Made by a program: the position numbers and the translations under genes
NCBI GenBank assembly: GCA_041571435.1
Contig: JBFFUI010000010.1
Coordinates: forward strand, 1 to 56,396
DNA length: 56,396 nucleotides
Reading direction: 5' to 3'
Origin: Sulfurimonadaceae bacterium
Lineage (GTDB): Bacteria > Campylobacterota > Campylobacteria > Campylobacterales > Sulfurimonadaceae
The notes under the pieces: model-generated
What the model was told of the DNA's origin: nothing
Seen by the model: only the letters and a program-made list of their open reading frames with translations
Database searches by the model: none
Part shown: positions 1 to 56,396 of the stretch, piece by piece
How the letters are laid out: every line of letters begins with the position of its first letter
How positions within the stretch are numbered: the stretch's first letter is position 1

Positions 1-1238
1 ATGTGCTCAATCTTTTTGAATGCTATTCGGATTCGGCTATCTACGGCGGTAGTATTGATGTCAGAAGCAAGTTCACTGAAAAAGTCATCGGTATCACTGT
101 AGATGAGATCAATGCAATCATCGGTATGGAGGTCCAAAAAGCGACGATCGCCAAACTGTTGAAAGGTCTGGGCTTTGAGCTCTGCAAGTCAAAAGGCGAC
201 AACTTTGTTGTTGAAGTCCCGCGTTACCGTCATGATATCGTCAATAAACAGGATGTTGTCGAAGAGATCGTCCGTCTTGTCGGTATTGACAACATCGAAT
301 CAAAAGCATTGGACTTTACAGAAGCGTATCGTGTTGATGAGGATTATGCAGCCTACACAAAACGTAAAGTCTATCGCCATCGGGCGGCGCAGAGCGGTTT
401 TTATGAAACCGTCCATTTTGTCTTTAATGAACGTGCTGTTTTGGATAAATACAGCTTTGCGACGGTCCATGCGTCAAAAGAGCTGCTTAATCCTATCGCA
501 GGGACGCTGGATACGCTGCGTTCAACGATGATGCTCGGACTGGTTCAGGCCGCTTCGCACAATGTCAAAGTGGGACAGAAGTCGGTAAAACTTTTTGAGT
601 CGGGTTCTGTTTTCGATGCAGAGCGCTCTGAAAGTGTCAAGTTCGCCTTTTTAAGTTCAGGCACTTTGGAGCGCGACAAAATCAGTAACGGCGGGAAACC
701 GGCCAATGTAGGCTTCGCCTCGTTTGTTCAGAAGATTGCAGATGTTCTCGGTGACATCACGTTGCGAGAAATAACGCCGACACACACCTTCGCGCACCCT
801 TATCAGGTGGCAGCTGTCATCCAGAACGACAAGGTGATCGGCGAACTGTTTAAACTGCACCCATCGATCGCAGAAGAGTACGACCTTGAAGATACCTATC
901 TGTGTGAAGTTGATTTCAATGCACTGGAATATGGTGTGCAAGAGGCAAAAAGCTACTCCAAATACCAGGCATCGTTTAGAGACCTGAGTGTCGTCATGCC
1001 GGCATCAATGAACTACGGCGAGATCGTTAAAGTCATAGATGCCCATAAAAGTGCCGAGATGGTCCGTTTCTATCCTGTGGACCGTTACAGCGATGAAATA
1101 CTGGGTGACAACATCAGTCTGAGCCTCCGTTTTGTACTGCAGTCGGAAGAGAAGACACTTGAAGAAGAGGATATCACATCCGCTATGAGCTCGGTGCTCA
1201 CAGCGCTCGAGACAGAACTGGGATTGACACTGCGATGA
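1..1238 (+). CDS. pheT: Phenylalanine--tRNA ligase beta subunit (5' end outside window)
   Basis: VPRYRHDI...[12 protein letters not shown]5 motif, LLNPI...LRSTM and C-terminal FDX-ACB domain ([13 protein letters not shown]...[14 protein letters not shown]). Stop overlaps the aroA start (ATGA). Confidence 0.97.
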
Positions 1239-2518
1239 GTTCAGTCAAGGTCGCACCTCGCGTAAAGGCTTTCAGTTTTAAAACAGATGCCATCGCTGCC
1301 GACAAGTCTATCTCGCACCGATGTGCGATGTTCGCTATGCTTGCAAACGGCGAAAGTGTGATTGAAAACTTCTTACGCGCTGAAGACACGATGAACTCCC
1401 TTCGTATTGTTGAGAAACTGGGTGCAAAAGTTGTCGATAACGGTTCTGTTATCCGTATTTCATCCGAAGGTATTAAAGAGAGTGACGACATCCTTGATTG
1501 CGGTAATTCCGGTACCGGTATGCGTCTATTTTGTGGGTTGTTGGCATCTGCCGAAGGCCACTTTATCCTGACCGGTGACGAGTATCTTAAACGCCGTCCG
1601 ATGAAGCGTGTTACAGCACCGCTGCGAAGTATCGGAGCCAAACTCGATGGACGCAATGAAGGTGATCTTGCACCATTGAGTATCAGAGGCGCTTCGCTGA
1701 AGGCCTTTGATTATGAAAGTAAAATTGCATCTGCCCAAGTGAAATCGGCAATGATCCTAGCCGCGTTGAGAGCAGACGGGACCTGTACCTACAGAGAACC
1801 TGAGCTCAGCCGCGACCATACGGAACGTATGTTGAAAGGGATGGGTGCCGATATTACGGTTCATGGTCTTGCAACAACCATTAAGCCAATGACAAAACTT
1901 CTTTCACCCCTAAAGATTCGTGTTCCGGCAGACCCTTCATCAGCCTTTTTCTTTGCTGTTGCAGCTGCGATCACTCCGGATTCAGAAGTCGTTCTTGAAG
2001 GTGTCACCTTCAACCCAACCCGCATAGAAGCCTTTAAAGCTTTAGAAAGAATGGGTACAGAGATCAGTTATGATCTTAAAGAAGATGTTTATGAACCAAT
2101 TGGCAACATTACAATTAAATATGCGCCGCTCAAAGCGATAAGGGTTGATGAGAACATCTCATGGCTGATCGATGAGCTTCCTGTCCTCTCCATCGCAATG
2201 GCCTGTGCCGAAGGACGGAGTGTCGTTGCCAACGCTGAAGAGCTGCGTGTTAAAGAGAGCGACCGTATCTCGACCGTTGTTGATAATTTGAAAGCCTGCG
2301 GTATCGAGGTCGAAGAGTTTGAAGACGGTTATGCAGTGACCGGCGGCACACTGACATCAGCTGTTGTCGACAGTTTTGGCGATCACCGTATTGCGATGAG
2401 CTTTATCATTGCAGGTCTGCGCTGTGGCATGGAGGTTAAGGATGTTGACTGTATCAACACCTCATTTCCGAACTTCTTTGACCTTCTGTCAAAAATTTCA
2501 GAAGTCGAAAGCGTCTAA
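1235..2518 (+). CDS. aroA: 3-phosphoshikimate 1-carboxyvinyltransferase (EPSP synthase)
   Basis: [38 protein letters not shown] and DHRIAM motifs. Confidence 0.98.
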
Positions 2519-2625
2519 CCGTTATTTCACCGCGGTTAATCTCCCTCTTACGCTTCCCGCAGAGAGAGGTATTAGTGTTAATTCGCCGAAGGATTGATTC
2601 CTTTGGCATATAAAGGATGATGGCT

Positions 2626-3468
2626 ATGAAGATAAAGCTAGCCGAAAATTACGGTTTCTGTTTCGGTGTCAAACGCGCCATCAAGATCGCAGAAGATAAC
2701 ACCAACTCAGCGACCTATGGACCGCTTATTCATAACTCAAAAGAGATCGCACGCCTAAAAACAGATTTTAATGTGGCTTTGAGTGAGAATCTTGCTGATT
2801 TTAAGACAGGTGACAAAGCTGTTATCCGTACCCACGGTATTCCTAAAGAGGAACTCTCGGAACTTCATAAACGCAAGGTTAATGTTATCGATGCGACCTG
2901 TCCTTATGTGACCAAACCGCAGCAGATCTGTGAAGAGATGAGTGAAGCGGGTTATGACATTGTCATTTTCGGTGACGAAGCTCACCCCGAGATCAAAGGG
3001 GTTAAAAGTTACGCAACCAACGGCGCCTATGTTGTCACTTCTGTTGCTGACCTGGAAAAACTTCACCTTAAAGATAAGATCGCCGTCGTCGCGCAGACAA
3101 CTCGCAAGGTGGAGAACTATCTGGAAATCTGTAACTATCTTATTCCGCGCCACAAAGAGGTGCGTGTTTTCAATACGATCTGTAATGCGACGTTCGAGAA
3201 CCAGGATGCGGTCAGAAAGCTTGCCCAAGAGGCGGATGTGATGATCGTTATCGGCGGGATGAACTCCTCCAACACCAAGCAGCTGCAAAGTATTGCCCGC
3301 GATGAGCAACATATTGACTCTTACCATATAGAAGGGGCAGATGATCTGCAAGCCTTATGGTTCGAGGGTAAAGAGCTGTGCGGCATCAGTGCCGGTGCAT
3401 CGACGCCTGACTGGATCATTCAACAGGTTGTCGATGCCATTAAAAGTATGACTGAAAAGCAGGTCTGA
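2626..3468 (+). CDS. ispH: 4-hydroxy-3-methylbut-2-enyl diphosphate reductase
   Basis: GFCFGVKRA, IRTHG, DATCPYV, QTT, TICNAT, SSNT and SAGASTPDW motifs. Start set at ATG 2626, 8 nt after SD AAAGGA. Confidence 0.97.
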   Translation: MKIKLAENYGFCFGVKRAIKIAEDNTNSATYGPLIHNSKEIARLKTDFNVALSENLADFKTGDKAVIRTHGIPKEELSELHKRKVNVIDATCPYVTKPQQICEEMSEAGYDIVIFGDEAHPEIKGVKSYATNGAYVVTSVADLEKLHLKDKIAVVAQTTRKVENYLEICNYLIPRHKEVRVFNTICNATFENQDAVRKLAQEADVMIVIGGMNSSNTKQLQSIARDEQHIDSYHIEGADDLQALWFEGKELCGISAGASTPDWIIQQVVDAIKSMTEKQV

Positions 3469-3737
3469 ACCACTTTTCAGTCAGCGAATCGCATGTCTGT
3501 CTTCTTCTATCTTAATGATTGCATTTATTATAGATACTAAACGACCAGAATTGCTGCACGAAACAGAGCATGTATATCTGAGAATCTAGATGGATTTGCT
3601 AAGGAGTAACTGCAAATCGAAGCGACATTTTCCAAGTTAATGCAACCGGAGCAAGACAAAGGGTCTAAAACCTTACATTTATAAATCAATTTACTATTTT
3701 GTATAAAAAGAACTTCCAATATTAAGTAAGACTGAGC

Positions 3738-3743
3738 TATAAT
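3738..3743 (+). promoter_or_regulatory. Probable sigma70 -10 box for rpsA
   Basis: TATAAT 33 nt before the rpsA ATG in an AT-rich context. Confidence 0.55.
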
Positions 3744-3776
3744 TACGAAATTTTATTACGTTACAAGGGAAACTGT

Positions 3777-5432
3777 ATGGCTGAAGAGCTTTTAGAAGAA
3801 GAAAATTTTGCGGCAATGTTTGAGGCGTCTGAGAAGGCACAAGAATCCTCAAACCGTATTGTTGAAGGCGAAATTGTTGAATTGCAAGAAGAAGATAATC
3901 GTGCACTGGTCGGTGTTGGCGAGAAGTTAGAGGGAATCCTTCCTTTAGATGAGATCCGTGATGAAAATGGTGAGCTTACACATAAAGTAGGTGACAGTAT
4001 TACTGTAATGGTAACGGGTTACTACAACGAGCGTCCGAAGATCTCTCACAAAAAAGTGCTTGAGCAAGCTAAAACTGTTGAATACATCAATGCACACAAA
4101 GATGATTATGAAGATATCGTTATCGAAGGTGTTATCACGAACAAAAATCGCGGTGGTTACGTTATCGAGATGGATTCTGTGAAGTTCTTTATGCCGCGTT
4201 CACTTGCAGCATTTAAAGACAGTGATGATGTTGTCGGTCGTAAGGTTAAAGCACAGATCATTAAACTTGACCCTGAGGATACATCAATTGTTGTATCTCG
4301 CCGTAAACTTTTCAATGAAGAGCGCAAGAAGAAAAAAGAGGTTATCGATAAGTTGATGGCTGATGGTACACCTATTGAAGGGACTATCAAGAAGATCACA
4401 TCTTACGGTATGTTCGTTGACGTTGGTGGTGTTGACGGTCTTGTTCACTATAACGAGATCTCTTACAAAGGGCCTGTTAACCCATCAAAACTCTACAAAG
4501 AGGGTGATAAAGTTACAGTAAAGGCGATCTCTTACGACAAAGATAAACGTCACCTTTCTCTTTCTATCAAAGCATGTCAGGAAGATCCTTGGGCTGAAGT
4601 TGAGTCTGAGCTGGATGAAGGCGATACAATTACCGTTACGGTAAGCAACATCGAATCTTACGGTGTATTTGTTGACCTGGGTAACGATATTGAAGGTTTC
4701 CTTCATATCTCAGAGATCACATGGGACAAAAACATCAAAAACCCGGCTGACTATCTGACTGTCGGACAAGAGATTGATGTGGAAGTTATCGAGATCAACT
4801 CGCAAACACATAAACTTCGTGTATCACTGAAGCGTCTTCTTCCTAAACCATTCGATGAGTTTGTTAAGAAACGTAAAGAGGGTGATATCACGACAGGTGT
4901 TGTGACTTCTCTTACTGACTTTGGTGCATTTGTCAAGATCGATGGTGTTGAAGGTCTTCTTCATAACCAGGATGTCTCTTGGGAAAAAGGTGCTAAAGCC
5001 AAAGACATGTTCAAAAAAGGTGACGAGGTTGAAGTCAAGATCGCACGTATCAACCGTGACGACCAGAAAATCTCTCTTAACCATAAATGTCTTCAGGACA
5101 GCCCGATCGATACGTTTGCAGCTAACCACAGCCGTAATGAAATTGTTACTGGTAAGATCCGTGATATTAAAGACTTCGGTGTATTCGTTTCACTTGATGA
5201 TGGTGTTGATGCACTTATCCGTGACGAAGACCTTGAACCACTTGTCAAAGAAGAGCTTGAGATCGGTCAAGAGATTGAAGCAGTCATCGCTGTTATCGAC
5301 ACGCAACGTGACCGTATCCGTCTTTCTGTCAAACAGCTTTCTCGTGTAAATGACCAGAAGATCATTGCTGATCTTAACAAAGAAGATGCCGGTAACACAC
5401 TTGGTGACCTTCTTAAAGACAAACTTAAATAA
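3777..5432 (+). CDS. rpsA: 30S ribosomal protein S1
   Basis: Repeated S1 domains (YGMFVDVGGVDGLVH, YGVFVDLG...GFLHISEI, FGAFVKIDGVEGLLH). Follows ispH as in Campylobacterota. Confidence 0.98.
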   Translation: MAEELLEEENFAAMFEASEKAQESSNRIVEGEIVELQEEDNRALVGVGEKLEGILPLDEIRDENGELTHKVGDSITVMVTGYYNERPKISHKKVLEQAKTVEYINAHKDDYEDIVIEGVITNKNRGGYVIEMDSVKFFMPRSLAAFKDSDDVVGRKVKAQIIKLDPEDTSIVVSRRKLFNEERKKKKEVIDKLMADGTPIEGTIKKITSYGMFVDVGGVDGLVHYNEISYKGPVNPSKLYKEGDKVTVKAISYDKDKRHLSLSIKACQEDPWAEVESELDEGDTITVTVSNIESYGVFVDLGNDIEGFLHISEITWDKNIKNPADYLTVGQEIDVEVIEINSQTHKLRVSLKRLLPKPFDEFVKKRKEGDITTGVVTSLTDFGAFVKIDGVEGLLHNQDVSWEKGAKAKDMFKKGDEVEVKIARINRDDQKISLNHKCLQDSPIDTFAANHSRNEIVTGKIRDIKDFGVFVSLDDGVDALIRDEDLEPLVKEELEIGQEIEAVIAVIDTQRDRIRLSVKQLSRVNDQKIIADLNKEDAGNTLGDLLKDKLK

Positions 5433-5452
5433 GCAATTCCCTTGCATAACTA

Positions 5453-5486
5453 ATGTAAGCCGTAGCCTTTTTGGCTACTCTTGCAT
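5453..5486 (+). terminator. Hairpin after rpsA (terminator or stabiliser)
   Basis: GTAGCC-TTTTT-GGCTAC stem extended by ATGTAAG/CTTGCAT. The U-tail is weak. Confidence 0.45.
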
Positions 5487-5566
5487 ACTTCAAATACGAT
5501 TTTGACTTGAATATATTAGTCAATATATTGATGTCAAAATTCATATTTTTTACAGGATAATTACCC

Positions 5567-7153
5567 ATGGAACAATATAAAGTCGTAGTTTGTGACCACA
5601 TTCACGAAGCTGGTCTAGAGATGCTGAAAAACGATCCTCAGATCGATTATGTATTTGCTGCTGATATCGACAAGACAGCTCTTTTAGATGTTATTGCTGA
5701 TGCTGATGTTGCGATCACACGTAGTTCGACTGATGTTGACGAGAAGTTTATTGCTGCGGCTAAAAAGATGAAAGCGGTTGTTCGTGCCGGTGTTGGTGTT
5801 GATAACGTCGACATTGAGGGTTGTTCAAAAGAGGGTATCATCGTTATGAACGTACCGACGGCAAATACGATCGCCGCGGTTGAACTTACGATGACGCATA
5901 TGCTCTCATGTATGCGTATGTTCCCATACTCGCATGACCACCTTAAAAACCAGCGCATCTGGAAACGTGAGAAGTGGTACGGATATGAGCTAAAGGGCAA
6001 AAAACTGGGTGTCATCGGTTTCGGTAATATTGGTAGCCGTGTTGCTATCCGTTCTAAAGCTTTCGAGATGGATGTTATTGCGTATGACCCATATATCAAT
6101 GCTTCTAAAGTGACTGATCTTGGTATGACATACACGGAGAACTTCGATGATATCCTGGCCTGTGACATCATTACGATCCATACACCAAAAAATCAAGAGA
6201 CGTTGAACATCATCGACAAAGAAGAGATCGCCAAGATGAAAGACGGTGTCGTACTTGTCAACTGTGCACGCGGCGGTCTTTATAACGAAGATGCTCTTTA
6301 CGATGGTCTTAAATCTGGAAAGATCCGTTTCGCAGGTATCGATGTCTTTATCAAAGAGCCGGCGACAGACCACCCGTTGCTAGAACTTGATAACATTGTT
6401 GTCTCACCTCACTTGGGTGCCAACACATTTGAGTCTCAGTACAACATCGGTACACAGGCCGCGCAGCAGGCTGCTGAAGCAGCGAAGGGGATAGCTTATC
6501 CTCATGCCTTTAATCTGCCGATCGATGAGAGCAAGATCCCATCATTCGTAAAACCGTTTTTGGAGATGGGTCAAAAACTCGGTTTCCTTGCTTCTCAGAT
6601 CAACAAAGCACCAATTGTCTCTGTCAAAGTGAGCGGTGACGGTGATATTGCACAATATCTCGAGTCTCTCTCTACCTTTGCATTGGTCGGTGCGATGGCA
6701 GAGAATACGGGTGATACTGTCAACTATGTCAATGCAGAGTTTATCGCTGAAGAGCGCGGTATTAAAGTCGAGGTTGAAGACACCAATGTGAAAACACCGT
6801 ACAAAAACCTTATTACGGTTAAATTGACAACAGAGAAACAGGCACTAAGCATCTCTGCAACAATCTTTGAAGATGACGTACAGCGTATCGTGGATATTGA
6901 CGGTTTCGAAGTCGATGTAGCACTTAAAGGGAACATGATCATCTTTAAGAACACGGACGTACCGGGTGTTATCGGTAATGTCGGTACGATTCTTGCCAGC
7001 CATAATGTCAACATCTCAGACTTCCGTCTTGGCCGCAACAACAAGTCAGAAGCCTTGGCGGTCATCCTGATCGACTCTGATGTAACCGATGCTGCTTTGG
7101 TTGAGCTCTCTAAACTAGAGGCGTGTATCAGCGTTAAAGCGGTGCGTCTGTAG
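5567..7153 (+). CDS. serA: D-3-phosphoglycerate dehydrogenase (with ASB and ACT domains)
   Basis: RAGVGVDNVD, GVIGFGNIG, NCARGG, SPHLGANT and C-terminal ACT (DVPGVIGNVGTILASHNVNI). Confidence 0.97.
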   Translation: MEQYKVVVCDHIHEAGLEMLKNDPQIDYVFAADIDKTALLDVIADADVAITRSSTDVDEKFIAAAKKMKAVVRAGVGVDNVDIEGCSKEGIIVMNVPTANTIAAVELTMTHMLSCMRMFPYSHDHLKNQRIWKREKWYGYELKGKKLGVIGFGNIGSRVAIRSKAFEMDVIAYDPYINASKVTDLGMTYTENFDDILACDIITIHTPKNQETLNIIDKEEIAKMKDGVVLVNCARGGLYNEDALYDGLKSGKIRFAGIDVFIKEPATDHPLLELDNIVVSPHLGANTFESQYNIGTQAAQQAAEAAKGIAYPHAFNLPIDESKIPSFVKPFLEMGQKLGFLASQINKAPIVSVKVSGDGDIAQYLESLSTFALVGAMAENTGDTVNYVNAEFIAEERGIKVEVEDTNVKTPYKNLITVKLTTEKQALSISATIFEDDVQRIVDIDGFEVDVALKGNMIIFKNTDVPGVIGNVGTILASHNVNISDFRLGRNNKSEALAVILIDSDVTDAALVELSKLEACISVKAVRL

Positions 7154-7163
7154 CGCTTTTCTA

Positions 7164-7184
7164 CCGCCGGCAGCGGCGGGTTTT
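7164..7184 (+). terminator. Rho-independent terminator after serA
   Basis: CCGCCG-GCAG-CGGCGG followed by GTTTT. Confidence 0.7.
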
Positions 7185-7265
7185 CCCTCTTTAATTTCAA
7201 CATTTTTTCGTAAACCGCTAAATTTTATTGTGCTTCAATGGACTATACCTTTTCAAGGATAGTTT

Positions 7266-9617
7266 ATGAAACTGCCCAAGATTGCCATACGTACCAATAT
7301 TTTTACCCACATTCTTCTTATCGTCACGACAGTTGTTATCGTCCTCTCCGGCGTGCAGTACTACTTCAGCAAAGTGTTGGCGGAGACAGCAACACAAAAG
7401 AGCTTTATCAGATAGCTGAAAGCATTACCGCGGAAATGAACAGCCGCGATTAATTTGCCAAAGAGATTCTCTATCAGATGTAGCACTTTCCCGGAATCAG
7501 CGAGGCGTTAGCAGAGGAGCTTCCGATGGCGCTTATCGGGCGGTATATCTATACGCTCTCACACAATCCTAACATCTATGCCATCTACAGTGGCGATGAA
7601 AACGGTGATTTTCTTGAGGTCATCAATATGAAGAGTTCAAAACAGCTCTACCGTCATTTTACTGCAGCTGTCAAGACGCGGTGGCTAATCATCAAAGTCA
7701 CGAGACGCGATGCCGAACGAAAAAAGATATTTTACAATCTGGATGACGCGCTTTCTCAGCTGCGTCAATCCGAAGAGTCCTCGGACTATATGGCAAACCT
7801 TCGATCATGGTACCAACAGGCTATAGGTACGGATCGTGCCGTCAGAAGTAATCCTTATACCTTCAGCAACCTTCAAGAGAAGGGGATCACCTACTCTAAA
7901 TGGGTCGGAATAACCTCGACGGTCCTGGCACTTGACTTCACCTTGTCAAAACTGAACATTTTGCTCAAATCGCTCAAGTTCTCGGATTCGAGTAAGATCG
8001 TACTGTTTACAAGTGAAGGTGAAACGATTGCTTCGTCTGAAGATTCGTTCCTAAAGAGCGATAAAGAGGCCAACCTGCAGCTAATAGACAACCAGCAGGA
8101 GCAGGTCTTCTTAAAAGAAGAGGGTGGGCGAGAACGTTATACGATGGTGACAACGCTAAACAGCGAAAACGGAACCGCCACCTATCTTTCTATCAGTGTT
8201 GATCAGAATGAGATGCTATATTGAAAACATCGGTTTATGGCGTGGCGGCAGCATTTCTCATCTTTTTGCTCAATCTGCCGGTCGTCATCTTTGCGACATC
8301 TCGTATCGTCAAACCTATCAATGCATTGATGGTCGAGAATAAAAAGGTAAGGGAGCGCAACTTTGAAGATGTCAAAGAGGTTCAGACCAATATTATAGAG
8401 CTTAGCCGGCTATCCTCTTCTCTCGTCGATATGTCAAAGAGTATTCAGGCGTACCAGGAGGCGCAAAAAGAGCTGATTGACTCGTTTATCAGGCTGATTG
8501 CCGACGCGATCGATGCCAAATCCCCCCCCCTATACCGGAGGACACTGTAAACGGGTGCCGGTTCTGGCAACGATGCTGGTTGAAGAGGCCTGCAAGGCAG
8601 AGAGCGGGATGCTAAAGGGATTCTCTTTTTCGACAATAGATGAGATGGATGAGTTTGCGAGGGGGCTTGGCTTCATGACTGCGGCAAGATAACGACGCCG
8701 GAGTATGTTGTCGACAAGGCGACAAAGCTTGAAACCATCTATAACCGGATCTACGAGATACGAACACGTTTCGAGGTGATCTGGCGTGATATTGAGATCG
8801 TATATCTGGAAGGTAAGGAGAAGGGAGAACTCAAACTAGGGAGAGAAAGAACATCAGAGACTTATGGATGATTTTACCTTTATAGCTGAGACAAATATAG
8901 GCGGTGAGTTTATGGATGAAACGCGAAAAGAGCGCATCAGAACCATAGCACAACGGACATGGATGCGCCATTTTGATGATTGACTGGGGGTATCGGAGGA
9001 TGAACTGCAACGTTATACCGAGAGTACAGAGAGAAGGCTGCCAGTAGTTAAAAATCTACTCGCTGACAGGGTCGAACATATAATAGAGAGATTCGATTTT
9101 GATAAAGAAGGGTATGAACAGCAGGGCTTTAAGCTCCATGTTCCAGAACATCTGTATAACCATGGCGAAATCTATAATCTCTGTATTGAGAAGGGGACGC
9201 TGACAGACGAAGAGCGGTTTAAAATACAGGAACATGTCATTATGTCGATCAAGATGCTTGAGCAGCTCCCCCTACACCGATGAGATGAAAAGAATTCCTG
9301 AATATGCGGGAACGCATCATGAGACATTAGTCGGCAACGGTTATCCGCGTGAACTCACTGCCGACGAACTTTCAATACCGGCCAGAATTATGGCAATCGC
9401 CGATATCTTTGAAGCTTTGACCGCCTCAGACCGTCCCTATAAAAAAGGGAAGACACTTACACAGGCACTTAAGATCATGCAGTTTATGGTGAAAGACCAG
9501 CATATCGACGGTGAACTATTTGCACTCTTCTTACGCTCGGGTATCCATAAAACGTATGCAGAGAAGTACCTAAAATCTGAACAGATAGACGAAGTGGATA
9601 TCGAAGCATATATCTAG
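7266..9617 (+). pseudogene. Decayed membrane sensor (Cache/HAMP-like)-HD-GYP c-di-GMP phosphodiesterase
   Basis: Fragments in alternating frames: N-terminal TM (MKLPKIAIRTNIFTHILLIV...), AIDAKSP/YTGGHCKRV, AWLHDCGKITTPEYVVDKATKLETIYNRI, KGTLTDEERFKIQEHV and HHETLVGNGYP...RIMAIADIFEALTASDRPYK. In-frame stops (e.g. 7451, 7481, 8981) and frameshifts (~7408, C9 at 8522-8530, ~8661, ~9270). Confidence 0.9.
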
Positions 9618-9661
9618 AACGTTACAGCTTCAGTGCCTATTCGAAAGGAAGGGTGTTTGAA

Positions 9662-9691
9662 TTCACGCCCGCCCAAAGGCGAGAGTGTGAA
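9662..9691 (-). terminator. Hairpin downstream of the RND operon, between convergent genes
   Basis: TTCACGC..CGCC-CAAA-GGCG..GTGTGAA imperfect stem. Confidence 0.45.
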
Positions 9692-9702
9692 AGAGAGATC
9701 TG

Positions 9703-11424
9703 TTAGACGAAGTGGTCCGGATTGTCTACAGAGACCGTTTTTCGTTCCACAAAATCAAAGTGCTTGTCCAGGTCCGCATTGTGCAGCAGTACAGGTACGA
9801 TCATCAAGGAGGCAACGACCGCCGCGACCGTACCGAAGATCAAGGCAACACCCAAACCACCAAAGACCGCATCAGAGGCCAGAAGCGTCGAAGCAAGGAT
9901 AATCGCCGCCGCTGTCAAAAAGATTGGTTTAGCACGTGTTGCCGATGCGTATGCGATCGCTTCCGTCTTATGCATCCCTTTATCGTGGATCAACGACTTG
10001 GTAAAGTCGATGAGCAGCAACGAGTTGCGCGAGCTGATCCCGATCAGGGCGATAAAGCCGATCAGTGAGGTCGCTGTCAGGAAAAAGGTGTCTGTTGTAA
10101 AGATATCCATTATCCAGTGACCGATAACGACACCGATGATGGAGAGAAAACTCCCCAGCAGCACAATACCGCTCAGCACAAAACTTTTGTAATAGATGAC
10201 CAGCAGTAAAAAGATCAGGATCAAGGCTGCGATAAATGCACCGCCAAGATCGACAAATGTGTCGAGCGTGACCTTCATTTCTCCATCCCAGAGAAGATGG
10301 TAAGTCTGACCGGATGACTTCTCTTTAAGCTGCAGGTTAAAGAGTCCGACCGTCGTGATCTCATATTCATCGGCCAGCGTCTCCTTGATCTGTGCACGTG
10401 CGTCGATAAGAGGGTAGACTTGCGAGACCATGTCTGTTTCAGCAAGGACATTAGTCATCTTGTGAAGGTCTTTGCTCATGATCATTGGGTTTGACTTCAC
10501 AGCTACGATGTCAACGACTTCGGTGATCGGTACCATCATCCCTCTCTGGTTCATCAGTCTGAGGCTTGAGAGTTTGTTTTCTATAGCCATTTTATCTTTG
10601 TTGGTGAACTTTTTCGTCTCATCGCTGAGAGTCAAGAAAATAGGGATCTGGTCATTGTACTGAGCGCTGTTTTTGACAGCAATGCTCATCCCTTCGAAGG
10701 CAAGGTAGAGAATGTCATTGACCTGCTTGACAGAAAGACCTGACTTGGCGATCTTGACGCTGTTGGCTTTAATCTCGTACTTGTCGTAGATCGTATCTTG
10801 CATGATGTCGATGTCTACCAGACCCTCTGTATTTTTGAAGATCTTCTCGACTTGTTCAGCCAGATGACGAATGCCTTTATCATTGTTGCCGTAGATCTCA
10901 GCGACAACTGCTGCCATTGTCGGTGGGCCTGAAGGGGGCTCGATAAACTTGATATTGGTCTTGGGAATGATGGCCTCACAGTTTTTCTGAATGATCGGGC
11001 GTATGCGCTGTACCATCATGTATGAAGGTTCATCTCTGTCGTGGGCTTTGGTCAGGTTGATGACGACCTCGGCAAGGTTCTCTGCTTCTTTGAAATGCGC
11101 TCCTTTGATGAGGCCTGCAAAATCAAGAGGCGATCCCATACCCAAAAAGACTTCGGTGTCGAGCACCTCTTCTTCTTGTTGGATGTAACCGACCACACAC
11201 TCGCTGACACGTTGGGTCTGCTGAATGGAACTACCTTCAGGAAGGTCGACATAGATGTTAAAGGTGTCATTGTTCTTACCCGGCAGCATCTTGGCCAGAA
11301 CGATCTCGGTCGGAAACATCATCATCGTCAACAAAAAGGCGACAAGAGTACCGATCAGGATCATTTTTTTCTTTTTCTCGCTCTGAAGCCAGGCATAAAT
11401 AAGTGTTTCAAACTTGTCAAACAT
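9703..11424 (-). CDS. RND efflux permease, C-terminal half (split AcrB/CzcA-like)
   Basis: One TM, then a periplasmic domain, then a TM bundle. Motifs GFIALIGISSRNSLLLIDF and TRAKPIFLTA match RND TM10-11. Confidence 0.9.
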   Translation of the reverse strand: MFDKFETLIYAWLQSEKKKKMILIGTLVAFLLTMMMFPTEIVLAKMLPGKNNDTFNIYVDLPEGSSIQQTQRVSECVVGYIQQEEEVLDTEVFLGMGSPLDFAGLIKGAHFKEAENLAEVVINLTKAHDRDEPSYMMVQRIRPIIQKNCEAIIPKTNIKFIEPPSGPPTMAAVVAEIYGNNDKGIRHLAEQVEKIFKNTEGLVDIDIMQDTIYDKYEIKANSVKIAKSGLSVKQVNDILYLAFEGMSIAVKNSAQYNDQIPIFLTLSDETKKFTNKDKMAIENKLSSLRLMNQRGMMVPITEVVDIVAVKSNPMIMSKDLHKMTNVLAETDMVSQVYPLIDARAQIKETLADEYEITTVGLFNLQLKEKSSGQTYHLLWDGEMKVTLDTFVDLGGAFIAALILIFLLLVIYYKSFVLSGIVLLGSFLSIIGVVIGHWIMDIFTTDTFFLTATSLIGFIALIGISSRNSLLLIDFTKSLIHDKGMHKTEAIAYASATRAKPIFLTAAAIILASTLLASDAVFGGLGVALIFGTVAAVVASLMIVPVLLHNADLDKHFDFVERKTVSVDNPDHFV

Positions 11425-13013
11425 TATTTTTCTCCTTCATCATGGTGTTCCGGTTTCTTGAGAAGGCGGACAGCCAGGTACGGTGTAAAGATATAGGCCA
11501 CAAAGAGTGAGGCGATCAAGGCAACCGGTACGTTTGCCGGGATAGGTTTCATGAACTGCCCCATCATCCCGCCGACAAAGGCCATCGGCACCATTGTCAG
11601 AATGATCGCCAGTGTTGCGATGTTGGTCGGCGGTCCGATCTCATCAGTCGCTTCGACCATCAGTTCATCGGCATTGCGCTTCGGTGCATCCATGTCATGG
11701 TAGTGACGGTGGATGTTCTCGATCACAATGATAGCGGCATCGACCAGTAGACCCAGACTGAGCAAAAAGGCAAAGAGGGTGATACGGTTGATGGTCTGTC
11801 CGGTCAGGTAGGCGACAAACAGTGTGATCGCCAGGATCGCCGGAACGGTAAAGGTGACGATCAGAGACTCTCTCCAGCCCAGAACAAAGATCAGCAGCAG
11901 AGCGATGATAATAATGGAGAGGACGAGGTGAAAGACCAGCTCGTTGACGGCCTCGTTGGCACGTTCGCCGTCATTACGGGTAATGACGTAGCTGATGCCG
12001 TGTTTTGCCATCTCCTCTTTGTAGTGGCTGAGCTCCTCTTTGACTTCGTTTGCAATGACAACGGCATTGGTCCCCTGCAGTTTGGAGACGGTCAGTGTGA
12101 CCTGCTCCTGCAGCGGAGAAAACTTGCCATTCTCATCTTTGACACTGACCAGTGCCGATTTGAAGTTCTGTCTGTCGTAAGCATCTTCGACGGTCGCAAT
12201 ATCTTTCAAATAGATGGCCGCCCCCATGTACTGGGCAACGATGATGTTGGCGATGTCGTCTTTGCTCTCGATGGCATTTTTGACGCCGATCATGATAAGC
12301 TCATTCTCTTTGGTACGGTTTTTGACATCAGGGACATTATAAGCGACCGACTGGACCGCCTGCGTGATCTGACCCATAGAGAGGTTGTAGCCGGAGAGTT
12401 TATGCAGATCGACCAGGATGTTGTATTGGTGCTTGTGACCGCCTTTCAGGTCGGTTACGGCAACGTTGTCCAGTCCGTTGATATGGTGCTGGATCTGTTT
12501 GGCATAATCGAAAAGCTTCGTCGGTGCCATGGTCTTGTCCTTTGCATAAAAGGCGACAGTGACAATCGGAATGTCGATATCGATATCAAGCGGCAGGATC
12601 GTCGGTGCCATTGCCGTTTTCGGGAAAAGGTCCTTGTTCTGCATGATCTTGTCGTAGACCTTGAGGTTGGAGTTCTCTTTCTCCTCACCGATAAAAAAGG
12701 CGGCATTGACGACACCGAAGTTGTCCATTGCCGATCCGTAGATATGTTCAACACCTTTGACCTCTTTGAGTTTGCGCTCAAGCGGTTTTACGATGACCTG
12801 TTCAATCTCTTTGGCAGTAGCACCGGGCATCGCAACGATAACGGTTGAACCGCTGACGACCATCTGCGGGTTCTCCTCTCTGGGCATCATCTCAAGGGAG
12901 AGATAGCCCATAAGCAAAAGAAAAACACCCAGAAGTGCTGTCAAAGGGTTTCGAATAAAAGCCTTTGCCAGTTTTCCGGCGCTGTCTTTTGGAACATAGC
13001 TTTCGGTTTTCAT
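11424..13013 (-). CDS. RND efflux permease, N-terminal half (split AcrB/CzcA-like)
   Basis: MPREENPQM, PGATAKEIEQVIVKPLE and GLLVDAAIIVIENIHR (TM4 signature). TAA overlaps the next ATG (TAATG). Confidence 0.92.
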   Translation of the reverse strand: MKTESYVPKDSAGKLAKAFIRNPLTALLGVFLLLMGYLSLEMMPREENPQMVVSGSTVIVAMPGATAKEIEQVIVKPLERKLKEVKGVEHIYGSAMDNFGVVNAAFFIGEEKENSNLKVYDKIMQNKDLFPKTAMAPTILPLDIDIDIPIVTVAFYAKDKTMAPTKLFDYAKQIQHHINGLDNVAVTDLKGGHKHQYNILVDLHKLSGYNLSMGQITQAVQSVAYNVPDVKNRTKENELIMIGVKNAIESKDDIANIIVAQYMGAAIYLKDIATVEDAYDRQNFKSALVSVKDENGKFSPLQEQVTLTVSKLQGTNAVVIANEVKEELSHYKEEMAKHGISYVITRNDGERANEAVNELVFHLVLSIIIIALLLIFVLGWRESLIVTFTVPAILAITLFVAYLTGQTINRITLFAFLLSLGLLVDAAIIVIENIHRHYHDMDAPKRNADELMVEATDEIGPPTNIATLAIILTMVPMAFVGGMMGQFMKPIPANVPVALIASLFVAYIFTPYLAVRLLKKPEHHDEGEK

Positions 13014-13023
13014 CCTATACTCC

Positions 13024-13818
13024 TTATTTTACGACGACAGTGGCATACATACCAGGATAGATTATCGCTTTTGTTTTGTTTTCAAAAGCGATCTTGATAC
13101 GAAACGAGTGTGTCATCGGGTTCGAACTTGGAATGATCGCAGCGATCTTTCCGGTCGTTACGACACCGACCGAAGGAATAGTCACATCAACTGGTGTACC
13201 GGTTTTAATGCGTTTCAGGTCGCTCTCTGCAATATCTGCCGTGATCTTAAGCGAGTCAAGGTCTGAGAGTACAAAGGCCGGCATACCCGGCATCGCCATC
13301 TCACCGACTTTGATGTTCTTGGCGATGATCACACCGTTGTTCGGTGCTTTGATATGGAGGTACTTATACTGGTTTTTGACCTCTTTGAGCTGTGCATTTG
13401 CCTGCTGCACCTGCTGCTTGCTGATCGTGACCATGTCCTCCATGTTCTTTGCCGCAAGTTCAAGGTTCTCAACCTCATACTTTGAGACCATCTTCTTTTC
13501 AAGAAGGCGCATGTGGCGTGCCAGATTGAGGTTGACGTTGTTAAGCTGATTCTGATTCATCTGCAGTGCCAGCTGTGCCTGTGAGATGCTTAGTTGCACA
13601 CGGGCGATTGCCGTATCGACCTCTTTTGAGTCGATAGAGTAGAGCAGAGCGCCCTTTTTGACATAGTCGCCTTCATTGGCTTTGACGTTGGTGACAAAAC
13701 CCATAAAACGGCTGGTGATCATCTTCTCATTGTCCGAGATAACGGTTCCCGAAAGAGTCAGTCCCTCTGCCAGCAGTGAGCCTGCCAGCGCGATAAGTAG
13801 TAGTATCTTTTTCATCAT
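13024..13818 (-). CDS. RND efflux periplasmic adaptor (MFP) subunit
   Basis: Signal peptide, VKANEGDYVKKG, helical hairpin, IKAPNNGVI and PGMYATV. Confidence 0.93.
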   Translation of the reverse strand: MMKKILLLIALAGSLLAEGLTLSGTVISDNEKMITSRFMGFVTNVKANEGDYVKKGALLYSIDSKEVDTAIARVQLSISQAQLALQMNQNQLNNVNLNLARHMRLLEKKMVSKYEVENLELAAKNMEDMVTISKQQVQQANAQLKEVKNQYKYLHIKAPNNGVIIAKNIKVGEMAMPGMPAFVLSDLDSLKITADIAESDLKRIKTGTPVDVTIPSVGVVTTGKIAAIIPSSNPMTHSFRIKIAFENKTKAIIYPGMYATVVVK

Positions 13819-15188
13819 TGTGCTCCGTTTGCTAATTTTTCCAAGGCGAATATACGCTCGTTACGTTTGTTCTGTACTTCAAGAAGGGCAAGGACCTTCT
13901 CGATCTGCTCCGACTGCTTGATGACAAGGTCGTTCATCGAAGCGAGCTGCTCTCTATAGCGCTCTTCATAATTATTGTATATCTCTGTTGAAAGTTCAAG
14001 CTCTTTGCTAAGGCTTTCGATCTCATAATCCAGTGATGCGATCTCGGTGCGGATCTTTTCGATCTTCAGGGCGATCCCTTTTTTGGCAAGTTGGACCTGC
14101 GTCTTTGTCTTCAGCTCGTTGACCTTGGCCTCTTCAACTTTGTTGAGGTCCGATCCGCCGCTAAAGAGGTTCCATTTAAGCTGTACACCGGCCATGTACG
14201 AACCGTTGCCCATCATGTCATACTCATCCAGATTGACGGCAGAGGACTGCACATTGGCTTTTAGACCGATCATCGGCAGGTAGCCTGATTGGGAGACATC
14301 GACCATGTTTTTGCGGATGGCCAGGCCTGTCTCTGCCTGTTTGATATCGACATTACGTGCCAGGATCTCGTCAGTGCTAAGCGATGTCTGCTGTATGCTC
14401 GACTCGGGAGGTGTGATCTGTGTAACCTCGCGGTTGAGTAGAAAGCTCAGGTAGTTATAGAGCAGGGCCTTGTTAGCCGTCATCTCATTGAGGTTGCGTT
14501 CGACGTTGGAGCGTTTTGCCTGCACTTCAAGTAGGTCGATCCGTTTTGCGTAGCCTTCCTTGATCATAAACTGCGTCGTCTCTTCCAGCCTCTTGATGTT
14601 CTCATTGATGGTGGTCAGCTTTTTTATCGCTGTCTCCAGCAACGCCATGTCATAAAAGGCTTTGCGTGTCTCGTAGATCTTGTCATTGACGGTCTTGTCG
14701 GTCTCGAGCTGCTGCATCTTCTCCATCGACTCACTGATGTCGGTGTAGCCGCTGATCTTGCCGCCGGTGTAGATCGGCAGGGTGTACTCGAGTTTGGTTT
14801 GGAAGTAGTTGGTGGCGCCGGGGTTGTTCACTTCATCCGGCTGGTATGTCGGATCAAAATTACCCAAGAGCATCGCATTGTATACATCGGTGGTGAAGCC
14901 AAAGTCACCGAATGCCGCCTGTCGAGAGGCCAGTTTAAAGCCAAAGACGTTGCCGGCATCGTCAGAGTTGGCGGCATTCAAGATGAGGTCCAGGCTACCC
15001 CAGTTCATGGCACTGGCCTGATCCGTCTTTGCCTGGGTACTCTGCAGTTCATACTGTGCGGCTTTGATCTCCAGGTTGTCCTGTTTCAAGATCTCTATCG
15101 CCTCATCCAAAGTGAGGCTAGTCTCGCTAGAGAGGGGCGCCCCATATAGAGACAAACCTATAGCCAATAAGCTACTTATCATCTTCAT
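13815..15188 (-). CDS. TolC-family outer membrane efflux protein
   Basis: LTLDEAIEILKQDNLEIKAA, LPIYTGG, YLPMIGL and WNLFSGG. Start moved to MKMISS (ATG 15188) after SD AAGGGAGA. Confidence 0.9.
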   Translation of the reverse strand: MKMISSLLAIGLSLYGAPLSSETSLTLDEAIEILKQDNLEIKAAQYELQSTQAKTDQASAMNWGSLDLILNAANSDDAGNVFGFKLASRQAAFGDFGFTTDVYNAMLLGNFDPTYQPDEVNNPGATNYFQTKLEYTLPIYTGGKISGYTDISESMEKMQQLETDKTVNDKIYETRKAFYDMALLETAIKKLTTINENIKRLEETTQFMIKEGYAKRIDLLEVQAKRSNVERNLNEMTANKALLYNYLSFLLNREVTQITPPESSIQQTSLSTDEILARNVDIKQAETGLAIRKNMVDVSQSGYLPMIGLKANVQSSAVNLDEYDMMGNGSYMAGVQLKWNLFSGGSDLNKVEEAKVNELKTKTQVQLAKKGIALKIEKIRTEIASLDYEIESLSKELELSTEIYNNYEERYREQLASMNDLVIKQSEQIEKVLALLEVQNKRNERIFALEKLANGAQ

Positions 15189-15226
15189 ATTATCTCCCTT
15201 CTGAACAATCAATCATAAATATCTAT

Positions 15227-15252
15227 ATATATTATATCATGAAATTATATAT
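15227..15252 (-). promoter_or_regulatory. Imperfect palindrome overlapping the extended -10 of the tolC-RND operon (candidate repressor site)
   Basis: ATATATTATA-TCATGA-AATTATATAT (8/10 arm match). Contains TGnTATAAT on the minus strand (TATAAT at 15231-15236). Confidence 0.5.
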
Positions 15253-15385
15253 GTAGTATACCAAAAAAATAGCAAATTGACGATAAAATATCTAAATGTG
15301 GCATATAATATCGTCAGGCATGATTAAGTTGTAAATAGCGTGTAAATAGGGTAAAATTTCAAAAATTCATCAACAAAGGCCGACA

Positions 15386-15952
15386 ATGGCAACAATTGGC
15401 ATGGGAGACATCAAAAAAGGTGTCCGTTTAGAGATCTCGGGTGTACCGTATAAAGTAGTAGAGTTCCAACACGTTAAACCGGGTAAAGGTGCTGCATTTG
15501 TACGTTGTAAAGTCAAAAGTTATTTAAACGGTAAAGTGGTAGAGAAGACGATTCATGCAGGCGATAAGTTCGAAGTGCCGAACATGGAACAAAAGACGAT
15601 GCAATACCTTTATGACGATGGTGAGATGTACCAGTTCATGGACAATGAATCGTATGATCAGCTCGGTCTCAGTTACGAGCAGTGTGAAGAGGCGAGCAAG
15701 TGGTTCAAAGACGGTGTCAATGTTGAGATAAGTTTCCACAACGGCAAGGCGATCGGTGTTGAAGCACCGGCGGTTATGGAGCTGGAGATCACGGAAACCG
15801 GTCCAAAAGACAAGGGTGATACGACGAGCGGCTCCAAAAAACCGGCAACACTTGAAACCGGTGCAGTTATCCAGGTGCCTTACCATATCTTGACGGGTGA
15901 TGTCGTCAAGGTCAACACAGTCGACGGTGAATACCTGGAAAAGGTTAAGTAG
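15386..15952 (+). CDS. efp: Translation elongation factor P
   Basis: [21 protein letters not shown] and KGDT...KPATLETGA. Confidence 0.98.
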
Positions 15953-16145
15953 CTTCGGCACACCTCGCACAAAAGTCCAGCACTCGGCGTACTGGTGTAC
16001 GCTGTCGTCAGGACATTGCGCACAATCTGCATCCAATCTATTAACGTTAAAAGTTTTTTTTCTTTCATAAACTGCATCATCTTTTATCATCCAAAATTTA
16101 GATTTCTCCTTGTGTTACAATAATAAAAACGAAAAAGGAATATTT

Positions 16146-16706
16146 ATGCCGAAAGTATTAGTCCCTTTAGCGGAAGGTTTTGAGGAGATCGAAGCGGTCT
16201 CAGTGATCGATATTATGCGCCGGGGCGGGATCGATGTTTTGGTCCGTTCGCTTGATGATACGATGGAAGTCAGAGGTGCAAACGGTATCACAGTAAAAGC
16301 CGAGGGTTCCCTTGACGGAGTGACGGCTGATACGATCGATATGATCGTACTGCCGGGTGGCTGGGGCGGTACACGCGCCTTGGCAGAAGATGATAATGTG
16401 CAATCACTGCTCAAAGCGATGGATGCCAAAGGCAAAGATATCGGGGCTATCTGTGCCGCACCGTTTGCCCTCAAAGCAGCCGGTGTCCTGAAAGAGAGCT
16501 ATACCTGCTATCCGTCAGTAGAGAAGGAGATCAAACAAGAGGGATATCAGGGTGACAGATCACAAGTCGTGCAGACCGCCAATGTCATGACGTCAAGAGG
16601 GCCCGGAACAGCGATCTGTTTTGGGTTGGCAATCGTCAAAAGACTGATGGGTGACAAGACCTACAATTCGGTCAAAGCGGGAACGCTGTCGACCTTCTGC
16701 GAATAG
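16146..16706 (+). CDS. DJ-1/PfpI family protein (YajL/ThiJ-like)
   Basis: GFEEIEA, IVLPGGWGG, AICAAP (catalytic Cys) and TSRGPGT. Start ATG 16146 after SD AAAGGA; TGnTACAAT at 16113-16121. Confidence 0.93.
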   Translation: MPKVLVPLAEGFEEIEAVSVIDIMRRGGIDVLVRSLDDTMEVRGANGITVKAEGSLDGVTADTIDMIVLPGGWGGTRALAEDDNVQSLLKAMDAKGKDIGAICAAPFALKAAGVLKESYTCYPSVEKEIKQEGYQGDRSQVVQTANVMTSRGPGTAICFGLAIVKRLMGDKTYNSVKAGTLSTFCE

Positions 16707-16754
16707 AGGAGAGCGACAGACGCATTGGTGTGTTCCTCTAGTGAAACACGCCTT

Positions 16755-17186
16755 TTATCTTCTGAATTCACGCATGTCATTGACAATGAACTCATCGTGT
16801 GTGAGTTCGCTATCGCTATTGCGATCCATCTTATCAAAGCGGGCTTTTTCGGCCTCTATCATCTCCTCTTTAGTGATGAGACCGTCACGATCCGTGTCAC
16901 TGTCTCTGAACACAGCCTCTGCCAGTTCCGGCAAGAAGGTATAAAAACGGCTGTTGTAGAGGTCCTCTTTTGTAGCGGTGCCGTTTCGGTCGGTATCCAT
17001 CTTGATAAAGCGTTCATCGATGAAATCCATATACTCCGCTTTGGTGATAAGACCGTCTTCATCACCGTCAAACTTGTTAAAGAGATAGGTGTGCATCTGC
17101 TCATCGCTGTAGTGTGGTTTGAGCAGGCTGCAGCCGCTTAATAGCAGGGCAATCAGTATTGTAGCGCATCGTGCTGTTTTTGTCAT
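16755..17186 (-). CDS. EF-hand calcium-binding lipoprotein
   Basis: Lipobox LLSGC and four EF-hand-like loops: DGDEDGLITKAE, DTDRNGTATKED, DTDRDGLITKEE, DRNSDSELTHDE. Confidence 0.88.
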   Translation of the reverse strand: MTKTARCATILIALLLSGCSLLKPHYSDEQMHTYLFNKFDGDEDGLITKAEYMDFIDERFIKMDTDRNGTATKEDLYNSRFYTFLPELAEAVFRDSDTDRDGLITKEEMIEAEKARFDKMDRNSDSELTHDEFIVNDMREFRR

Positions 17187-17221
17187 TGTCTCTCTTTTTT
17201 AGGCCATTATAACCAAAGTGT

Positions 17222-17434
17222 CTACCTCCTATTGAGATAAATGATCATGATAAGCAGAAGGAGCGTAAGCGGCAGGACGAGATAAGGATTGACATACATC
17301 AGACCTATAAAAATTGCGTAGACAAGTGCCAGTATGACAGCCAGCAAGGTGAACAAGGCGAGTGCTGTCAGGAAAAGGACTATGTTCCCGTGTTTTGAGC
17401 GCTTTTCATCGATCCATTCAAGCAGTTTTTTCAT
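17222..17434 (-). CDS. Small integral membrane hypothetical protein (70 aa)
   Basis: Basic N-terminus plus two hydrophobic helices. TGnTATAAT ends 6 nt before the ATG. Confidence 0.7.
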   Translation of the reverse strand: MKKLLEWIDEKRSKHGNIVLFLTALALFTLLAVILALVYAIFIGLMYVNPYLVLPLTLLLLIMIIYLNRR

Positions 17435-17476
17435 CGTTCTATTATAACAGAGTATCTGTTTGCATAAAGCAGTGCG

Positions 17477-18982
17477 TTAATCCAGAAGCCGCATCTGGCG
17501 TTTGTTCGCCTTGGGCTGTTTTTGGCCCTGACTGTTCTGCTGGGCATCGCGCATAAAGAGCGGTACCTTCCGGCCTTTGTTTTTGGTAATGTCCAGCAGC
17601 ATGGTCTCGATGATCTCTGACTCATCGAACTTTCTCTCTTGTGTCAAAAAGTCGAAGATGTGTTGGGTCAGGCGGTCCAGCGAGATCTTCCAAGTGGATT
17701 GGGTCTCGGAGTAGAGCCATTTTGAAAAGGCGGCAAACCCGTCATAGACCGTTGTCTCTTTAAAGAGAAGGTCGGTCGTATTGGTGAAGTTGCCGCTGTT
17801 GTAGACCAGGTCCCAAAACCGTGCAAAACGTTTCATCTGCTGGATCTGCGCAAAACTGATAAGGTCATTTTGCAGTATGTCATACGGGGGAATATTGGAG
17901 TAGATCATGCCGAACGTCTTGTCATGGCGCGACATCGTCGTACCGGCAAGATGCTTCAAGATACCGATCTGGATCTCGCAGGAGGTGATGGACGCGAGTT
18001 CATTGAGGTTGCGTCCAAAACCTTCCAGCGTTTCACCCGGAAGCCCGACGATCAGGTCAACATGCATGTGCGCCTTGGTCTCGTTCTCAAGAAAGGTGAG
18101 GTTCTCTTTGATCTTCTCGATACGCAGCGGACGGTTGATGTTGTTGGCGATCTCGGGGTCAAGCGTCTGTATACCGACTTCAAGCTGCAACGCACCTGCG
18201 GGAAATTGTGCAATGCGTTCTTTGAGGGAGTCAGGAAAATGGTCCGGGATCACTTCGAAATGGGCAAAATAGGGCGGCTCTTTGGCTAAAAAGAAGTCTA
18301 AAAGGGCATTGGCAAACTTCATGTTAAGGTTGAATGTACGGTCGATAAACTTGAAATTTCGTGCCCCCCGCTGCCAGAGCTTTTCAAACTCCACCAAAAG
18401 GGCATCGATGGCAAAGTTGCGGACCTTCTCGTCGATGGCGGAGAGGCAGAACTCACATAGAAAAGGGCAGCCGCGTGAGGCTTCGACATAGATGTAGCGG
18501 TTGGCGACATCACTGTCGCTGTAGTAGTCATATGGCAGTTTGATCGCTTTGAGGTCAGCCATGACTGGTGTGATGAGCTGTTCTGTCGGTGCAGTGCCGT
18601 CAAAGATCTCACGGCAGAGCTTGTAAAAGGCGATATCCCCTTCGCCCTGGATAATGTAGTTTGCTTTGGAGAAGTCGACACGGTGGGGCAGGTGTGCGGC
18701 TTCAGGTCCGCCAAGTACGATGACGATTTCAGGTGATATCTTTTTGAATATCTCGATCAGCTGATGCACTTCGGAAGCGTTCCAGATGTAGACAGAGATA
18801 CCGATAATAAAGGGTTGCTCTGCCAGGATCTGCTCGGCGATGCTCTGGACATTCTCGTTGATAGTGAACTCTTGGATGATCGTCTCATCCTGAAGCTCCT
18901 GCATGTTGGCATAGAGGTAGCGCAGGGCGATTGCCGTATGGGTGAAGCGTGAATTCAGCGTGGTCAGGACAATTTTTTTCAT
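17477..18982 (-). CDS. B12-binding-domain radical SAM protein (DUF4080-type)
   Basis: N-terminal cobalamin-binding-like domain (GISVYIWN, VLGGPE), EASRGCPFLCEFCLS (CxxxCxxC), FIDRTFN and DLIVGLPGE. Confidence 0.9.
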   Translation of the reverse strand: MKKIVLTTLNSRFTHTAIALRYLYANMQELQDETIIQEFTINENVQSIAEQILAEQPFIIGISVYIWNASEVHQLIEIFKKISPEIVIVLGGPEAAHLPHRVDFSKANYIIQGEGDIAFYKLCREIFDGTAPTEQLITPVMADLKAIKLPYDYYSDSDVANRYIYVEASRGCPFLCEFCLSAIDEKVRNFAIDALLVEFEKLWQRGARNFKFIDRTFNLNMKFANALLDFFLAKEPPYFAHFEVIPDHFPDSLKERIAQFPAGALQLEVGIQTLDPEIANNINRPLRIEKIKENLTFLENETKAHMHVDLIVGLPGETLEGFGRNLNELASITSCEIQIGILKHLAGTTMSRHDKTFGMIYSNIPPYDILQNDLISFAQIQQMKRFARFWDLVYNSGNFTNTTDLLFKETTVYDGFAAFSKWLYSETQSTWKISLDRLTQHIFDFLTQERKFDESEIIETMLLDITKNKGRKVPLFMRDAQQNSQGQKQPKANKRQMRLLD

Positions 18983-19098
18983 TACCGAATTATAGCCAAA
19001 TGCTTTTCGTAATAAAGCGTCCGATATGGTGAATATATACAGCCAGATTTAACCTCCAGTGAGTACAATATCCTACTATTAATACTCTTAGGATTTTT

Positions 19099-22000
19099 AT
19101 GAGCGTACAGCCTTTCACCCATTTACATCTTCACACCGAATACTCCCTGCTGGACGGTGCAAACAAGATCTCAAATCTTGTCGAACGCGTCAAAGAACTT
19201 GGTATGACATCGGTCGCGATGACCGATCATGGCAACATGTTTGGCGCTATCGATTTTTGGCATCAGATGACCAATGCGGGTATCAAACCGATCATCGGAA
19301 TGGAGGGCTATATCCACAACGGTGAAGAGATCGACGACAAAACGACGAAGCAGCGTTTTCATATCTGTCTTTACGCCAAAAACCAAAAAGGGTATGAAAA
19401 CCTGATGTACCTTAGCTCCAAAGCCTATATCGACGGGTTTTACTACTTTCCGCGTATCAACAAACAGGAACTGCGTGAACATTCGGAAGGGCTTATCTGT
19501 TCGTCAGCCTGTCTGCAGGGCGAGGTCAACTGGCACCTTAACATGCAGAACCAGCGAAATGTGCGTAACGGGGCAGAGGGTTACGAGGGTGCTAAACGCG
19601 TCGCGCTCGAGTATAAAGAGATCTTCGGTGACGACTTCTACCTGGAACTGATGCGACACGGTATCGGCGACCAGCTTTTTATTGATGAGCAGGTGCTTCA
19701 GCTCAGCCGCGAGACCGGGATTAAGATCGTCGCGACGAATGACACCCACTACACGTATCCGGACGATGCCCAGTACCATGAGGCCTTTATGTGTATCGGG
19801 ATGAATAAACTTTACGACGACCCGAACCGTATGCGCCACTCGGTGCATGAGTTTTACCTCAAGTCACCGGAACAGATGGCACGCCTCTTCGCCGACATTC
19901 CCGAAGCACTGGAACATACGCAGGAGATCGTCGAGAAGTGTCAGCTTCAACTGAAACTGGGTGACCCGATCCCGCCGAACTTTAAATTTACGAGAGAGTA
20001 TGCTGCGCGTGAAGGGCTGGACATCAATTATGAAGATGATGCACCGCTCACAGAAGATGCAGATGCAGACGCCAAAAAGAAGTGGTTAAGTGCCGCGGAT
20101 AAAAATGATGCGGAATACTTTATCCACCGTTGTAAGGTAGGGCTTGAACACCGTCTAAAACACGTGCCGCCTGAGCGCCATGAAGAGTATAAAGAGCGTC
20201 TGGAGTTCGAGATGGATGTCATCAACTCCATGAAATTTCCGGGTTACATGCTCATCGTTTGGGACTTCGTAAAAGAGGCTAAAGTGATGGGCGTTGCCGT
20301 CGGACCGGGACGGGGTTCGGCCGCGGGTTCACTGGTCGCATACGCACTGGACATTACCGACATTGATCCGATGAAATATGACCTGCTGTTTGAGCGTTTC
20401 TTGAACCCGGAACGTGTATCGATGCCCGATATCGATATGGACTTTATGCAGGCGCGCCGCGGCGAGGTCATCGACTATGTGGTCGAAAAGTACGGTCGAA
20501 ACCAGGTGGCCCAGATCATCACCTTCGGCTCACTCCTTGCAAAAGGGGTTATCCGTGACGTCTCGCGTGTCTTGGACGTGCCGCTTTCTCAGGCGGACAA
20601 GATGGCGAAACTCATTCCGGATGAACTGGGTATTACACTCAACGGTAAAGGCAAAGAAGGAAGCGAGAACTTTAAAGAGGGCGCATTCCAGAAAGAGCCG
20701 AAGCTGCGCGAATTGATCGAGACCGATCCTCAGGCTGCACGTGTCTGGGAGTTCTCCAAAAAACTCGAAGGGCTCAAACGCAATGCGGGTATGCACGCCG
20801 CGGGTGTCGTTATCTCCAACCGTGAGCTTTGGTACAAAACACCGATCTACAAGCCATCGGGTGAGACCACCTTTGTAACGCAGTACTCACTGAACTACCT
20901 CGAAGACGTCGATCTTATTAAATTCGACTTCTTGGGTCTGAAGACCCTTGACGTCATCGACGCGGCGGTCAAGCTGGTAAAAAAACGCTACAACAAAGAT
21001 ATTGACTGGCACACCATCGACGAAAACGATCCGGGTGTCTACAAGGTTATTCAGTCGGGTGACACGATCGGTATGTTCCAGATAGAGAGCTCGGGTATGC
21101 AGGACTTGAACAAACGCCTTAAACCGTCGACTTTTGAAGACCTTATTGCGGTCCTGGCACTCTATCGTCCGGGTCCGATGGAGTCGGGAATGCTCGATGA
21201 CTTCATCGAACGTAAACATGGCCGTCAGGAGATCGTCTATGTGTTTGATGCTCTCGAAGAGATCCTGAAACCGACCTATGGGGTCATCGTCTACCAAGAA
21301 CAGGTCATGCAGATCGTTCAGACCATCGGCGGATTTAGCCTCGGTGGGGCGGATATCGTCCGCCGTGCGATGGGTAAGAAAAAAGTCGATGTCATGCTGC
21401 AGTACAACAAAGAGTTCTCCGAAGGTGCGCAGAAACAGGGGCTCGACTATAAGACCGCTTCCGAGCTGTTCGACCTTATCGAAAAGTTTGCGGGCTACGG
21501 TTTCAATAAATCGCACTCGGCGGCATACGCTATGGTCACCTTTCAGACGGCATGGCTGAAGACCTACTATCCGCAGGAGTTTATGGCGGCACTGTTAACG
21601 TCGGAGAAGGACAACACGGAGAAGATCGTCAAATACATCGATGAGGTCAAGCGTATGGGGATCGAACTCTCCCCGCCGGACATCAACATGTCACAGCTTG
21701 AGTTCTCGGCAACGGAGAAAGACGGTCAGGATATCATCCTCTTTGGTCTTGGGGCTATTAAAGGTGTTGGTGAATCGGCCGTTGAATCGATCCTTGAGGT
21801 GCGCAAAAACGGTCAGTTCAGCTCAATGCAGGACTTTGTCAACCGTATTGAACCGCAAAAGGTGAACAAGCGGGTTTTGGAGTCGATAACGAAGTCGGGC
21901 GGTTTTGATGCCTTTGGTCTCTCCCGCCGTGCGATTCTCGGTCAGATGGAATTGATCATTCAAACGGCAAAAGATGCTTCCCAGGCGAGGAAAAATGCCA

Positions 22001-22710
22001 TTGGCAGCCTCTTTGGCGATGATGAGGATATCTCAACGGTTGAACTGACCTTGAAAGACGAGTCGGAGTTCGGACTTAAAGAGATCCTGGACTTTGAGAA
22101 AGAGACGCTGGGCTTCTATGTCTCTGGTCACCCGCTGGATGAGTTCAGAGAGCGTATCGATGCGCTCGAATACACCCTTTCGTCCGACATAGAGAATATT
22201 ACGGACGGCTCGACGGCTATCTTTATCGGTAAAGTCGAAGAGATCCAGAAGAAGATCTCTAAAAAGGGAAATCAGTTCGGTATTTTGAACCTTATGGACT
22301 TTCACGGCAATATTGAGATGATGCTCTTCAGCGACAAGCTTGATCAGTTGGAGCAGATGAACCTCGATGAACCTGTCGCCTTTAAGGTGAAAGTAACCCA
22401 TACGGAGATGTTTACCCGCATCAGTGTGGTCAAGATCTTTACATTGAACGAGGTCAAAAAAGAGGCGAAAAAGGTTGTGACTAAGATCGTTGAAAAGCCG
22501 CCTGAGATGCTGAAACTCCGTCTGCGTATGGACAAGAGTACCGAGCTTCTCGAAGAGCTTTACCGTCTGGTCAGACGTTATCCGGGCAACCGGCCGCTGC
22601 AGCTCAACATCGTCTCTAAACTTCAAAACGTCGTCATCGATTCGGCGATCCGTGTTGACAGCAAAGTGCTCGATGAACTGGCGCACTTTGACACGATCGA
22701 TGTGGCGTAG
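19099..22710 (+). CDS. dnaE: DNA polymerase III alpha subunit
   Basis: HLHLHTEYSLLDG (PHP), GPGRGSAAGS, PDIDMDF, KFDFLGLKTL and GYGFNKSHSAAY. 1203 aa; no intein seen. Confidence 0.99.
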   Translation: MSVQPFTHLHLHTEYSLLDGANKISNLVERVKELGMTSVAMTDHGNMFGAIDFWHQMTNAGIKPIIGMEGYIHNGEEIDDKTTKQRFHICLYAKNQKGYENLMYLSSKAYIDGFYYFPRINKQELREHSEGLICSSACLQGEVNWHLNMQNQRNVRNGAEGYEGAKRVALEYKEIFGDDFYLELMRHGIGDQLFIDEQVLQLSRETGIKIVATNDTHYTYPDDAQYHEAFMCIGMNKLYDDPNRMRHSVHEFYLKSPEQMARLFADIPEALEHTQEIVEKCQLQLKLGDPIPPNFKFTREYAAREGLDINYEDDAPLTEDADADAKKKWLSAADKNDAEYFIHRCKVGLEHRLKHVPPERHEEYKERLEFEMDVINSMKFPGYMLIVWDFVKEAKVMGVAVGPGRGSAAGSLVAYALDITDIDPMKYDLLFERFLNPERVSMPDIDMDFMQARRGEVIDYVVEKYGRNQVAQIITFGSLLAKGVIRDVSRVLDVPLSQADKMAKLIPDELGITLNGKGKEGSENFKEGAFQKEPKLRELIETDPQAARVWEFSKKLEGLKRNAGMHAAGVVISNRELWYKTPIYKPSGETTFVTQYSLNYLEDVDLIKFDFLGLKTLDVIDAAVKLVKKRYNKDIDWHTIDENDPGVYKVIQSGDTIGMFQIESSGMQDLNKRLKPSTFEDLIAVLALYRPGPMESGMLDDFIERKHGRQEIVYVFDALEEILKPTYGVIVYQEQVMQIVQTIGGFSLGGADIVRRAMGKKKVDVMLQYNKEFSEGAQKQGLDYKTASELFDLIEKFAGYGFNKSHSAAYAMVTFQTAWLKTYYPQEFMAALLTSEKDNTEKIVKYIDEVKRMGIELSPPDINMSQLEFSATEKDGQDIILFGLGAIKGVGESAVESILEVRKNGQFSSMQDFVNRIEPQKVNKRVLESITKSGGFDAFGLSRRAILGQMELIIQTAKDASQARKNAIGSLFGDDEDISTVELTLKDESEFGLKEILDFEKETLGFYVSGHPLDEFRERIDALEYTLSSDIENITDGSTAIFIGKVEEIQKKISKKGNQFGILNLMDFHGNIEMMLFSDKLDQLEQMNLDEPVAFKVKVTHTEMFTRISVVKIFTLNEVKKEAKKVVTKIVEKPPEMLKLRLRMDKSTELLEELYRLVRRYPGNRPLQLNIVSKLQNVVIDSAIRVDSKVLDELAHFDTIDVA

Positions 22711-22880
22711 CCACTCCCGATCGCCGCTTTCCCTAACAAATCCATATAACAATAAACAATAATATTCCTTTAACAAATTATCTCCTATGATAGTTGTACA
22801 AGCACCGCGTTGATGATGTCTACAGGGCACCATTTCGTTATAAAGAGCGCAGGTTGACTGCCTTGGTAGAGGAGATTGTA

Positions 22881-23396
22881 ATGGCATCAAGAGGAATATC
22901 TATACTCAAGGGCATTGAAGCCCAGCAGGTGACGGAACTGTTGAACAAAGCGTATGCTGACGAATGGCTTGCTTATTACCAATATTTCATCGAAAGCAAA
23001 GTGGTCAAAGGGTTGATGAAAGATGCGGCCATTACCGAACTTGTCCAGCATGCCGCGGACGAACTTCGTCATGCTACGCTGGTGGCCGATCGTATCATTC
23101 AGCTGGGGGGAACACCGATATTGCATCCAAAAGATTGGATGACACAGAGCAACTGCGGATATGAAGCACCGGAAGATCCGGACGTGTTGCGTATCCTGGA
23201 ACAATCCATTCAAGGTGAGCAGTGCGCTATCAGCGTCTATTCGCAGCTGGCCGACATCACACGCGACAAAGATATCGTCACCTATGACATGGTTTCGCAG
23301 ATTTTGGCTGATGAGGTCGAACATGAAGAGGACCTGCAGGCACTTTATGACGATATCCATGAGTTTATTGCCCATATCAAGAAAAACCTTGCATAG
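22881..23396 (+). CDS. DPS-like (DPSL/thioferritin-type) ferritin-family protein
   Basis: AYADEWLAYYQY, DELRHA..VADRIIQLGG, EQCAI and DEVEHEEDL ferroxidase ligands plus two Cys. Start ATG 22881 after SD AGAGGAG. Confidence 0.85.
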   Translation: MASRGISILKGIEAQQVTELLNKAYADEWLAYYQYFIESKVVKGLMKDAAITELVQHAADELRHATLVADRIIQLGGTPILHPKDWMTQSNCGYEAPEDPDVLRILEQSIQGEQCAISVYSQLADITRDKDIVTYDMVSQILADEVEHEEDLQALYDDIHEFIAHIKKNLA

Positions 23397-23416
23397 CAGG
23401 GCGTAGAGAGGTCACT

Positions 23417-24262
23417 ATGGAAACAGTGACGCTTGAAACATTTCTATATGCTTTTGCACTGACTCTTTTGGCAGGGCTGTCAACTGGGGTCGGTGCGGCA
23501 CTCGCCTTTTTTTCACGCAGTGACAATACTACCGTCCTTTCTATCGGTCTGGGATTTTCTGCAGGCGTCATGATCTACATCTCGTTTGTCGAGATCCTCG
23601 TACAGTCGAAGATAGCTTTTATTGGCTCATTTGATGAGGTTTCAGCTGAAACACTGACGGTAATCCTTTTTTTTCTCGGGTTCGCGCTTACCTTTCTGAT
23701 TGACCGTCTTATCCCTGATGATGTCAACCCGCATGAGCTGAAAGGGGAGAAGGCACTGGCGGAACTAAAAGAGAGTGGGAAAGCTGTTAAACATGACAAC
23801 ATTTCATTGAAACGTACCGGTGTTTTTACAGCTATCGCTATCGGCATTCATAACTTTCCCGAAGGCTTTGCCACCTTTGTCTCTGCCCTCGATCATCTTG
23901 CTATCGGTATCTCGATCGCACTGGCCATCGCCATCCACAACATTCCTGAAGGGATGGCGGTCTCGCTACCCATTTACCATGCGACTGGCAACAAGAAGCA
24001 CGCCTTTTATTATGCCGTTATGTCCGGACTTTCCGAACCTTTAGGTGCTTTACTCGGGTTTTTTCTACTGATGCCGTTGATGGGGGATCTAACGCTTGGT
24101 ATTACGTTTGCACTGGTTGCAGGTATCATGGTCTATATCAGTTTTGACGAACTGTTACCGGCTGCTCGCGTGTATGGCAATGCGCATACGACGATATTCG
24201 GCCTTGCAATGGGGATGGGGGTCATGGCCTTCAGCCTTATTCTGTTCAAAATCATATTGTAA
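23417..24262 (+). CDS. zupT: ZIP family divalent metal transporter
   Basis: GFSAGVMIYISFVEI, IGIHNFPEG, IAIHNIPEG and GIMVYISFDELLP. Confidence 0.95.
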   Translation: METVTLETFLYAFALTLLAGLSTGVGAALAFFSRSDNTTVLSIGLGFSAGVMIYISFVEILVQSKIAFIGSFDEVSAETLTVILFFLGFALTFLIDRLIPDDVNPHELKGEKALAELKESGKAVKHDNISLKRTGVFTAIAIGIHNFPEGFATFVSALDHLAIGISIALAIAIHNIPEGMAVSLPIYHATGNKKHAFYYAVMSGLSEPLGALLGFFLLMPLMGDLTLGITFALVAGIMVYISFDELLPAARVYGNAHTTIFGLAMGMGVMAFSLILFKIIL

Positions 24263-24308
24263 ACCTTTGTGCTGTGTTATAATCCGCTTTATAGAAAGAG
24301 GATGATTT

Positions 24309-25568
24309 ATGATGACTATTGACGATTTTAACAGCGGACTGCTCGGTTTCCTGGATGCTTCACCGACCCCTTTTCACGCAACACGTAACATGGCGATGAT
24401 GTGTGCAAATGCTGGTTTTATTGAGCTGGACGAGACGGAGAAATGGGCACTGGAAAAAGGTAAAAGCTATTTTGTGACGCGTAATGACTCCTCTATTATT
24501 GCCTTCACCTATCCGGGTGAAACGGACTATGTAATGATGGGAGCGCATACCGATTCGCCTAACCTTAAGCTCAAACCCTCACCGGTGATCAAAAAAAATG
24601 GATTAGTGCAGCTTGGGGTTGAACCGTATGGCGGCCTGTTGCTGAACCCGTGGTTTGACCGTGACCTGAGTATTGCCGGACGCGTAGCCTATAAAGACAG
24701 TAGAGGCAACATCAAAGAGGCGTTGGTTGACCTTAAAAAAGCGATCGCAGTCATTCCGTCTCTGGCCATTCACCTTGATCGAGAGGCCAACAAAGGACGC
24801 GAGATCAATGCCCAGACGGATATCGTCCCCATCATTACCAGCGGTGAGTTTGATTTCGAGGTCTGGTTGAAAACGGCTTTGCAGAACGAAGGACACGATG
24901 ACTTTGAAAGCCTGCTATCACATGAACTCAGTCTCTACGATACCCAAAAAGCAGCCTTTGTGGGACTGGAGGATGACTTTATCACTTCGGCACGTCTGGA
25001 CAATCTGCTCAGCTGCTATGTCGCACTCATTACCATCTGTTCGGTCCACCCGTCACATCCGTATCTGATGGTCTGCAGTGATCATGAAGAGGTAGGCAGT
25101 GAAAGTACATCGGGGGCAGCAGGGAGCTTTCTGGAGAGTGTCCTGCGCCGAATGACGCCTGACTTTGAAAGCTACACGCAGCTCACACGCAAATCGATCA
25201 TGATCTCTTGCGATAACGCGCATGCGGTCCATCCGAACTTTTCAGCCAAACATGATGACAATCATGATCCCCGCATCAATGAGGGTATCGTCATCAAAGT
25301 CAATGCCAATCAGCGCTATGCTTCCAACACAGGCACCATCTCCCGATTCGCTTTGACGGCAGAACAGCAGAATATCACATTGCAGGAGTTCGTTACGCGC
25401 TCAGACATGGGCTGCGGATCGACTATCGGTCCGATCACGGCGACACGCCTGGGCATCGAGACCATCGATGTCGGTCTGCCGACCTTCGCAATGCACTCTA
25501 TCAGGGAGCTGGCTGGTAAGGCCGATGCCCATCAGCTCTACAAGATACTGATGGCGCTCTCAAAGTAG
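24309..25568 (+). CDS. M18 family aminopeptidase (ApeB/aspartyl aminopeptidase-like)
   Basis: SPTPFHA, GAHTDSP, ARLDNL, DHEEVGS, DNAHAVHPN, CGSTIGP and MHSIRE. TGnTATAAT at 24275-24283. Confidence 0.95.
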   Translation: MMTIDDFNSGLLGFLDASPTPFHATRNMAMMCANAGFIELDETEKWALEKGKSYFVTRNDSSIIAFTYPGETDYVMMGAHTDSPNLKLKPSPVIKKNGLVQLGVEPYGGLLLNPWFDRDLSIAGRVAYKDSRGNIKEALVDLKKAIAVIPSLAIHLDREANKGREINAQTDIVPIITSGEFDFEVWLKTALQNEGHDDFESLLSHELSLYDTQKAAFVGLEDDFITSARLDNLLSCYVALITICSVHPSHPYLMVCSDHEEVGSESTSGAAGSFLESVLRRMTPDFESYTQLTRKSIMISCDNAHAVHPNFSAKHDDNHDPRINEGIVIKVNANQRYASNTGTISRFALTAEQQNITLQEFVTRSDMGCGSTIGPITATRLGIETIDVGLPTFAMHSIRELAGKADAHQLYKILMALSK

Positions 25569-25590
25569 AACGTCCTGTAATGACAGCTTT

Positions 25591-26217
25591 TCAGATATTT
25601 TCCGGTTTCATGAAGTTTACGGTAAAAGCAGCCCAATTTCCAAAATAGGATATCTCTTCAAACCCCACCTTGCGGCACAAGGCACGGATCCTTTTTAAGC
25701 GAGTATAGTGCGGATCCGGAATAACCTCCGTGATCGACAATATTCCGCCATTCTTGAGTGCTTGGTATATTTCCAAAAGCGCCTCGTATTTGTTGGGAAT
25801 CTCGCCTAAAACCGTTACCAGCAGGGCACGATCAAAATACCCTTGTTCGATCGCACCGCTGCCCGCATCTGCATTGACAATACGTATATTGTTTATGGGC
25901 ACAGCTTCTATACGTATGCGTAGTTTTTCCAACATCTGTGGCTGGATATCCAGCGCGACCACTTCACCTTTGGCACCGACTTTTGCTGCCGCCGGCAAAG
26001 TCAGACGTCCCGGACCGGAACCGATGTCAAGTACTTTCATATCCTTTTCAAGCTGCAATCTCTGCAGTATTTTGTCTGGACCGGCAACAAGGTTCATATA
26101 GGGATTTTCCACCAACCAAGAGAGATTTGCAGGGCAGGCAAGTGATCGGTACCGCCACCAATACCCCGTGCCTAAAAGTGCCAACATAAAAACCAGTATA
26201 CTGATCGTAATTATCAT
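25591..26217 (-). CDS. Class I SAM-dependent methyltransferase with N-terminal membrane anchor
   Basis: VLDIGSGPG motif I, VVALDIQ, and an N-terminal hydrophobic helix. Confidence 0.88.
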   Translation of the reverse strand: MIITISILVFMLALLGTGYWWRYRSLACPANLSWLVENPYMNLVAGPDKILQRLQLEKDMKVLDIGSGPGRLTLPAAAKVGAKGEVVALDIQPQMLEKLRIRIEAVPINNIRIVNADAGSGAIEQGYFDRALLVTVLGEIPNKYEALLEIYQALKNGGILSITEVIPDPHYTRLKRIRALCRKVGFEEISYFGNWAAFTVNFMKPENI

Positions 26218-26339
26218 AGTTCAAGTGTATCAGACTCCTCATAAAGGCCGGGTTGCTTTATGGCTGAAAGCCGAACCGTAGCAACACTGTTATGCATATT
26301 TTATGGTAAGATAACAACATATCATTAGAAGGATTTATC

Positions 26340-26633
26340 ATGAAAACTCTATCGACTGTTCTGATCACTTTACTGTTGAGTACAGCAGCGTATGCCGCTA
26401 ATCTTTCGTCAAAAAGTACGGATGAACTGCTTAACATGCGCGGTACGATGACGACCGAGCAGGAGCGTACTCAGCTTCATAACGAACTGAAATTGCGTGA
26501 AAAGACGATGACGCAGGAGCAGATCCAAAAGTTTCATACCTATCCACCTGAAAACCGTGTACCAAAGTATAAAAATAAATGTGGAGGCCAAGGAGGAATG
26601 GGTCAAGGTATGGGCGGTGGTAAAAACCGTTAA
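26340..26633 (+). CDS. Secreted DUF1104-like protein with Gly/Met-rich tail
   Basis: Signal peptide (AYA-A), LSSKSTDELLNMRG...ELKLREKTMT and a GQGGMGQGMGGG tail. SD AAGGA. Confidence 0.75.
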   Translation: MKTLSTVLITLLLSTAAYAANLSSKSTDELLNMRGTMTTEQERTQLHNELKLREKTMTQEQIQKFHTYPPENRVPKYKNKCGGQGGMGQGMGGGKNR

Positions 26634-26687
26634 TCTCAGACCTGAGTACGCATGAGTATCAGCTTTCGTTCCCGAGGAAGGGAGTAT

Positions 26688-26720
26688 AGGTTATGCTGTA
26701 ACGCATAATCTGCATTTTAT
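26688..26720 (+). terminator. Probable terminator
   Basis: AGGTTATGC-TGTAAC-GCATAATCT followed by a T-rich run. Confidence 0.5.
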
Positions 26721-26993
26721 TTCAATACACTGACAGTTCTATCTTCAATTTCTACATTTTTATAAATGACCTTTATCTTATTTCCATCTACACCGTTGCT
26801 CTTATTGGCGAGAAAACCGCGACAACACGTTTATTGTATCCCTAGTGACACTCTTTATGATTATGCCTACAGCTGTAAAAATGTGACCTGTATCCAATTC
26901 GATGCAGCTTTGTGACAACGTTACAGTTGGGATAGGATGTGATGGAAAAGAAAAGATAGCTTTCGCAATATGGTTTAGAGCGTGAGAGTTTGT

Positions 26994-27019
26994 TGTTCAA
27001 GCCGCGAACGGCTTGAACA
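26994..27019 (-). terminator. Strong hairpin at the 3' end of the cytochrome gene
   Basis: Perfect 11-bp stem TGTTCAAGCCG/CGGCTTGAACA with a UUCG loop on the minus strand. No clear U-tail. Confidence 0.6.
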
Positions 27020-27034
27020 GAAGAGGGGAAGGAA

Positions 27035-29413
27035 TTACTTCCATCCCTTCTTAACGATGTTCATAGAGTTCTTGTAAGGGTATTTCTTCACAAGATCTTT
27101 AACAGAAAGTTTTTGGTCACCTGAACGCATGAAGTGTGCAAGCGTGACAGAAGCCCAGTAGTCATTTTCATACTCTGTGCCAACAAGTTGTGTCGGAACA
27201 CCTTTTTCGTTAACAGTGTGACATGCAACACACGTAACAGGACCAGCATACTTTCCGTCTGGTGAGTACTGTAGTGCTTGTTCATGTGTTGTTTGATCAA
27301 CTGAACGTTCACCGTCAAAGCGTGTACTGTAAAGCCCGTGAGATGATTCGTGACATGTTTGACATGCTAGATCACCGTGTGCCTTTGAGTAACGATAGAG
27401 TGACAGTTTGTTTGGCTGATCGATCGGGAAGTATTGACCACCTTCACTTTCAACAAACGGTGCAATGTGACAATCGGCACAGTGTGGCTCAGACGCACTC
27501 AACCACCAGTCATCGCCACCAGAAGCTGCTGCATATGGTACTGCGCCGCCTTTAGGGTGATTCCATGGTTTAAGGTCAAGACCCTCTTTAGCTACGTTTT
27601 TGACCAATGTCGCAGATTTGTGCTCTGTATAGTACTTAAGTACTTCATTGTCACCTGTTGTTTTCTGATCGGCAAGTGCGTTGAATTTCTTAGCATCACC
27701 GTCGGCAACAGCTTTAATGATCTCTTTAAGTGACTTGCCACGGATTGATTTACCCTCAAGTGTCTGTGTCGCTTTCAGATCATCAAGTTCGTGCATTTTC
27801 TGCGCCACTTTCGTGTGACAGTTTGTACAGTACAGACCGCGCATCTCTTTGATAGTTTTACCTTTTTCATCTTTCATAGAGACTTCGTTAAGCTGGTACT
27901 TACCATACTCATTCAAGAAGAAAGGCGGTTTAGCGTCAGGGTTAGAGTGCGCATCACGACGAACGTAACAACCACCACCACTTAGACGGATATCACCTTT
28001 AGAGAAACGACCTTCACCATAACGGTTTGTTACACGGAACGGATTTGTGTCGTCATTCATCTTAGGATCCTGGAAGTGTGTCGGGTGACATGATTGACAT
28101 GCTTGTGAACGACCAGCACCATCAGGCATAGGGACTACTGCTAAGTGGAAACCGTGAACTGCTTCTGAAAGTGGCTTCGCTTTAACAGTCTTGTATCCTG
28201 TAGCTCCCGGACGAGGCTCTTGCAAGTTACCAGAGACATTGTCACCATGACAGTCAGCACAGTTGATCTCACCTGTTTTACCAAGACGAGAAGAAGAAGC
28301 TTTATCATCATAGTCAGACAGGAACGTTGTACCGTGGTGCGCATCGTGAAGCGAAAGAATGTTGATCGATGCTTCACTCAGGCGAGCCATGTACTCACTC
28401 TCATCCGGATATGTTTTCCAGTATGCATACTCTTTATCAGAATACGTCAAACCTTGTGCACGAGCGCTTTCAGCAGCCTTACCTTGGCGTGAGTGACAAG
28501 CGTAACAGTTTGGAATATCAACAGGGTTGGTACCAAAATACTCTATCGTCTTACCGTCTTTATCGGTCATAGGCTTTCCGTTAATGTCGTGAAGCTGCAC
28601 CGTAGATTTTTGGAACGGCTGGAAATCACTCTCTGTAACAGAACGGATACTACCTTTACGAGTCGAATCGTTAAATGCTGTCAGAGGAAGACCAAGTGCA
28701 TCCCAAAGGTGAGAGGCTGTCAAGACAAGCGGAATATCTGTAACTGCCGGTACGAGTGTATCCGTAAAGACAACATTGCTACCGTCTTTACCTGAATACT
28801 CAAGGTAGCCGCCGGCGATATGTTTACCTGTAGGACCTGAATCGATAGGCACTTTAATGTCTTTACCTACATAGAGACGATTTTTTGCTGTTGCACCTTC
28901 TGGTTTTGTACCCTCAAGGTCTTTATAGATGAAAAGGTGTTTCCATACGTAGTTGGCAACATTGTCACCCGGATCGTCCATTCGCCCGTTTCCGTCAACG
29001 TCTTTTAAAACGCCCCAGTAACGCATCTTGTTACCTTCACTGTATGAGTTGTCTTTTGTATAGTAATACATTTTGACATTGTCATCCGGTGTCATTAGGC
29101 TCGGCAAAGTACCGGCTGTTCCTGATTTGACGGCCTGAGATTGAATCGAGTTATATGGAGGAATTACACAACAGTAACTCATCTCAAAACCGACACAGTG
29201 CATTCCCAGTTCATAGTTGATAAAAAGGTTAACATCATTAACAGGGTTATATGATTTAATCTTTTTACCATTAACCTTGACAGTATCACTTTTGAGTTTG
29301 GAAAGTTCGAATGGCGGGTTCTTATCGTACGTAGAAGCCGTCGCCAAAGACGCTGTTGATAGAGCTAGGGTACCGGCTAATAAAGCGGTTTTTCCCCATA
29401 GGTTTTGTTTCAC
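27035..29413 (-). CDS. Large periplasmic multiheme c-type cytochrome (7 CxxCH)
   Basis: GTG start after SD AAGGAG and a signal peptide. Heme motifs CYACH, CADCH, CQSCH, CTNCH, CADCH, CQTCH, CVACH. Confidence 0.92.
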   Translation of the reverse strand: MKQNLWGKTALLAGTLALSTASLATASTYDKNPPFELSKLKSDTVKVNGKKIKSYNPVNDVNLFINYELGMHCVGFEMSYCCVIPPYNSIQSQAVKSGTAGTLPSLMTPDDNVKMYYYTKDNSYSEGNKMRYWGVLKDVDGNGRMDDPGDNVANYVWKHLFIYKDLEGTKPEGATAKNRLYVGKDIKVPIDSGPTGKHIAGGYLEYSGKDGSNVVFTDTLVPAVTDIPLVLTASHLWDALGLPLTAFNDSTRKGSIRSVTESDFQPFQKSTVQLHDINGKPMTDKDGKTIEYFGTNPVDIPNCYACHSRQGKAAESARAQGLTYSDKEYAYWKTYPDESEYMARLSEASINILSLHDAHHGTTFLSDYDDKASSSRLGKTGEINCADCHGDNVSGNLQEPRPGATGYKTVKAKPLSEAVHGFHLAVVPMPDGAGRSQACQSCHPTHFQDPKMNDDTNPFRVTNRYGEGRFSKGDIRLSGGGCYVRRDAHSNPDAKPPFFLNEYGKYQLNEVSMKDEKGKTIKEMRGLYCTNCHTKVAQKMHELDDLKATQTLEGKSIRGKSLKEIIKAVADGDAKKFNALADQKTTGDNEVLKYYTEHKSATLVKNVAKEGLDLKPWNHPKGGAVPYAAASGGDDWWLSASEPHCADCHIAPFVESEGGQYFPIDQPNKLSLYRYSKAHGDLACQTCHESSHGLYSTRFDGERSVDQTTHEQALQYSPDGKYAGPVTCVACHTVNEKGVPTQLVGTEYENDYWASVTLAHFMRSGDQKLSVKDLVKKYPYKNSMNIVKKGWK

Positions 29414-29647
29414 TTAGCACTCCTTTTATAAAAAATCTTTATATGATTACATTTTAAGTTTAAATTTAGCTTTATGTCAAAAAAATCTAAAAAGTATGTG
29501 ATAAAAAAGTGATAAAATCAGTAAATATTATAGTTTACTATTTGTCTGGCTTATGTGAAATGAGAATGAAAATTGCATTATTGGGTATAGAAAGAGGTTT
29601 ACATATCAGAAACGAGATAGTTCAGCTGTTATGAATAGGGGCTGACA

Positions 29648-30328
29648 CTAAAGGTCGCCCGGAAACATGATTGAACCCAGGCGGATCATATTGGATCCGC
29701 ACTCGATAGCGAGCTCAAAATCTCCGCTCATCCCCATCGAGCAGATAGAGACATCATCAAGCTGCTGATAGATCTTATAGGTCGTCTCAAAGCTCTCTTT
29801 GATTAGCGATCGGTCATCGGTATGGGCACCGATGCTCATGACCCCCTTGAGATGGATGTTGGGGCAGTTCTTGCGGATCTGCATAAAGGTCTCGACTGCT
29901 TTTTCAGGTGCCACGCCGGATTTTGTCTCTTCTCTGGCAGAGTTGATCTGCAGCAGACAATCCATTGTCGTGTCACGGTCTTCCAAACGGCGTTGCAGTG
30001 CGTTGGCAAGCTCTATGGAATCGAGTGACTGAAAGAGGAAGGGGTCGGCTTTGATCAGTGCATTGAGCTTATTGCGCTGAAGGTTTCCGATGTAGTGCCA
30101 CTCCAGTGGGAGCTCTTCGAGTGCGGCCTGTTTTGCGACAAGGTCCTGTACACGGTTTTCGCCGAATGCGCGCTGACCGATGTTGTAAAGACGTGCGATG
30201 TCTTCAGCCTCATTGTATTTGCTTACGGCAACAATCTTGACAATATGGTGTTCGCTGACTTTGATACGGGCAGCTTCAATACGCTCGATGATGGTGTCGA
30301 TGTGACGTTTGTATTCTAGTTCGTTCAT
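29648..30328 (-). CDS. yggS: YggS family PLP homeostasis protein
   Basis: IVAVSK, FGENRVQ, WHYIGNLQRNK, SMGMSGDF and IRLGS. Confidence 0.96.
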   Translation of the reverse strand: MNELEYKRHIDTIIERIEAARIKVSEHHIVKIVAVSKYNEAEDIARLYNIGQRAFGENRVQDLVAKQAALEELPLEWHYIGNLQRNKLNALIKADPFLFQSLDSIELANALQRRLEDRDTTMDCLLQINSAREETKSGVAPEKAVETFMQIRKNCPNIHLKGVMSIGAHTDDRSLIKESFETTYKIYQQLDDVSICSMGMSGDFELAIECGSNMIRLGSIMFPGDL

Positions 30329-31377
30329 TGCATTAACCTGTTAATATCATTATAGAGTCCCAGTGTCATGAGACCAAGCAGAAGACCCCAGCCGATGATC
30401 GTCAGTTTGACGAGTATGGCTTCGCTCGGGACACGGCGTGTGATCATCTCATAGAGATTGAACATGATGTGCCCGCCGTCGAGTGCCGGGATCGGCAGAA
30501 GATTCAGAACTCCAAGGTTCACCGAGATAAGCGCGGCAAAAAAGAAGACTGCCATCCAGCCGTTTGCACTGGCATCGGCTGTGATTTTGACAATACTGAT
30601 CGCACCACCGAGTTCCTTGGCCGGAACATCGCCGGTGATCAGCTTTTGGATACTTTTAAAGATCAGTGTCGAAGCCTTGTAGGTTTCATTTGCAGCATAC
30701 GCTATGCTTTCCATGAAGTCCAGATCAAGGACGACAGTAGCACCGGCAGAACCGATACCTACCATGCGGCGCTGCACATTCTCTTTGAAGATATTCTCGA
30801 CTTCTTTGATTTCGGGTGTGATCTGAAGGTTTTCCAGGTAATTGCCGCGTTCGACGCTCAGACTAAGTGTGCCACTGCTCTCTTTGATGATGGTTGACAT
30901 CTCTTCCCAGGTCGTGATCTCGATGCCGTTGATCGAACGGATGGTGTCATTTGTCTCAAGACCGCTGACAAAAGCAGGGGAGTCTTTGACCACGTTTCCT
31001 ACGACCGGTGCAAGTACCTGTGGTGAGCCTAGACCGATAAACAGGTAGAGAAAAAAGGCCAGAACAAAGTTGGCGGCAGGGCCGGCGAGCAGAATGATAA
31101 TACGCTGCCACGGCGGCTTGGCATTGTAGGCATCTTTGTCGCTGCTGATCGCGGTAGGGTCAAGGTCCTCTTGTCCCTTCATCTTGACGTAACCGCCCAG
31201 AGGGATAGCTGCGATACGCCACTCGGTGTTCAAAAACCTGAAGGCAAAAAGTTTTTTACCGAAACCGATACTGAAGACTTCGACGTAGACACCGAAAAAA
31301 CGTGCGGCGCTATAGTGGCCGAGTTCATGAAAAAAGATAAGTGCCGATAGAACGGCTAAGGAGATCAACCAACCCAT
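30325..31377 (-). CDS. rseP: Site-2 (RIP) metalloprotease
   Basis: FFHELGH, IPLGGYVKM, PDZ domain and NLLPIPALDGGH. Confidence 0.96.
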   Translation of the reverse strand: MGWLISLAVLSALIFFHELGHYSAARFFGVYVEVFSIGFGKKLFAFRFLNTEWRIAAIPLGGYVKMKGQEDLDPTAISSDKDAYNAKPPWQRIIILLAGPAANFVLAFFLYLFIGLGSPQVLAPVVGNVVKDSPAFVSGLETNDTIRSINGIEITTWEEMSTIIKESSGTLSLSVERGNYLENLQITPEIKEVENIFKENVQRRMVGIGSAGATVVLDLDFMESIAYAANETYKASTLIFKSIQKLITGDVPAKELGGAISIVKITADASANGWMAVFFFAALISVNLGVLNLLPIPALDGGHIMFNLYEMITRRVPSEAILVKLTIIGWGLLLGLMTLGLYNDINRLMQ

Positions 31378-31928
31378 TACTGCTTCTCAGTATTGAAAAG
31401 TTTGCTGAAATGGTAGAGGTACTCCAGACCGGAGTAGACGGTCAAGGCCGTCGCGAACCAAAGCAGGGCGTTGGCAAACGGCCAGTGCATCAGTAAAAAA
31501 CCGATCGCGAACATCTGTGCAACGGTCTTGACCTTGCCCGACCAGGAGGCAGAGACATCAATCCCCTCCTGTACAGCGATAGTACGAAGGCCCGTGATAA
31601 AAAGTTCACGGACAATAATGATATAGATGGCCCAGACAGAAGCATCGCCCATCACCATCAGACCCAAAAAGGCTGCCATCACAAGCATCTTGTCGGCTAG
31701 CGGGTCGATGATAGCGCCAAGTTTTGTCTTTTGGTCAAGTTCACGAGCGATAAAGCCGTCAAAATAGTCTGTCAGACTGGCAATGACAAACAGCAGTGAA
31801 GAGAAGTAGTAACTCCATGTAATGTCATAACCGTTCTCTGTAAAGAGCTCGGGTGTCAGAATGATCCAGAACATCAAAGGAGCGACTGCAAGGCGAATAA
31901 GGGCTAGTATGTTAGGCAGGTTCATCAT
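31377..31928 (-). CDS. pgsA: CDP-diacylglycerol--glycerol-3-phosphate 3-phosphatidyltransferase
   Basis: NLPNIL and the CDP-alcohol motif TDYFDGFIAR...LGAIIDPLADK. Confidence 0.95.
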   Translation of the reverse strand: MMNLPNILALIRLAVAPLMFWIILTPELFTENGYDITWSYYFSSLLFVIASLTDYFDGFIARELDQKTKLGAIIDPLADKMLVMAAFLGLMVMGDASVWAIYIIIVRELFITGLRTIAVQEGIDVSASWSGKVKTVAQMFAIGFLLMHWPFANALLWFATALTVYSGLEYLYHFSKLFNTEKQ

Positions 31929-31961
31929 GAGATGTACTCCTTGAAATAGTTGTTTAAAATA

Positions 31962-32024
31962 CAGATCAAAACAAACAACATTTACTTTGATCTGCAGTTT
32001 GACAAGAGGAAAAACTCCTCTTGT
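31962..32024 (-). terminator. Two tandem hairpins between the SDR gene and pgsA
   Basis: ACAAGAGGA/TCCTCTTGT (32002-32024) and CAGATCAAA/TTTGATCTG (31962-31994), both perfect 9-bp stems. Confidence 0.5.
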
Positions 32025-32030
32025 GATTGT

Positions 32031-32801
32031 TTATGATGTAAAGGTTGTACCGCCGTCAACGATGATTGTCTGACCGGTCATCCAAGAGGCGCCCTCATCA
32101 CACAAAAAGAGGCAGGCACCTGTCAGGTCTTCAGCCTCACCCATACGGCTCAACGGCGAACGTTTTGAGACCTCTTCCTTAACCTCTTCGTAGTTCGGGA
32201 ACGCTTTTAGCGCATCCGTGTCGATTGGACCGCCGCTTACGGCATTGACACGAATACCCATAGAGCCAAGTTCCGCAGCTGCATACTTGACCATTGTCTC
32301 GACTGCCGCTTTGTTGGTACCGTGTCCCGCATAGTTCGGTGTATAGACAAGGTTACCTGTCGAGCTCATGGAGATGATCGAACCGCCGCCTGTCTGCTCC
32401 ATACGTCTTGCCGCTTCCTGCGCACCGACAACAAAGGCATCAACTGTTGCCGTCCAGATGTTGTCAAGCCCTTTCGGTTTTAGACGCATAAACGGTCCGA
32501 ATCCACCGACAACCGCACGGCCGGAGATGATAGCGTTTGAGATAAAGTAGTCAAGACGGTCAAAATCCGCATCAAACTCTTTATAGACATCTTTGTATGT
32601 CAACGGCTCCAAAATGTTTAGCTTGTAGGCACGGCACTTGACACCGTACTTTGATTCGACGTCAGCAATGATCTCGTTGGCAGCGTCTGCACTTGAAGCA
32701 TATGTAAAAGCAACATCAGCCCCTTTTTTTGCGAAAGCATAGACGATCGCTTTACCGATTCCGCGTGTTCCACCGCTTATAAATAGAGTTTTTCCTTGCA
32801 T
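32031..32801 (-). CDS. SDR family oxidoreductase (enoyl-ACP reductase FabL / 7-alpha-HSDH-like)
   Basis: SGGTRGIG, YAGHGTNKAA, RVNAVSGGPIDTDAL and TGQTIIVDGG. Sits next to dapA as in other Campylobacterota. Confidence 0.88.
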   Translation of the reverse strand: MQGKTLFISGGTRGIGKAIVYAFAKKGADVAFTYASSADAANEIIADVESKYGVKCRAYKLNILEPLTYKDVYKEFDADFDRLDYFISNAIISGRAVVGGFGPFMRLKPKGLDNIWTATVDAFVVGAQEAARRMEQTGGGSIISMSSTGNLVYTPNYAGHGTNKAAVETMVKYAAAELGSMGIRVNAVSGGPIDTDALKAFPNYEEVKEEVSKRSPLSRMGEAEDLTGACLFLCDEGASWMTGQTIIVDGGTTFTS

Positions 32802-33697
32802 TAGTTCATTCCTTTTATGTTGTAGTTTTTCATTACTTCTTCGATCTTCTTCATGTTCTCGGCACTTGGCTGTACCAGTGGCAGTCTGTACTCGAGTGTC
32901 TCGATAAGACCGGCAATGTACATCGCCGCTTTGACCGGAATAGGGTTTGCCTCGCAGAACATGACACTGTTGATAGGGTAGAGCATGTCATTAAGTTTTT
33001 TTGCACCCATGAAGTCACCGGTCATAGCTTTATGCACAAGCTCGCTTTTTAGATCAGGCAGAAGGTTGGCCGTTACTGAGGTGATCCCTTTGCCACCGTT
33101 GGCGAGAATAGGGTAGTCAATAGCATCGTCACCACTGAAAACGGCAAGCTCGGGACGGCGCGAGAGCAGCTCGACGGTCCGTTCAAGACTTCCTGTCGCC
33201 TCTTTGACACCGTAGATATTGGCACAGTCGTCGAAGAGGCGGATCGTGGTGTCTGCACTGATGTCGACACCGGTACGGCCCGGTACGTTATAGAGCATGA
33301 AGGGAAGATCGGCAACGGCATCTGCGATCGATTTGTAGTGCTGGTAGAGACCCTCTTGTGACGGTTTGTTGTAGTACGGGCTTACAGAGAAGATGGCGTC
33401 AACACCACTTTTTTGGGCATGTTTGGCGATCTCGATCGCCTCTGCTGTTGCATTGGAACCGGCACCGGCCAGGACTTTGGCCGTTGTCCCTTTACAGACC
33501 TCTACCGCGATCTCGATACAGCGTTTATGCTCGTCATGTGTCAATGTCGCACTTTCACCTGTCGTACCGACCGGGCAGACAGCGTCGATGCCGTTGGCGA
33601 TCTGACGTTCTATCAGTTTTGCATAGGTCGCTTCATCGAGTTGTCCATTTTTAAACGGCGTGATAAGTGCTGTTGTCGCACCTGTAACAATATCCAT
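32801..33697 (-). CDS. dapA: 4-hydroxy-tetrahydrodipicolinate synthase
   Basis: TALITPF, GTTGES, PYYNKP, LYNVPGRT, GVKEATG and NPIPVK. Start placed at MDIVTG (33697), not the 33925 given by the ORF track. Confidence 0.97.
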   Translation of the reverse strand: MDIVTGATTALITPFKNGQLDEATYAKLIERQIANGIDAVCPVGTTGESATLTHDEHKRCIEIAVEVCKGTTAKVLAGAGSNATAEAIEIAKHAQKSGVDAIFSVSPYYNKPSQEGLYQHYKSIADAVADLPFMLYNVPGRTGVDISADTTIRLFDDCANIYGVKEATGSLERTVELLSRRPELAVFSGDDAIDYPILANGGKGITSVTANLLPDLKSELVHKAMTGDFMGAKKLNDMLYPINSVMFCEANPIPVKAAMYIAGLIETLEYRLPLVQPSAENMKKIEEVMKNYNIKGMN

Positions 33698-33698
33698 A

Positions 33699-34997
33699 CT
33701 ATTCACCTTTTCGTAAAATAATTGTAGTTGACTGGCTAAAGTCAAAATATTTGTTTGCTGCTGTTTTGATGTCGGCAGCGTTAAGTTTGTTGATCGCCTC
33801 TTCATAAGCGAGAAGCGGTTTAATCGAACCGCGGGCCAGGTAACCGCCAAAGAGGTTGGCGACTTCCGACGAACTGTCCAGTGAGAAGATAAAGTCCGCT
33901 TTAGTACTGATCTTGACCTTCTCAAGCTCCTCTTTCGTCACGTCTTCTTTTTTGATACGCTCGATCTGCGTAATAAGCTCTTTTTCGACCTCTTCAGCTT
34001 TGACACCGGGATTACACGAGGCAAGGAAGATGAAGAGTCCCGCATCGATGTTCTCCATGTTGTAGGCGTAGATCTGGTTGACCAATTGTCTGTTGTCGAC
34101 TAGCTCTTCATAAAGACGCGAGCTTTTGCCCGCACTCAGCATCTCGGAGATAGCCGAGAGCTTCGGCTGATCAGGGTCCATAAAGTCGGGAATACGGAAC
34201 GTGATGGCGACCATCTCAACTTCGCTCTCTTTGTAGATCACCGCGCGTTTTGGACCGTCTTGTTTCGGTTCCACAAACTTGACCTGCTCTATTGCTGTGG
34301 TGTTCTTGATATGAGCGAACTCTTTTTCAACCTTTGCAAAGGCCTTCTCAGGCTCGATATCACCCGTCACGATGATGATGGCGTTTTGCGGCTGGTAGTA
34401 GGTCTTGTGGAAGGTGCGGATGTCCTCTAGCGTCCAGGTCCGGATGTCGTTAATGAACCCAATCGGTGTCCAGTGGTACGGATGGTAGATGTAAGCGTTA
34501 TTGAACATTCTGAAGTAGAGGTAACCCAGCGGGCTGTTGTCTGTTCTCCAGCGGCGCTCTTCCGTTACGACATCACGTTCAGGCTGGAACTCTTCGTCTT
34601 TGAGTTTCAGGTTCTGCATAAGCTCAGCAAAAAGCGACAGTGATTTGCTCAGGTTCTCCGTACTCGATTTGATGAAGTAGTGGGTGTAGTCAAAGCCGGT
34701 CGAGGCGTTGCTGAGCCCGCCGATGCTTTTGACCTCTTCGTCAAACTGCCCCGCTTTGAGGTTCTCCGAGGATTTGAAGTTCATATGCTCAAGCATATGT
34801 GCGATACCTGTTTTGCCCATGACTTCGTTGCGGCTTCCAACTTTGTAGAAGATATCTGTCGAGATGACCTGGGTCTCGTTGTGCATTGGGATTACAACGA
34901 TCTCAAGGCCGTTCTCCAGCGTCTTGGTCTCATATTTTGGTAAGCTTGATGCCATCAAGGCTCCTGTTATTAGAAATAGTAGTATAGCGATCTTCAT
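33699..34997 (-). CDS. M16 family zinc peptidase (PqqL/PqqE-like, secreted)
   Basis: Signal peptide, GIAHMLEHMNF (HxxEH), NASTGFDYTHY and VTEERRWR. Confidence 0.93.
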   Translation of the reverse strand: MKIAILLFLITGALMASSLPKYETKTLENGLEIVVIPMHNETQVISTDIFYKVGSRNEVMGKTGIAHMLEHMNFKSSENLKAGQFDEEVKSIGGLSNASTGFDYTHYFIKSSTENLSKSLSLFAELMQNLKLKDEEFQPERDVVTEERRWRTDNSPLGYLYFRMFNNAYIYHPYHWTPIGFINDIRTWTLEDIRTFHKTYYQPQNAIIIVTGDIEPEKAFAKVEKEFAHIKNTTAIEQVKFVEPKQDGPKRAVIYKESEVEMVAITFRIPDFMDPDQPKLSAISEMLSAGKSSRLYEELVDNRQLVNQIYAYNMENIDAGLFIFLASCNPGVKAEEVEKELITQIERIKKEDVTKEELEKVKISTKADFIFSLDSSSEVANLFGGYLARGSIKPLLAYEEAINKLNAADIKTAANKYFDFSQSTTIILRKGE

Positions 34998-34998
34998 A

Positions 34999-36054
34999 CT
35001 AGCGGGCTGAACCTATCGCTTCGGTGATTGAGCTGTAGCCGTCGGCTTTGATAAGCTCGATCAGTCCGGTGTTGATCTCTTTAATGAGCTCCGGCCCTTC
35101 AAAGATAAGCCCTGAGAAGACCTGAACCAGTGATGCACCCGCTTTGATACGGCGGTAGGCATCTTCTGCCGTCGAGATGCCCCCGACAGAGACCAGTGTC
35201 GTCTTGCCGTAGAGCTCTTTGGCAACCGCATCGAAGATCTCGAAACTTCTGTCAGAGAGTATAGCACCGCTCAGTCCGCCGATCGATTCCGGGTTTTTGA
35301 TCAAAGAGTAGTTTATGGTTGTGTTGGTCGCGATGATGCCATCGGCACCTTTTTCAACCGCCATTGACGTCAGGTCGACAGCCTGTGCGATCTCCATGTC
35401 CGGTGCGATCTTAAGCAGGATTGGCTTCTCGGTCAGTGCTTTTGCCTCATCGAAGAGCTGGGTGATGAAGGCTTCGTTCTGCAGGTCGCGAAGTCCCGGC
35501 GTATTCGGAGAGGAGATATTGATGACCAGGTAGTCACCGAGCGTGTGCAGCGCTTTGATAAGTGTTGTGTAGTCGCTGATGGCGTCCTCTTCACTGGTCG
35601 TTTTGTTCTTGCCGATATTGACACCGATAGGGGTAGTAAATGGGTAACGCTCTTCCAGGCGCGCCTGAACTCGCATCATGCCGTCGTTGTTGAAGCCCAT
35701 CGCATTTTGAAGGGTCTTCTCTTCGATGTGACGCCACATACGCGGTTTTGGATTGCCCGGTTGAGGCTTAGGCGTGACGGTACCGATCTCGGTAAAGCCG
35801 AACCCCATCGCCTGCATGCCGCGGATCATTGTTGCGTTTTTGTCAAATCCGGCGCCAAGACCGACAGGGTTTAAAAAAGTGCGGCCAAAAAGTTCCTGCT
35901 CCAGCACGGGATCGGTCACAAAATGTTTGCTGGTCCAGTAGTTAAACGCAGAAGGGCATACGTTGGCAAGACGGAGAAAGGACTCAGCCATGTGGTGAGC
36001 TGTCTCCGGTTCGAGTTTGAATAGCCACGGTTTAATGCTGTCGTATGCGATCAT
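34999..36054 (-). CDS. pyrD: Quinone-dependent dihydroorotate dehydrogenase (class 2)
   Basis: PETAH, GAGFDKNA, GTVTPKPQPGNPKPR, NISSPNTPGLRDLQ and GGLSG. Confidence 0.98.
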   Translation of the reverse strand: MIAYDSIKPWLFKLEPETAHHMAESFLRLANVCPSAFNYWTSKHFVTDPVLEQELFGRTFLNPVGLGAGFDKNATMIRGMQAMGFGFTEIGTVTPKPQPGNPKPRMWRHIEEKTLQNAMGFNNDGMMRVQARLEERYPFTTPIGVNIGKNKTTSEEDAISDYTTLIKALHTLGDYLVINISSPNTPGLRDLQNEAFITQLFDEAKALTEKPILLKIAPDMEIAQAVDLTSMAVEKGADGIIATNTTINYSLIKNPESIGGLSGAILSDRSFEIFDAVAKELYGKTTLVSVGGISTAEDAYRRIKAGASLVQVFSGLIFEGPELIKEINTGLIELIKADGYSSITEAIGSAR

Positions 36055-36184
36055 TTATCTGCCTTCTCTTCGCCTATAATTTGTGCGATTATACTGAAAC
36101 TAGAGTAAATGTTTTGTTAGTGGAGCGGTGAGGGCGTTTTTAAGTAGGGTATTGGATTGGTATTATGGATTTTATATAAATGTG

Positions 36185-36220
36185 AAAATACCATCCGCCA
36201 GGCAAACCGAGAGACGGATG
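36185..36220 (-). terminator. Possible terminator for the 36259-36765 gene
   Basis: CATCCG...CGGATG stem followed by GTATTTT on the minus strand. Confidence 0.4.
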
Positions 36221-36258
36221 CTATGGCAAAATAGGTGTTCTACGGTCGAGAAAGAGGA

Positions 36259-36765
36259 CTAACTCATTTTGAGTGCGCAGGCCTCTTCATAGCTCTTTTG
36301 CGGAACATAGAAGGTACTACCCTTAAGCCCGTCGAAAAGGGTGTCAAGTTTTGTCGGTGCATCCATGCGTTTTAGTTCGCGTTTGTCCAGATCGGCATGG
36401 GAGAGGAGTTCATTCCATACGGTGCTTTCATCCAGCGAATAGGCGTAAATGTTCATGCCTTTGTAGGCAAAAAGTGCATCGCTCATGAGGTTGTTTATAA
36501 AGAGCATGATGAGGGTGTCGTGGGTAAGGTGGTTTGCATAACGTTCAAATGCCGTTTCGAAGTCATCAAAGTCATCAAGTTCTGCGGCAAAGAAGAGCAT
36601 TGTGTCATCATCGGAAATGACAATGGCATTCTTGAGCAAAGCACTACCTTCGGTGATGACAAGATCTCCACGATAGCCGTAGTGTCCGGCGGTGCCTAAA
36701 GCATCATTAAATGCTGGTTTTGACTGAAGTGCGTTTTCATAGATAGATTCGATTGGTGTTCCCAT
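36259..36765 (-). CDS. Hypothetical cytoplasmic acidic protein (168 aa)
   Basis: Clean ORF with SD AAGGA and protein-like composition. No family recognised. Confidence 0.75.
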   Translation of the reverse strand: MGTPIESIYENALQSKPAFNDALGTAGHYGYRGDLVITEGSALLKNAIVISDDDTMLFFAAELDDFDDFETAFERYANHLTHDTLIMLFINNLMSDALFAYKGMNIYAYSLDESTVWNELLSHADLDKRELKRMDAPTKLDTLFDGLKGSTFYVPQKSYEEACALKMS

Positions 36766-36964
36766 GTGGAATTCCTTGGTGTAACAATATGTCCGTTTAA
36801 GTTGAGTTCGAGCACTGTGGAGAGCGAGAGTAGGCTGTTGCGCTTAAATGAATACCTGACCCAATGCATTTAGCATACCTGCTTTTGCGACATTTGTGTT
36901 GTAAAACAGAGTTGTTCGGTCAGTTTGCTGACATTGGCTCATCATTTGTCTGCCAAATACCTGG

Positions 36965-39916
36965 TTACAGCTGACCACCATCGCTAATTGTCCAGCCGAA
37001 ATTATCGATAATGCTTTGTCGTGCGGTGGCCGCTGCACCTGCACTGTACTGACTGTTTCCTCCATTGAAATAGACTCCAGATTGCAGCGTCTGTGCTCCC
37101 CAGCCGATTAAGAGGGCATTGTAGTTTGTTGTAGATAATGTTACACCACTAAACATCGAGCCCATAGATTTAACATTACTGACATCCCAAGCACCGATAT
37201 TTTGGTTGAAAGATGCTGCATCGTTAAACATTGAATACGTATCTGTAACGCTACCAACATTCCAGCCCCCAATATCTTGGTTGAAAGCTAAAGTATTAGC
37301 AAACATCCCACTCATATCTGCAACGTTGCTGACATTCCAGCCACCAATATCTTTATTGAAAGTATATGCATAACGAAACATCCCATTCATATCTGTCACA
37401 CCGCTGACATCCCAGCTACCAATATCCTGGTTAAAAGCTAATGTTCCATAAAACATGGAGCTCATATCTGTAACGCCGCTTACAACCCAGCTGTCGATAT
37501 TCTGGTTGAATGCGGATGCACTGTAAAACATCGAGCTCATATTCACAACACTGCTGACATTCCAGCTGCCGATATTCTGGTTGAAATCGTAGGCACGTTC
37601 AAACATCGAACTCATATCTGTCACGCTGCTGACATCCCAACTGCCGATATTTTGGTTAAAATCATATGCACTTGCAAACATATTTCGCATATTTGTAACG
37701 CTGCTGACATCCCAATTGCTTATGTTCTGGTTGAAATCGTAGGCACGTTCAAACATCGAACTCATATCTGTCACGCTACTGACATTCCAGCTACCGATAT
37801 CCTGGTTGAATACGGATGCTCCATCAAACATCGAACGCATATTTGTAACGCTACTCACATCCCAATTGCTTATGTTCTGGTTAAAGACAGATGCATAAGT
37901 GAACATGCTACTCATATTTGTTACGCCACTGACATCCCAGCTGCCGATATCCTGATTAAAATCAGATGCAGAATCAAACATACCTCGCATATCTGTAACA
38001 CTACTGACATCCCAATTACTGATATTTTGGTTAAATGTAAATGCATTGTAAAACATTGCACTCATATCTGTCACATTACTGACATCCCAACCACCTATAT
38101 CCTGATTAAAATTAGATGTATAAGCGAACATTCTTTCCATATCTTTAACGTTGCTGACATTCCAGCTGCCGATATTCTGGTTGAATGCGGATGCACTTGC
38201 AAACATCGAACTCATACTTGTAACGCTGCTGACATCCCAGCTCCCAATGTCCTGGTTGAAATTAGATGCATAAGTAAACATTCTTTCCATATCAATAACG
38301 CTGCTGACATCCCAGCTGCCGATGCCCTGATCGAAGGCACGCGCTTGAAAAAACATACTTCCCATATCTGTAACACTGGTGAGATTCCAGCTGTCGATAT
38401 TCTGGTTGAATGAGTATGCATTAGCAAACATCGAACTCATATCTGTAACGTTAGTGACATTCCAGTTGCCAATATCCTGGTTGAATGTGGATGCACTTGC
38501 AAACATCGAACGCATATTTTTAACGCCACTGACATTCCAATTGCCGATATTTTGGTTGAAGGCAGATACTCCGTAAAACATGTTCCCCATATCTATCACG
38601 CTACTGACATCCCAGCCGCTGATATCCTGGTTGAAGGCAGAGGCATACGCGAACATTGCATACATACTTGTTACACCGGAGAGGTCAGGAGCGTCTGTAG
38701 CATTGAATATCAGACCGGAACAGCCTGAAAATGCGTTTGCCATTGAGAGCCATGTTCCCGGGCCCCATTGATCGACGGAGACAAGCTTCCTTTTGTCCTT
38801 TTCATTGTTAAAGTAGATTCGTGGGAAATAACCTTCGATACTTATGGTGTAGGTGCCTGCGGCAGAATAATCACAGGTATAGTTGCCCGTCTGCCCGGTT
38901 GCTTCAAAGGTGCCGTCGTTCTCACAGTCTACACTATAGTTGTATCCCGTACCTGTCGTCGGTATCTCAAATTGTGTGTCAGATGATGTGCCGAAATTAT
39001 CGGTTTTGACGGTCATGACAAATTGACCTGGCTTTATAGTATCTACGATGCCAATACCGACTATCGCCTGTGCTGAATCTATGGTACCGTCGTTGACCTT
39101 GAAGCTGAAACTGTCACTGCCGGTGTAGCCGGCTTCGGGGGTATAGGTGAGGTTTGGTGCCGTACCGCTCAGTGTTCCGTGCACCGGCTGCGTTATGAGC
39201 AGATAGCTTAGGGACCCTTCATCGGGATCACTACCATGCAGCGAAATACTTAGATTGGTGTCTAGCGTTGTTAAAAGACTTTGGGACTCTGCCACCGGAA
39301 TAAAATTGGGTGTGACAACATACAAATCATACATCCTAAGACCACCCGAATAGGAGATAATATATGATTCGACTATACCAGTGCCTATCTGAAAAAATGT
39401 CTCCTTGAATGTTAACCCGATGGGTCCGACCTGTGCTGAGATTTTTACACAATCGGTAAAGCCAGAGCTGCTGGTTTTAAAGGTGTAGTCAGACTGATTC
39501 GCCGAGACAAATTGTACAGGTGGGTTTGACAGATTGTTGTCTGCTGTGATGATATAGAGGGCTCCATCGGTAGCCATTGCATATACTGCAGTCTCCGACT
39601 CTCCGCTGGGCCAGTCTTCTTGAAACCATTGTATGCCCGGCACGCCGTTTATGGTAACAGTCGAGAGTGAATAGGTTCTCCTCATGTCTGTAGATGGTGC
39701 AATCATTTTTATAGTGCCATCTGTCGGAAGCTGTAACCAATGCTGAGATAGCTCAGCACTCTTATTTATGTCAAAGTCTATACCTCCGATAGTGACAATC
39801 TCCGGGTTTAAAATGGGGATAATATCAGTACTTGAAGAGCTACCCCCACTATTAGTACACCCTGCCATAAAGAGCAGTATGATCGTTAACAATAAACTTG
39901 TATAAAATGATTTCAT
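36965..39916 (-). CDS. Surface lipoprotein with Ig-like domain and DUF285/BspA-type repeats
   Basis: Lipobox FMAGC, an Ig/cadherin-like module ([17 protein letters not shown]...[11 protein letters not shown]), a PKD-like segment, then 25-aa FNQxIxxWxVSxVxxMxxMF repeats. Confidence 0.92.
37139..38635 (-). repeat. 20 tandem 75-bp coding repeats (DUF285-type)
   Basis: FNQ units start at 38635 and recur every 75 bp down to 37210. An identical 53-bp block lies at 37575-37627 and 37725-37777. Confidence 0.95.
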
Positions 39917-40207
39917 AAGACACTTTCGGTTTAATTATTTGAAGGTAGAGTATCATAAATAGGATTTAACAAAACTCGATTATATATATTATGTAAAATT
40001 TGCATGTAAATTATACCTTTAGGTTTGAACCTTCACTTTTTATCGTCTATCATGAAAAAGCATACGTTAGGTTGTAACTTTATCTTGAAGAGGAGATTGC
40101 CTTGTACGTTTAAATTCGGTCTGTATGAAACTATAACTAAGCCTAATCGATATAAAATAGATACAAAGATGACGATTGACGTCAAAACCCTACATAAAGA
40201 GAGCCCT

Positions 40208-40507
40208 ATGAAAAAGATCCTGATCGTGCTCAGTATTATGTTGCTTGCTCCTTTTACGGCGACAGTGTTGGCAGATAAAGTCATAAAAAGTGTCCCTAAA
40301 GTCCAAAATGCGAAAAAGTCGTTGGAGAGCAGAGTCAAGGCAACACAGGAGCGGGAGGCGCGCAAGCTCAAAAGAGAGAAAGAGCGTAAACTTGAACAAC
40401 AACGGTATGAGAAAGAGAAGGCAGAGCGAAAACGAAAAATAGATGCAGAGCGCAAGGCTGCCAAAAAACGTAAAACGGTTGAAAAAGCGGCCGCTAAAAA
40501 ACAGTAA
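40208..40507 (+). CDS. Secreted Lys/Glu/Arg-rich coiled-coil hypothetical protein (99 aa)
   Basis: Signal peptide MKKILIVLSIMLLAPFTATVLA followed by a highly charged helix. Start reassigned from 40025 to 40208. Confidence 0.7.
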   Translation: MKKILIVLSIMLLAPFTATVLADKVIKSVPKVQNAKKSLESRVKATQEREARKLKREKERKLEQQRYEKEKAERKRKIDAERKAAKKRKTVEKAAAKKQ

Positions 40508-40553
40508 AAAAGCACCAAGTGTGCAAAGAGAAGATCCGATCGTCTGGCGATGA

Positions 40554-41351
40554 TTATGACGCCGGTTCGGCGTCCAATAACCCCAATCCCAACGCTCTTA
40601 ATGCTTCAGTCTTATGAAAATGATAGGTCTTGAACTCTCTGGTCACCGGTTCTAAAAGCGTGATCTCTTTGGTGCAGCATTGCAGGAGTGTCCGGGTCTG
40701 GTTGTAGATGAGAAGCCTTACCGATTTTTCAAACATCTCCAGAACATTCATTGTCTTGAAAAAGTTGTCGGGCATGTCGCCGTTGAAAGCGTTTTTACCG
40801 AGTACGTCTACGGCCAATACCTTATTCAATGTCGCTTCGCCTAGACCCAGATTCTCGCATAGAAAACCATCACCGTAGATCTGGCCGCCTATCTTCTTCT
40901 CTTCAAAGATACCGGGTATTGCCATCGTAGCGAGCAGCGCGTCTTTTATGCAGACATCGTCAGCGGCGTCGAAGACCTTTTTATGTCCGTTTTTCAGGTT
41001 TGTGGCGATGAGTTTGAGGGGAATTTTAGTGTCATTCATCTTCCGATCGTTGAAGATCTGCTCAAAGATGGCGGCGATCTTCTCATTGTGGACAACGGCA
41101 TTGCCGGTAAAAGAGAACTTCAGCCAGTTGAAAATGCCGGAGAACTGTTCGATCTTCTCGTGTATCTCCTGCTCTTTCATCCCGATGGCAAGGCAGGCAC
41201 CGATGATACCGCCCATGCTGGTTCCTACGATCTCGCCGGGAACAAGGTGCTGTGCTTCAAGGTCGTGCAGCACGCCTAAATGGGCGATGCCCAAGGCGCC
41301 GCCACCAGAGAGGACCAAGGTGAAGTTTTCTGTCTTGAATGCTTTTGTCAT
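40554..41351 (-). CDS. Patatin-like phospholipase
   Basis: LSGGGALG oxyanion motif, GTSMG nucleophile and a DGF variant of DGG. Confidence 0.93.
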   Translation of the reverse strand: MTKAFKTENFTLVLSGGGALGIAHLGVLHDLEAQHLVPGEIVGTSMGGIIGACLAIGMKEQEIHEKIEQFSGIFNWLKFSFTGNAVVHNEKIAAIFEQIFNDRKMNDTKIPLKLIATNLKNGHKKVFDAADDVCIKDALLATMAIPGIFEEKKIGGQIYGDGFLCENLGLGEATLNKVLAVDVLGKNAFNGDMPDNFFKTMNVLEMFEKSVRLLIYNQTRTLLQCCTKEITLLEPVTREFKTYHFHKTEALRALGLGLLDAEPAS

Positions 41352-41504
41352 GCAAGCATTATATACTAAACACTGCAGGCAGGTCGGATTACATTGATGA
41401 CATTTAACTTTGGCCGCTATTTTTGTTCGTAACTATGCAAGAACTATATGTCTATAGGACTTTTCCTACATACATTGGAAAAATAAACTGATATCCTTTG
41501 CACT

Positions 41505-44500
41505 ATGAAACGATTGCGCCTGCCGAATACCTTGCTATTGACACTCAAAAAGCTGCCAGTAAAGAGGCTGATATCGAAAAATGTTCCCGACTGGTTTTCG
41601 CACTTAAACATACACAACCGATATGCGCAGGCCGTTTACCTTTTTATACTGATTGAGCTGCTTTTTTTGATCATTTTGGCCATCGGCAAAGAGAACAAGA
41701 CCCAAAACTATCTTGAACAGAAAACCGCTGAAGCGCAGAGTGCTTATGAGACGGTTCATTACGGTTTTTACAAACTTTCAAAGATCGTTTCTAACTCTAT
41801 AGCCAAAGACAAGAATGTTGTCGAGCTGCTTGAAGAGGCCTCTACAACTGACGGTGAGACACGGACTGTGATCGGAGAAGAGATTGAGGAGCACCTGCAG
41901 GAGGACTTCTTTAATCTTAAAGAGCTCTATTTTCAGGAGATCAGGTTTATCCTTCCCAACAACTACAGCCTATTACATCTGAACGTATCGGGACAGCGCG
42001 GTGTTTACCAGAAGGAAGAGCCGGTTGATGGTGAGCTCAAAGGCATTAGCCCGGACCCGTTTCGTTTTACACACCCTCTTTATAACAAGGAGAATCGTGT
42101 TGTCAGCAGCGTTGAGTTCTCACTTTTGTCAAGTGTCCTGACAAAGGAGCTAGAAAACCTGTTGGAGACGCAGCTTCATTTTGTAAAAAAATCGCATATC
42201 CCTGTTCTCTTGCAAGTCGAAGAGGGCAAAAAAACGCCCAAGAACAGTGCAAAGACACCGAAATACCTCTTTGATAAAGGCACGATGGCAGATATCGCTC
42301 TGCAGACCGAAAACGGCGAAAGTTTTTCGATGGCGATGGATGATCAGGAAAATATCGGCACAGTCACTTTTTTAGCTGTCAAGAGGGGTGAGCCGAAAGG
42401 GAATGCCGATTATCTTGTCTATTTCGAAGATGATCCAAAACTGGCCGTTTTAGCCGGTAAATACAACATAATCCAGCTCTCAGGTATGCTTTTGATAGCG
42501 GGTATCTTTATCTTTGTGCTGATCATGATCAACCGAAAAAAAGAGATCGAAATCCATGTCAATGAGAAGACACAGGAGCTTCAGGAGACGAACCAACTGC
42601 TTAGAGAGCGTTATGAGCTCACATTTGCAGGCGTTGGTGACGGTGTCTGGGACTGGGACCTTGTTAACGACAGGGTCTATTTTTCCAAACGCTGGAAAGA
42701 CATGTTGGGTTATGAAGAAGAAGAGATCGAAAATTCGTTTGAAGAGTGGCGCAAAAGAGTCCATCCTGATGATCTGGAACAAGTGATGATCGATGTTACA
42801 GAAAACATGTCGGGAAAAACGGCCAGACTTGAGAACCTGCACCGTTTGCGACATAAGGATGGGCGCTGGATCTGGATACTTGACCGTGGTCAGACAATCT
42901 TTGATGATGAGGGCAAAGGCATCCGCATGCTTGGAACGCATACCGATATCACCGATAAGAAAGCGCTGGAAGACAAGGTGGCTGAAAACGAAGCGAAACT
43001 GATCGAAGCGCAGACGATCGCTCACCTCGGTAGCTGGGAATGGAACCTATCAGACGACAAGATCAGCTGCAGTGATGAAGTATATCGTATTTTGGGGGAA
43101 GAACCGCAAAGCTTTGTGCCTACGTACAGGAGACTTGTCGCATACCTGCCGACATTAGAAAGAGCGCAGTACAGAGATAACCTGCGAAAGGTTTTGCGGG
43201 ATACGGCCCCAGAGTACAGCTACGAATGGAAAATCCTTAGAAAAGACGGATCAGTCGGTTATGCCTATGTAGCGCTTAAACCGATCTACGATGAGAGAGA
43301 TCGGATCGTAAAAGTGACCGGTACATTTTTGGATATTACTGAGCGTAAAGAGGCGGAAAAGAAGCTCTCTACGCTTAACAAGATGCTGGTTGACTCCTAT
43401 AATAAACAGAAGATCAAGACAAAAGAGATCTCCGAAGCGAAGAAAAAGCTGGAGATCAGCCACAGCAAGGTAATGGCAGCAAAAGCGGAGGCCGAACAGG
43501 CGTCGCGTTCAAAGAGTGAATTTTTGGCTAATATGTCGCATGAGATTCGCACGCCGCTCAATGCGATCAACGGTTTTATCAGTCTGCTCAAAGAGAGTGA
43601 GACGGATAAAGAGAAGTTGAATTATCTGAACATTGTCAACAACTCCTCCAGTTCGCTTCTACAGATCATCAATGATATTCTTGATTTTAGCAAGATCGAA
43701 AGCGGAAAACTGATCATCGAAGAGCTGGATTTTGATCCGAAAAAAGAGCTCATCGGCATGTCCGACCTTTTCAAGCTCAAAGCAGTTGAAAAAGATATCA
43801 GACTCTATGTCGATGGTTGTGAGATGCTGCCTGCTACGCTTCACGGCGATGTGCTGCGTCTGAAACAGATCTTTTCCAACCTGCTCTCCAATGCGATCAA
43901 GTTTACTGAGGATAGAGGGACAATAGTATGTAAGGTCGCGTATGAAGAGGGTCGTCTGCTCTTGGACGTCAAAGACAACGGCATCGGTATTCCTGAAGAT
44001 AAGAAGACAGCGATCTTTGAATCGTTCACCCAAGCTGACGGCTCGACCGTTAGAAAATATGGAGGAACCGGGCTGGGGCTGTCCATCAGTGCCAACCTGG
44101 CAAAACTGCTTGGCGGTGAGTTAAAAGTCGAAAGCCAAGAAGGGGTCGGAAGCCGATTCTTCTTTTCGGCACCTTTTTCATCGGTTCAAGAGAGTACTGA
44201 TAGTGAAAATAAAGTAGAGCAAGTTGAAGATGGGGAGAGTACAGAGGTGAGCGTAGAGCCGGCTGAAGAGAAAGCAAAAATGTTAAAAGGTCATACCCTG
44301 GTGGTTGAAGACAATGAAGCGAACCAGATGTTTATCGGTATCGTGTTGCGGAATGCAGGCTTGACGTATGATACGGCGAACAACGGCCTTGAAGCGATAG
44401 AGATGTTCAAATCAGGTAAGTACGAACTGATCCTGATGGATGAGAATATGCCTAAGTTAAACGGCATCGGTGCGACCAAAGAGATATTGCAGATCGAACG

Positions 44501-44660
44501 CGATGAGGGCCTTGAACATACCCCGATTATGGCCTTGACTGCCAATGCGCTTGTCGGTGACAGACAGATCTTCCTTGAAGCCGGGATGGATGACTATCTG
44601 GCCAAACCGCTTGAACCTGCAGAGCTGCTGGAAAAAATAGAGGCGCTGATAGCGTCTTGA
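41505..44660 (+). CDS. Hybrid sensor histidine kinase (2 TM, periplasmic sensor, 2 PAS, HisKA, HATPase, REC)
   Basis: PAS WDWD...RVHPDD, FLANMSHEIRTPLN, NLLSNAIKFT, DNGIGI, GGTGLGL and receiver LILMDENMP...YLAKP. Confidence 0.96.
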   Translation: MKRLRLPNTLLLTLKKLPVKRLISKNVPDWFSHLNIHNRYAQAVYLFILIELLFLIILAIGKENKTQNYLEQKTAEAQSAYETVHYGFYKLSKIVSNSIAKDKNVVELLEEASTTDGETRTVIGEEIEEHLQEDFFNLKELYFQEIRFILPNNYSLLHLNVSGQRGVYQKEEPVDGELKGISPDPFRFTHPLYNKENRVVSSVEFSLLSSVLTKELENLLETQLHFVKKSHIPVLLQVEEGKKTPKNSAKTPKYLFDKGTMADIALQTENGESFSMAMDDQENIGTVTFLAVKRGEPKGNADYLVYFEDDPKLAVLAGKYNIIQLSGMLLIAGIFIFVLIMINRKKEIEIHVNEKTQELQETNQLLRERYELTFAGVGDGVWDWDLVNDRVYFSKRWKDMLGYEEEEIENSFEEWRKRVHPDDLEQVMIDVTENMSGKTARLENLHRLRHKDGRWIWILDRGQTIFDDEGKGIRMLGTHTDITDKKALEDKVAENEAKLIEAQTIAHLGSWEWNLSDDKISCSDEVYRILGEEPQSFVPTYRRLVAYLPTLERAQYRDNLRKVLRDTAPEYSYEWKILRKDGSVGYAYVALKPIYDERDRIVKVTGTFLDITERKEAEKKLSTLNKMLVDSYNKQKIKTKEISEAKKKLEISHSKVMAAKAEAEQASRSKSEFLANMSHEIRTPLNAINGFISLLKESETDKEKLNYLNIVNNSSSSLLQIINDILDFSKIESGKLIIEELDFDPKKELIGMSDLFKLKAVEKDIRLYVDGCEMLPATLHGDVLRLKQIFSNLLSNAIKFTEDRGTIVCKVAYEEGRLLLDVKDNGIGIPEDKKTAIFESFTQADGSTVRKYGGTGLGLSISANLAKLLGGELKVESQEGVGSRFFFSAPFSSVQESTDSENKVEQVEDGESTEVSVEPAEEKAKMLKGHTLVVEDNEANQMFIGIVLRNAGLTYDTANNGLEAIEMFKSGKYELILMDENMPKLNGIGATKEILQIERDEGLEHTPIMALTANALVGDRQIFLEAGMDDYLAKPLEPAELLEKIEALIAS

Positions 44661-44752
44661 TACCTTTCTTCCCGTTGACAAGCACAATTCTATACTCAAG
44701 ATGAAACAGAGTATTTAAAGTCGTAACAGAGAAAGAACGTCCCTTTTTGTCC

Positions 44753-45097
44753 TTACTTCTCTGTTCTCTGGAGCTCTTTTTTGAACTCTTCCGAAAATGA
44801 AGTCGGCAGGATGGTCCTGTTGATCTTTCTAAAACCGATCTCTACGAATGCGACAACGACTGTACCGGCAGGCAGGGCGGCGATGACAAGCACGATGCTT
44901 ATCTTGATGATGTCAGCTGCCTGTTGTCGGATAAACGCTTTTTCGTCTTGTGTCTTAGCCTGTTTGTAGAGCAGGCGCAGCATGATAAGGGTCTCTTTAT
45001 ATTCGTTATGTGACTGGGCCTTTAAAAGCGCAATTCTCTCTCTGATCTCTTGGCGGCTGATCGTCGGCCGTTTGATGCGTTTAATGTACTTTCTCAT
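44753..45097 (-). CDS. Small hypothetical protein resembling a stand-alone LETM1-like membrane domain
   Basis: DEKAFIRQQAADIIK-[hydrophobic LPAG helix]-ILPTSF pattern. ATGA overlap with the upstream methyltransferase. Confidence 0.6.
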   Translation of the reverse strand: MRKYIKRIKRPTISRQEIRERIALLKAQSHNEYKETLIMLRLLYKQAKTQDEKAFIRQQAADIIKISIVLVIAALPAGTVVVAFVEIGFRKINRTILPTSFSEEFKKELQRTEK

Positions 45098-46038
45098 TTG
45101 TTGGGCACTGCCGTTAAAAAGATATACTCTTTGCCGCTGATACGGACCGTAAATCTCTTCTGTTGTAGATAGCGTTTTGCATAGTCGATGTCGCTAAGCA
45201 GAAGCGAGAGGTCCGATTCGCTGTAGTTGCGCATCTTTGCCCCGTAGACCATTTCTCCATCGATCCAGCGCGAGTTTGGAAACCCCAATATGATAGTGCC
45301 GTTGTCACTGAGATAGTGCTTGACAAGATCCATTAAGAAGGGCTTATAGTTGATGCCTGGGCTCTGCAGCGTGCCGATTGTGATAATAAGGTCGAACCGG
45401 CCTAGTTGCAATGTATCAAGGGCGTTGATGTCGTGGCTGTGGAAGTGCATGTTTGCTGTACTAAAACGGCTTTGCGCCGCTTCTATGGCACTTTTTGCAT
45501 GGTCGATACCGACAAATTCTATCTTCTCAAAGATCTCTTTTGGCAGCAGCTCTTTGATAAGAGCAAACTCATCACCACGGTTGACGCCGAGATTGAGTAC
45601 GCGTGTTTTAGATGCAATGTCAGCGATGTCAAGTGCCTGAAGATAGGCAGTCAGAAAAGCAGGCTCTTCGTTTTTGTTGATCGCAGAAAAGCTTGAACTT
45701 ACGCCGTACTTCTCTGACTTGTCTGCGGCTGCTTCGTCATGAAAAGAGTGTGTCTTTAGTTTTTGAAAACGGAGCATAATCGTCTGATCAGAGGCGGGTT
45801 CAGGTGTCAGCATACGGCAGTTCAGACACGTGGCAAGATCCAGCCAGGAACGCAGTGGACGGTAGAGGTGGCGTTTGCCATTGAGGTTGACCTCTTTGCC
45901 GGCGTAAGCACCGCTACAGAGGTCTGGGTTAAGAACTTCAATGGCAAGCTCCGGCTGCGTCTTCAGTGCTGCTTTGAGTGTGTTGGTGATGGCGAGCATA
46001 CTCTCATCGGTAAACTGTATGATGGGTTGTCCTGACAA
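45094..46038 (-). CDS. Class I SAM-dependent methyltransferase-like protein
   Basis: RVLNLGVNRG (variant motif I), FVGIDH and RFDLIITIGTLQ. The TTG start is uncertain. Confidence 0.82.
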   Translation of the reverse strand: MSGQPIIQFTDESMLAITNTLKAALKTQPELAIEVLNPDLCSGAYAGKEVNLNGKRHLYRPLRSWLDLATCLNCRMLTPEPASDQTIMLRFQKLKTHSFHDEAAADKSEKYGVSSSFSAINKNEEPAFLTAYLQALDIADIASKTRVLNLGVNRGDEFALIKELLPKEIFEKIEFVGIDHAKSAIEAAQSRFSTANMHFHSHDINALDTLQLGRFDLIITIGTLQSPGINYKPFLMDLVKHYLSDNGTIILGFPNSRWIDGEMVYGAKMRNYSESDLSLLLSDIDYAKRYLQQKRFTVRISGKEYIFLTAVPNK

Positions 46039-46250
46039 TATTGGAATCTATGATCGCTATTTTACCTAAAAAAAAGAGGGCTGGCGTTAATTTTTTTCGG
46101 CTTCAAAGACAAACTATTGCTTACTTACAGAAGAGCGGATCGAAGGCTGAAATCGTCATGGGTCTGCAGGTCGTAAAACTCCTGTGATGCCCTGTTTACT
46201 GGAGAATAATGGGGGTGGTTCAACTTAAGGAAATTTTTAGCTGAAAACGA

Positions 46251-46268
46251 TTTTTTTGGGGGTATAAT
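46251..46268 (+). promoter_or_regulatory. Sigma70 promoter for the structured-leader/peptide locus
   Basis: Perfect TATAAT at 46263-46268 preceded by T-tracts (46234-46238, 46251-46257), typical of Campylobacterota. Implies a TSS near 46275. Confidence 0.7.
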
Positions 46269-46274
46269 TTCGCT

Positions 46275-46574
46275 GTGAATCAGGCTGATAGAAAGCTATT
46301 TTGTATACCGACACTGCTTGGCGGTTCGTGTCGGTATACGACCTGAGAAACACGTTGGAATGTCGTTTTTTCCAGGAATGGTTACAGATAAACTGTAGCT
46401 GCAATCCTAGCAAAACAATCTTACCTCAAAATAAATATTGAGGTTACCTTCCGAGTGAAAAAACGTACGATTTATTATTATTCAAGCACAGTCAGGCTTT
46501 TAGCAGGACTGTGCGATGTGCTGTCTTTTGAGCAGAGAAACATTGTGAATAGATTATATAACAGGAGGCAGACA
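46275..46574 (+). ncRNA. Candidate ~300-nt structured leader RNA (no known family recognised)
   Basis: Stems GTATACCGACAC/GTGTCGGTATAC (46303-14/46328-39) closed by TCAGG/CCTGA; GGTTACAG/CTGTAGCT; ACCTCAA/TTGAGGT; GCACAGTC/GACTGTGC closed by TATTCA/TGAATA. Anti-SD at 46521-46530. Confidence 0.6.
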
Positions 46575-46745
46575 ATGCGAACATCTAAATGGTCGATATG
46601 TGAAAGCGGATCAAACCGAAGCCAGTGGTCAATAGGCGGCAAAAGTGTCGGACGAAAAAGTACTAAGAGAAATACAGCGCGTAAAACACAGTGGTCGATT
46701 GGTGGTCAATCATCCAGACAGACACAGTGGTCTATTGGCAGTTAA
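46575..46745 (+). CDS. 56-aa basic peptide with four [QK]WSI[GC] repeats
   Basis: SD AGGAGG (46563-68) 6 nt before the ATG. Sequence MRTSKWSICESGSNRSQWSIGGKSVGRKSTKRNTARKTQWSIGGQSSRQTQWSIGS. Repeat copies differ at synonymous codon positions. Confidence 0.8.
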   Translation: MRTSKWSICESGSNRSQWSIGGKSVGRKSTKRNTARKTQWSIGGQSSRQTQWSIGS

Positions 46746-46757
46746 CTGCAGAACATT

Positions 46758-46808
46758 AAAGGTCTTTACGCTCCAGTTAAGGCAATACGCCTTAACTAAA
46801 GCGCCTTT
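46758..46808 (+). other. Long intercistronic hairpin
   Basis: AGTTAAGGC-AATAC-GCCTTAACT (perfect 9 bp) extended by CGCT/AGCG and AAAGG/CCTTT. Confidence 0.65.
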
Positions 46809-46859
46809 CGTCAAGGGTATTGAAGAAGGAATGGCAGCATTTATCAATAAAGGTGATTG

Positions 46860-47084
46860 ATGTACAAGGTGATCTATAAGTCTCCGTCAAAAGAGCATAT
46901 CAAGATGTTCAAGATGCAAGCAAGTGCCAATGAAGCATTTGCCAATTATAAAATTGACTTGAACGAATTGTCGAAGGAGCAGCGCGAGATGCTTCTGAAT
47001 AAATACGAACTGGACCAGAAAGTGCTCACGTATCAAGAGAGTCTTTTTCTTTCAGTACCACTGGCCGGCGCTCTTTCAGAGTAG
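46860..47084 (+). CDS. Orphan hypothetical protein (74 aa)
   Basis: SD-like AAGGTG just before the ATG (short spacing) and soluble-protein composition. Followed by a terminator-like hairpin. Confidence 0.65.
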   Translation: MYKVIYKSPSKEHIKMFKMQASANEAFANYKIDLNELSKEQREMLLNKYELDQKVLTYQESLFLSVPLAGALSE

Positions 47085-47100
47085 ACTGGCTAACTTTTTT
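47063..47100 (+). terminator. Terminator-like hairpin closing the peptide locus
   Basis: GGCCGG..GCTCT-TTC-AGAGT..CTGGCT followed by AACTTTTTT. A second hairpin CCGGC/GCCGG lies at 47119-47134. Confidence 0.5.
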
Positions 47101-47165
47101 CATACTTTTGTGAACGTCCCGGCGCATTAGCCGGTGATGCAAAACAAACCACTCTCTTTTTTCTT

Positions 47166-47423
47166 TTAGATCTTATCTTTTATGCTGCGAAGCAGTTTGT
47201 CATATTTGGCTTTGAGCTCAAAGTAGGCCTTCTTATAATCGATCTCGTCATCCGTCCTTACCGGTTCGGCTTTCGGTGCTTCGTCGGTCAGGATGACCAT
47301 CTCGTCTTTGCCGTTAATCTTGCGTGTGTCGGAGGGGATCTTGCCGGCCTTAGCCAGTTTTATGACATTAAAGAGGCTGATCTTGTGTTTGATTGCGTAC
47401 TCTTTGAGGGTAAGCTCTTTCAT
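47166..47423 (-). CDS. Small protein with HTH/excisionase-like N-terminus and C-terminal coiled coil
   Basis: LTLKEYAIKHKISLFNVIKLAKAGKIP resembles an HTH_17/MerR-like DNA-binding motif. ATGA overlap with the upstream gene. Confidence 0.7.
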   Translation of the reverse strand: MKELTLKEYAIKHKISLFNVIKLAKAGKIPSDTRKINGKDEMVILTDEAPKAEPVRTDDEIDYKKAYFELKAKYDKLLRSIKDKI

Positions 47424-48337
47424 GCGTTTCCTTTCTGGAAGATAAGGTTTTTTAGACTGCGTTCATCGTCATCACTCGGGAAACTCTCCATGTTCTCCAG
47501 ACGTTTGACGTAGGTGAACTCGGGAGCGTTCTCTTTGAAGAGTGTTTTGATGAAGCCGGTGTCAAGTTCAGGGGCGTTGAGCGCCGATAGAACGGTACAG
47601 TTCTCTGCAGCAAGCTGGTCAAGCCGTTTGATGATCTTCTCATAGTCGCTGGTCGCTGCAAATGAGCCACGCTGAAAGCTGGGAGGATCGATGATGATCA
47701 TATCGTATGGTCCCGCTTTTTTGATGCGGCTCCAGGACTTGAGGATGTTGTAAGGCATAAAACGGCAGCCTCGGATATCCTGACCGTTATATCGGTGGTT
47801 GTCACGTCCGGTCGCGAGTGCCCCTTTGGCCATGTCGACATTGACGACCGATTTGGCACCTCCGGCCATCGCTGCGACTGAGAAGGGGCAGGTGTAGGCA
47901 AAGAGGTTCAGGACGTTTTTGCCTTTGGCGTTGTCTCGGACAAAGTCACGGCCTATCTTCATGTCCGGGAAGAAGCCGATGTTTTGGTTGCTCAGGAAAT
48001 TCAGCTTGTATTTTAGGCCGTTCTCAAAGGCAAAGGTCTCGTCCGGGAGTTCGCCCTCTACAAGTTCCGTCGGCGCACCTTTTTGGTAACGGCGCTGCAC
48101 GACGAGGGCCTCCCATTTGCCTTCAGACCCATAGAACTCTTTCAGCATATCGATGATGGCTTCTTCTTGGTAATCAGGGGCAAAAAAAGCAGCATAGAGT
48201 ACCTTGTCAGCGCTGTCGACAGTCAGGAACTTAAAGGCGCCGTAAAAGCCGCCGCGACCGTGAAAGAGACGGGTGTACTCTTCGTTTTTCTCTTTGGCGT
48301 TGGTAGCCAGCAGTTGTTGTAGCTCTTCTAAGGTCAT
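47420..48337 (-). CDS. RlmI/RlmK-like class I SAM-dependent methyltransferase
   Basis: RLFHGRG, NIGFFPDM, NVLNLFAYT, VNVDM and IIIDPPSF. Confidence 0.9.
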   Translation of the reverse strand: MTLEELQQLLATNAKEKNEEYTRLFHGRGGFYGAFKFLTVDSADKVLYAAFFAPDYQEEAIIDMLKEFYGSEGKWEALVVQRRYQKGAPTELVEGELPDETFAFENGLKYKLNFLSNQNIGFFPDMKIGRDFVRDNAKGKNVLNLFAYTCPFSVAAMAGGAKSVVNVDMAKGALATGRDNHRYNGQDIRGCRFMPYNILKSWSRIKKAGPYDMIIIDPPSFQRGSFAATSDYEKIIKRLDQLAAENCTVLSALNAPELDTGFIKTLFKENAPEFTYVKRLENMESFPSDDDERSLKNLIFQKGNA

Positions 48338-48429
48338 ACTCTATCTTTCAAAAATGTGTTGAAATTATAGCAGTTATTTTGAAGCACGAAGTAGCATCTG
48401 TAAAGCAAACCCGTGTTATTATCGTTCTT

Positions 48430-49713
48430 ATGCAGACGAACAGGCAGATATATTCATGGGCAATGTACGACTGGGCCAATTCGGCCTACGCCACTACGGT
48501 GATGGCCGGCTTTTTTCCGCTCTTTTTTAAAAGCTATTTCAGCACTGAAAGTGACGTTATCACCTCTACGGCACATCTGGGTATGGCCAACTCTCTCTCA
48601 AGTATGATCATTGTGCTGTTAGCCCCGTTTCTTGGTGCCATAGCCGATGCAGGCGGTCTGAAAAAGCGTTTTCTTTTTCTTTTCACCTACCTCGGCGTAT
48701 TGATGAGCGGCTCTCTTGCTCTTGTTCAGCAGGGCGAATGGGAATTGGCGGCCTTTGTCTATGTCCTCGGTAACATCGGTTTTATGGGCTCGAACGTCTT
48801 TAATGATGCCCTGCTGCCAGGTGTCGCAAAAGAGAGGAGTCTGGATTATGTATCAGGGCTAGGCTTTGCGCTGGGGTATCTCGGTGGTGGGATACTTTTT
48901 GCACTCAATGTGTTGATGGTGCAAAAACCGGAGCTCTTTGGTCTCTCCAATATGTACGAGGCGGTGAAAGTTTCATTTGCCAGTGTGGCTGTCTGGTGGG
49001 CACTCTTTTCACTGCCAGCACTTGTTTTTGTCAGAGAGCAACGCCCAAAAGAGCAGCGAAAGCTTGGCGAGACGGTACTGGCAGGCTACAGGCAGCTGCT
49101 TGGGACCTTTAAAAAGATTCGTCATCTTAAAGGTCTGTTGTTCTTTCTGCTTGCCTATTGGCTCTATATCGACGGTGTTGACACCATTATACGGATGGCT
49201 GTTGATTATGCGATGGCGATCGGATTTGCCCCGAACGCACTTATTTTGGCTCTGTTGCTTGTGCAGTTTATCGGTTTTCCAGCGACCCTGCTTTTTGCCA
49301 AATTGGCCCAGAAGTATGATACGAAAAAGGCTCTTTTTGTTGCCATCGGCACCTATCTTGTTATCACGCTTTGGGCATCGGTTATGAGTAATGAACATGA
49401 GTTCTACATTCTTGCCGCAATGATCGGAATGGTGCAAGGGGGCATTCAAGCTTTAAGCCGTTCGTACTATGCCAGGATGATTCCTCGGGAGCAGGCTGCC
49501 GAGTTTTTCGGATTTTTTAACTTTCTAGGCCGTTTTGCAACGATTTTCGGACCGCTTTTGATCGGATTTGTTGCAGTTTCAACACAGAGCTCACGACTGG
49601 GTATCGCATCGGTGGCTGTATTTTTTGTGGCGGGTGGGCTCTTGCTGAGTAGGGTGGATGAAGAGAAGATCGCCAGAGAGGTCAGGCAGACACTCGAAGA
49701 AGATGCTAGCTGA
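48430..49713 (+). CDS. MFS transporter, Atg22/BtlA (UMF1)-like
   Basis: YSWAMYDWANSAY, PFLGAIAD, GFALGYLGG and QALSRSYYARMIP with about 12 TM. Start ATG 48430. Confidence 0.92.
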   Translation: MQTNRQIYSWAMYDWANSAYATTVMAGFFPLFFKSYFSTESDVITSTAHLGMANSLSSMIIVLLAPFLGAIADAGGLKKRFLFLFTYLGVLMSGSLALVQQGEWELAAFVYVLGNIGFMGSNVFNDALLPGVAKERSLDYVSGLGFALGYLGGGILFALNVLMVQKPELFGLSNMYEAVKVSFASVAVWWALFSLPALVFVREQRPKEQRKLGETVLAGYRQLLGTFKKIRHLKGLLFFLLAYWLYIDGVDTIIRMAVDYAMAIGFAPNALILALLLVQFIGFPATLLFAKLAQKYDTKKALFVAIGTYLVITLWASVMSNEHEFYILAAMIGMVQGGIQALSRSYYARMIPREQAAEFFGFFNFLGRFATIFGPLLIGFVAVSTQSSRLGIASVAVFFVAGGLLLSRVDEEKIAREVRQTLEEDAS

Positions 49714-50950
49714 TTGTGTCGCCCAGATGTCCGGCAACATACCCGCTGGCAAACGACCATTGCAGGTTGTAGCCCCCGCACGGTCCGTCAAGGTTCATCA
49801 CCTCTCCGCAGAAGAAAAGCCCTTTTAGTTTCTTAGATGCCATCGTTTCGGGAACGATCTCTTTAAGTGTTACTCCGCCGCGGGTGATCATGGCCATCTT
49901 GAAACCTTCATGGCCGTTGACGGTCAGCGGTGTCCAGGCCAGCAGTTTGATGAGCTTGTCGCGCACGGGGCCGCTCTGCTTGTTAAAGCCGAGCTCCGGG
50001 TCGGCACCGGCAAGCTTTATGAGCTCCAGCGAGAGTGCTTCGGGCAGCAAAGTCTTCACAAGGCTAAGCGTGGTGTGCTCCTGGTTTTTGTAGATCGCAT
50101 CTTTAAAATGGGTACGGATCTGCTCTTCGTTCATTCCCCTAGTCAGGTTCATCAGCAGTGGTACCTCCTCGAACTTGCTCAGCAGCGGAGTGATCTCGCG
50201 TGAGAAATCGAGAACGACCGGCCCGCGGATTCCTGTCTTGGTAAAGATAAGGTCCCCTTTTGCCTTGAGCTTTTTATACTTGGGCAGGTTGACGAACATT
50301 TCGACTTTTGGGATGGTATCGGCGCGGCAGTTTTCGACCCAGCTCTCTTTGGTCTTAAGTGGCATCATGGCAGGGTGCAGGGGCGTGATCTTGTGGCCGA
50401 CCTGTTTTGCCATTTCAAAACCGTCACCTTCGGCACCAAGCGCAGGGTAGCCGAGCCCGCCGGTCGCGACGATGACGTTGTCACCGGTAAAGGTGCTATC
50501 TGTTGTCTTGACCCCGGTGACATGCTCACCACTGAAGAGCAGCTCTTCGGCTTTTTGCGAACACGCTATGCGGACGCCGAGCCGGTTCATCTCCTCTTCG
50601 AGGGCAGTGATGATGGTCTGTGAGGAGTGGGTCTTTGGAAAGACCCTGAAGCCGTCTGGAAAGTGTGCCTCGACGCCGATCCCGGCAAAAAAATCGATGA
50701 GCGCTTTGTGGTCAAGGGCCGTGAGTGCAGGGGTCATAAAACGCCCTTCGCGTCCGAACCGGGCCATAAAGGCTTCATTGGAGAGGGTGTTGGTCAGGTT
50801 ACAGCGGCCGCCGCCGGTCGCTTTGAGCTTGGCCCCGATCTTGGAGAGCTTTTCGAGCAGAAGAACGGACTTGCCGCGGCGTGCGGCGGTAATGGCCGCT
50901 ATCATTCCTGCGGCACCGCTGCCTATTACGATCACATCATAGTTTTGCAT
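49706..50950 (-). CDS. HI0933/YhiN (BaiN)-family flavoprotein
   Basis: VIGSGAAG, KLKATGGGRCNLTN, ATGG, TRGGV and GE..DGPCGGYNLQ. Start set at MQNYDV (50950). Confidence 0.93.
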   Translation of the reverse strand: MQNYDVIVIGSGAAGMIAAITAARRGKSVLLLEKLSKIGAKLKATGGGRCNLTNTLSNEAFMARFGREGRFMTPALTALDHKALIDFFAGIGVEAHFPDGFRVFPKTHSSQTIITALEEEMNRLGVRIACSQKAEELLFSGEHVTGVKTTDSTFTGDNVIVATGGLGYPALGAEGDGFEMAKQVGHKITPLHPAMMPLKTKESWVENCRADTIPKVEMFVNLPKYKKLKAKGDLIFTKTGIRGPVVLDFSREITPLLSKFEEVPLLMNLTRGMNEEQIRTHFKDAIYKNQEHTTLSLVKTLLPEALSLELIKLAGADPELGFNKQSGPVRDKLIKLLAWTPLTVNGHEGFKMAMITRGGVTLKEIVPETMASKKLKGLFFCGEVMNLDGPCGGYNLQWSFASGYVAGHLGDTIS

Positions 50951-51118
50951 GTGTAATGGTACACCTATTTTACGTATAGAGAGCTTTTTCGGATCAACTG
51001 CCGGTGTGAAGGCTCTTGATCTTAGCGTAAAGACAGGCGGCAAGGGTCAATACGATATAGAAACCGAGTGCTTTATTGCGTTTTCGGTGGATGGAGTGGT
51101 GGTTGTTCTCGGGCACTG

Positions 51119-52183
51119 TTATACCCATTTTTTCTTTTTAAAGTAGAGAAACAGCAGCACAGAAAACACGATGAACCCAACCCATAATCCCGGATAGGAC
51201 CATTTCCAGTAGAGTTCCGGCATATACTTGAAATTCATACCGTAGACCCCGGTAAAAAAAGTGAGAGGTATAAAGATGGAAGCAAAGACCGTCAGGACTT
51301 TCATGATCTCGTTCATCTTGTTGCTTACACTGGAGATGTAGATGTCCAGAAGCCCTGTCAATATGTCTCTGTAGGTCTCGATCTCCTCCGTTATATGGAT
51401 GCTATGGTCATGGATGTCTCTGAAGTAAGGGTGGTTTCTTTTGGCGATCAAACCTGTGTTGCTTCTGAGAATGGCGGTTAGCAGTTCTCTTAGGGGTGAA
51501 ACAGATTTTCGAATATAGATAAGTTCGCGCTTGATCTGTTGAATCTGCAGCAGTGTTTCAGGCGTTGGGTCTGTCAGCAGCTCATCTTCGACAACATCGG
51601 TGACAAGATCGAGTGAGTCGAGTAGGGTAAAGTTCATATCGACAATGAGGTCTAAAATGGCATAGGTGAGATAGTCCGAACCCTCCGATCTTAGACGTCC
51701 CTGGCTGTTTTGAAGACGCTGGTACAGCGGTAGAAAAAGGTCGTCTTTTCGTTCTTTAAAGGTGACAACAAAATTTTTAAAGAGCAAAATACTGACCTGC
51801 TCGTAATTGACGGAAAAGGCCTTGTCTTTGAGAGAGAGACTTTTAAGAACGATATAGAGATAGCTCTCGGCCTCTTCGAACCTTGGTCGTTGGTGGGCAT
51901 TGAGGATATCTTCAAGGACCAGGGGATGCACGTCGAACAATCTGCCGATCGCTTCGATATGCGCGACATTGTGCAAGCCTTCGATATTGATCCAGGTAAT
52001 GCTCTCTGTCTCTCTGTATTCGAGCAACTCATCAATAGAGGTGATGCTCTTTTCGACAAGGTGCTTTTTCGTAAAGTCGATCAGCGATATTCTTGATTCG
52101 GTTTCGAGAACGGCACCGACATGGATCAGCGTTCCGGGTGGCATCCCTGTTTTTTGAGAGATGTTGTTGAATGAATCTGACAT
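51119..52183 (-). CDS. corA: Magnesium/cobalt transporter
   Basis: GMPPGTL, HPLVLEDI..HQRP, MNEIMKVLT and YGMNF..MPEL. Confidence 0.96.
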   Translation of the reverse strand: MSDSFNNISQKTGMPPGTLIHVGAVLETESRISLIDFTKKHLVEKSITSIDELLEYRETESITWINIEGLHNVAHIEAIGRLFDVHPLVLEDILNAHQRPRFEEAESYLYIVLKSLSLKDKAFSVNYEQVSILLFKNFVVTFKERKDDLFLPLYQRLQNSQGRLRSEGSDYLTYAILDLIVDMNFTLLDSLDLVTDVVEDELLTDPTPETLLQIQQIKRELIYIRKSVSPLRELLTAILRSNTGLIAKRNHPYFRDIHDHSIHITEEIETYRDILTGLLDIYISSVSNKMNEIMKVLTVFASIFIPLTFFTGVYGMNFKYMPELYWKWSYPGLWVGFIVFSVLLFLYFKKKKWV

Positions 52184-52186
52184 CCG

Positions 52187-52720
52187 TTACTGTCCTGTCA
52201 CAGGTTGAGCAGCAAAGGTGTTAAGCATCGAAGCTATGATTTTGTCAAAATAGTCACTACGGGCCTGCGGCGTTTTGAAATGACGGTACTTCCTGCTCTC
52301 AGATGCACGCCAAAAGGTCTTTTTGGTCAGTGGATCGATCATGTTGATGTCGATATGTTCCTGGTCGCTGCTGACGTTATGCGTCGTTCCGACAGAGGTG
52401 CCAACCCCGCTTGAATAGGTACCAAAACCGAAACCGAAGCTGACATTGGAGGGCACATCCTCTTCAAGCCGGGTCTGGAAGGTGACATGAAAATCTGCTG
52501 CTTCTTTGGCAACAGGCCGATAGCCTTTGCGCTCCAGTTCATGGGTGATCGCGGCAGTAATACGTTCGTCGTCGAGGGTGTCGATACCGCCTCTGCTTTT
52601 ATGAACGATCGAAAATGTTTTGAGTGATTCGGTCTTGTAGGAAGGATCAAAATCGGTGTTGACTTTGTGCGAACAACCGATCATAAAAAGCAATAACAGC
52701 GGCAGTAGATAGCGAAACAT
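52187..52720 (-). CDS. DUF4136-like lipoprotein
   Basis: Lipobox MIGC, TDFDP..LKTF, L..KGY..ADF.V, a Gly-rich segment and INMIDP..FWRA. Start ATG 52720 after SD AAGGAG. Confidence 0.8.
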   Translation of the reverse strand: MFRYLLPLLLLFMIGCSHKVNTDFDPSYKTESLKTFSIVHKSRGGIDTLDDERITAAITHELERKGYRPVAKEAADFHVTFQTRLEEDVPSNVSFGFGFGTYSSGVGTSVGTTHNVSSDQEHIDINMIDPLTKKTFWRASESRKYRHFKTPQARSDYFDKIIASMLNTFAAQPVTGQ

Positions 52721-52836
52721 GTTGACTCCTTTAAACACCGAAACAGTGTGTATTTGGAAATGGCAATGTTAGATTATACAGAAAATCAGAGAAGGTTGAA
52801 TAACCGCTCGTTCCAAACAACCGTTAATCGTTTCTA

Positions 52837-53043
52837 CTATTTTTTGAAAAAGGCGAACAGCAGTGAAAGGATGACAGAGATAAGCAGCATGGTGACGACA
52901 GGAAAATAGAAGCGTGTGTTCCTGCTTTCGTATCGGATGTCACCGGGAAGGTTGCCGAACCAGTTCAACAGTCCGAACTTGTAGGCGATTCCCAAAAGAA
53001 TAAGCAACAGACCCGCCCCTATCAGCCAGTTACCGATAGACAT
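52837..53043 (-). CDS. DUF2905-like small membrane protein
   Basis: WFGNLPGDIRYE..TRFYFPVVTMLLISVILS between two TM helices. Confidence 0.85.
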   Translation of the reverse strand: MSIGNWLIGAGLLLILLGIAYKFGLLNWFGNLPGDIRYESRNTRFYFPVVTMLLISVILSLLFAFFKK

Positions 53044-53206
53044 TTTTTCTGCCCACTTTGCTTCTTTCAGTTTCCATCTTCTCTATCTTCCACTTTTTGG
53101 CTCCTTGTAGCGCTAAATCGCGCCAGGGTTATAAGATGATTATACAAGAAGTTTTGTGTCGTAGAGAAAACAGCTTGGCTCTAAAGGCCAGAGCCAAAGA
53201 AAAGGG

Positions 53207-54073
53207 CTATTTCTCTTTTAGCGTTGCCTCGTTGATCGTTTTGTAAAAATAGCCCAGCGCTACAAACATGATGGTCGTTCCAAGCAGCAGGTAAAAGGCA
53301 GCAGACATCTTCGAATAGTCGTCCAGTGCAATCTTAAAGACAACCATCAGGGTCTCGATGGAGAGGGCGATGATGATGGAGATGATGAATTTTCCCAGCA
53401 CTTTATACTGTTTGTCTTCGGGATGGTGGAAGGATTCATAGATCACTTCGTGTTCAAAGATCTGTTTTGCCATATCGAAGATCGCCAGCCCCAGTGTGAT
53501 CGCGATGATGGACTTGAAGACATCGTTGAGGAAGTTGGACTCTGTAAACTCGACAAGAAGTTTGGAGAAGAAGTTGTAGCCGCCGTAGACGATGAGCGCT
53601 ATTGAGACTAGTGTCAATAGCGATGAACCCAGAAAGTAGACACCACGCTTGAATTTGTCATGCTTTTTGTTGTATTCGATCAGCTTAAGATCCTGCAGCA
53701 GCTCGATAAGATCGATATCGAAGACATAATAGGTGCTGTTCGTGTGGTGAACGACCGATACACTCGCTTTGCCGGTTCGATAGTGGATGTAGGGGTTGGA
53801 GATATAGAAGCCTTCCTCGTCGAGCAGCATCTTCATAAAATAGTGGCTTTTGTCACTGCCTATCTGTTTCTCATCTCTTTCACGGCGGCAGACGATGGGG
53901 GTCTGTTGTCTGAAATTTTCATCCACACCGTAGATCAGCTGGATGAAATGGTGGGTTTTGAGGATAGCGTCGGCGTTTGCAAGATAGTCTTTCGGAAAAC
54001 TCTTTATGAGTGTCTCGATATAACCGTCGACGGTAATTTTGTGTTTTTTGTAGAGGTTGATCACTTGTTTCAT
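53207..54073 (-). CDS. PglG-like protein (PDC/Cache-like N-domain plus C-terminal TM bundle)
   Basis: YISNPYIHYRTGKASVSVV (Cache-like), then ITLGLAIFDMAKQIFEHEV and SIIIALSIETLMVVFK TM motifs. Confidence 0.7.
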   Translation of the reverse strand: MKQVINLYKKHKITVDGYIETLIKSFPKDYLANADAILKTHHFIQLIYGVDENFRQQTPIVCRRERDEKQIGSDKSHYFMKMLLDEEGFYISNPYIHYRTGKASVSVVHHTNSTYYVFDIDLIELLQDLKLIEYNKKHDKFKRGVYFLGSSLLTLVSIALIVYGGYNFFSKLLVEFTESNFLNDVFKSIIAITLGLAIFDMAKQIFEHEVIYESFHHPEDKQYKVLGKFIISIIIALSIETLMVVFKIALDDYSKMSAAFYLLLGTTIMFVALGYFYKTINEATLKEK

Positions 54074-54248
54074 GCGGGTACTCTGTTTATTGGGTTAATA
54101 TAGAACCCGAGTATAGCATATAAGCGAAGATACCTTCTCTGAAAGGGGTCGGTATTTGAAGGAGAGCGCTATTTTTTATTAAAGTGTAGTGTTTTCTCAC
54201 GCCCGGGTAACATTTAGGCATGCTGAGCTAACACTCTATTGCGGGAGA

Positions 54249-54377
54249 CTAATCTTTTTCTTTGGTGTCCTCATCTTCTAAAAACCGGTTCTGACTGTCC
54301 GTCTTTTTAGCGGCCATGATAAACCAGGCAAAGATACTGATGACACTGATGATGGCGACGATCTCAAAACCGATCAT
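54249..54377 (-). CDS. Small single-pass membrane protein (42 aa), not in the ORF track
   Basis: MIGFEIVAIISVISIFAWFIMAAKKTDSQNRFLEDEDTKEKD. The ATG overlaps the cysS stop (ATGA). Confidence 0.65.
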   Translation of the reverse strand: MIGFEIVAIISVISIFAWFIMAAKKTDSQNRFLEDEDTKEKD

Positions 54378-55774
54378 TCCACACGCTCCCAGAAGGTACC
54401 CTGTGCGGTGTCCATGATGCTGACACCGTAGGCCATGATCTCATCGCGAAGGGCATCGGAGCGTTCAAAGTCTTTTGCCTTTTTGGCTTCGGTACGTTCT
54501 GCAACGAGGGTATCGATCTTCGCTTTAGTCGCTTCGTCGAGACCGAACTGGAAGTACTCAAAGGGGTTTTTGGTGCCGAAACCGAGTACCTTTTCGATAA
54601 AGGCAAGGTCAGCTGTCGTCTGGCGTTTGATCAGTTTGTCTTTCGGGTTGGCATCGAGGGTCTCGTTGGCGTTGGCGACCATCTCGTCGATGACGGCGAG
54701 GGCCTGAGAGACGTTGAGGTCGTCGTTAAGCGCTTCGAGCAGTTTGATCTGCATCGGTGTCTTTTCGTCGCTGATATTCATACCGAAGAGCCGTTTTTTC
54801 AGGCGGTAAAGCTTATCAAGACGCTTTTTGGAAGCGAGCAGGTCCTGCTCGTTAAAGTTAAAGTTGGCGCGATAGTGGGTGCTCAAAAGGTAGAAACGCA
54901 GCACTTCGCCGTCGTAGACTTTGAGGGCATCTTTGATAAAAAAGCTGTTGCCCAGACTTTTACTCATCTTCTCGCCATCGATGTTGACAAAGCCGTTGTG
55001 CATCCAGTAGTTGGCCAGTTCATGGTTGGACGAACAGCGGGTCTGTGCCGCTTCGTTCTCATGGTGGGGAAAGAGCAGGTCGGCGCCGCCGCCGTGAATG
55101 TCGATGGCATATTTATCGTTTCCGGCCAGGTGCTTTTCGATCATGGCCGAACACTCGGTGTGCCAGCCCGGCCGCCCTTTACCAAACGGTGAATCGAAAG
55201 TAATGGAGCCGTCGCTGACAGTTTTCCAGAGGGCAAAGTCGGCCGAGTTGCGTTTGGCACTTGAACTTTCGACACGCTCCTGACGGTCCTCTTCGTTCTG
55301 CTTCTGGTTGGAGATGCTGAGGTAGGCATTGTCGCTGGCCGTGTCAAAATAGACATCTCCCTCAGCTGTCTGATAGGCGTGGTTGCTGTCGATGAGTTTC
55401 TGGATAAGCTCGAACATCGCCTCTAAAGACTCGGTCGCTTTGGGCTCTAGCGTCGGACGTTCGATGCCGAGTGCCGCCATGTCATGATGGTAAGCTTCAG
55501 TGTATTTGTCCGTGATGTCCGCAATACTGACGCCCTGTTGCGCTGCTTTTTTGATGATCTTATCGTCGATGTCGGTGATGTTTCTGGCATAGACGACATT
55601 GTGGCCGTTGGCTTCAAGAACACGGCGAAGCAGGTCGAAGACCAGGGCACTTTTGGCATGGCCGAGGTGGGCATCGTCATAGACTGTCGGGCCGCAGACA
55701 TAGAGAGTGACACGTTCCGGGTTGAGGGGGATGAATTCTCTCTTTGTCTTGGCGACAGAATCAAATATATACAT
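54374..55774 (-). CDS. cysS: Cysteine--tRNA ligase
   Basis: YVCGPTVYD..HLGH, DFALWK, GRPGWHTECSAM, HHENE and KMSKS. Confidence 0.99.
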   Translation of the reverse strand: MYIFDSVAKTKREFIPLNPERVTLYVCGPTVYDDAHLGHAKSALVFDLLRRVLEANGHNVVYARNITDIDDKIIKKAAQQGVSIADITDKYTEAYHHDMAALGIERPTLEPKATESLEAMFELIQKLIDSNHAYQTAEGDVYFDTASDNAYLSISNQKQNEEDRQERVESSSAKRNSADFALWKTVSDGSITFDSPFGKGRPGWHTECSAMIEKHLAGNDKYAIDIHGGGADLLFPHHENEAAQTRCSSNHELANYWMHNGFVNIDGEKMSKSLGNSFFIKDALKVYDGEVLRFYLLSTHYRANFNFNEQDLLASKKRLDKLYRLKKRLFGMNISDEKTPMQIKLLEALNDDLNVSQALAVIDEMVANANETLDANPKDKLIKRQTTADLAFIEKVLGFGTKNPFEYFQFGLDEATKAKIDTLVAERTEAKKAKDFERSDALRDEIMAYGVSIMDTAQGTFWERVE

Positions 55775-56396
55775 GGATAAGTTCCTTGACGAGTAGTAAT
55801 AGTAGTGTGAAAAGCGTGGCGCTGATCAGCAGAAGCAGCGCTTTTTTCCGCGAAATTATAGCCAAAAATTCTTGCTTGCTGAAGGTCTTCGCTGTGGCAA
55901 AAAAGCCGATAAAACCGCTTAGCGTACTGGCAAGTGCTAGACCCACACCGCCGAGCGGCGTGATGAGCAGCAAGGAGAGTACGATATTGGAACCGAGGGT
56001 CAAGGTGGCGATCTTGGCGGCTTTCATCTGACGTTCCTGTGCGTATAACCACAAAAGCAGCAGTTTGTTAAGTCCAAAGGGCAGCAGTCCGATCATGTAC
56101 ATCTGCAAGATGGCCGAGCTCGCGAGGGTGTCGGTATGGCTAAAGGCCCCGCGTTCAAAGAGCAGCCAGACGATCTCTTCGCTTAGGACGAACCCTCCGA
56201 GGGTGCTGAACATCAGGATAAAGGCTAAAAACCAAAAGGCTCTGTGCATAAATACCAGTGCTTTTTCGTGGTCGTTGTTCTTTATGAAACGGGCGATGCG
56301 TGGGAAGAGGGCAATCGAGGTGGCGATGGCGAAGAGGGCTAGCGGCAGCTGGAAAATACGGTTGGCATAGTACATATAGCTGATGACGCCGGTGGC
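55761..56396 (-). CDS. murJ: Lipid II flippase (5' part outside window)
   Basis: YYANRIFQLPLALFAIA, LLFERGAF and LALAST. Confidence 0.93.
   Translation of the reverse strand, partial: ATGVISYMYYANRIFQLPLALFAIATSIALFPRIARFIKNNDHEKALVFMHRAFWFLAFILMFSTLGGFVLSEEIVWLLFERGAFSHTDTLASSAILQMYMIGLLPFGLNKLLLLWLYAQERQMKAAKIATLTLGSNIVLSLLLITPLGGVGLALASTLSGFIGFFATAKTFSKQEFLAIISRKKALLLLISATLFTLLLLLVKELIHVYI

Follow-up and report, generated by a model that had tools for sequence, protein, structure and literature searches.

A conserved leader RNA and its promoter are shared among orphan small-protein genes of Sulfurimonadaceae

The question raised by this locus is whether a short plus-strand unit composed of a promoter, a long structured leader and two small genes is a self-contained regulatory module, as a preliminary description had proposed, or whether it is assembled from parts that serve other genes as well. 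The unit lies in a window of 56,396 nucleotides (the whole stretch of DNA that was analysed) from a genome of the Sulfurimonadaceae, a family with a key part in sulfur oxidation in sediments, at vents and in redox-clines, and our literature search on RNA or small-protein regulation in this family found no study. Both immediate neighbours of the unit (44753-46038 and 47166-48337) encode SAM methyltransferases. They are read from the minus strand, just as described before. Searches for a mobile origin among plasmids and phages gave no match. The region 46200-47150 is present in the 20 sequencing runs listed, all of them DNA or metagenome contigs. All features that had been named for the unit were found at their coordinates, with the terminator alone being weak, and the promoter, the 5' domain of the leader and both open reading frames (ORFs) turned out to be conserved in relatives and are therefore more than chance. 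The label "undescribed" was likewise borne out, since Rfam, Pfam and NCBIfam gave no match and no paper on the leader RNA, the promoter or the small proteins was found by literature search. ESM Atlas gave no usable lead. What did not hold is the self-contained nature of the module: its promoter and conserved leader domain also stand before other genes, as a rule one for a Cys-rich secreted protein. The unit is a real gene unit of Sulfurimonadaceae and a mosaic of reused parts, which we describe below by referring to the genome of the window as G000 and to its relatives by other G numbers.

At its 5' end, the unit carries a 44-bp regulon-type promoter (46225-46268, plus strand) with the motif TTAAG-N6-TTTAGC...GnGTATAAT, in which TTAAG (46225-46229) and TTTAGC (46236-46241) are followed by a T-tract and by GGGTATAAT carrying the -10 box TATAAT (46263-46268). 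The latter had already been noticed and was called by our promoter scan as part of a promoter-like site (CTGAAA-16-TATAAT, 10/12 match). Identity to the promoter of G004 amounts to 91% compared to around 50% in the neutral-looking flanks, and scanning the 2.16-Mb genome with a PWM built from relatives detected only 2 sites above 18 bits, one in the window (61.8 bits) and one at C15:15349(-) (62.0 bits). Across the family, the pattern is present in 104 of 301 genomes (15 genomes for the reversed control), and the orphan small-protein genes that lie behind it in relatives are of three kinds. Among 20 further promoter sites that were fetched, 16 score above 25 bits, and the first gene behind these encodes an acidic protein of ~80 aa in 12 cases and a Cys-rich protein in 3 cases, with the remaining site on a palindromic contig. 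Pho boxes of OmpR/PhoB-type regulators are built from direct-repeat half-sites with a spacing of 10-11 bp and belong to activator-dependent promoters, where they precede a weak -35 element. As far as can be told from sequence alone, the promoter described here resembles them in its TTAAG/TTTAG repeat 11 bp apart (around -50 and -39), a poor -35 element, a strong -10 box and a number of one to few sites per genome. We know of no named box that matches the TTAAG/TTTAG half-site sequence; these upstream half-sites suggest a dedicated activator.

Transcription presumably starts near 46275 on the plus strand and covers the entire unit, which gives a leader of 300 nt up to the ATG at 46575. The length and the structured character that had been reported for it were confirmed, with an MFE of -96 kcal/mol (z = -4.33) and no shuffle out of 100 folding as well. 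Conservation is concentrated in a 5' domain (46269-46436) that is 85% identical to G004, compared to 54% for the remaining leader and a pS of ~0.6 in the adjacent coding sequence. BLASTN matches of this domain were obtained in 41 of 301 family genomes from 9 genera and span at least 170 nt in 23 genomes. A covariance model (CM) matches the window at 46301-46423 with 92.4 bits and finds two copies in G000, one in the window and one on C15. When the same model was searched against 140 genomes from 25 other families of the order, it found no carrier, and of 80 loci fetched out of 88 matches to a loose contig pattern, 61 were chance matches from other phyla that failed the CM; as a folded RNA, the 5' domain was found only in Sulfurimonadaceae. 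No described RNA family emerged from cmscan against Rfam 15, neither at gathering thresholds over the whole window (no matches) nor at E up to 10 over 46000-47250, where only 4 sub-threshold matches appeared, led by antisense_SR1 on the minus strand with 23.5 bits (gathering score 45). We also considered a small ORF inside the conserved RNA (similar translations with NPNKTILL) and set it aside: many loci have no ATG frame of at least 25 aa, and DNA identity accounts for the likeness.

As had been suspected, the long leader does contain structured RNA, and this RNA is under selection. Hairpin P1 (46303-46339, arms 46303-46314 and 46328-46339) encloses a 13-nt loop, UGCUUGGCGGUUC (46315-46327), the core of which, CUUGGCGGUU, is nearly invariant across the aligned copies; 10 of its 12 pairs show changes on both sides, 93.6% of cells are paired, and its covariation score was reached by none of 500 shuffles. 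Hairpin P2a (46342-46376), the MFE form in G000, is closed by CCUG (46342-46345) pairing with CAGG (46373-46376), and 2 of these 4 pairs show compensatory changes (CG 20 / UA 3; GC 12 / AU 4). Hairpin P3 (46380-46400) consists of GGUUACAG, the loop AUAAA and CUGUAGCU; it was not part of the CM and was judged from per-sequence folds, in which 27 of 27 aligned copies have a hairpin at this position with stems ACAG/CUGU, ACGG/CCGU, AUGG/CCAU, GCAG/CUGC or CUGC/GCAG. The domain ends in a CA-rich tail (46404-46423; AUCCUAGCAAAACAAUCUUA, family consensus AUCCUAACAAAACAAUCUUA) that shows little or no variation among the aligned copies. With this tail, the 3' half of P2a may start an alternative pairing, P2b, in which the tail pairs with GUUUUGUU.AGGA; conservation argues for this candidate pairing (86% paired), and its covariation is almost nil. 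P2a and P2b are competing pairings.

Judged as a candidate riboswitch, the domain has support for the helices P1, P2a and P3; no multi-helix junction or pseudoknot emerged, and the structure gives no strand signal. As a possible expression platform it offers the competition of P2a and P2b, a weak pairing of the tail with the downstream ribosome-binding site (RBS) and no terminator behind it: on the plus strand of the window, no U-tailed hairpin follows the 5' domain, the hairpin at 46424-46445 is devoid of a U-tail and an ORF comes next. The tail was considered as an anti-Shine-Dalgarno (anti-SD) strand and rejected in this role because duplex energies with the downstream RBS are weak against shuffles (mean -6.1 versus -4.6 kcal/mol), with G276 and G293 as the only clear cases. 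Of the roles that had been proposed for the leader, those of a dual-function RNA and of a gate resembling a riboswitch or thermometer are possible for the 5' domain only.

Which genes this RNA usually precedes is apparent from 30 loci at which we determined the first gene behind it. The Cys-rich secreted ORF holds this position in 19 of them and the peptide of the window, named WSIG after its repeats, in 6. Of the remaining 5, one has an acidic protein in this place, two are stand-alone copies, one lacks any small ORF and one lies on a truncated contig. The Cys-rich ORF starts with an ATG ~25-40 nt past the tail with no terminator in between, and in G000 itself the C15 copy of the RNA precedes a Cys-rich ORF of 71 aa.

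Between the conserved domain and the peptide gene of the window lies a fast-evolving 3' part of the leader (46437-46574), the segment for which the 54% identity to G004 was given above; it is 85% identical to G002, compared to 91-98% for the other segments. This part contains a box (46447-46471) that is conserved among the peptide-linked leaders, then a hairpin at 46486-46514 and, at 46521-46530, the local strand CUGUCUUUUG, which can pair with the SD sequence AGGAGG. The latter is located at 46563-46568, 6 nt upstream of the ATG, in agreement with the earlier observation. Its predicted probability of being unpaired is 0.02 in G000 and 0.12-0.45 in the other three long-leader loci, where different partners are involved, and masking of the SD was rejected as a conserved control of the peptide because this helix is not conserved across the four long-leader loci. 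Since the conserved domain is, in addition, ~135 nt away from the RBS, a direct effect in cis on translation of the peptide would have no obvious structural route.

The first gene of the unit (46575-46745, plus strand) encodes a basic peptide of 56 aa with four [KQ]WSIG repeats, and its translation agrees with the four WSI motifs noted previously. The peptide has a net charge of approximately +12 and evolves under purifying selection as judged by a pN/pS of 0.17-0.36; it is predicted to be disordered, with an AlphaFold2 model of pLDDT 55 that contains no secondary structure. Solid relatives are confined to 8 of 353 family genomes, a count that leaves out two weak profile matches in G163 and G147, and to 4 metagenome contigs, and a library of 1.84 billion proteins contains only 3 true clusters; three long proteins with SQWRVGE-type repeats (584-1118 aa) that also matched the peptide profile were judged spurious. 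The peptide matched no family of Pfam-A or NCBIfam, and to our knowledge the Trp-Ser-Ile-Gly repeat corresponds to no known motif. Examples of small basic or repeat-containing bacterial stress proteins are Sra, which associates with ribosomes, and the YciG family with its KGG repeats. Like these, the peptide is 50-60 aa long, hydrophilic, built from repeats, strongly charged, predicted to be disordered and encoded with other small proteins, but it has no sequence similarity to them.

All 12 peptide genes examined sit behind the promoter type described above (7 as detected by PWM, G090 by eye with a spacer that is 1 nt shorter, and all 4 metagenome contigs), with leaders ranging from ~27 to 300 nt. 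In G153, G225 and three of the metagenome contigs, the peptide gene follows this promoter without the RNA element. In G000, G002, G004 and metagenome contig L233, ORF2 comes after the peptide; at the other loci this place is taken by a SnoaL-like protein, by an unrelated protein of 481 aa or by no gene.

ORF2 (46860-47084, plus strand) encodes an alpha/beta protein of 74 aa that is under purifying selection (pN/pS 0.12-0.47) and is much more widespread, with its family profile matching 56 of 353 family genomes from 9 genera. Its homologues are mostly found alone or after other genes, and in G209 and G260 they follow the Cys-rich gene behind the same promoter. The AlphaFold2 model (pLDDT 84.4) has the element order b-a-b-b-a-a-b and no clear match in the PDB, where Foldseek reached a best E of 0.33 (RNase P protein) and VIA-align a best Z of 3.8 (glyoxalase-type half-domains). 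Searches of Pfam-A and NCBIfam returned only sub-threshold matches of ~15 bits or less, and none of 30 family members matched Pfam save one at E 0.0014 to an unrelated domain. The impression that this protein belongs to no recognisable family was thus sustained. The two hairpins that had been noted around ORF2 fared less well. The one between the genes (46773-46795, arms 46773-46781 and 46787-46795) is present with 9 bp in a region of z = -3.33 and kept in G002, but G004, with an identity of 48% in the intergenic region, has lost it. Regarding the U-tailed hairpin at the 3' end (47064-47101), a stem (47064-47090) and a U6 run (47096-47101) indeed exist in a region that folds with z = -2.65 (47030-47110), but the stem is imperfect, the U6 run begins 5 nt after it, and the terminator scan made no call; we therefore consider it a weak terminator-like site.

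The explanation that we favour, tentatively and with somewhat less than even confidence, is a regulon promoter combined with a cis-acting leader RNA, with the unit as one of two copies of this cassette in the genome. A Sulfurimonadaceae-specific cassette would comprise the 44-bp promoter and a conserved leader RNA of ~150 nt (P1 with its CUUGGCGGUU loop, P2a, P3 and the CA-rich tail) and would, in most relatives and on C15, drive the small Cys-rich secreted protein. By sequence comparison, the promoter and leader in the window are borrowed from another small-protein gene, and this second copy of the cassette would be joined via the ~135-nt fast-evolving spacer to a two-gene message of peptide and ORF2. 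A regulon activator, which we infer along with the cis action of the leader RNA and the functions of the proteins, would turn on transcription, and the RNA would then act on the stability or translation of its own message. The invariant loop and the tail would probably be recognised by a factor or ligand for this purpose, with the competition of P2a and P2b also involved, and the RBS of the peptide may be further masked by the local, non-conserved helix. What speaks against this explanation is the weak complementarity of the tail to the RBS, the near-absence of covariation in P2b, the missing strand signal of the helices described below, the two genomes in which the RNA is accompanied by no co-directional ORF, and the peptide genes that share the promoter and lack the RNA. 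Alternatively, the 5' domain could mainly be a trans-acting small RNA that is cut from the 5' UTR or made alone, with the tail (and perhaps the loop) as its seed and with ORFs that merely share the promoter; we regard this as possible and somewhat unlikely. It would account for G059 and G101, where the RNA has neither the regulon promoter upstream nor a co-directional ORF and is followed by a convergent gene. A terminator-like hairpin (GGGCGU...ACGCCC) with a U-run comes after the tail in G101, and a stand-alone form with its own terminator and no ORF is found in G101 and perhaps in G059, but not in the window. In both of these copies the 5' strand of P2b is replaced by a self-contained hairpin that leaves the tail free. 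It would also fit the near-invariance of the tail in the window, though it is ~135 nt away from any RBS, and the better support of P2a than of P2b, since P2a leaves the tail single-stranded as well. However, 25 of 27 aligned copies are followed by a same-strand ORF with no terminator seen after the tail, the hairpin behind the window copy has no U-tail on the plus strand, and the pairing of the tail with the RBS of the Cys-rich gene is weak.

Returning to the cassette explanation, a role of its leader at the level of RNA also has to be weighed against the idea that the block acts as DNA, with the P1 palindrome and its flanking boxes forming a cruciform or serving the transcription factor of the regulon as operator or architectural sites. 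The strand signal expected of an RNA is indeed absent from P1 (8 G-U versus 13 A-C pairs) and the two strands are equal in folding (mean -36.0 kcal/mol for minus versus -34.1 for plus, with plus being more stable in 11 of 25), the P1 loop of G125 is inverted (GAACCGCCAAG) with the remainder intact, and one contig of G276 is a perfect palindrome centred on this loop. Yet the compensatory changes at 10 of 12 P1 positions keep the arms complementary while the half-site sequence drifts, which fits base pairing and not a fixed protein half-site; the P3 hairpin is kept with unrelated sequences, and the block lies entirely 3' of the -10 box and 5' of the ORF. We thus hold the DNA-level reading to be decidedly unlikely. 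Finally, the four near-identical repeats, the high positive charge and predicted disorder of the peptide and the four loci at which ORF2 follows it could place the peptide at the centre of the system, be it as a repeat-core RiPP precursor, as a feedback peptide binding its own leader or as a Trp-codon leader peptide gating ORF2. Against the first of these, which had been suggested earlier, no modifying enzyme gene is shared by the downstream neighbours of the peptide at the 12 loci, and against autoregulation, likewise suggested, the peptide is found with partial or no RNA and the RNA in many genomes without the peptide. A Trp-type attenuator was rejected because selection covers the whole peptide beyond its Trp codons, the intergenic hairpin is not conserved and the downstream gene encodes an orphan 74-aa protein, the homologues of which mostly occur independently of the peptide as described above. 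Altogether, a peptide-centred system appears highly improbable to us.

Orphan structured RNA motifs of 5' UTRs, including riboswitch candidates, are a class found by comparative genomics, and the leader described here resembles them as a multi-hairpin RNA with covarying stems, invariant loops, a position between promoter and ORF and one strand with two competing pairings. Unlike those of riboswitch candidates, the genes downstream encode orphan small proteins and not metabolic or transport functions, and unlike orphan 5'-UTR motifs in general, the element also occurs without an ORF and has no Rfam match beyond the sub-threshold level even at E up to 10. The SAM-I riboswitch/sRNA of Desulfovibrio vulgaris is reported to serve both as a leader and as a trans-acting sRNA (10.1101/803072), which parallels the occurrence of our RNA as mRNA leader and stand-alone unit. 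The stand-alone form of our RNA was seen in only two genomes.

A more far-reaching version of these ideas would be a new Sulfurimonadaceae class of regulatory RNA that senses a signal (for instance temperature, a ligand or a cue from metals or redox state), works both as mRNA leader and as trans-acting sRNA, and heads a regulon made up of orphan small proteins only (Cys-rich periplasmic, acidic, basic WSIG-repeat, 70-aa alpha/beta and SnoaL-like). The WSIG peptide would in this case act in stress by binding nucleic acids or ribosomes, and it and the acidic protein would replace each other. We consider this combination unlikely as a whole. The locus lends itself to tests in four respects. Its promoter motif is sharply defined and has one to a few sites per genome, and its leader RNA covaries and is missing from Rfam. 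Three or four orphan small-protein families have been shuffled behind the promoter, and the peptide gene comes in natural versions whose RNA leader is complete, partial or absent, which amounts to a deletion series already at hand. Should the RNA sense a signal, it would represent a new regulatory RNA class connected with small proteins of the periplasm and cytoplasm; if it senses none, the locus would still be a clean example of how a promoter-leader cassette is reused.

The unit extends over positions 46225-47101 of the plus strand, and its immediate neighbours both lie on the minus strand, as the preliminary description had noted. Its listed features were all present in their places, the terminator being the weak part: the proposed U-tailed hairpin does have a stem and a U6 run, but the stem is imperfect, the U6 run is displaced, and a terminator scan called none. 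The -10 box TATAAT (46263-46268, +) lies within a promoter-like site and is followed by a leader of 300 nt up to the ATG at 46575, with AGGAGG as Shine-Dalgarno sequence (SD; 46563-46568, +); that this leader is structured was borne out by its folding (z = -4.33; better than 100 of 100 shuffles). The 56-aa peptide encoded from this ATG (46575-46745, +; MRTSKWSIC...QWSIGS) contains the four WSI motifs ascribed to it, and an intergenic hairpin with a 9-bp stem (46773-46795, +) separates its gene from a 74-aa open reading frame, ORF2 (46860-47084, +). In line with the suggestion that the unit is undescribed, Rfam, Pfam, and NCBIfam gave no match for its leader RNA or proteins, and at the level of literature listings and abstracts nothing was found on these elements. 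The plasmid and phage sequences searched gave no match for the unit. The sequencing runs listed as containing 46200-47150, 20 in number, are of DNA or metagenome contigs, and none is of RNA. Nearby, an 85-aa orphan protein (MKELTLKEYAIKHK...; 47166-47423, -) without family match overlaps the start of an RlmI-like methyltransferase gene (PF10672) and holds the same place in the related genomes G002 and G004. A large hybrid sensor kinase (41505-44660, +; PAS, HisKA, HATPase, and receiver domains recognized by eye) is encoded upstream of the promoter, at a distance of 1.6 kb.

Against the congeneric relative G004, identity is 91% in the promoter, 85% in the 5' leader domain (46269-46436), 54% in the rest of the leader (46437-46574), 70% in the peptide coding sequence, 48% in the intergenic region, and 67% in ORF2. 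Because 60-78% of the synonymous sites of the peptide gene and ORF2 differ, these values indicate that the 5' domain is under strong selection while the 3' part of the leader is not. In the comparison with the near-identical G002, too, this 3' part stands apart, with only 85% identity against 91-98% for the other segments. Its substitutions between these two genomes concentrate near the strand that masks the SD. A box (CUUCCGAG-GAAAAA-GUAC, 46447-46471) is common to the long peptide-linked leaders of G002, G004, G135, G090, the metagenome contig L233, and the window's own genome (G000), and is missing from the leaders of the Cys-rich genes described below.

Across the family, promoter and 5' domain form a cassette whose usual gene is not that of the peptide. 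With 46225-46450 as query, BLASTN matched 41 of 301 family genomes, in 9 of 23 genera, and in 23 genomes the match covers at least 170 nt. At 30 loci with the cassette RNA we recorded the first downstream gene, which in 19 encodes a 68-83-aa signal-peptide protein with the pattern C-x7-C-x3-C...C-x3-C-x7-C, in 6 the WSIG-repeat peptide, and in 1 an acidic protein of ~80 aa; 2 are stand-alone copies with no same-strand gene (G059 and G101), 1 lacks a small ORF, and 1 is undecidable where the contig ends. A covariance model found two copies in G000, the one in the window (92.4 bits) and one on contig C15 (C15:15151-15273, -; 46.4 bits) that has the same promoter and a 71-aa Cys-rich ORF behind it. 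By these sequence comparisons, the window's unit is a second copy of the cassette of promoter and leader, which here is joined to a message for the peptide and ORF2. The C15 locus (L046:2399-3851; C15:14898-16350) is an island of small-protein genes, in which the gene of this secreted Cys-rich protein (-) diverges from two neighbours on the other strand, one for an acidic orphan protein of 85 aa and one for a SnoaL-like protein (PF07366, 98 bits); protease-like and RimK-like genes lie beyond the Cys-rich gene. The model scored the RNA in 19 of a further 150 family genomes, and in 0 of 140 genomes drawn from 25 other families within the order. A loose pattern run over 185,579 species genomes matched 88 stretches, and 19 of the 80 with fetched flanks pass the covariance model, their records labelled Sulfurimonas, Sulfurimonadaceae, Sulfuricurvum, Campylobacterales, and, once, "Arcobacter sp."

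The 44-bp promoter (46225-46268) is specific rather than a general consensus. With a weight matrix from relatives, the 2.16-Mb genome contains only the two cassette sites, the next best scoring 19 bits, and a scan allowing up to 3 mismatches located TTAAG-N6-TTTAGC-N2-AAA-N13-GnGTATAAT in 104 of the 301 family genomes scanned (reversed control: 15). Among 20 further sites that were fetched, 16 exceed 25 bits and precede genes for an acidic protein (12, followed by a SnoaL-like gene in 2), a Cys-rich protein (3), or lie on a palindromic contig (1). Since two half-sites 11 bp apart are placed upstream of a poor -35 element, a dedicated activator is suggested. The acidic orphan family (~77-90 aa, MTxKDLEFxLEL...DDDDYGYVQKFP...; no Pfam family) is the commonest behind this promoter in genus g2 (L125-L143), where it has leaders of its own of ~40-260 nt.

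Within the conserved domain, hairpin P1 (46303-46339) shows both-side changes at 10 of 12 pairs and P2a, closed by a CCUG/CAGG stem, compensatory changes at 2 of 4, counted in a model-fitted alignment of mutually related sequences. P1 is paired in 93.6% of cells (slid controls: 27-50%), its covariation score was reached by 0 of 500 shuffles, and the 13 nt of its loop hardly vary. At P3, 27 of 27 copies form a hairpin, the sequence of its stem differing among them. P2b, in which the nearly invariant, CA-rich 20-nt tail (46404-46423) can base-pair with the 3' strand of P2a, is the minimum-free-energy form in 17 of 24 sequences; it is almost without covariation, and a G-to-A change that breaks it is compensated in P2a. 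With 8 G-U and 13 A-C pairs, P1 has no strand bias, and the minus strand of the domain folds equally well, so that plus-strand assignment rests on the conserved promoter and ORFs. In G125 (L024), the 13-nt P1 loop is inverted (GAACCGCCAAG) between intact arms, and G276:C2:17300-19300 (L144) is a perfect palindrome centred on this loop with two promoter copies face to face; both could reflect template-switch inversion or a hairpin assembly artefact.

The peptide has some 13 basic residues against a single acidic one, is predicted to be disordered (pLDDT 55), and evolves under purifying selection (pN/pS = 0.17-0.36). It is very rare, with 2 matches in a 5.8-billion-protein index, 3 true clusters when 1.84 billion representatives were searched in full with HMMER, 8 solid matches in 353 family genomes, and occurrences on 4 metagenome contigs. 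The promoter type precedes its gene in 12 of 12 examined cases. The leader between them comprises the full RNA and spacer (~300 nt) in G000, G002, G004, G135, and L233, an RNA with P1 but without the tail in G090, 84 nt in G121, and 27-33 nt without the RNA in G153, G225, and three metagenome contigs. In G121 the gene is also shortened (L040, G121:C1:79784-79951), TAA after 48 codons removing the last repeat, and its leader retains just the first ~30 nt of the WSIG-type leader.

ORF2 has a wider range, with profile matches in 56 of 353 family genomes and 9 genera; most of these proteins are 70 aa long, and the contexts of their genes are unrelated. Only close homologues stand behind the regulon promoter, after the peptide (G000, G002, G004, L233) or a Cys-rich gene (G209, G260). 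Several distant 70-aa homologues (L077, L079, L080, L084, L087) come after a gene whose translation, read by eye, resembles the cold-shock protein CspA and before one whose translation, likewise by eye, contains a CDGSH iron-sulfur motif, which hints at a stress-related setting for them. The ORF2 model is confident (pLDDT 84.4), and structural searches with it found no clear relative.

The best account of the unit, which we put at slightly less than an even chance, is activator-controlled transcription combined with a cis-acting leader RNA: a putative activator would switch on transcription, and the leader would act on its own message. That the domain instead works in trans as a small RNA is possible though rather unlikely; in its favour are both stand-alone copies and the tail, which is invariant and free. 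A role of the block at the DNA level is kept as a candidate because the helices lack a strand signal, and we consider it improbable.

Ideas centred on the peptide fit poorly and are the most doubtful. Among possible roles, the preliminary description had named a RiPP precursor and an RNA-binding peptide regulating its own leader. Leaders vary among the 12 peptide loci, and so does what follows the peptide gene, which may be ORF2, a gene for a SnoaL-like or an unrelated protein, or no gene. This variation speaks against a RiPP system and a Trp-codon attenuator, and also against feedback on the leader, as the peptide occurs behind 27-33-nt leaders without the RNA.

The locus is real, conserved, and undescribed, and it is readily testable owing to the mosaic reuse of the cassette and the natural leader variants. 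What it contributes to kinds of system already known is an orphan RNA motif and families of small proteins, both of them new.

Follow-up and report, generated by a model that had tools for sequence, protein, structure and literature searches.

The window, i.e., the whole stretch of 56,396 nt that was analysed, carries on its forward strand two small genes preceded by a long intergenic region, one flank of which is a class-I methyltransferase-like gene on the reverse strand (Table 1). The first small gene encodes a basic Trp-repeat peptide of 56 aa, and the second, a 74-aa protein, probably belongs to the same operon. The intergenic region harbours a conserved promoter module, a structured element with a core of about 160 nt and, directly before the first gene, a Shine-Dalgarno (SD) sequence.

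Table 1. Features of the intergenic region, its flank and the genes downstream (positions in the window)
Feature	Position	Strand	Remarks
Class-I methyltransferase-like gene	45094-46038	-	Methyltransf_31; one flank of the intergenic region
Intergenic region	46039-46576		538 nt; holds the leader
Conserved promoter module	46225-46268	+	TTAAG-N6-TTTAG..A/T tracts..GGGGGTATAAT
-10 box TATAAT (sigma-70-type)	46263-46268	+	promoter-like match 10/12
Core conserved RNA motif (predicted)	46274-46431	+	full-length match to covariance models R1 and R2
P0, small variable 5′ hairpin (GAUAG/CUAUU)	46287-46300	+	GAUAG 46287-91, CUAUU 46296-300
P1, 12-14-bp stem and loop	46301-46341	+	arms 46301-14 and 46328-41
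P2 5′ strand (CCUGA + AAACAC) and P2 loop	46342-46361	+
Strand X (GUCGUUUUUUCCAGGA)	46362-46377	+	family consensus GUCGUUUUGU(N)CAGGA
P3 hairpin (UUACAG-AUAAA-CUGUAG)	46382-46398	+	helix 4
Near-invariant C/A-rich tail (AUCCUAGCAAAACAAUCUUA)	46404-46423	+	family consensus AUCCUAACAAAACAAUCUUA
P4 hairpin directly 3′ of the tail	46423-46444	+	ACCUCAA 46423-29 : UUGAGGU 46438-44
Distal complement of strand X (GAAAAAACGUACGAUUU)	46455-46473	+	W-type leaders only; MFE helix 46364-72:46457-65 and flanking pairs
Domain 2, lineage-specific	46479-46551	+	8-bp hairpin 46486-46514; CU-rich anti-SD 46521-46530
SD AGGAGG (46564-46569) and ATG (46575-46577)	46562-46577	+	from sequence and translation
56-aa basic Trp-repeat peptide gene (MRTSKWS..QWSIGG x3)	46575-46745	+	first gene behind the leader
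74-aa protein gene	46860-47084	+	probable second gene of the operon

The promoter module was found to be kept upstream of motif copies in alignments of homologous loci. A 32-nt pattern of the promoter occurred, with three mismatches or fewer, at two sites in the 2.16-Mb genome, each located before a copy of the motif, and the reversed pattern used as a control at none. In C. jejuni, as reported in PMC3847290, the -10 box is positioned 4-8 nt upstream of mapped starts, a -35 box is lacking and the ribosome-binding site reads aAGGa. Because of this spacing, we place the predicted transcription start at about 46273-46277. This position coincides with the 5′ edge of the feature as it had originally been delimited. 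A sigma-54 promoter appears to be excluded on inspection by eye, as the GG-N10-GC spacing is lost in other loci. HP1043 (HsrA)-activated promoters of H. pylori share the consensus ttTAAG-5bp-tTTAAg, which overlaps the promoter (PMC8345958). The module described here, cTTAAG-5bp-(A/T)TTTAG at about -51 to -35 from the inferred start, is similar to it and is placed where an OmpR-type activator would be expected, but its second half-site deviates at a base that this paper calls important. The strict HP1043-like pattern has one occurrence in the genome, and we regard the resemblance as a candidate lead on the promoter and not on the RNA. Given that the structured element is situated between a conserved promoter and small ORFs, we read it as a leader, of which it is the 5′ part; the predicted length of the entire leader is ~301 nt.

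The Trp-repeat peptide is conserved across seven aligned sequences. Its gene is present in 6 of the 151 family genomes and has the motif upstream in five; in the sixth (G129), the promoter is kept and followed by a leader of ~90 nt without the core. The 74-aa gene is conserved behind the Trp-repeat gene in two relatives (G002 and G004), and in a metagenome locus (L064) a 74-aa homologue is located directly behind the motif. This family is found in 34 of the 151 genomes, and motif strings were absent upstream of the nine 74-aa loci inspected elsewhere. The motif is associated with three recurring small-protein families: among 26 complete copies, 17 precede an ORF of 68-77 aa, six the Trp-repeat gene and one the 74-aa ORF of L064, while two (L027 and L028) have no ORF downstream. 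One additional copy is cut by a contig end. The 68-77-aa protein combines a signal peptide with the pattern C-x6-C-x3-C...C-x3-C-x7-C and is predicted to be secreted and Cys-rich. The six copies before the Trp-repeat gene, including that of the window, have long leaders (W-type hereafter), and in all 17 short (Cys-type) leaders measured, the distance from the tail to the ATG is 51-57 nt. Pfam provided no family for the Trp-repeat peptide or the Cys-rich protein and only sub-threshold matches, under the curated cut-offs, for the 74-aa protein. Sequence searches with the small proteins yielded two matches each without names, and their neighbours were all termed 'hypothetical' (scores at most 0.86). 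The gene neighbourhood of the second motif locus in the genome of the window, flanked by a RimK-like and other unrelated genes, gave no further hint. The ligand, if there is one, cannot be guessed, since the small proteins downstream have no known function.

The leader had been described in the original prediction as a multi-domain structure with two apparent three-way junctions, and its helices are indeed found at, or within 1-2 nt of, the positions named there, both in the RNAfold minimum free energy (MFE) structure of 46275-46551 and in the helix list of the full leader. These comprise UCAGG 46280-84 paired with CCUGA 46342-46 together with GAUAG/CUAUU, the perfect 12-bp stem, which is part of a 14-bp stem (46301-14:46328-41), the hairpin UACAG 46383-87:CUGUA 46393-97, an alternative AGGA/UCCU closure (46375-78 with 46405-08), the hairpin ACCUCAA/UUGAGGU and the 8-bp stem of domain 2 (GCACAGUC at 46486-93 with GACUGUGC at 46507-14). 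A long-range helix of the MFE structure, 46364-72:46457-65, is missing from that list; in the full leader it encloses the middle part, and 46353-57 pairs with the start codon. The predicted folding energy of 46275-46551 is -87.7 kcal/mol in comparison to -63.4 +/- 4.5 kcal/mol for dinucleotide shuffles (z -5.44, 0/200), in agreement with the initial expectation of a fold better than chance. The reverse strand of the same segment folds nearly as well (z -5.28), and energy alone can therefore not assign the strand. For the core 46274-46431 alone, a z of -3.32 was obtained (1/200 shuffles).

Homologues were collected by several searches. At the DNA level, 8 of 61 related genomes matched the leader; matches to the whole leader were obtained with G002 (93% identity) and G004 (74%), and in three genomes of other genera the match was confined to ~46224-46436. 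The covariance model R1, built from six sequences, scores the core of the window with 180.7 bits (E 3e-36) and R2 with 139 bits. Of the 151 family genomes sampled, 20 contain the motif according to R1, and these represent 5 of 23 genera; the 140 genomes taken from 25 further families of the order gave no match. The genome of the window (G000) contains a second copy before a Cys-rich gene (G000:C15:15143-15300, reverse strand). When 185,579 species genomes were scanned for the pattern, 22 matched, and 15 of these pass the covariance model, with model scores identical to those of genomes already found; they belong to 11 Sulfurimonadaceae MAGs, one Sulfuricurvum, two 'Campylobacterales' and one genome labelled 'Arcobacter sp.'. 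The metagenome pattern scan added four further copies that pass the model out of 12 matches. The remaining seven species-genome matches, from other phyla, and eight metagenome matches fail the model and are attributed to chance, and a weak R2 match in G151 is a false positive inside a kinase ORF.

The element had been judged by eye to match the consensus of none of eleven known RNA classes, and this was borne out by Rfam 15, none of whose 4227 models matched anywhere in the window at its gathering score. Lowering the threshold to E <= 10 returned just two sub-threshold matches in the window, RF01932 (14.7 bits vs a gathering score of 40) and RF02376, antisense_SR1 (46349-46479, 23.5 bits, E 0.043, vs a gathering score of 45). 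The latter lies on the opposite strand, which is the wrong one relative to the promoter and the G-U pairs, and we treat it as a chance match because it is absent from 16 homologous loci, in which nothing overlapped the motif at E <= 5. Judging from titles and abstract openings, none of the Sulfurimonas papers retrieved on riboswitches, small RNAs and transcription starts describes the element. The segment 46274-46431 is thus, as far as sequence comparison can tell, an uncatalogued, conserved and folded RNA motif that is confined to the Sulfurimonadaceae in the sampled genomes, and its presumed function as a structured regulatory leader is of a general kind already known. The proposed novelty of the structured motif holds for this core, which is shared across genera, and not for the 277 nt for which it had been put forward. 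The motif is dispensable, because the genes and the promoter are kept together with reduced or degenerate leaders in G129 and in G003, G013 and G006, the last three of which have degenerate leaders before the Cys-rich gene. Lineages with reduced leaders (L008 and L070) retain the 5′ hairpin and the CA-rich tract.

Compensatory changes among the homologues support the structure of the core. In the 26-row model alignment, 85.3% of the cells are paired as opposed to 77.3% after column shuffling and 28-43% with slid partners, and 26 of the 34 pairs have changes on both sides, with 0 of 500 shuffles reaching any observed measure; these counts favour the structure, as the alignment was fitted to it by the model, but the compensations are still plain by eye. 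P1 (helix 1) has 15 pairs, 10 of them changed on both sides, and is paired in 93.2%; its arms vary together, from UAUACCGACAC/GUGUCGGUAUA to UACACCGAUGC/GCAUCGGUGUG, CCCUCGAUG/CAUCGGGAG and others. P2 consists of helices 2 and 3, with double changes at 4/4 and 5/7 pairs, respectively: the outer CCUG/CAGG becomes UCUG/CAGA in L018, L027 and L028 or CCUA/UAGG in L020 and L065, and the inner AAC/GUU becomes GAC/GUC. In P3 (helix 4), 7 of 8 pairs are double-changed and 73.6% are paired, and its 3′ strand AAACUGUAAC is conserved. An aptamer-like fold backed by covariation, as generally expected of a riboswitch, is therefore present in this model-fitted alignment. P0 is occupied in other members by different hairpins such as AAAAUG/CAUUUU or AAAACAC/GUGUUUU. 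At the position of P4, many Cys-type leaders have a hairpin, the sequence of which is kept in close relatives alone. The columns of two segments are invariant or nearly so across the alignment, namely those of the 14-nt P1 loop (CUGCUUGGCGGUUC(G) at 46315-46327; CUGCUUGGCGGUUCG in the family) and of the tail. By eye, the P1 loop could form pseudoknots with the P2 loop (GUUC:GAAU) or with AACUG 3′ of P3, the partners of which are not kept for either candidate in L014, L015, L017, L027 and L028.

G-U pairs are frequent, e.g., UG in nine rows at pair 89/129, and the RNA fold therefore fits the forward strand only; insertions and deletions of 1 and 2 nt within the motif argue against coding. These properties also bear on a DNA-level element, i.e., an operator or a cruciform that would be formed by the inverted repeat of P1 downstream of the promoter. 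The arms of P1 do form an almost perfect inverted repeat, located at about +28 to +68 relative to the conserved promoter. The P1 hairpin of G133 is inverted as a block, so that the RNA loop of this copy is the complement of the consensus, a change that a symmetric DNA site would tolerate. The arms, however, change with their complementarity kept, the G-U pairs would be A-C mismatches on the other strand, and conservation or covariation extends to P2, P3 and the tail, none of which is palindromic. We consider a function at the DNA level extremely unlikely.

The two three-way junctions of the original prediction could not be confirmed as an architecture. The compensatory changes anticipated there are seen in P1, P2 and P3 and are lacking both in the closing helix of the first junction and in domain 2. 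The 5′ UCAGG, which would close the first junction, is present only in five close W-type leaders, where it is invariant and offers no covariation, and elsewhere CCUGA pairs with a covarying downstream CAGG. Domain 2 had been counted as part of the motif; it is not conserved beyond close relatives, and its closing helix UAUUCA/UGAAUA appears only when the fold is cut at 46551. In a fold through the start codon, this helix is lost and 46521-30 pairs with the SD region 46562-71. One might nevertheless regard 46479-46551 as a conserved second aptamer-like domain, given that its fold is slightly more stable than that of shuffled sequences (z -2.62, 2/200), that five of the six W-type leaders have a total length of 300-305 nt in spite of divergent 3′ halves, and that CU-rich, anti-SD-like stretches stand at the same place in G000, G002 and L062 according to our reading of the alignment. 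The sequence, however, can be aligned only to G002 and L062, in which the stems gain unpaired changes, and is unrelated at the same position in G004, G143 and L032; most of the differences between G000 and G002, which are 93% identical overall, fall within domain 2, and the 8-bp stem of G002 acquires an A-C mismatch that is not compensated. A second conserved domain is therefore very unlikely, and domain 2 is more plausibly an output or spacer region that evolves rapidly, judging from these alignments.

Within the core, strand X is able to pair with three sets of partners that are mutually exclusive, namely 46342-52 (helix A), 46405-16 of the tail (helix B) and 46457-68 (helix C). Helix A is the covarying P2, and helix B, the core of which is the AGGA/UCCU closure mentioned above, joins strand X to the tail and encloses P3. 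The duplex energies of both A and B exceed those of shuffles in most rows, and when the core was folded by itself, pairing of the tail to CAGG of strand X reached p >= 0.76 for 19 of 24 sequences. Clean covariation is lacking for helix B, the tail being invariant and changes in strand X being compensated in the partner of helix A; helix B is broken in L018, L027 and L028, and swap tests for L024 and L064 were ambiguous. For the 17 short leaders, A and B were calculated to lie 0-7 kcal/mol apart, with B lower in 13, and for 14 of them the predicted accessibility of the SD/AUG region is lower in state A, by at least 0.09 in 10, which is a modest effect. For the leader of the window, the energies are -90.4 (A), -92.5 (B) and -95.2 kcal/mol (C), the last being the MFE. 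In state C, which belongs to W-type leaders, UCAGG:CCUGA at the 5′ end is combined with pairing of strand X to its distal complement. Segments complementary to strand X also appear to be present in G002, L062, G004 and G143 when the alignment is read by eye. The partner of the SD differs in each of the six W-type leaders, so that no conserved expression platform was recognized among them. A terminator-like hairpin followed by T7 is seen in the W-type leader of G143.

Because strand 46362-46377 is able to pair with three different partners, the element is best read as a cis-acting RNA switch. We thus favour, at slightly better than an even chance, a new, family-restricted motif in the leader of a small operon whose most likely role is that of a cis-acting post-transcriptional switch; the switching and its effect on expression are inferred from modelled folds. 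The motif would consist of a variable 5′ hairpin, the long P1 with its invariant 14-nt loop, P2 (CCUGA..UCAGG), P3 and the invariant C/A-rich tail, and strand X, GUCGUUUU(G)U(N)CAGGA (46362-46377 in the window), would alternate among three pairings. In state A, it would bind the upstream CCUGA..AAAC strand and leave the tail free; in state B, it would bind the tail UCCUAACAAAAC; and in state C, restricted to the lineage of the window, it would bind 46457-65 while CCUGA pairs with the 5′ UCAGG. The choice of conformer would set the accessibility of the ribosome-binding region and, in at least one relative, could also decide on the formation of a terminator in the leader. The invariant P1 loop and tail would be the likely contact surface for the trigger, be it a small ligand, a protein or another RNA, and the regions downstream of the core would serve as lineage-specific output domains.

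A constitutive structural leader that does not switch would explain part of these observations, too. It would shield the short mRNAs from decay that depends on the 5′ end or aid ribosome loading by means of the tail, and the alternative pairings would be incidental. This is in line with the very stable 12-14-bp P1 near the 5′ end, the C/A-rich tract at a fixed distance from the start codon, the retention of the 5′ hairpin and this tract in the reduced leaders, and the failure to find a conserved expression platform. On the other hand, an invariant 14-nt loop and a 20-nt tail across genera exceed what stability needs, P2 and P3 covary though they are unneeded for protection of the 5′ end, and the complementarity of the tail to strand X is far beyond that of shuffled controls in most rows. 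We therefore hold a purely structural role to be unlikely, albeit worth weighing.

A trans-acting or dual-function RNA seems to us rather improbable. It would be released as an sRNA from the 5′ UTR or act as a protein-titrating decoy, with the tail or the P1 loop as the seed or binding site and the placement before ORFs as a secondary feature. An invariant tail and P1 loop would suit a seed or a protein site better than a plain structural role, and L027 and L028, which no ORF follows, each possess a promoter-like site of their own; in L028, a GGGCGU..ACGCCC stem followed by a T run can be recognized by eye. The terminator scan, however, calls none after the L028 copy, and in 24 of the 26 complete copies a small ORF of the same orientation follows directly downstream, at a fixed distance. 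The genome contains no other complement of the tail at 17 or more of 20 positions, and complements of the P1 loop are not above control counts. For CsrA, the obvious protein to be titrated, no match reached the cut-off in this genome, the completeness of which is scored at 100%. A CsrA/RsmA leader and a CsrB-type sponge were accordingly dismissed, the best PF02599 match (21.4 bits) being below the cut-off of 27 and located inside a 726-aa frame. An independent sRNA gene was likewise discarded: a promoter is present, but no terminator-like site was called on the forward strand between the core (46431) and the ORF (46575), and ORFs follow. The motif also differs from 6S RNA as described in PMC3847290, as it has three separate helices and a tail, with 5′ and 3′ ends that do not pair with each other, and as each genome carries it twice, both times fused to an ORF. 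A leader-peptide attenuator was rejected on reading of the alignment, since the 'start' is CUG, UUG or UCG, stands directly after a stop and has no SD. By the same reading, many copies have an in-frame UAA 12 codons after the CUG. A GTG-started frame at 46455 is interrupted in G002.

Beyond the cis-acting switch favoured here, we tentatively propose a more specific interpretation that is possible but clearly less probable, in which the motif would serve as the sensor domain of a novel class of riboswitch-like RNAs confined to sulfur-oxidising Sulfurimonadaceae. Loop and tail would bind a metabolite, an ion or a dedicated protein, strand X would flip between two or three helices, and a regulon of small proteins would be switched on, while some free-standing copies could act in trans. 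If so, the hidden regulon would comprise a periplasmic, disulfide-stapled Cys-rich protein, the Trp-repeat peptide and the 74-aa protein. The Sulfurimonadaceae are ecologically important sulfur oxidisers, a group to which the motif would add a regulatory RNA. To our knowledge, Campylobacterota are poor in riboswitches and structured leaders. In the mapped 5′ UTRs of C. jejuni, the TPP riboswitch is the only riboswitch seen (PMC3847290). The motif further suggests that several unannotated small proteins, two of which lack a Pfam family, are regulated together, and with a single promoter module, a single RNA fold and three very small genes it provides a testable system for signal sensing. The narrow distribution of the motif limits the scope of these considerations, as does the fact that nothing so far hints at the signal.

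Among known systems, SD-sequestering riboswitches and RNA thermometers differ from the leaders described here in that the partner of the SD varies across the six W-type leaders and the predicted effects are small. They are similar in that the MFE structure of the full leader in the window pairs the SD (46562-71) with a CU-rich stretch (46521-30) and that in Cys-type leaders a free tail goes along with a lower predicted accessibility of the SD/AUG (14/17). In contrast to orphan riboswitch candidates and leaders of the Rfam 'Cis-reg' type, the motif matches none of the Rfam 15 models, is restricted to a very narrow range within one family, precedes genes for small proteins of no known function, and is most highly conserved not at a multi-helix junction but in its linear tail and in the loop that caps a long perfect stem. 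It nevertheless shares with them the nature of a multi-helix 5′-UTR element of ~160 nt with covarying stems, invariant nucleotides in loop and linker, a fixed position before recurring genes and a strand with mutually exclusive partners.

The motif, the conserved structured RNA under study, stands before small-protein genes that differ between loci. The W-peptide, encoded behind the leader of the window, is strongly basic and carries four copies of the repeat (K/Q)WS(I/V)(G/C), with MRTSKWS at the start and GRKS in the centre invariant in the aligned sequences. It was without a Pfam family and is present in 6 of the 151 family genomes and in two database clusters. The 74-aa ORF that follows it lies directly 3' of the motif in the metagenome locus L064, and its family occurs in 34 of the 151 genomes of Sulfurimonadaceae, in most cases at different loci, behind short leaders of the ordinary kind. 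A second, diverged motif copy was found in the genome of the window itself, and the protein encoded 3' of it, likewise without a Pfam family, has six Cys residues in the spacing C-x6-C-x3-C...C-x3-C-x7-C and resembles a disulfide-stapled helical hairpin.

Features of the motif loci and their coordinates
Feature	Location	Strand	Remark
W-peptide gene	window 46575-46745	+	unannotated; 56 aa
74-aa ORF (MYKVIYKSPSKEHIKMFKM...)	window 46860-47084	+	kept 3' of the W-peptide gene
Second motif copy, diverged	G000:C15:15143-15300 = L030:1501-1658	-	same genome as the window
ORF 3' of second copy	L030:1259-1471	-	71-aa secreted acidic protein
Motif copy	L027:1501-1655 (genome G067)	+	
Motif copy	L028:1501-1667 (genome G109)	-	
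Motif copy with inverted P1	L025:1501-1656 (genome G133)	-	
Reduced leader	L079:1368-1503 (genome G129)		
Terminator-like hairpin, then T7	L012:1724-1750 (genome G143)	+	within a W-type leader
Intergenic block, (G)CCCTGTTTAC(T/C)GGAGA...GGGG	window ~46185-46222		just 5' of the promoter module
Intergenic block, ...CAAAGGCTTTTCTTTCAAAAAGTGGGCCGTTAAT.CTGAGTA..AATTATAC..	L004:~1390-1470; L007:~1300-1380; L008:~1460-1540		upstream of Cys-rich loci
cTTAAG-5bp-(A/T)TTTAG	window 46225-46245		about -51 to -35

At the two copies in genomes G067 and G109 the usual promoter module is absent and no ORF follows; these copies may be free-standing small RNA versions of the motif. The G109 copy has an additional hairpin inserted into helix P2 and, 3' of its tail, what by eye is a GC stem with a run of T after it; the terminator scan made no call there. 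Since a W-type leader, the roughly 300-nt kind preceding the W-peptide gene, contains in genome G143 a terminator-like hairpin with a T7 run about 67 nt 3' of the core motif and 5' of the W-peptide start, its sequence suggests transcription attenuation in this lineage.

At four loci (L079, L007, L008 and L070) the promoter module and the small genes are kept with reduced or degenerate leaders, the reduction taking the form of an absence of the P1 loop, P2 and P3, or of a retention of only the 5' GCGG(A/G)UAGAA and a CA-rich tract; the motif has therefore repeatedly been lost or simplified. The entire P1 hairpin of genome G133 stands in inverted orientation between its flanks, and its loop consequently has the complementary sequence (..AACCGCCAAG..); the opposite strand also matches the covariance model (46 bits). 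This is probably a small hairpin-mediated inversion, and it prompts the question whether the RNA requires the P1 loop sequence.

Two further intergenic blocks are conserved upstream. The block next to the promoter module is also found at the equivalent place in genomes G002, G004 and G032 (L002, L003 and L005), and in G032 it resembles a GC stem that runs into a series of T. The block could mark where another transcript ends, or it could belong to the control region of the divergent gene. The block that precedes the Cys-rich loci carries, on the opposite strand, a TATAAT-like box and may represent an additional small RNA or leader.

The promoter module carries, in the window and at the equivalent place in homologous loci, a pattern whose strict form occurs once in the genome. 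It resembles the HP1043/HsrA box of H. pylori, given as ttTAAG-5bp-tTTAAg in PMC8345958.
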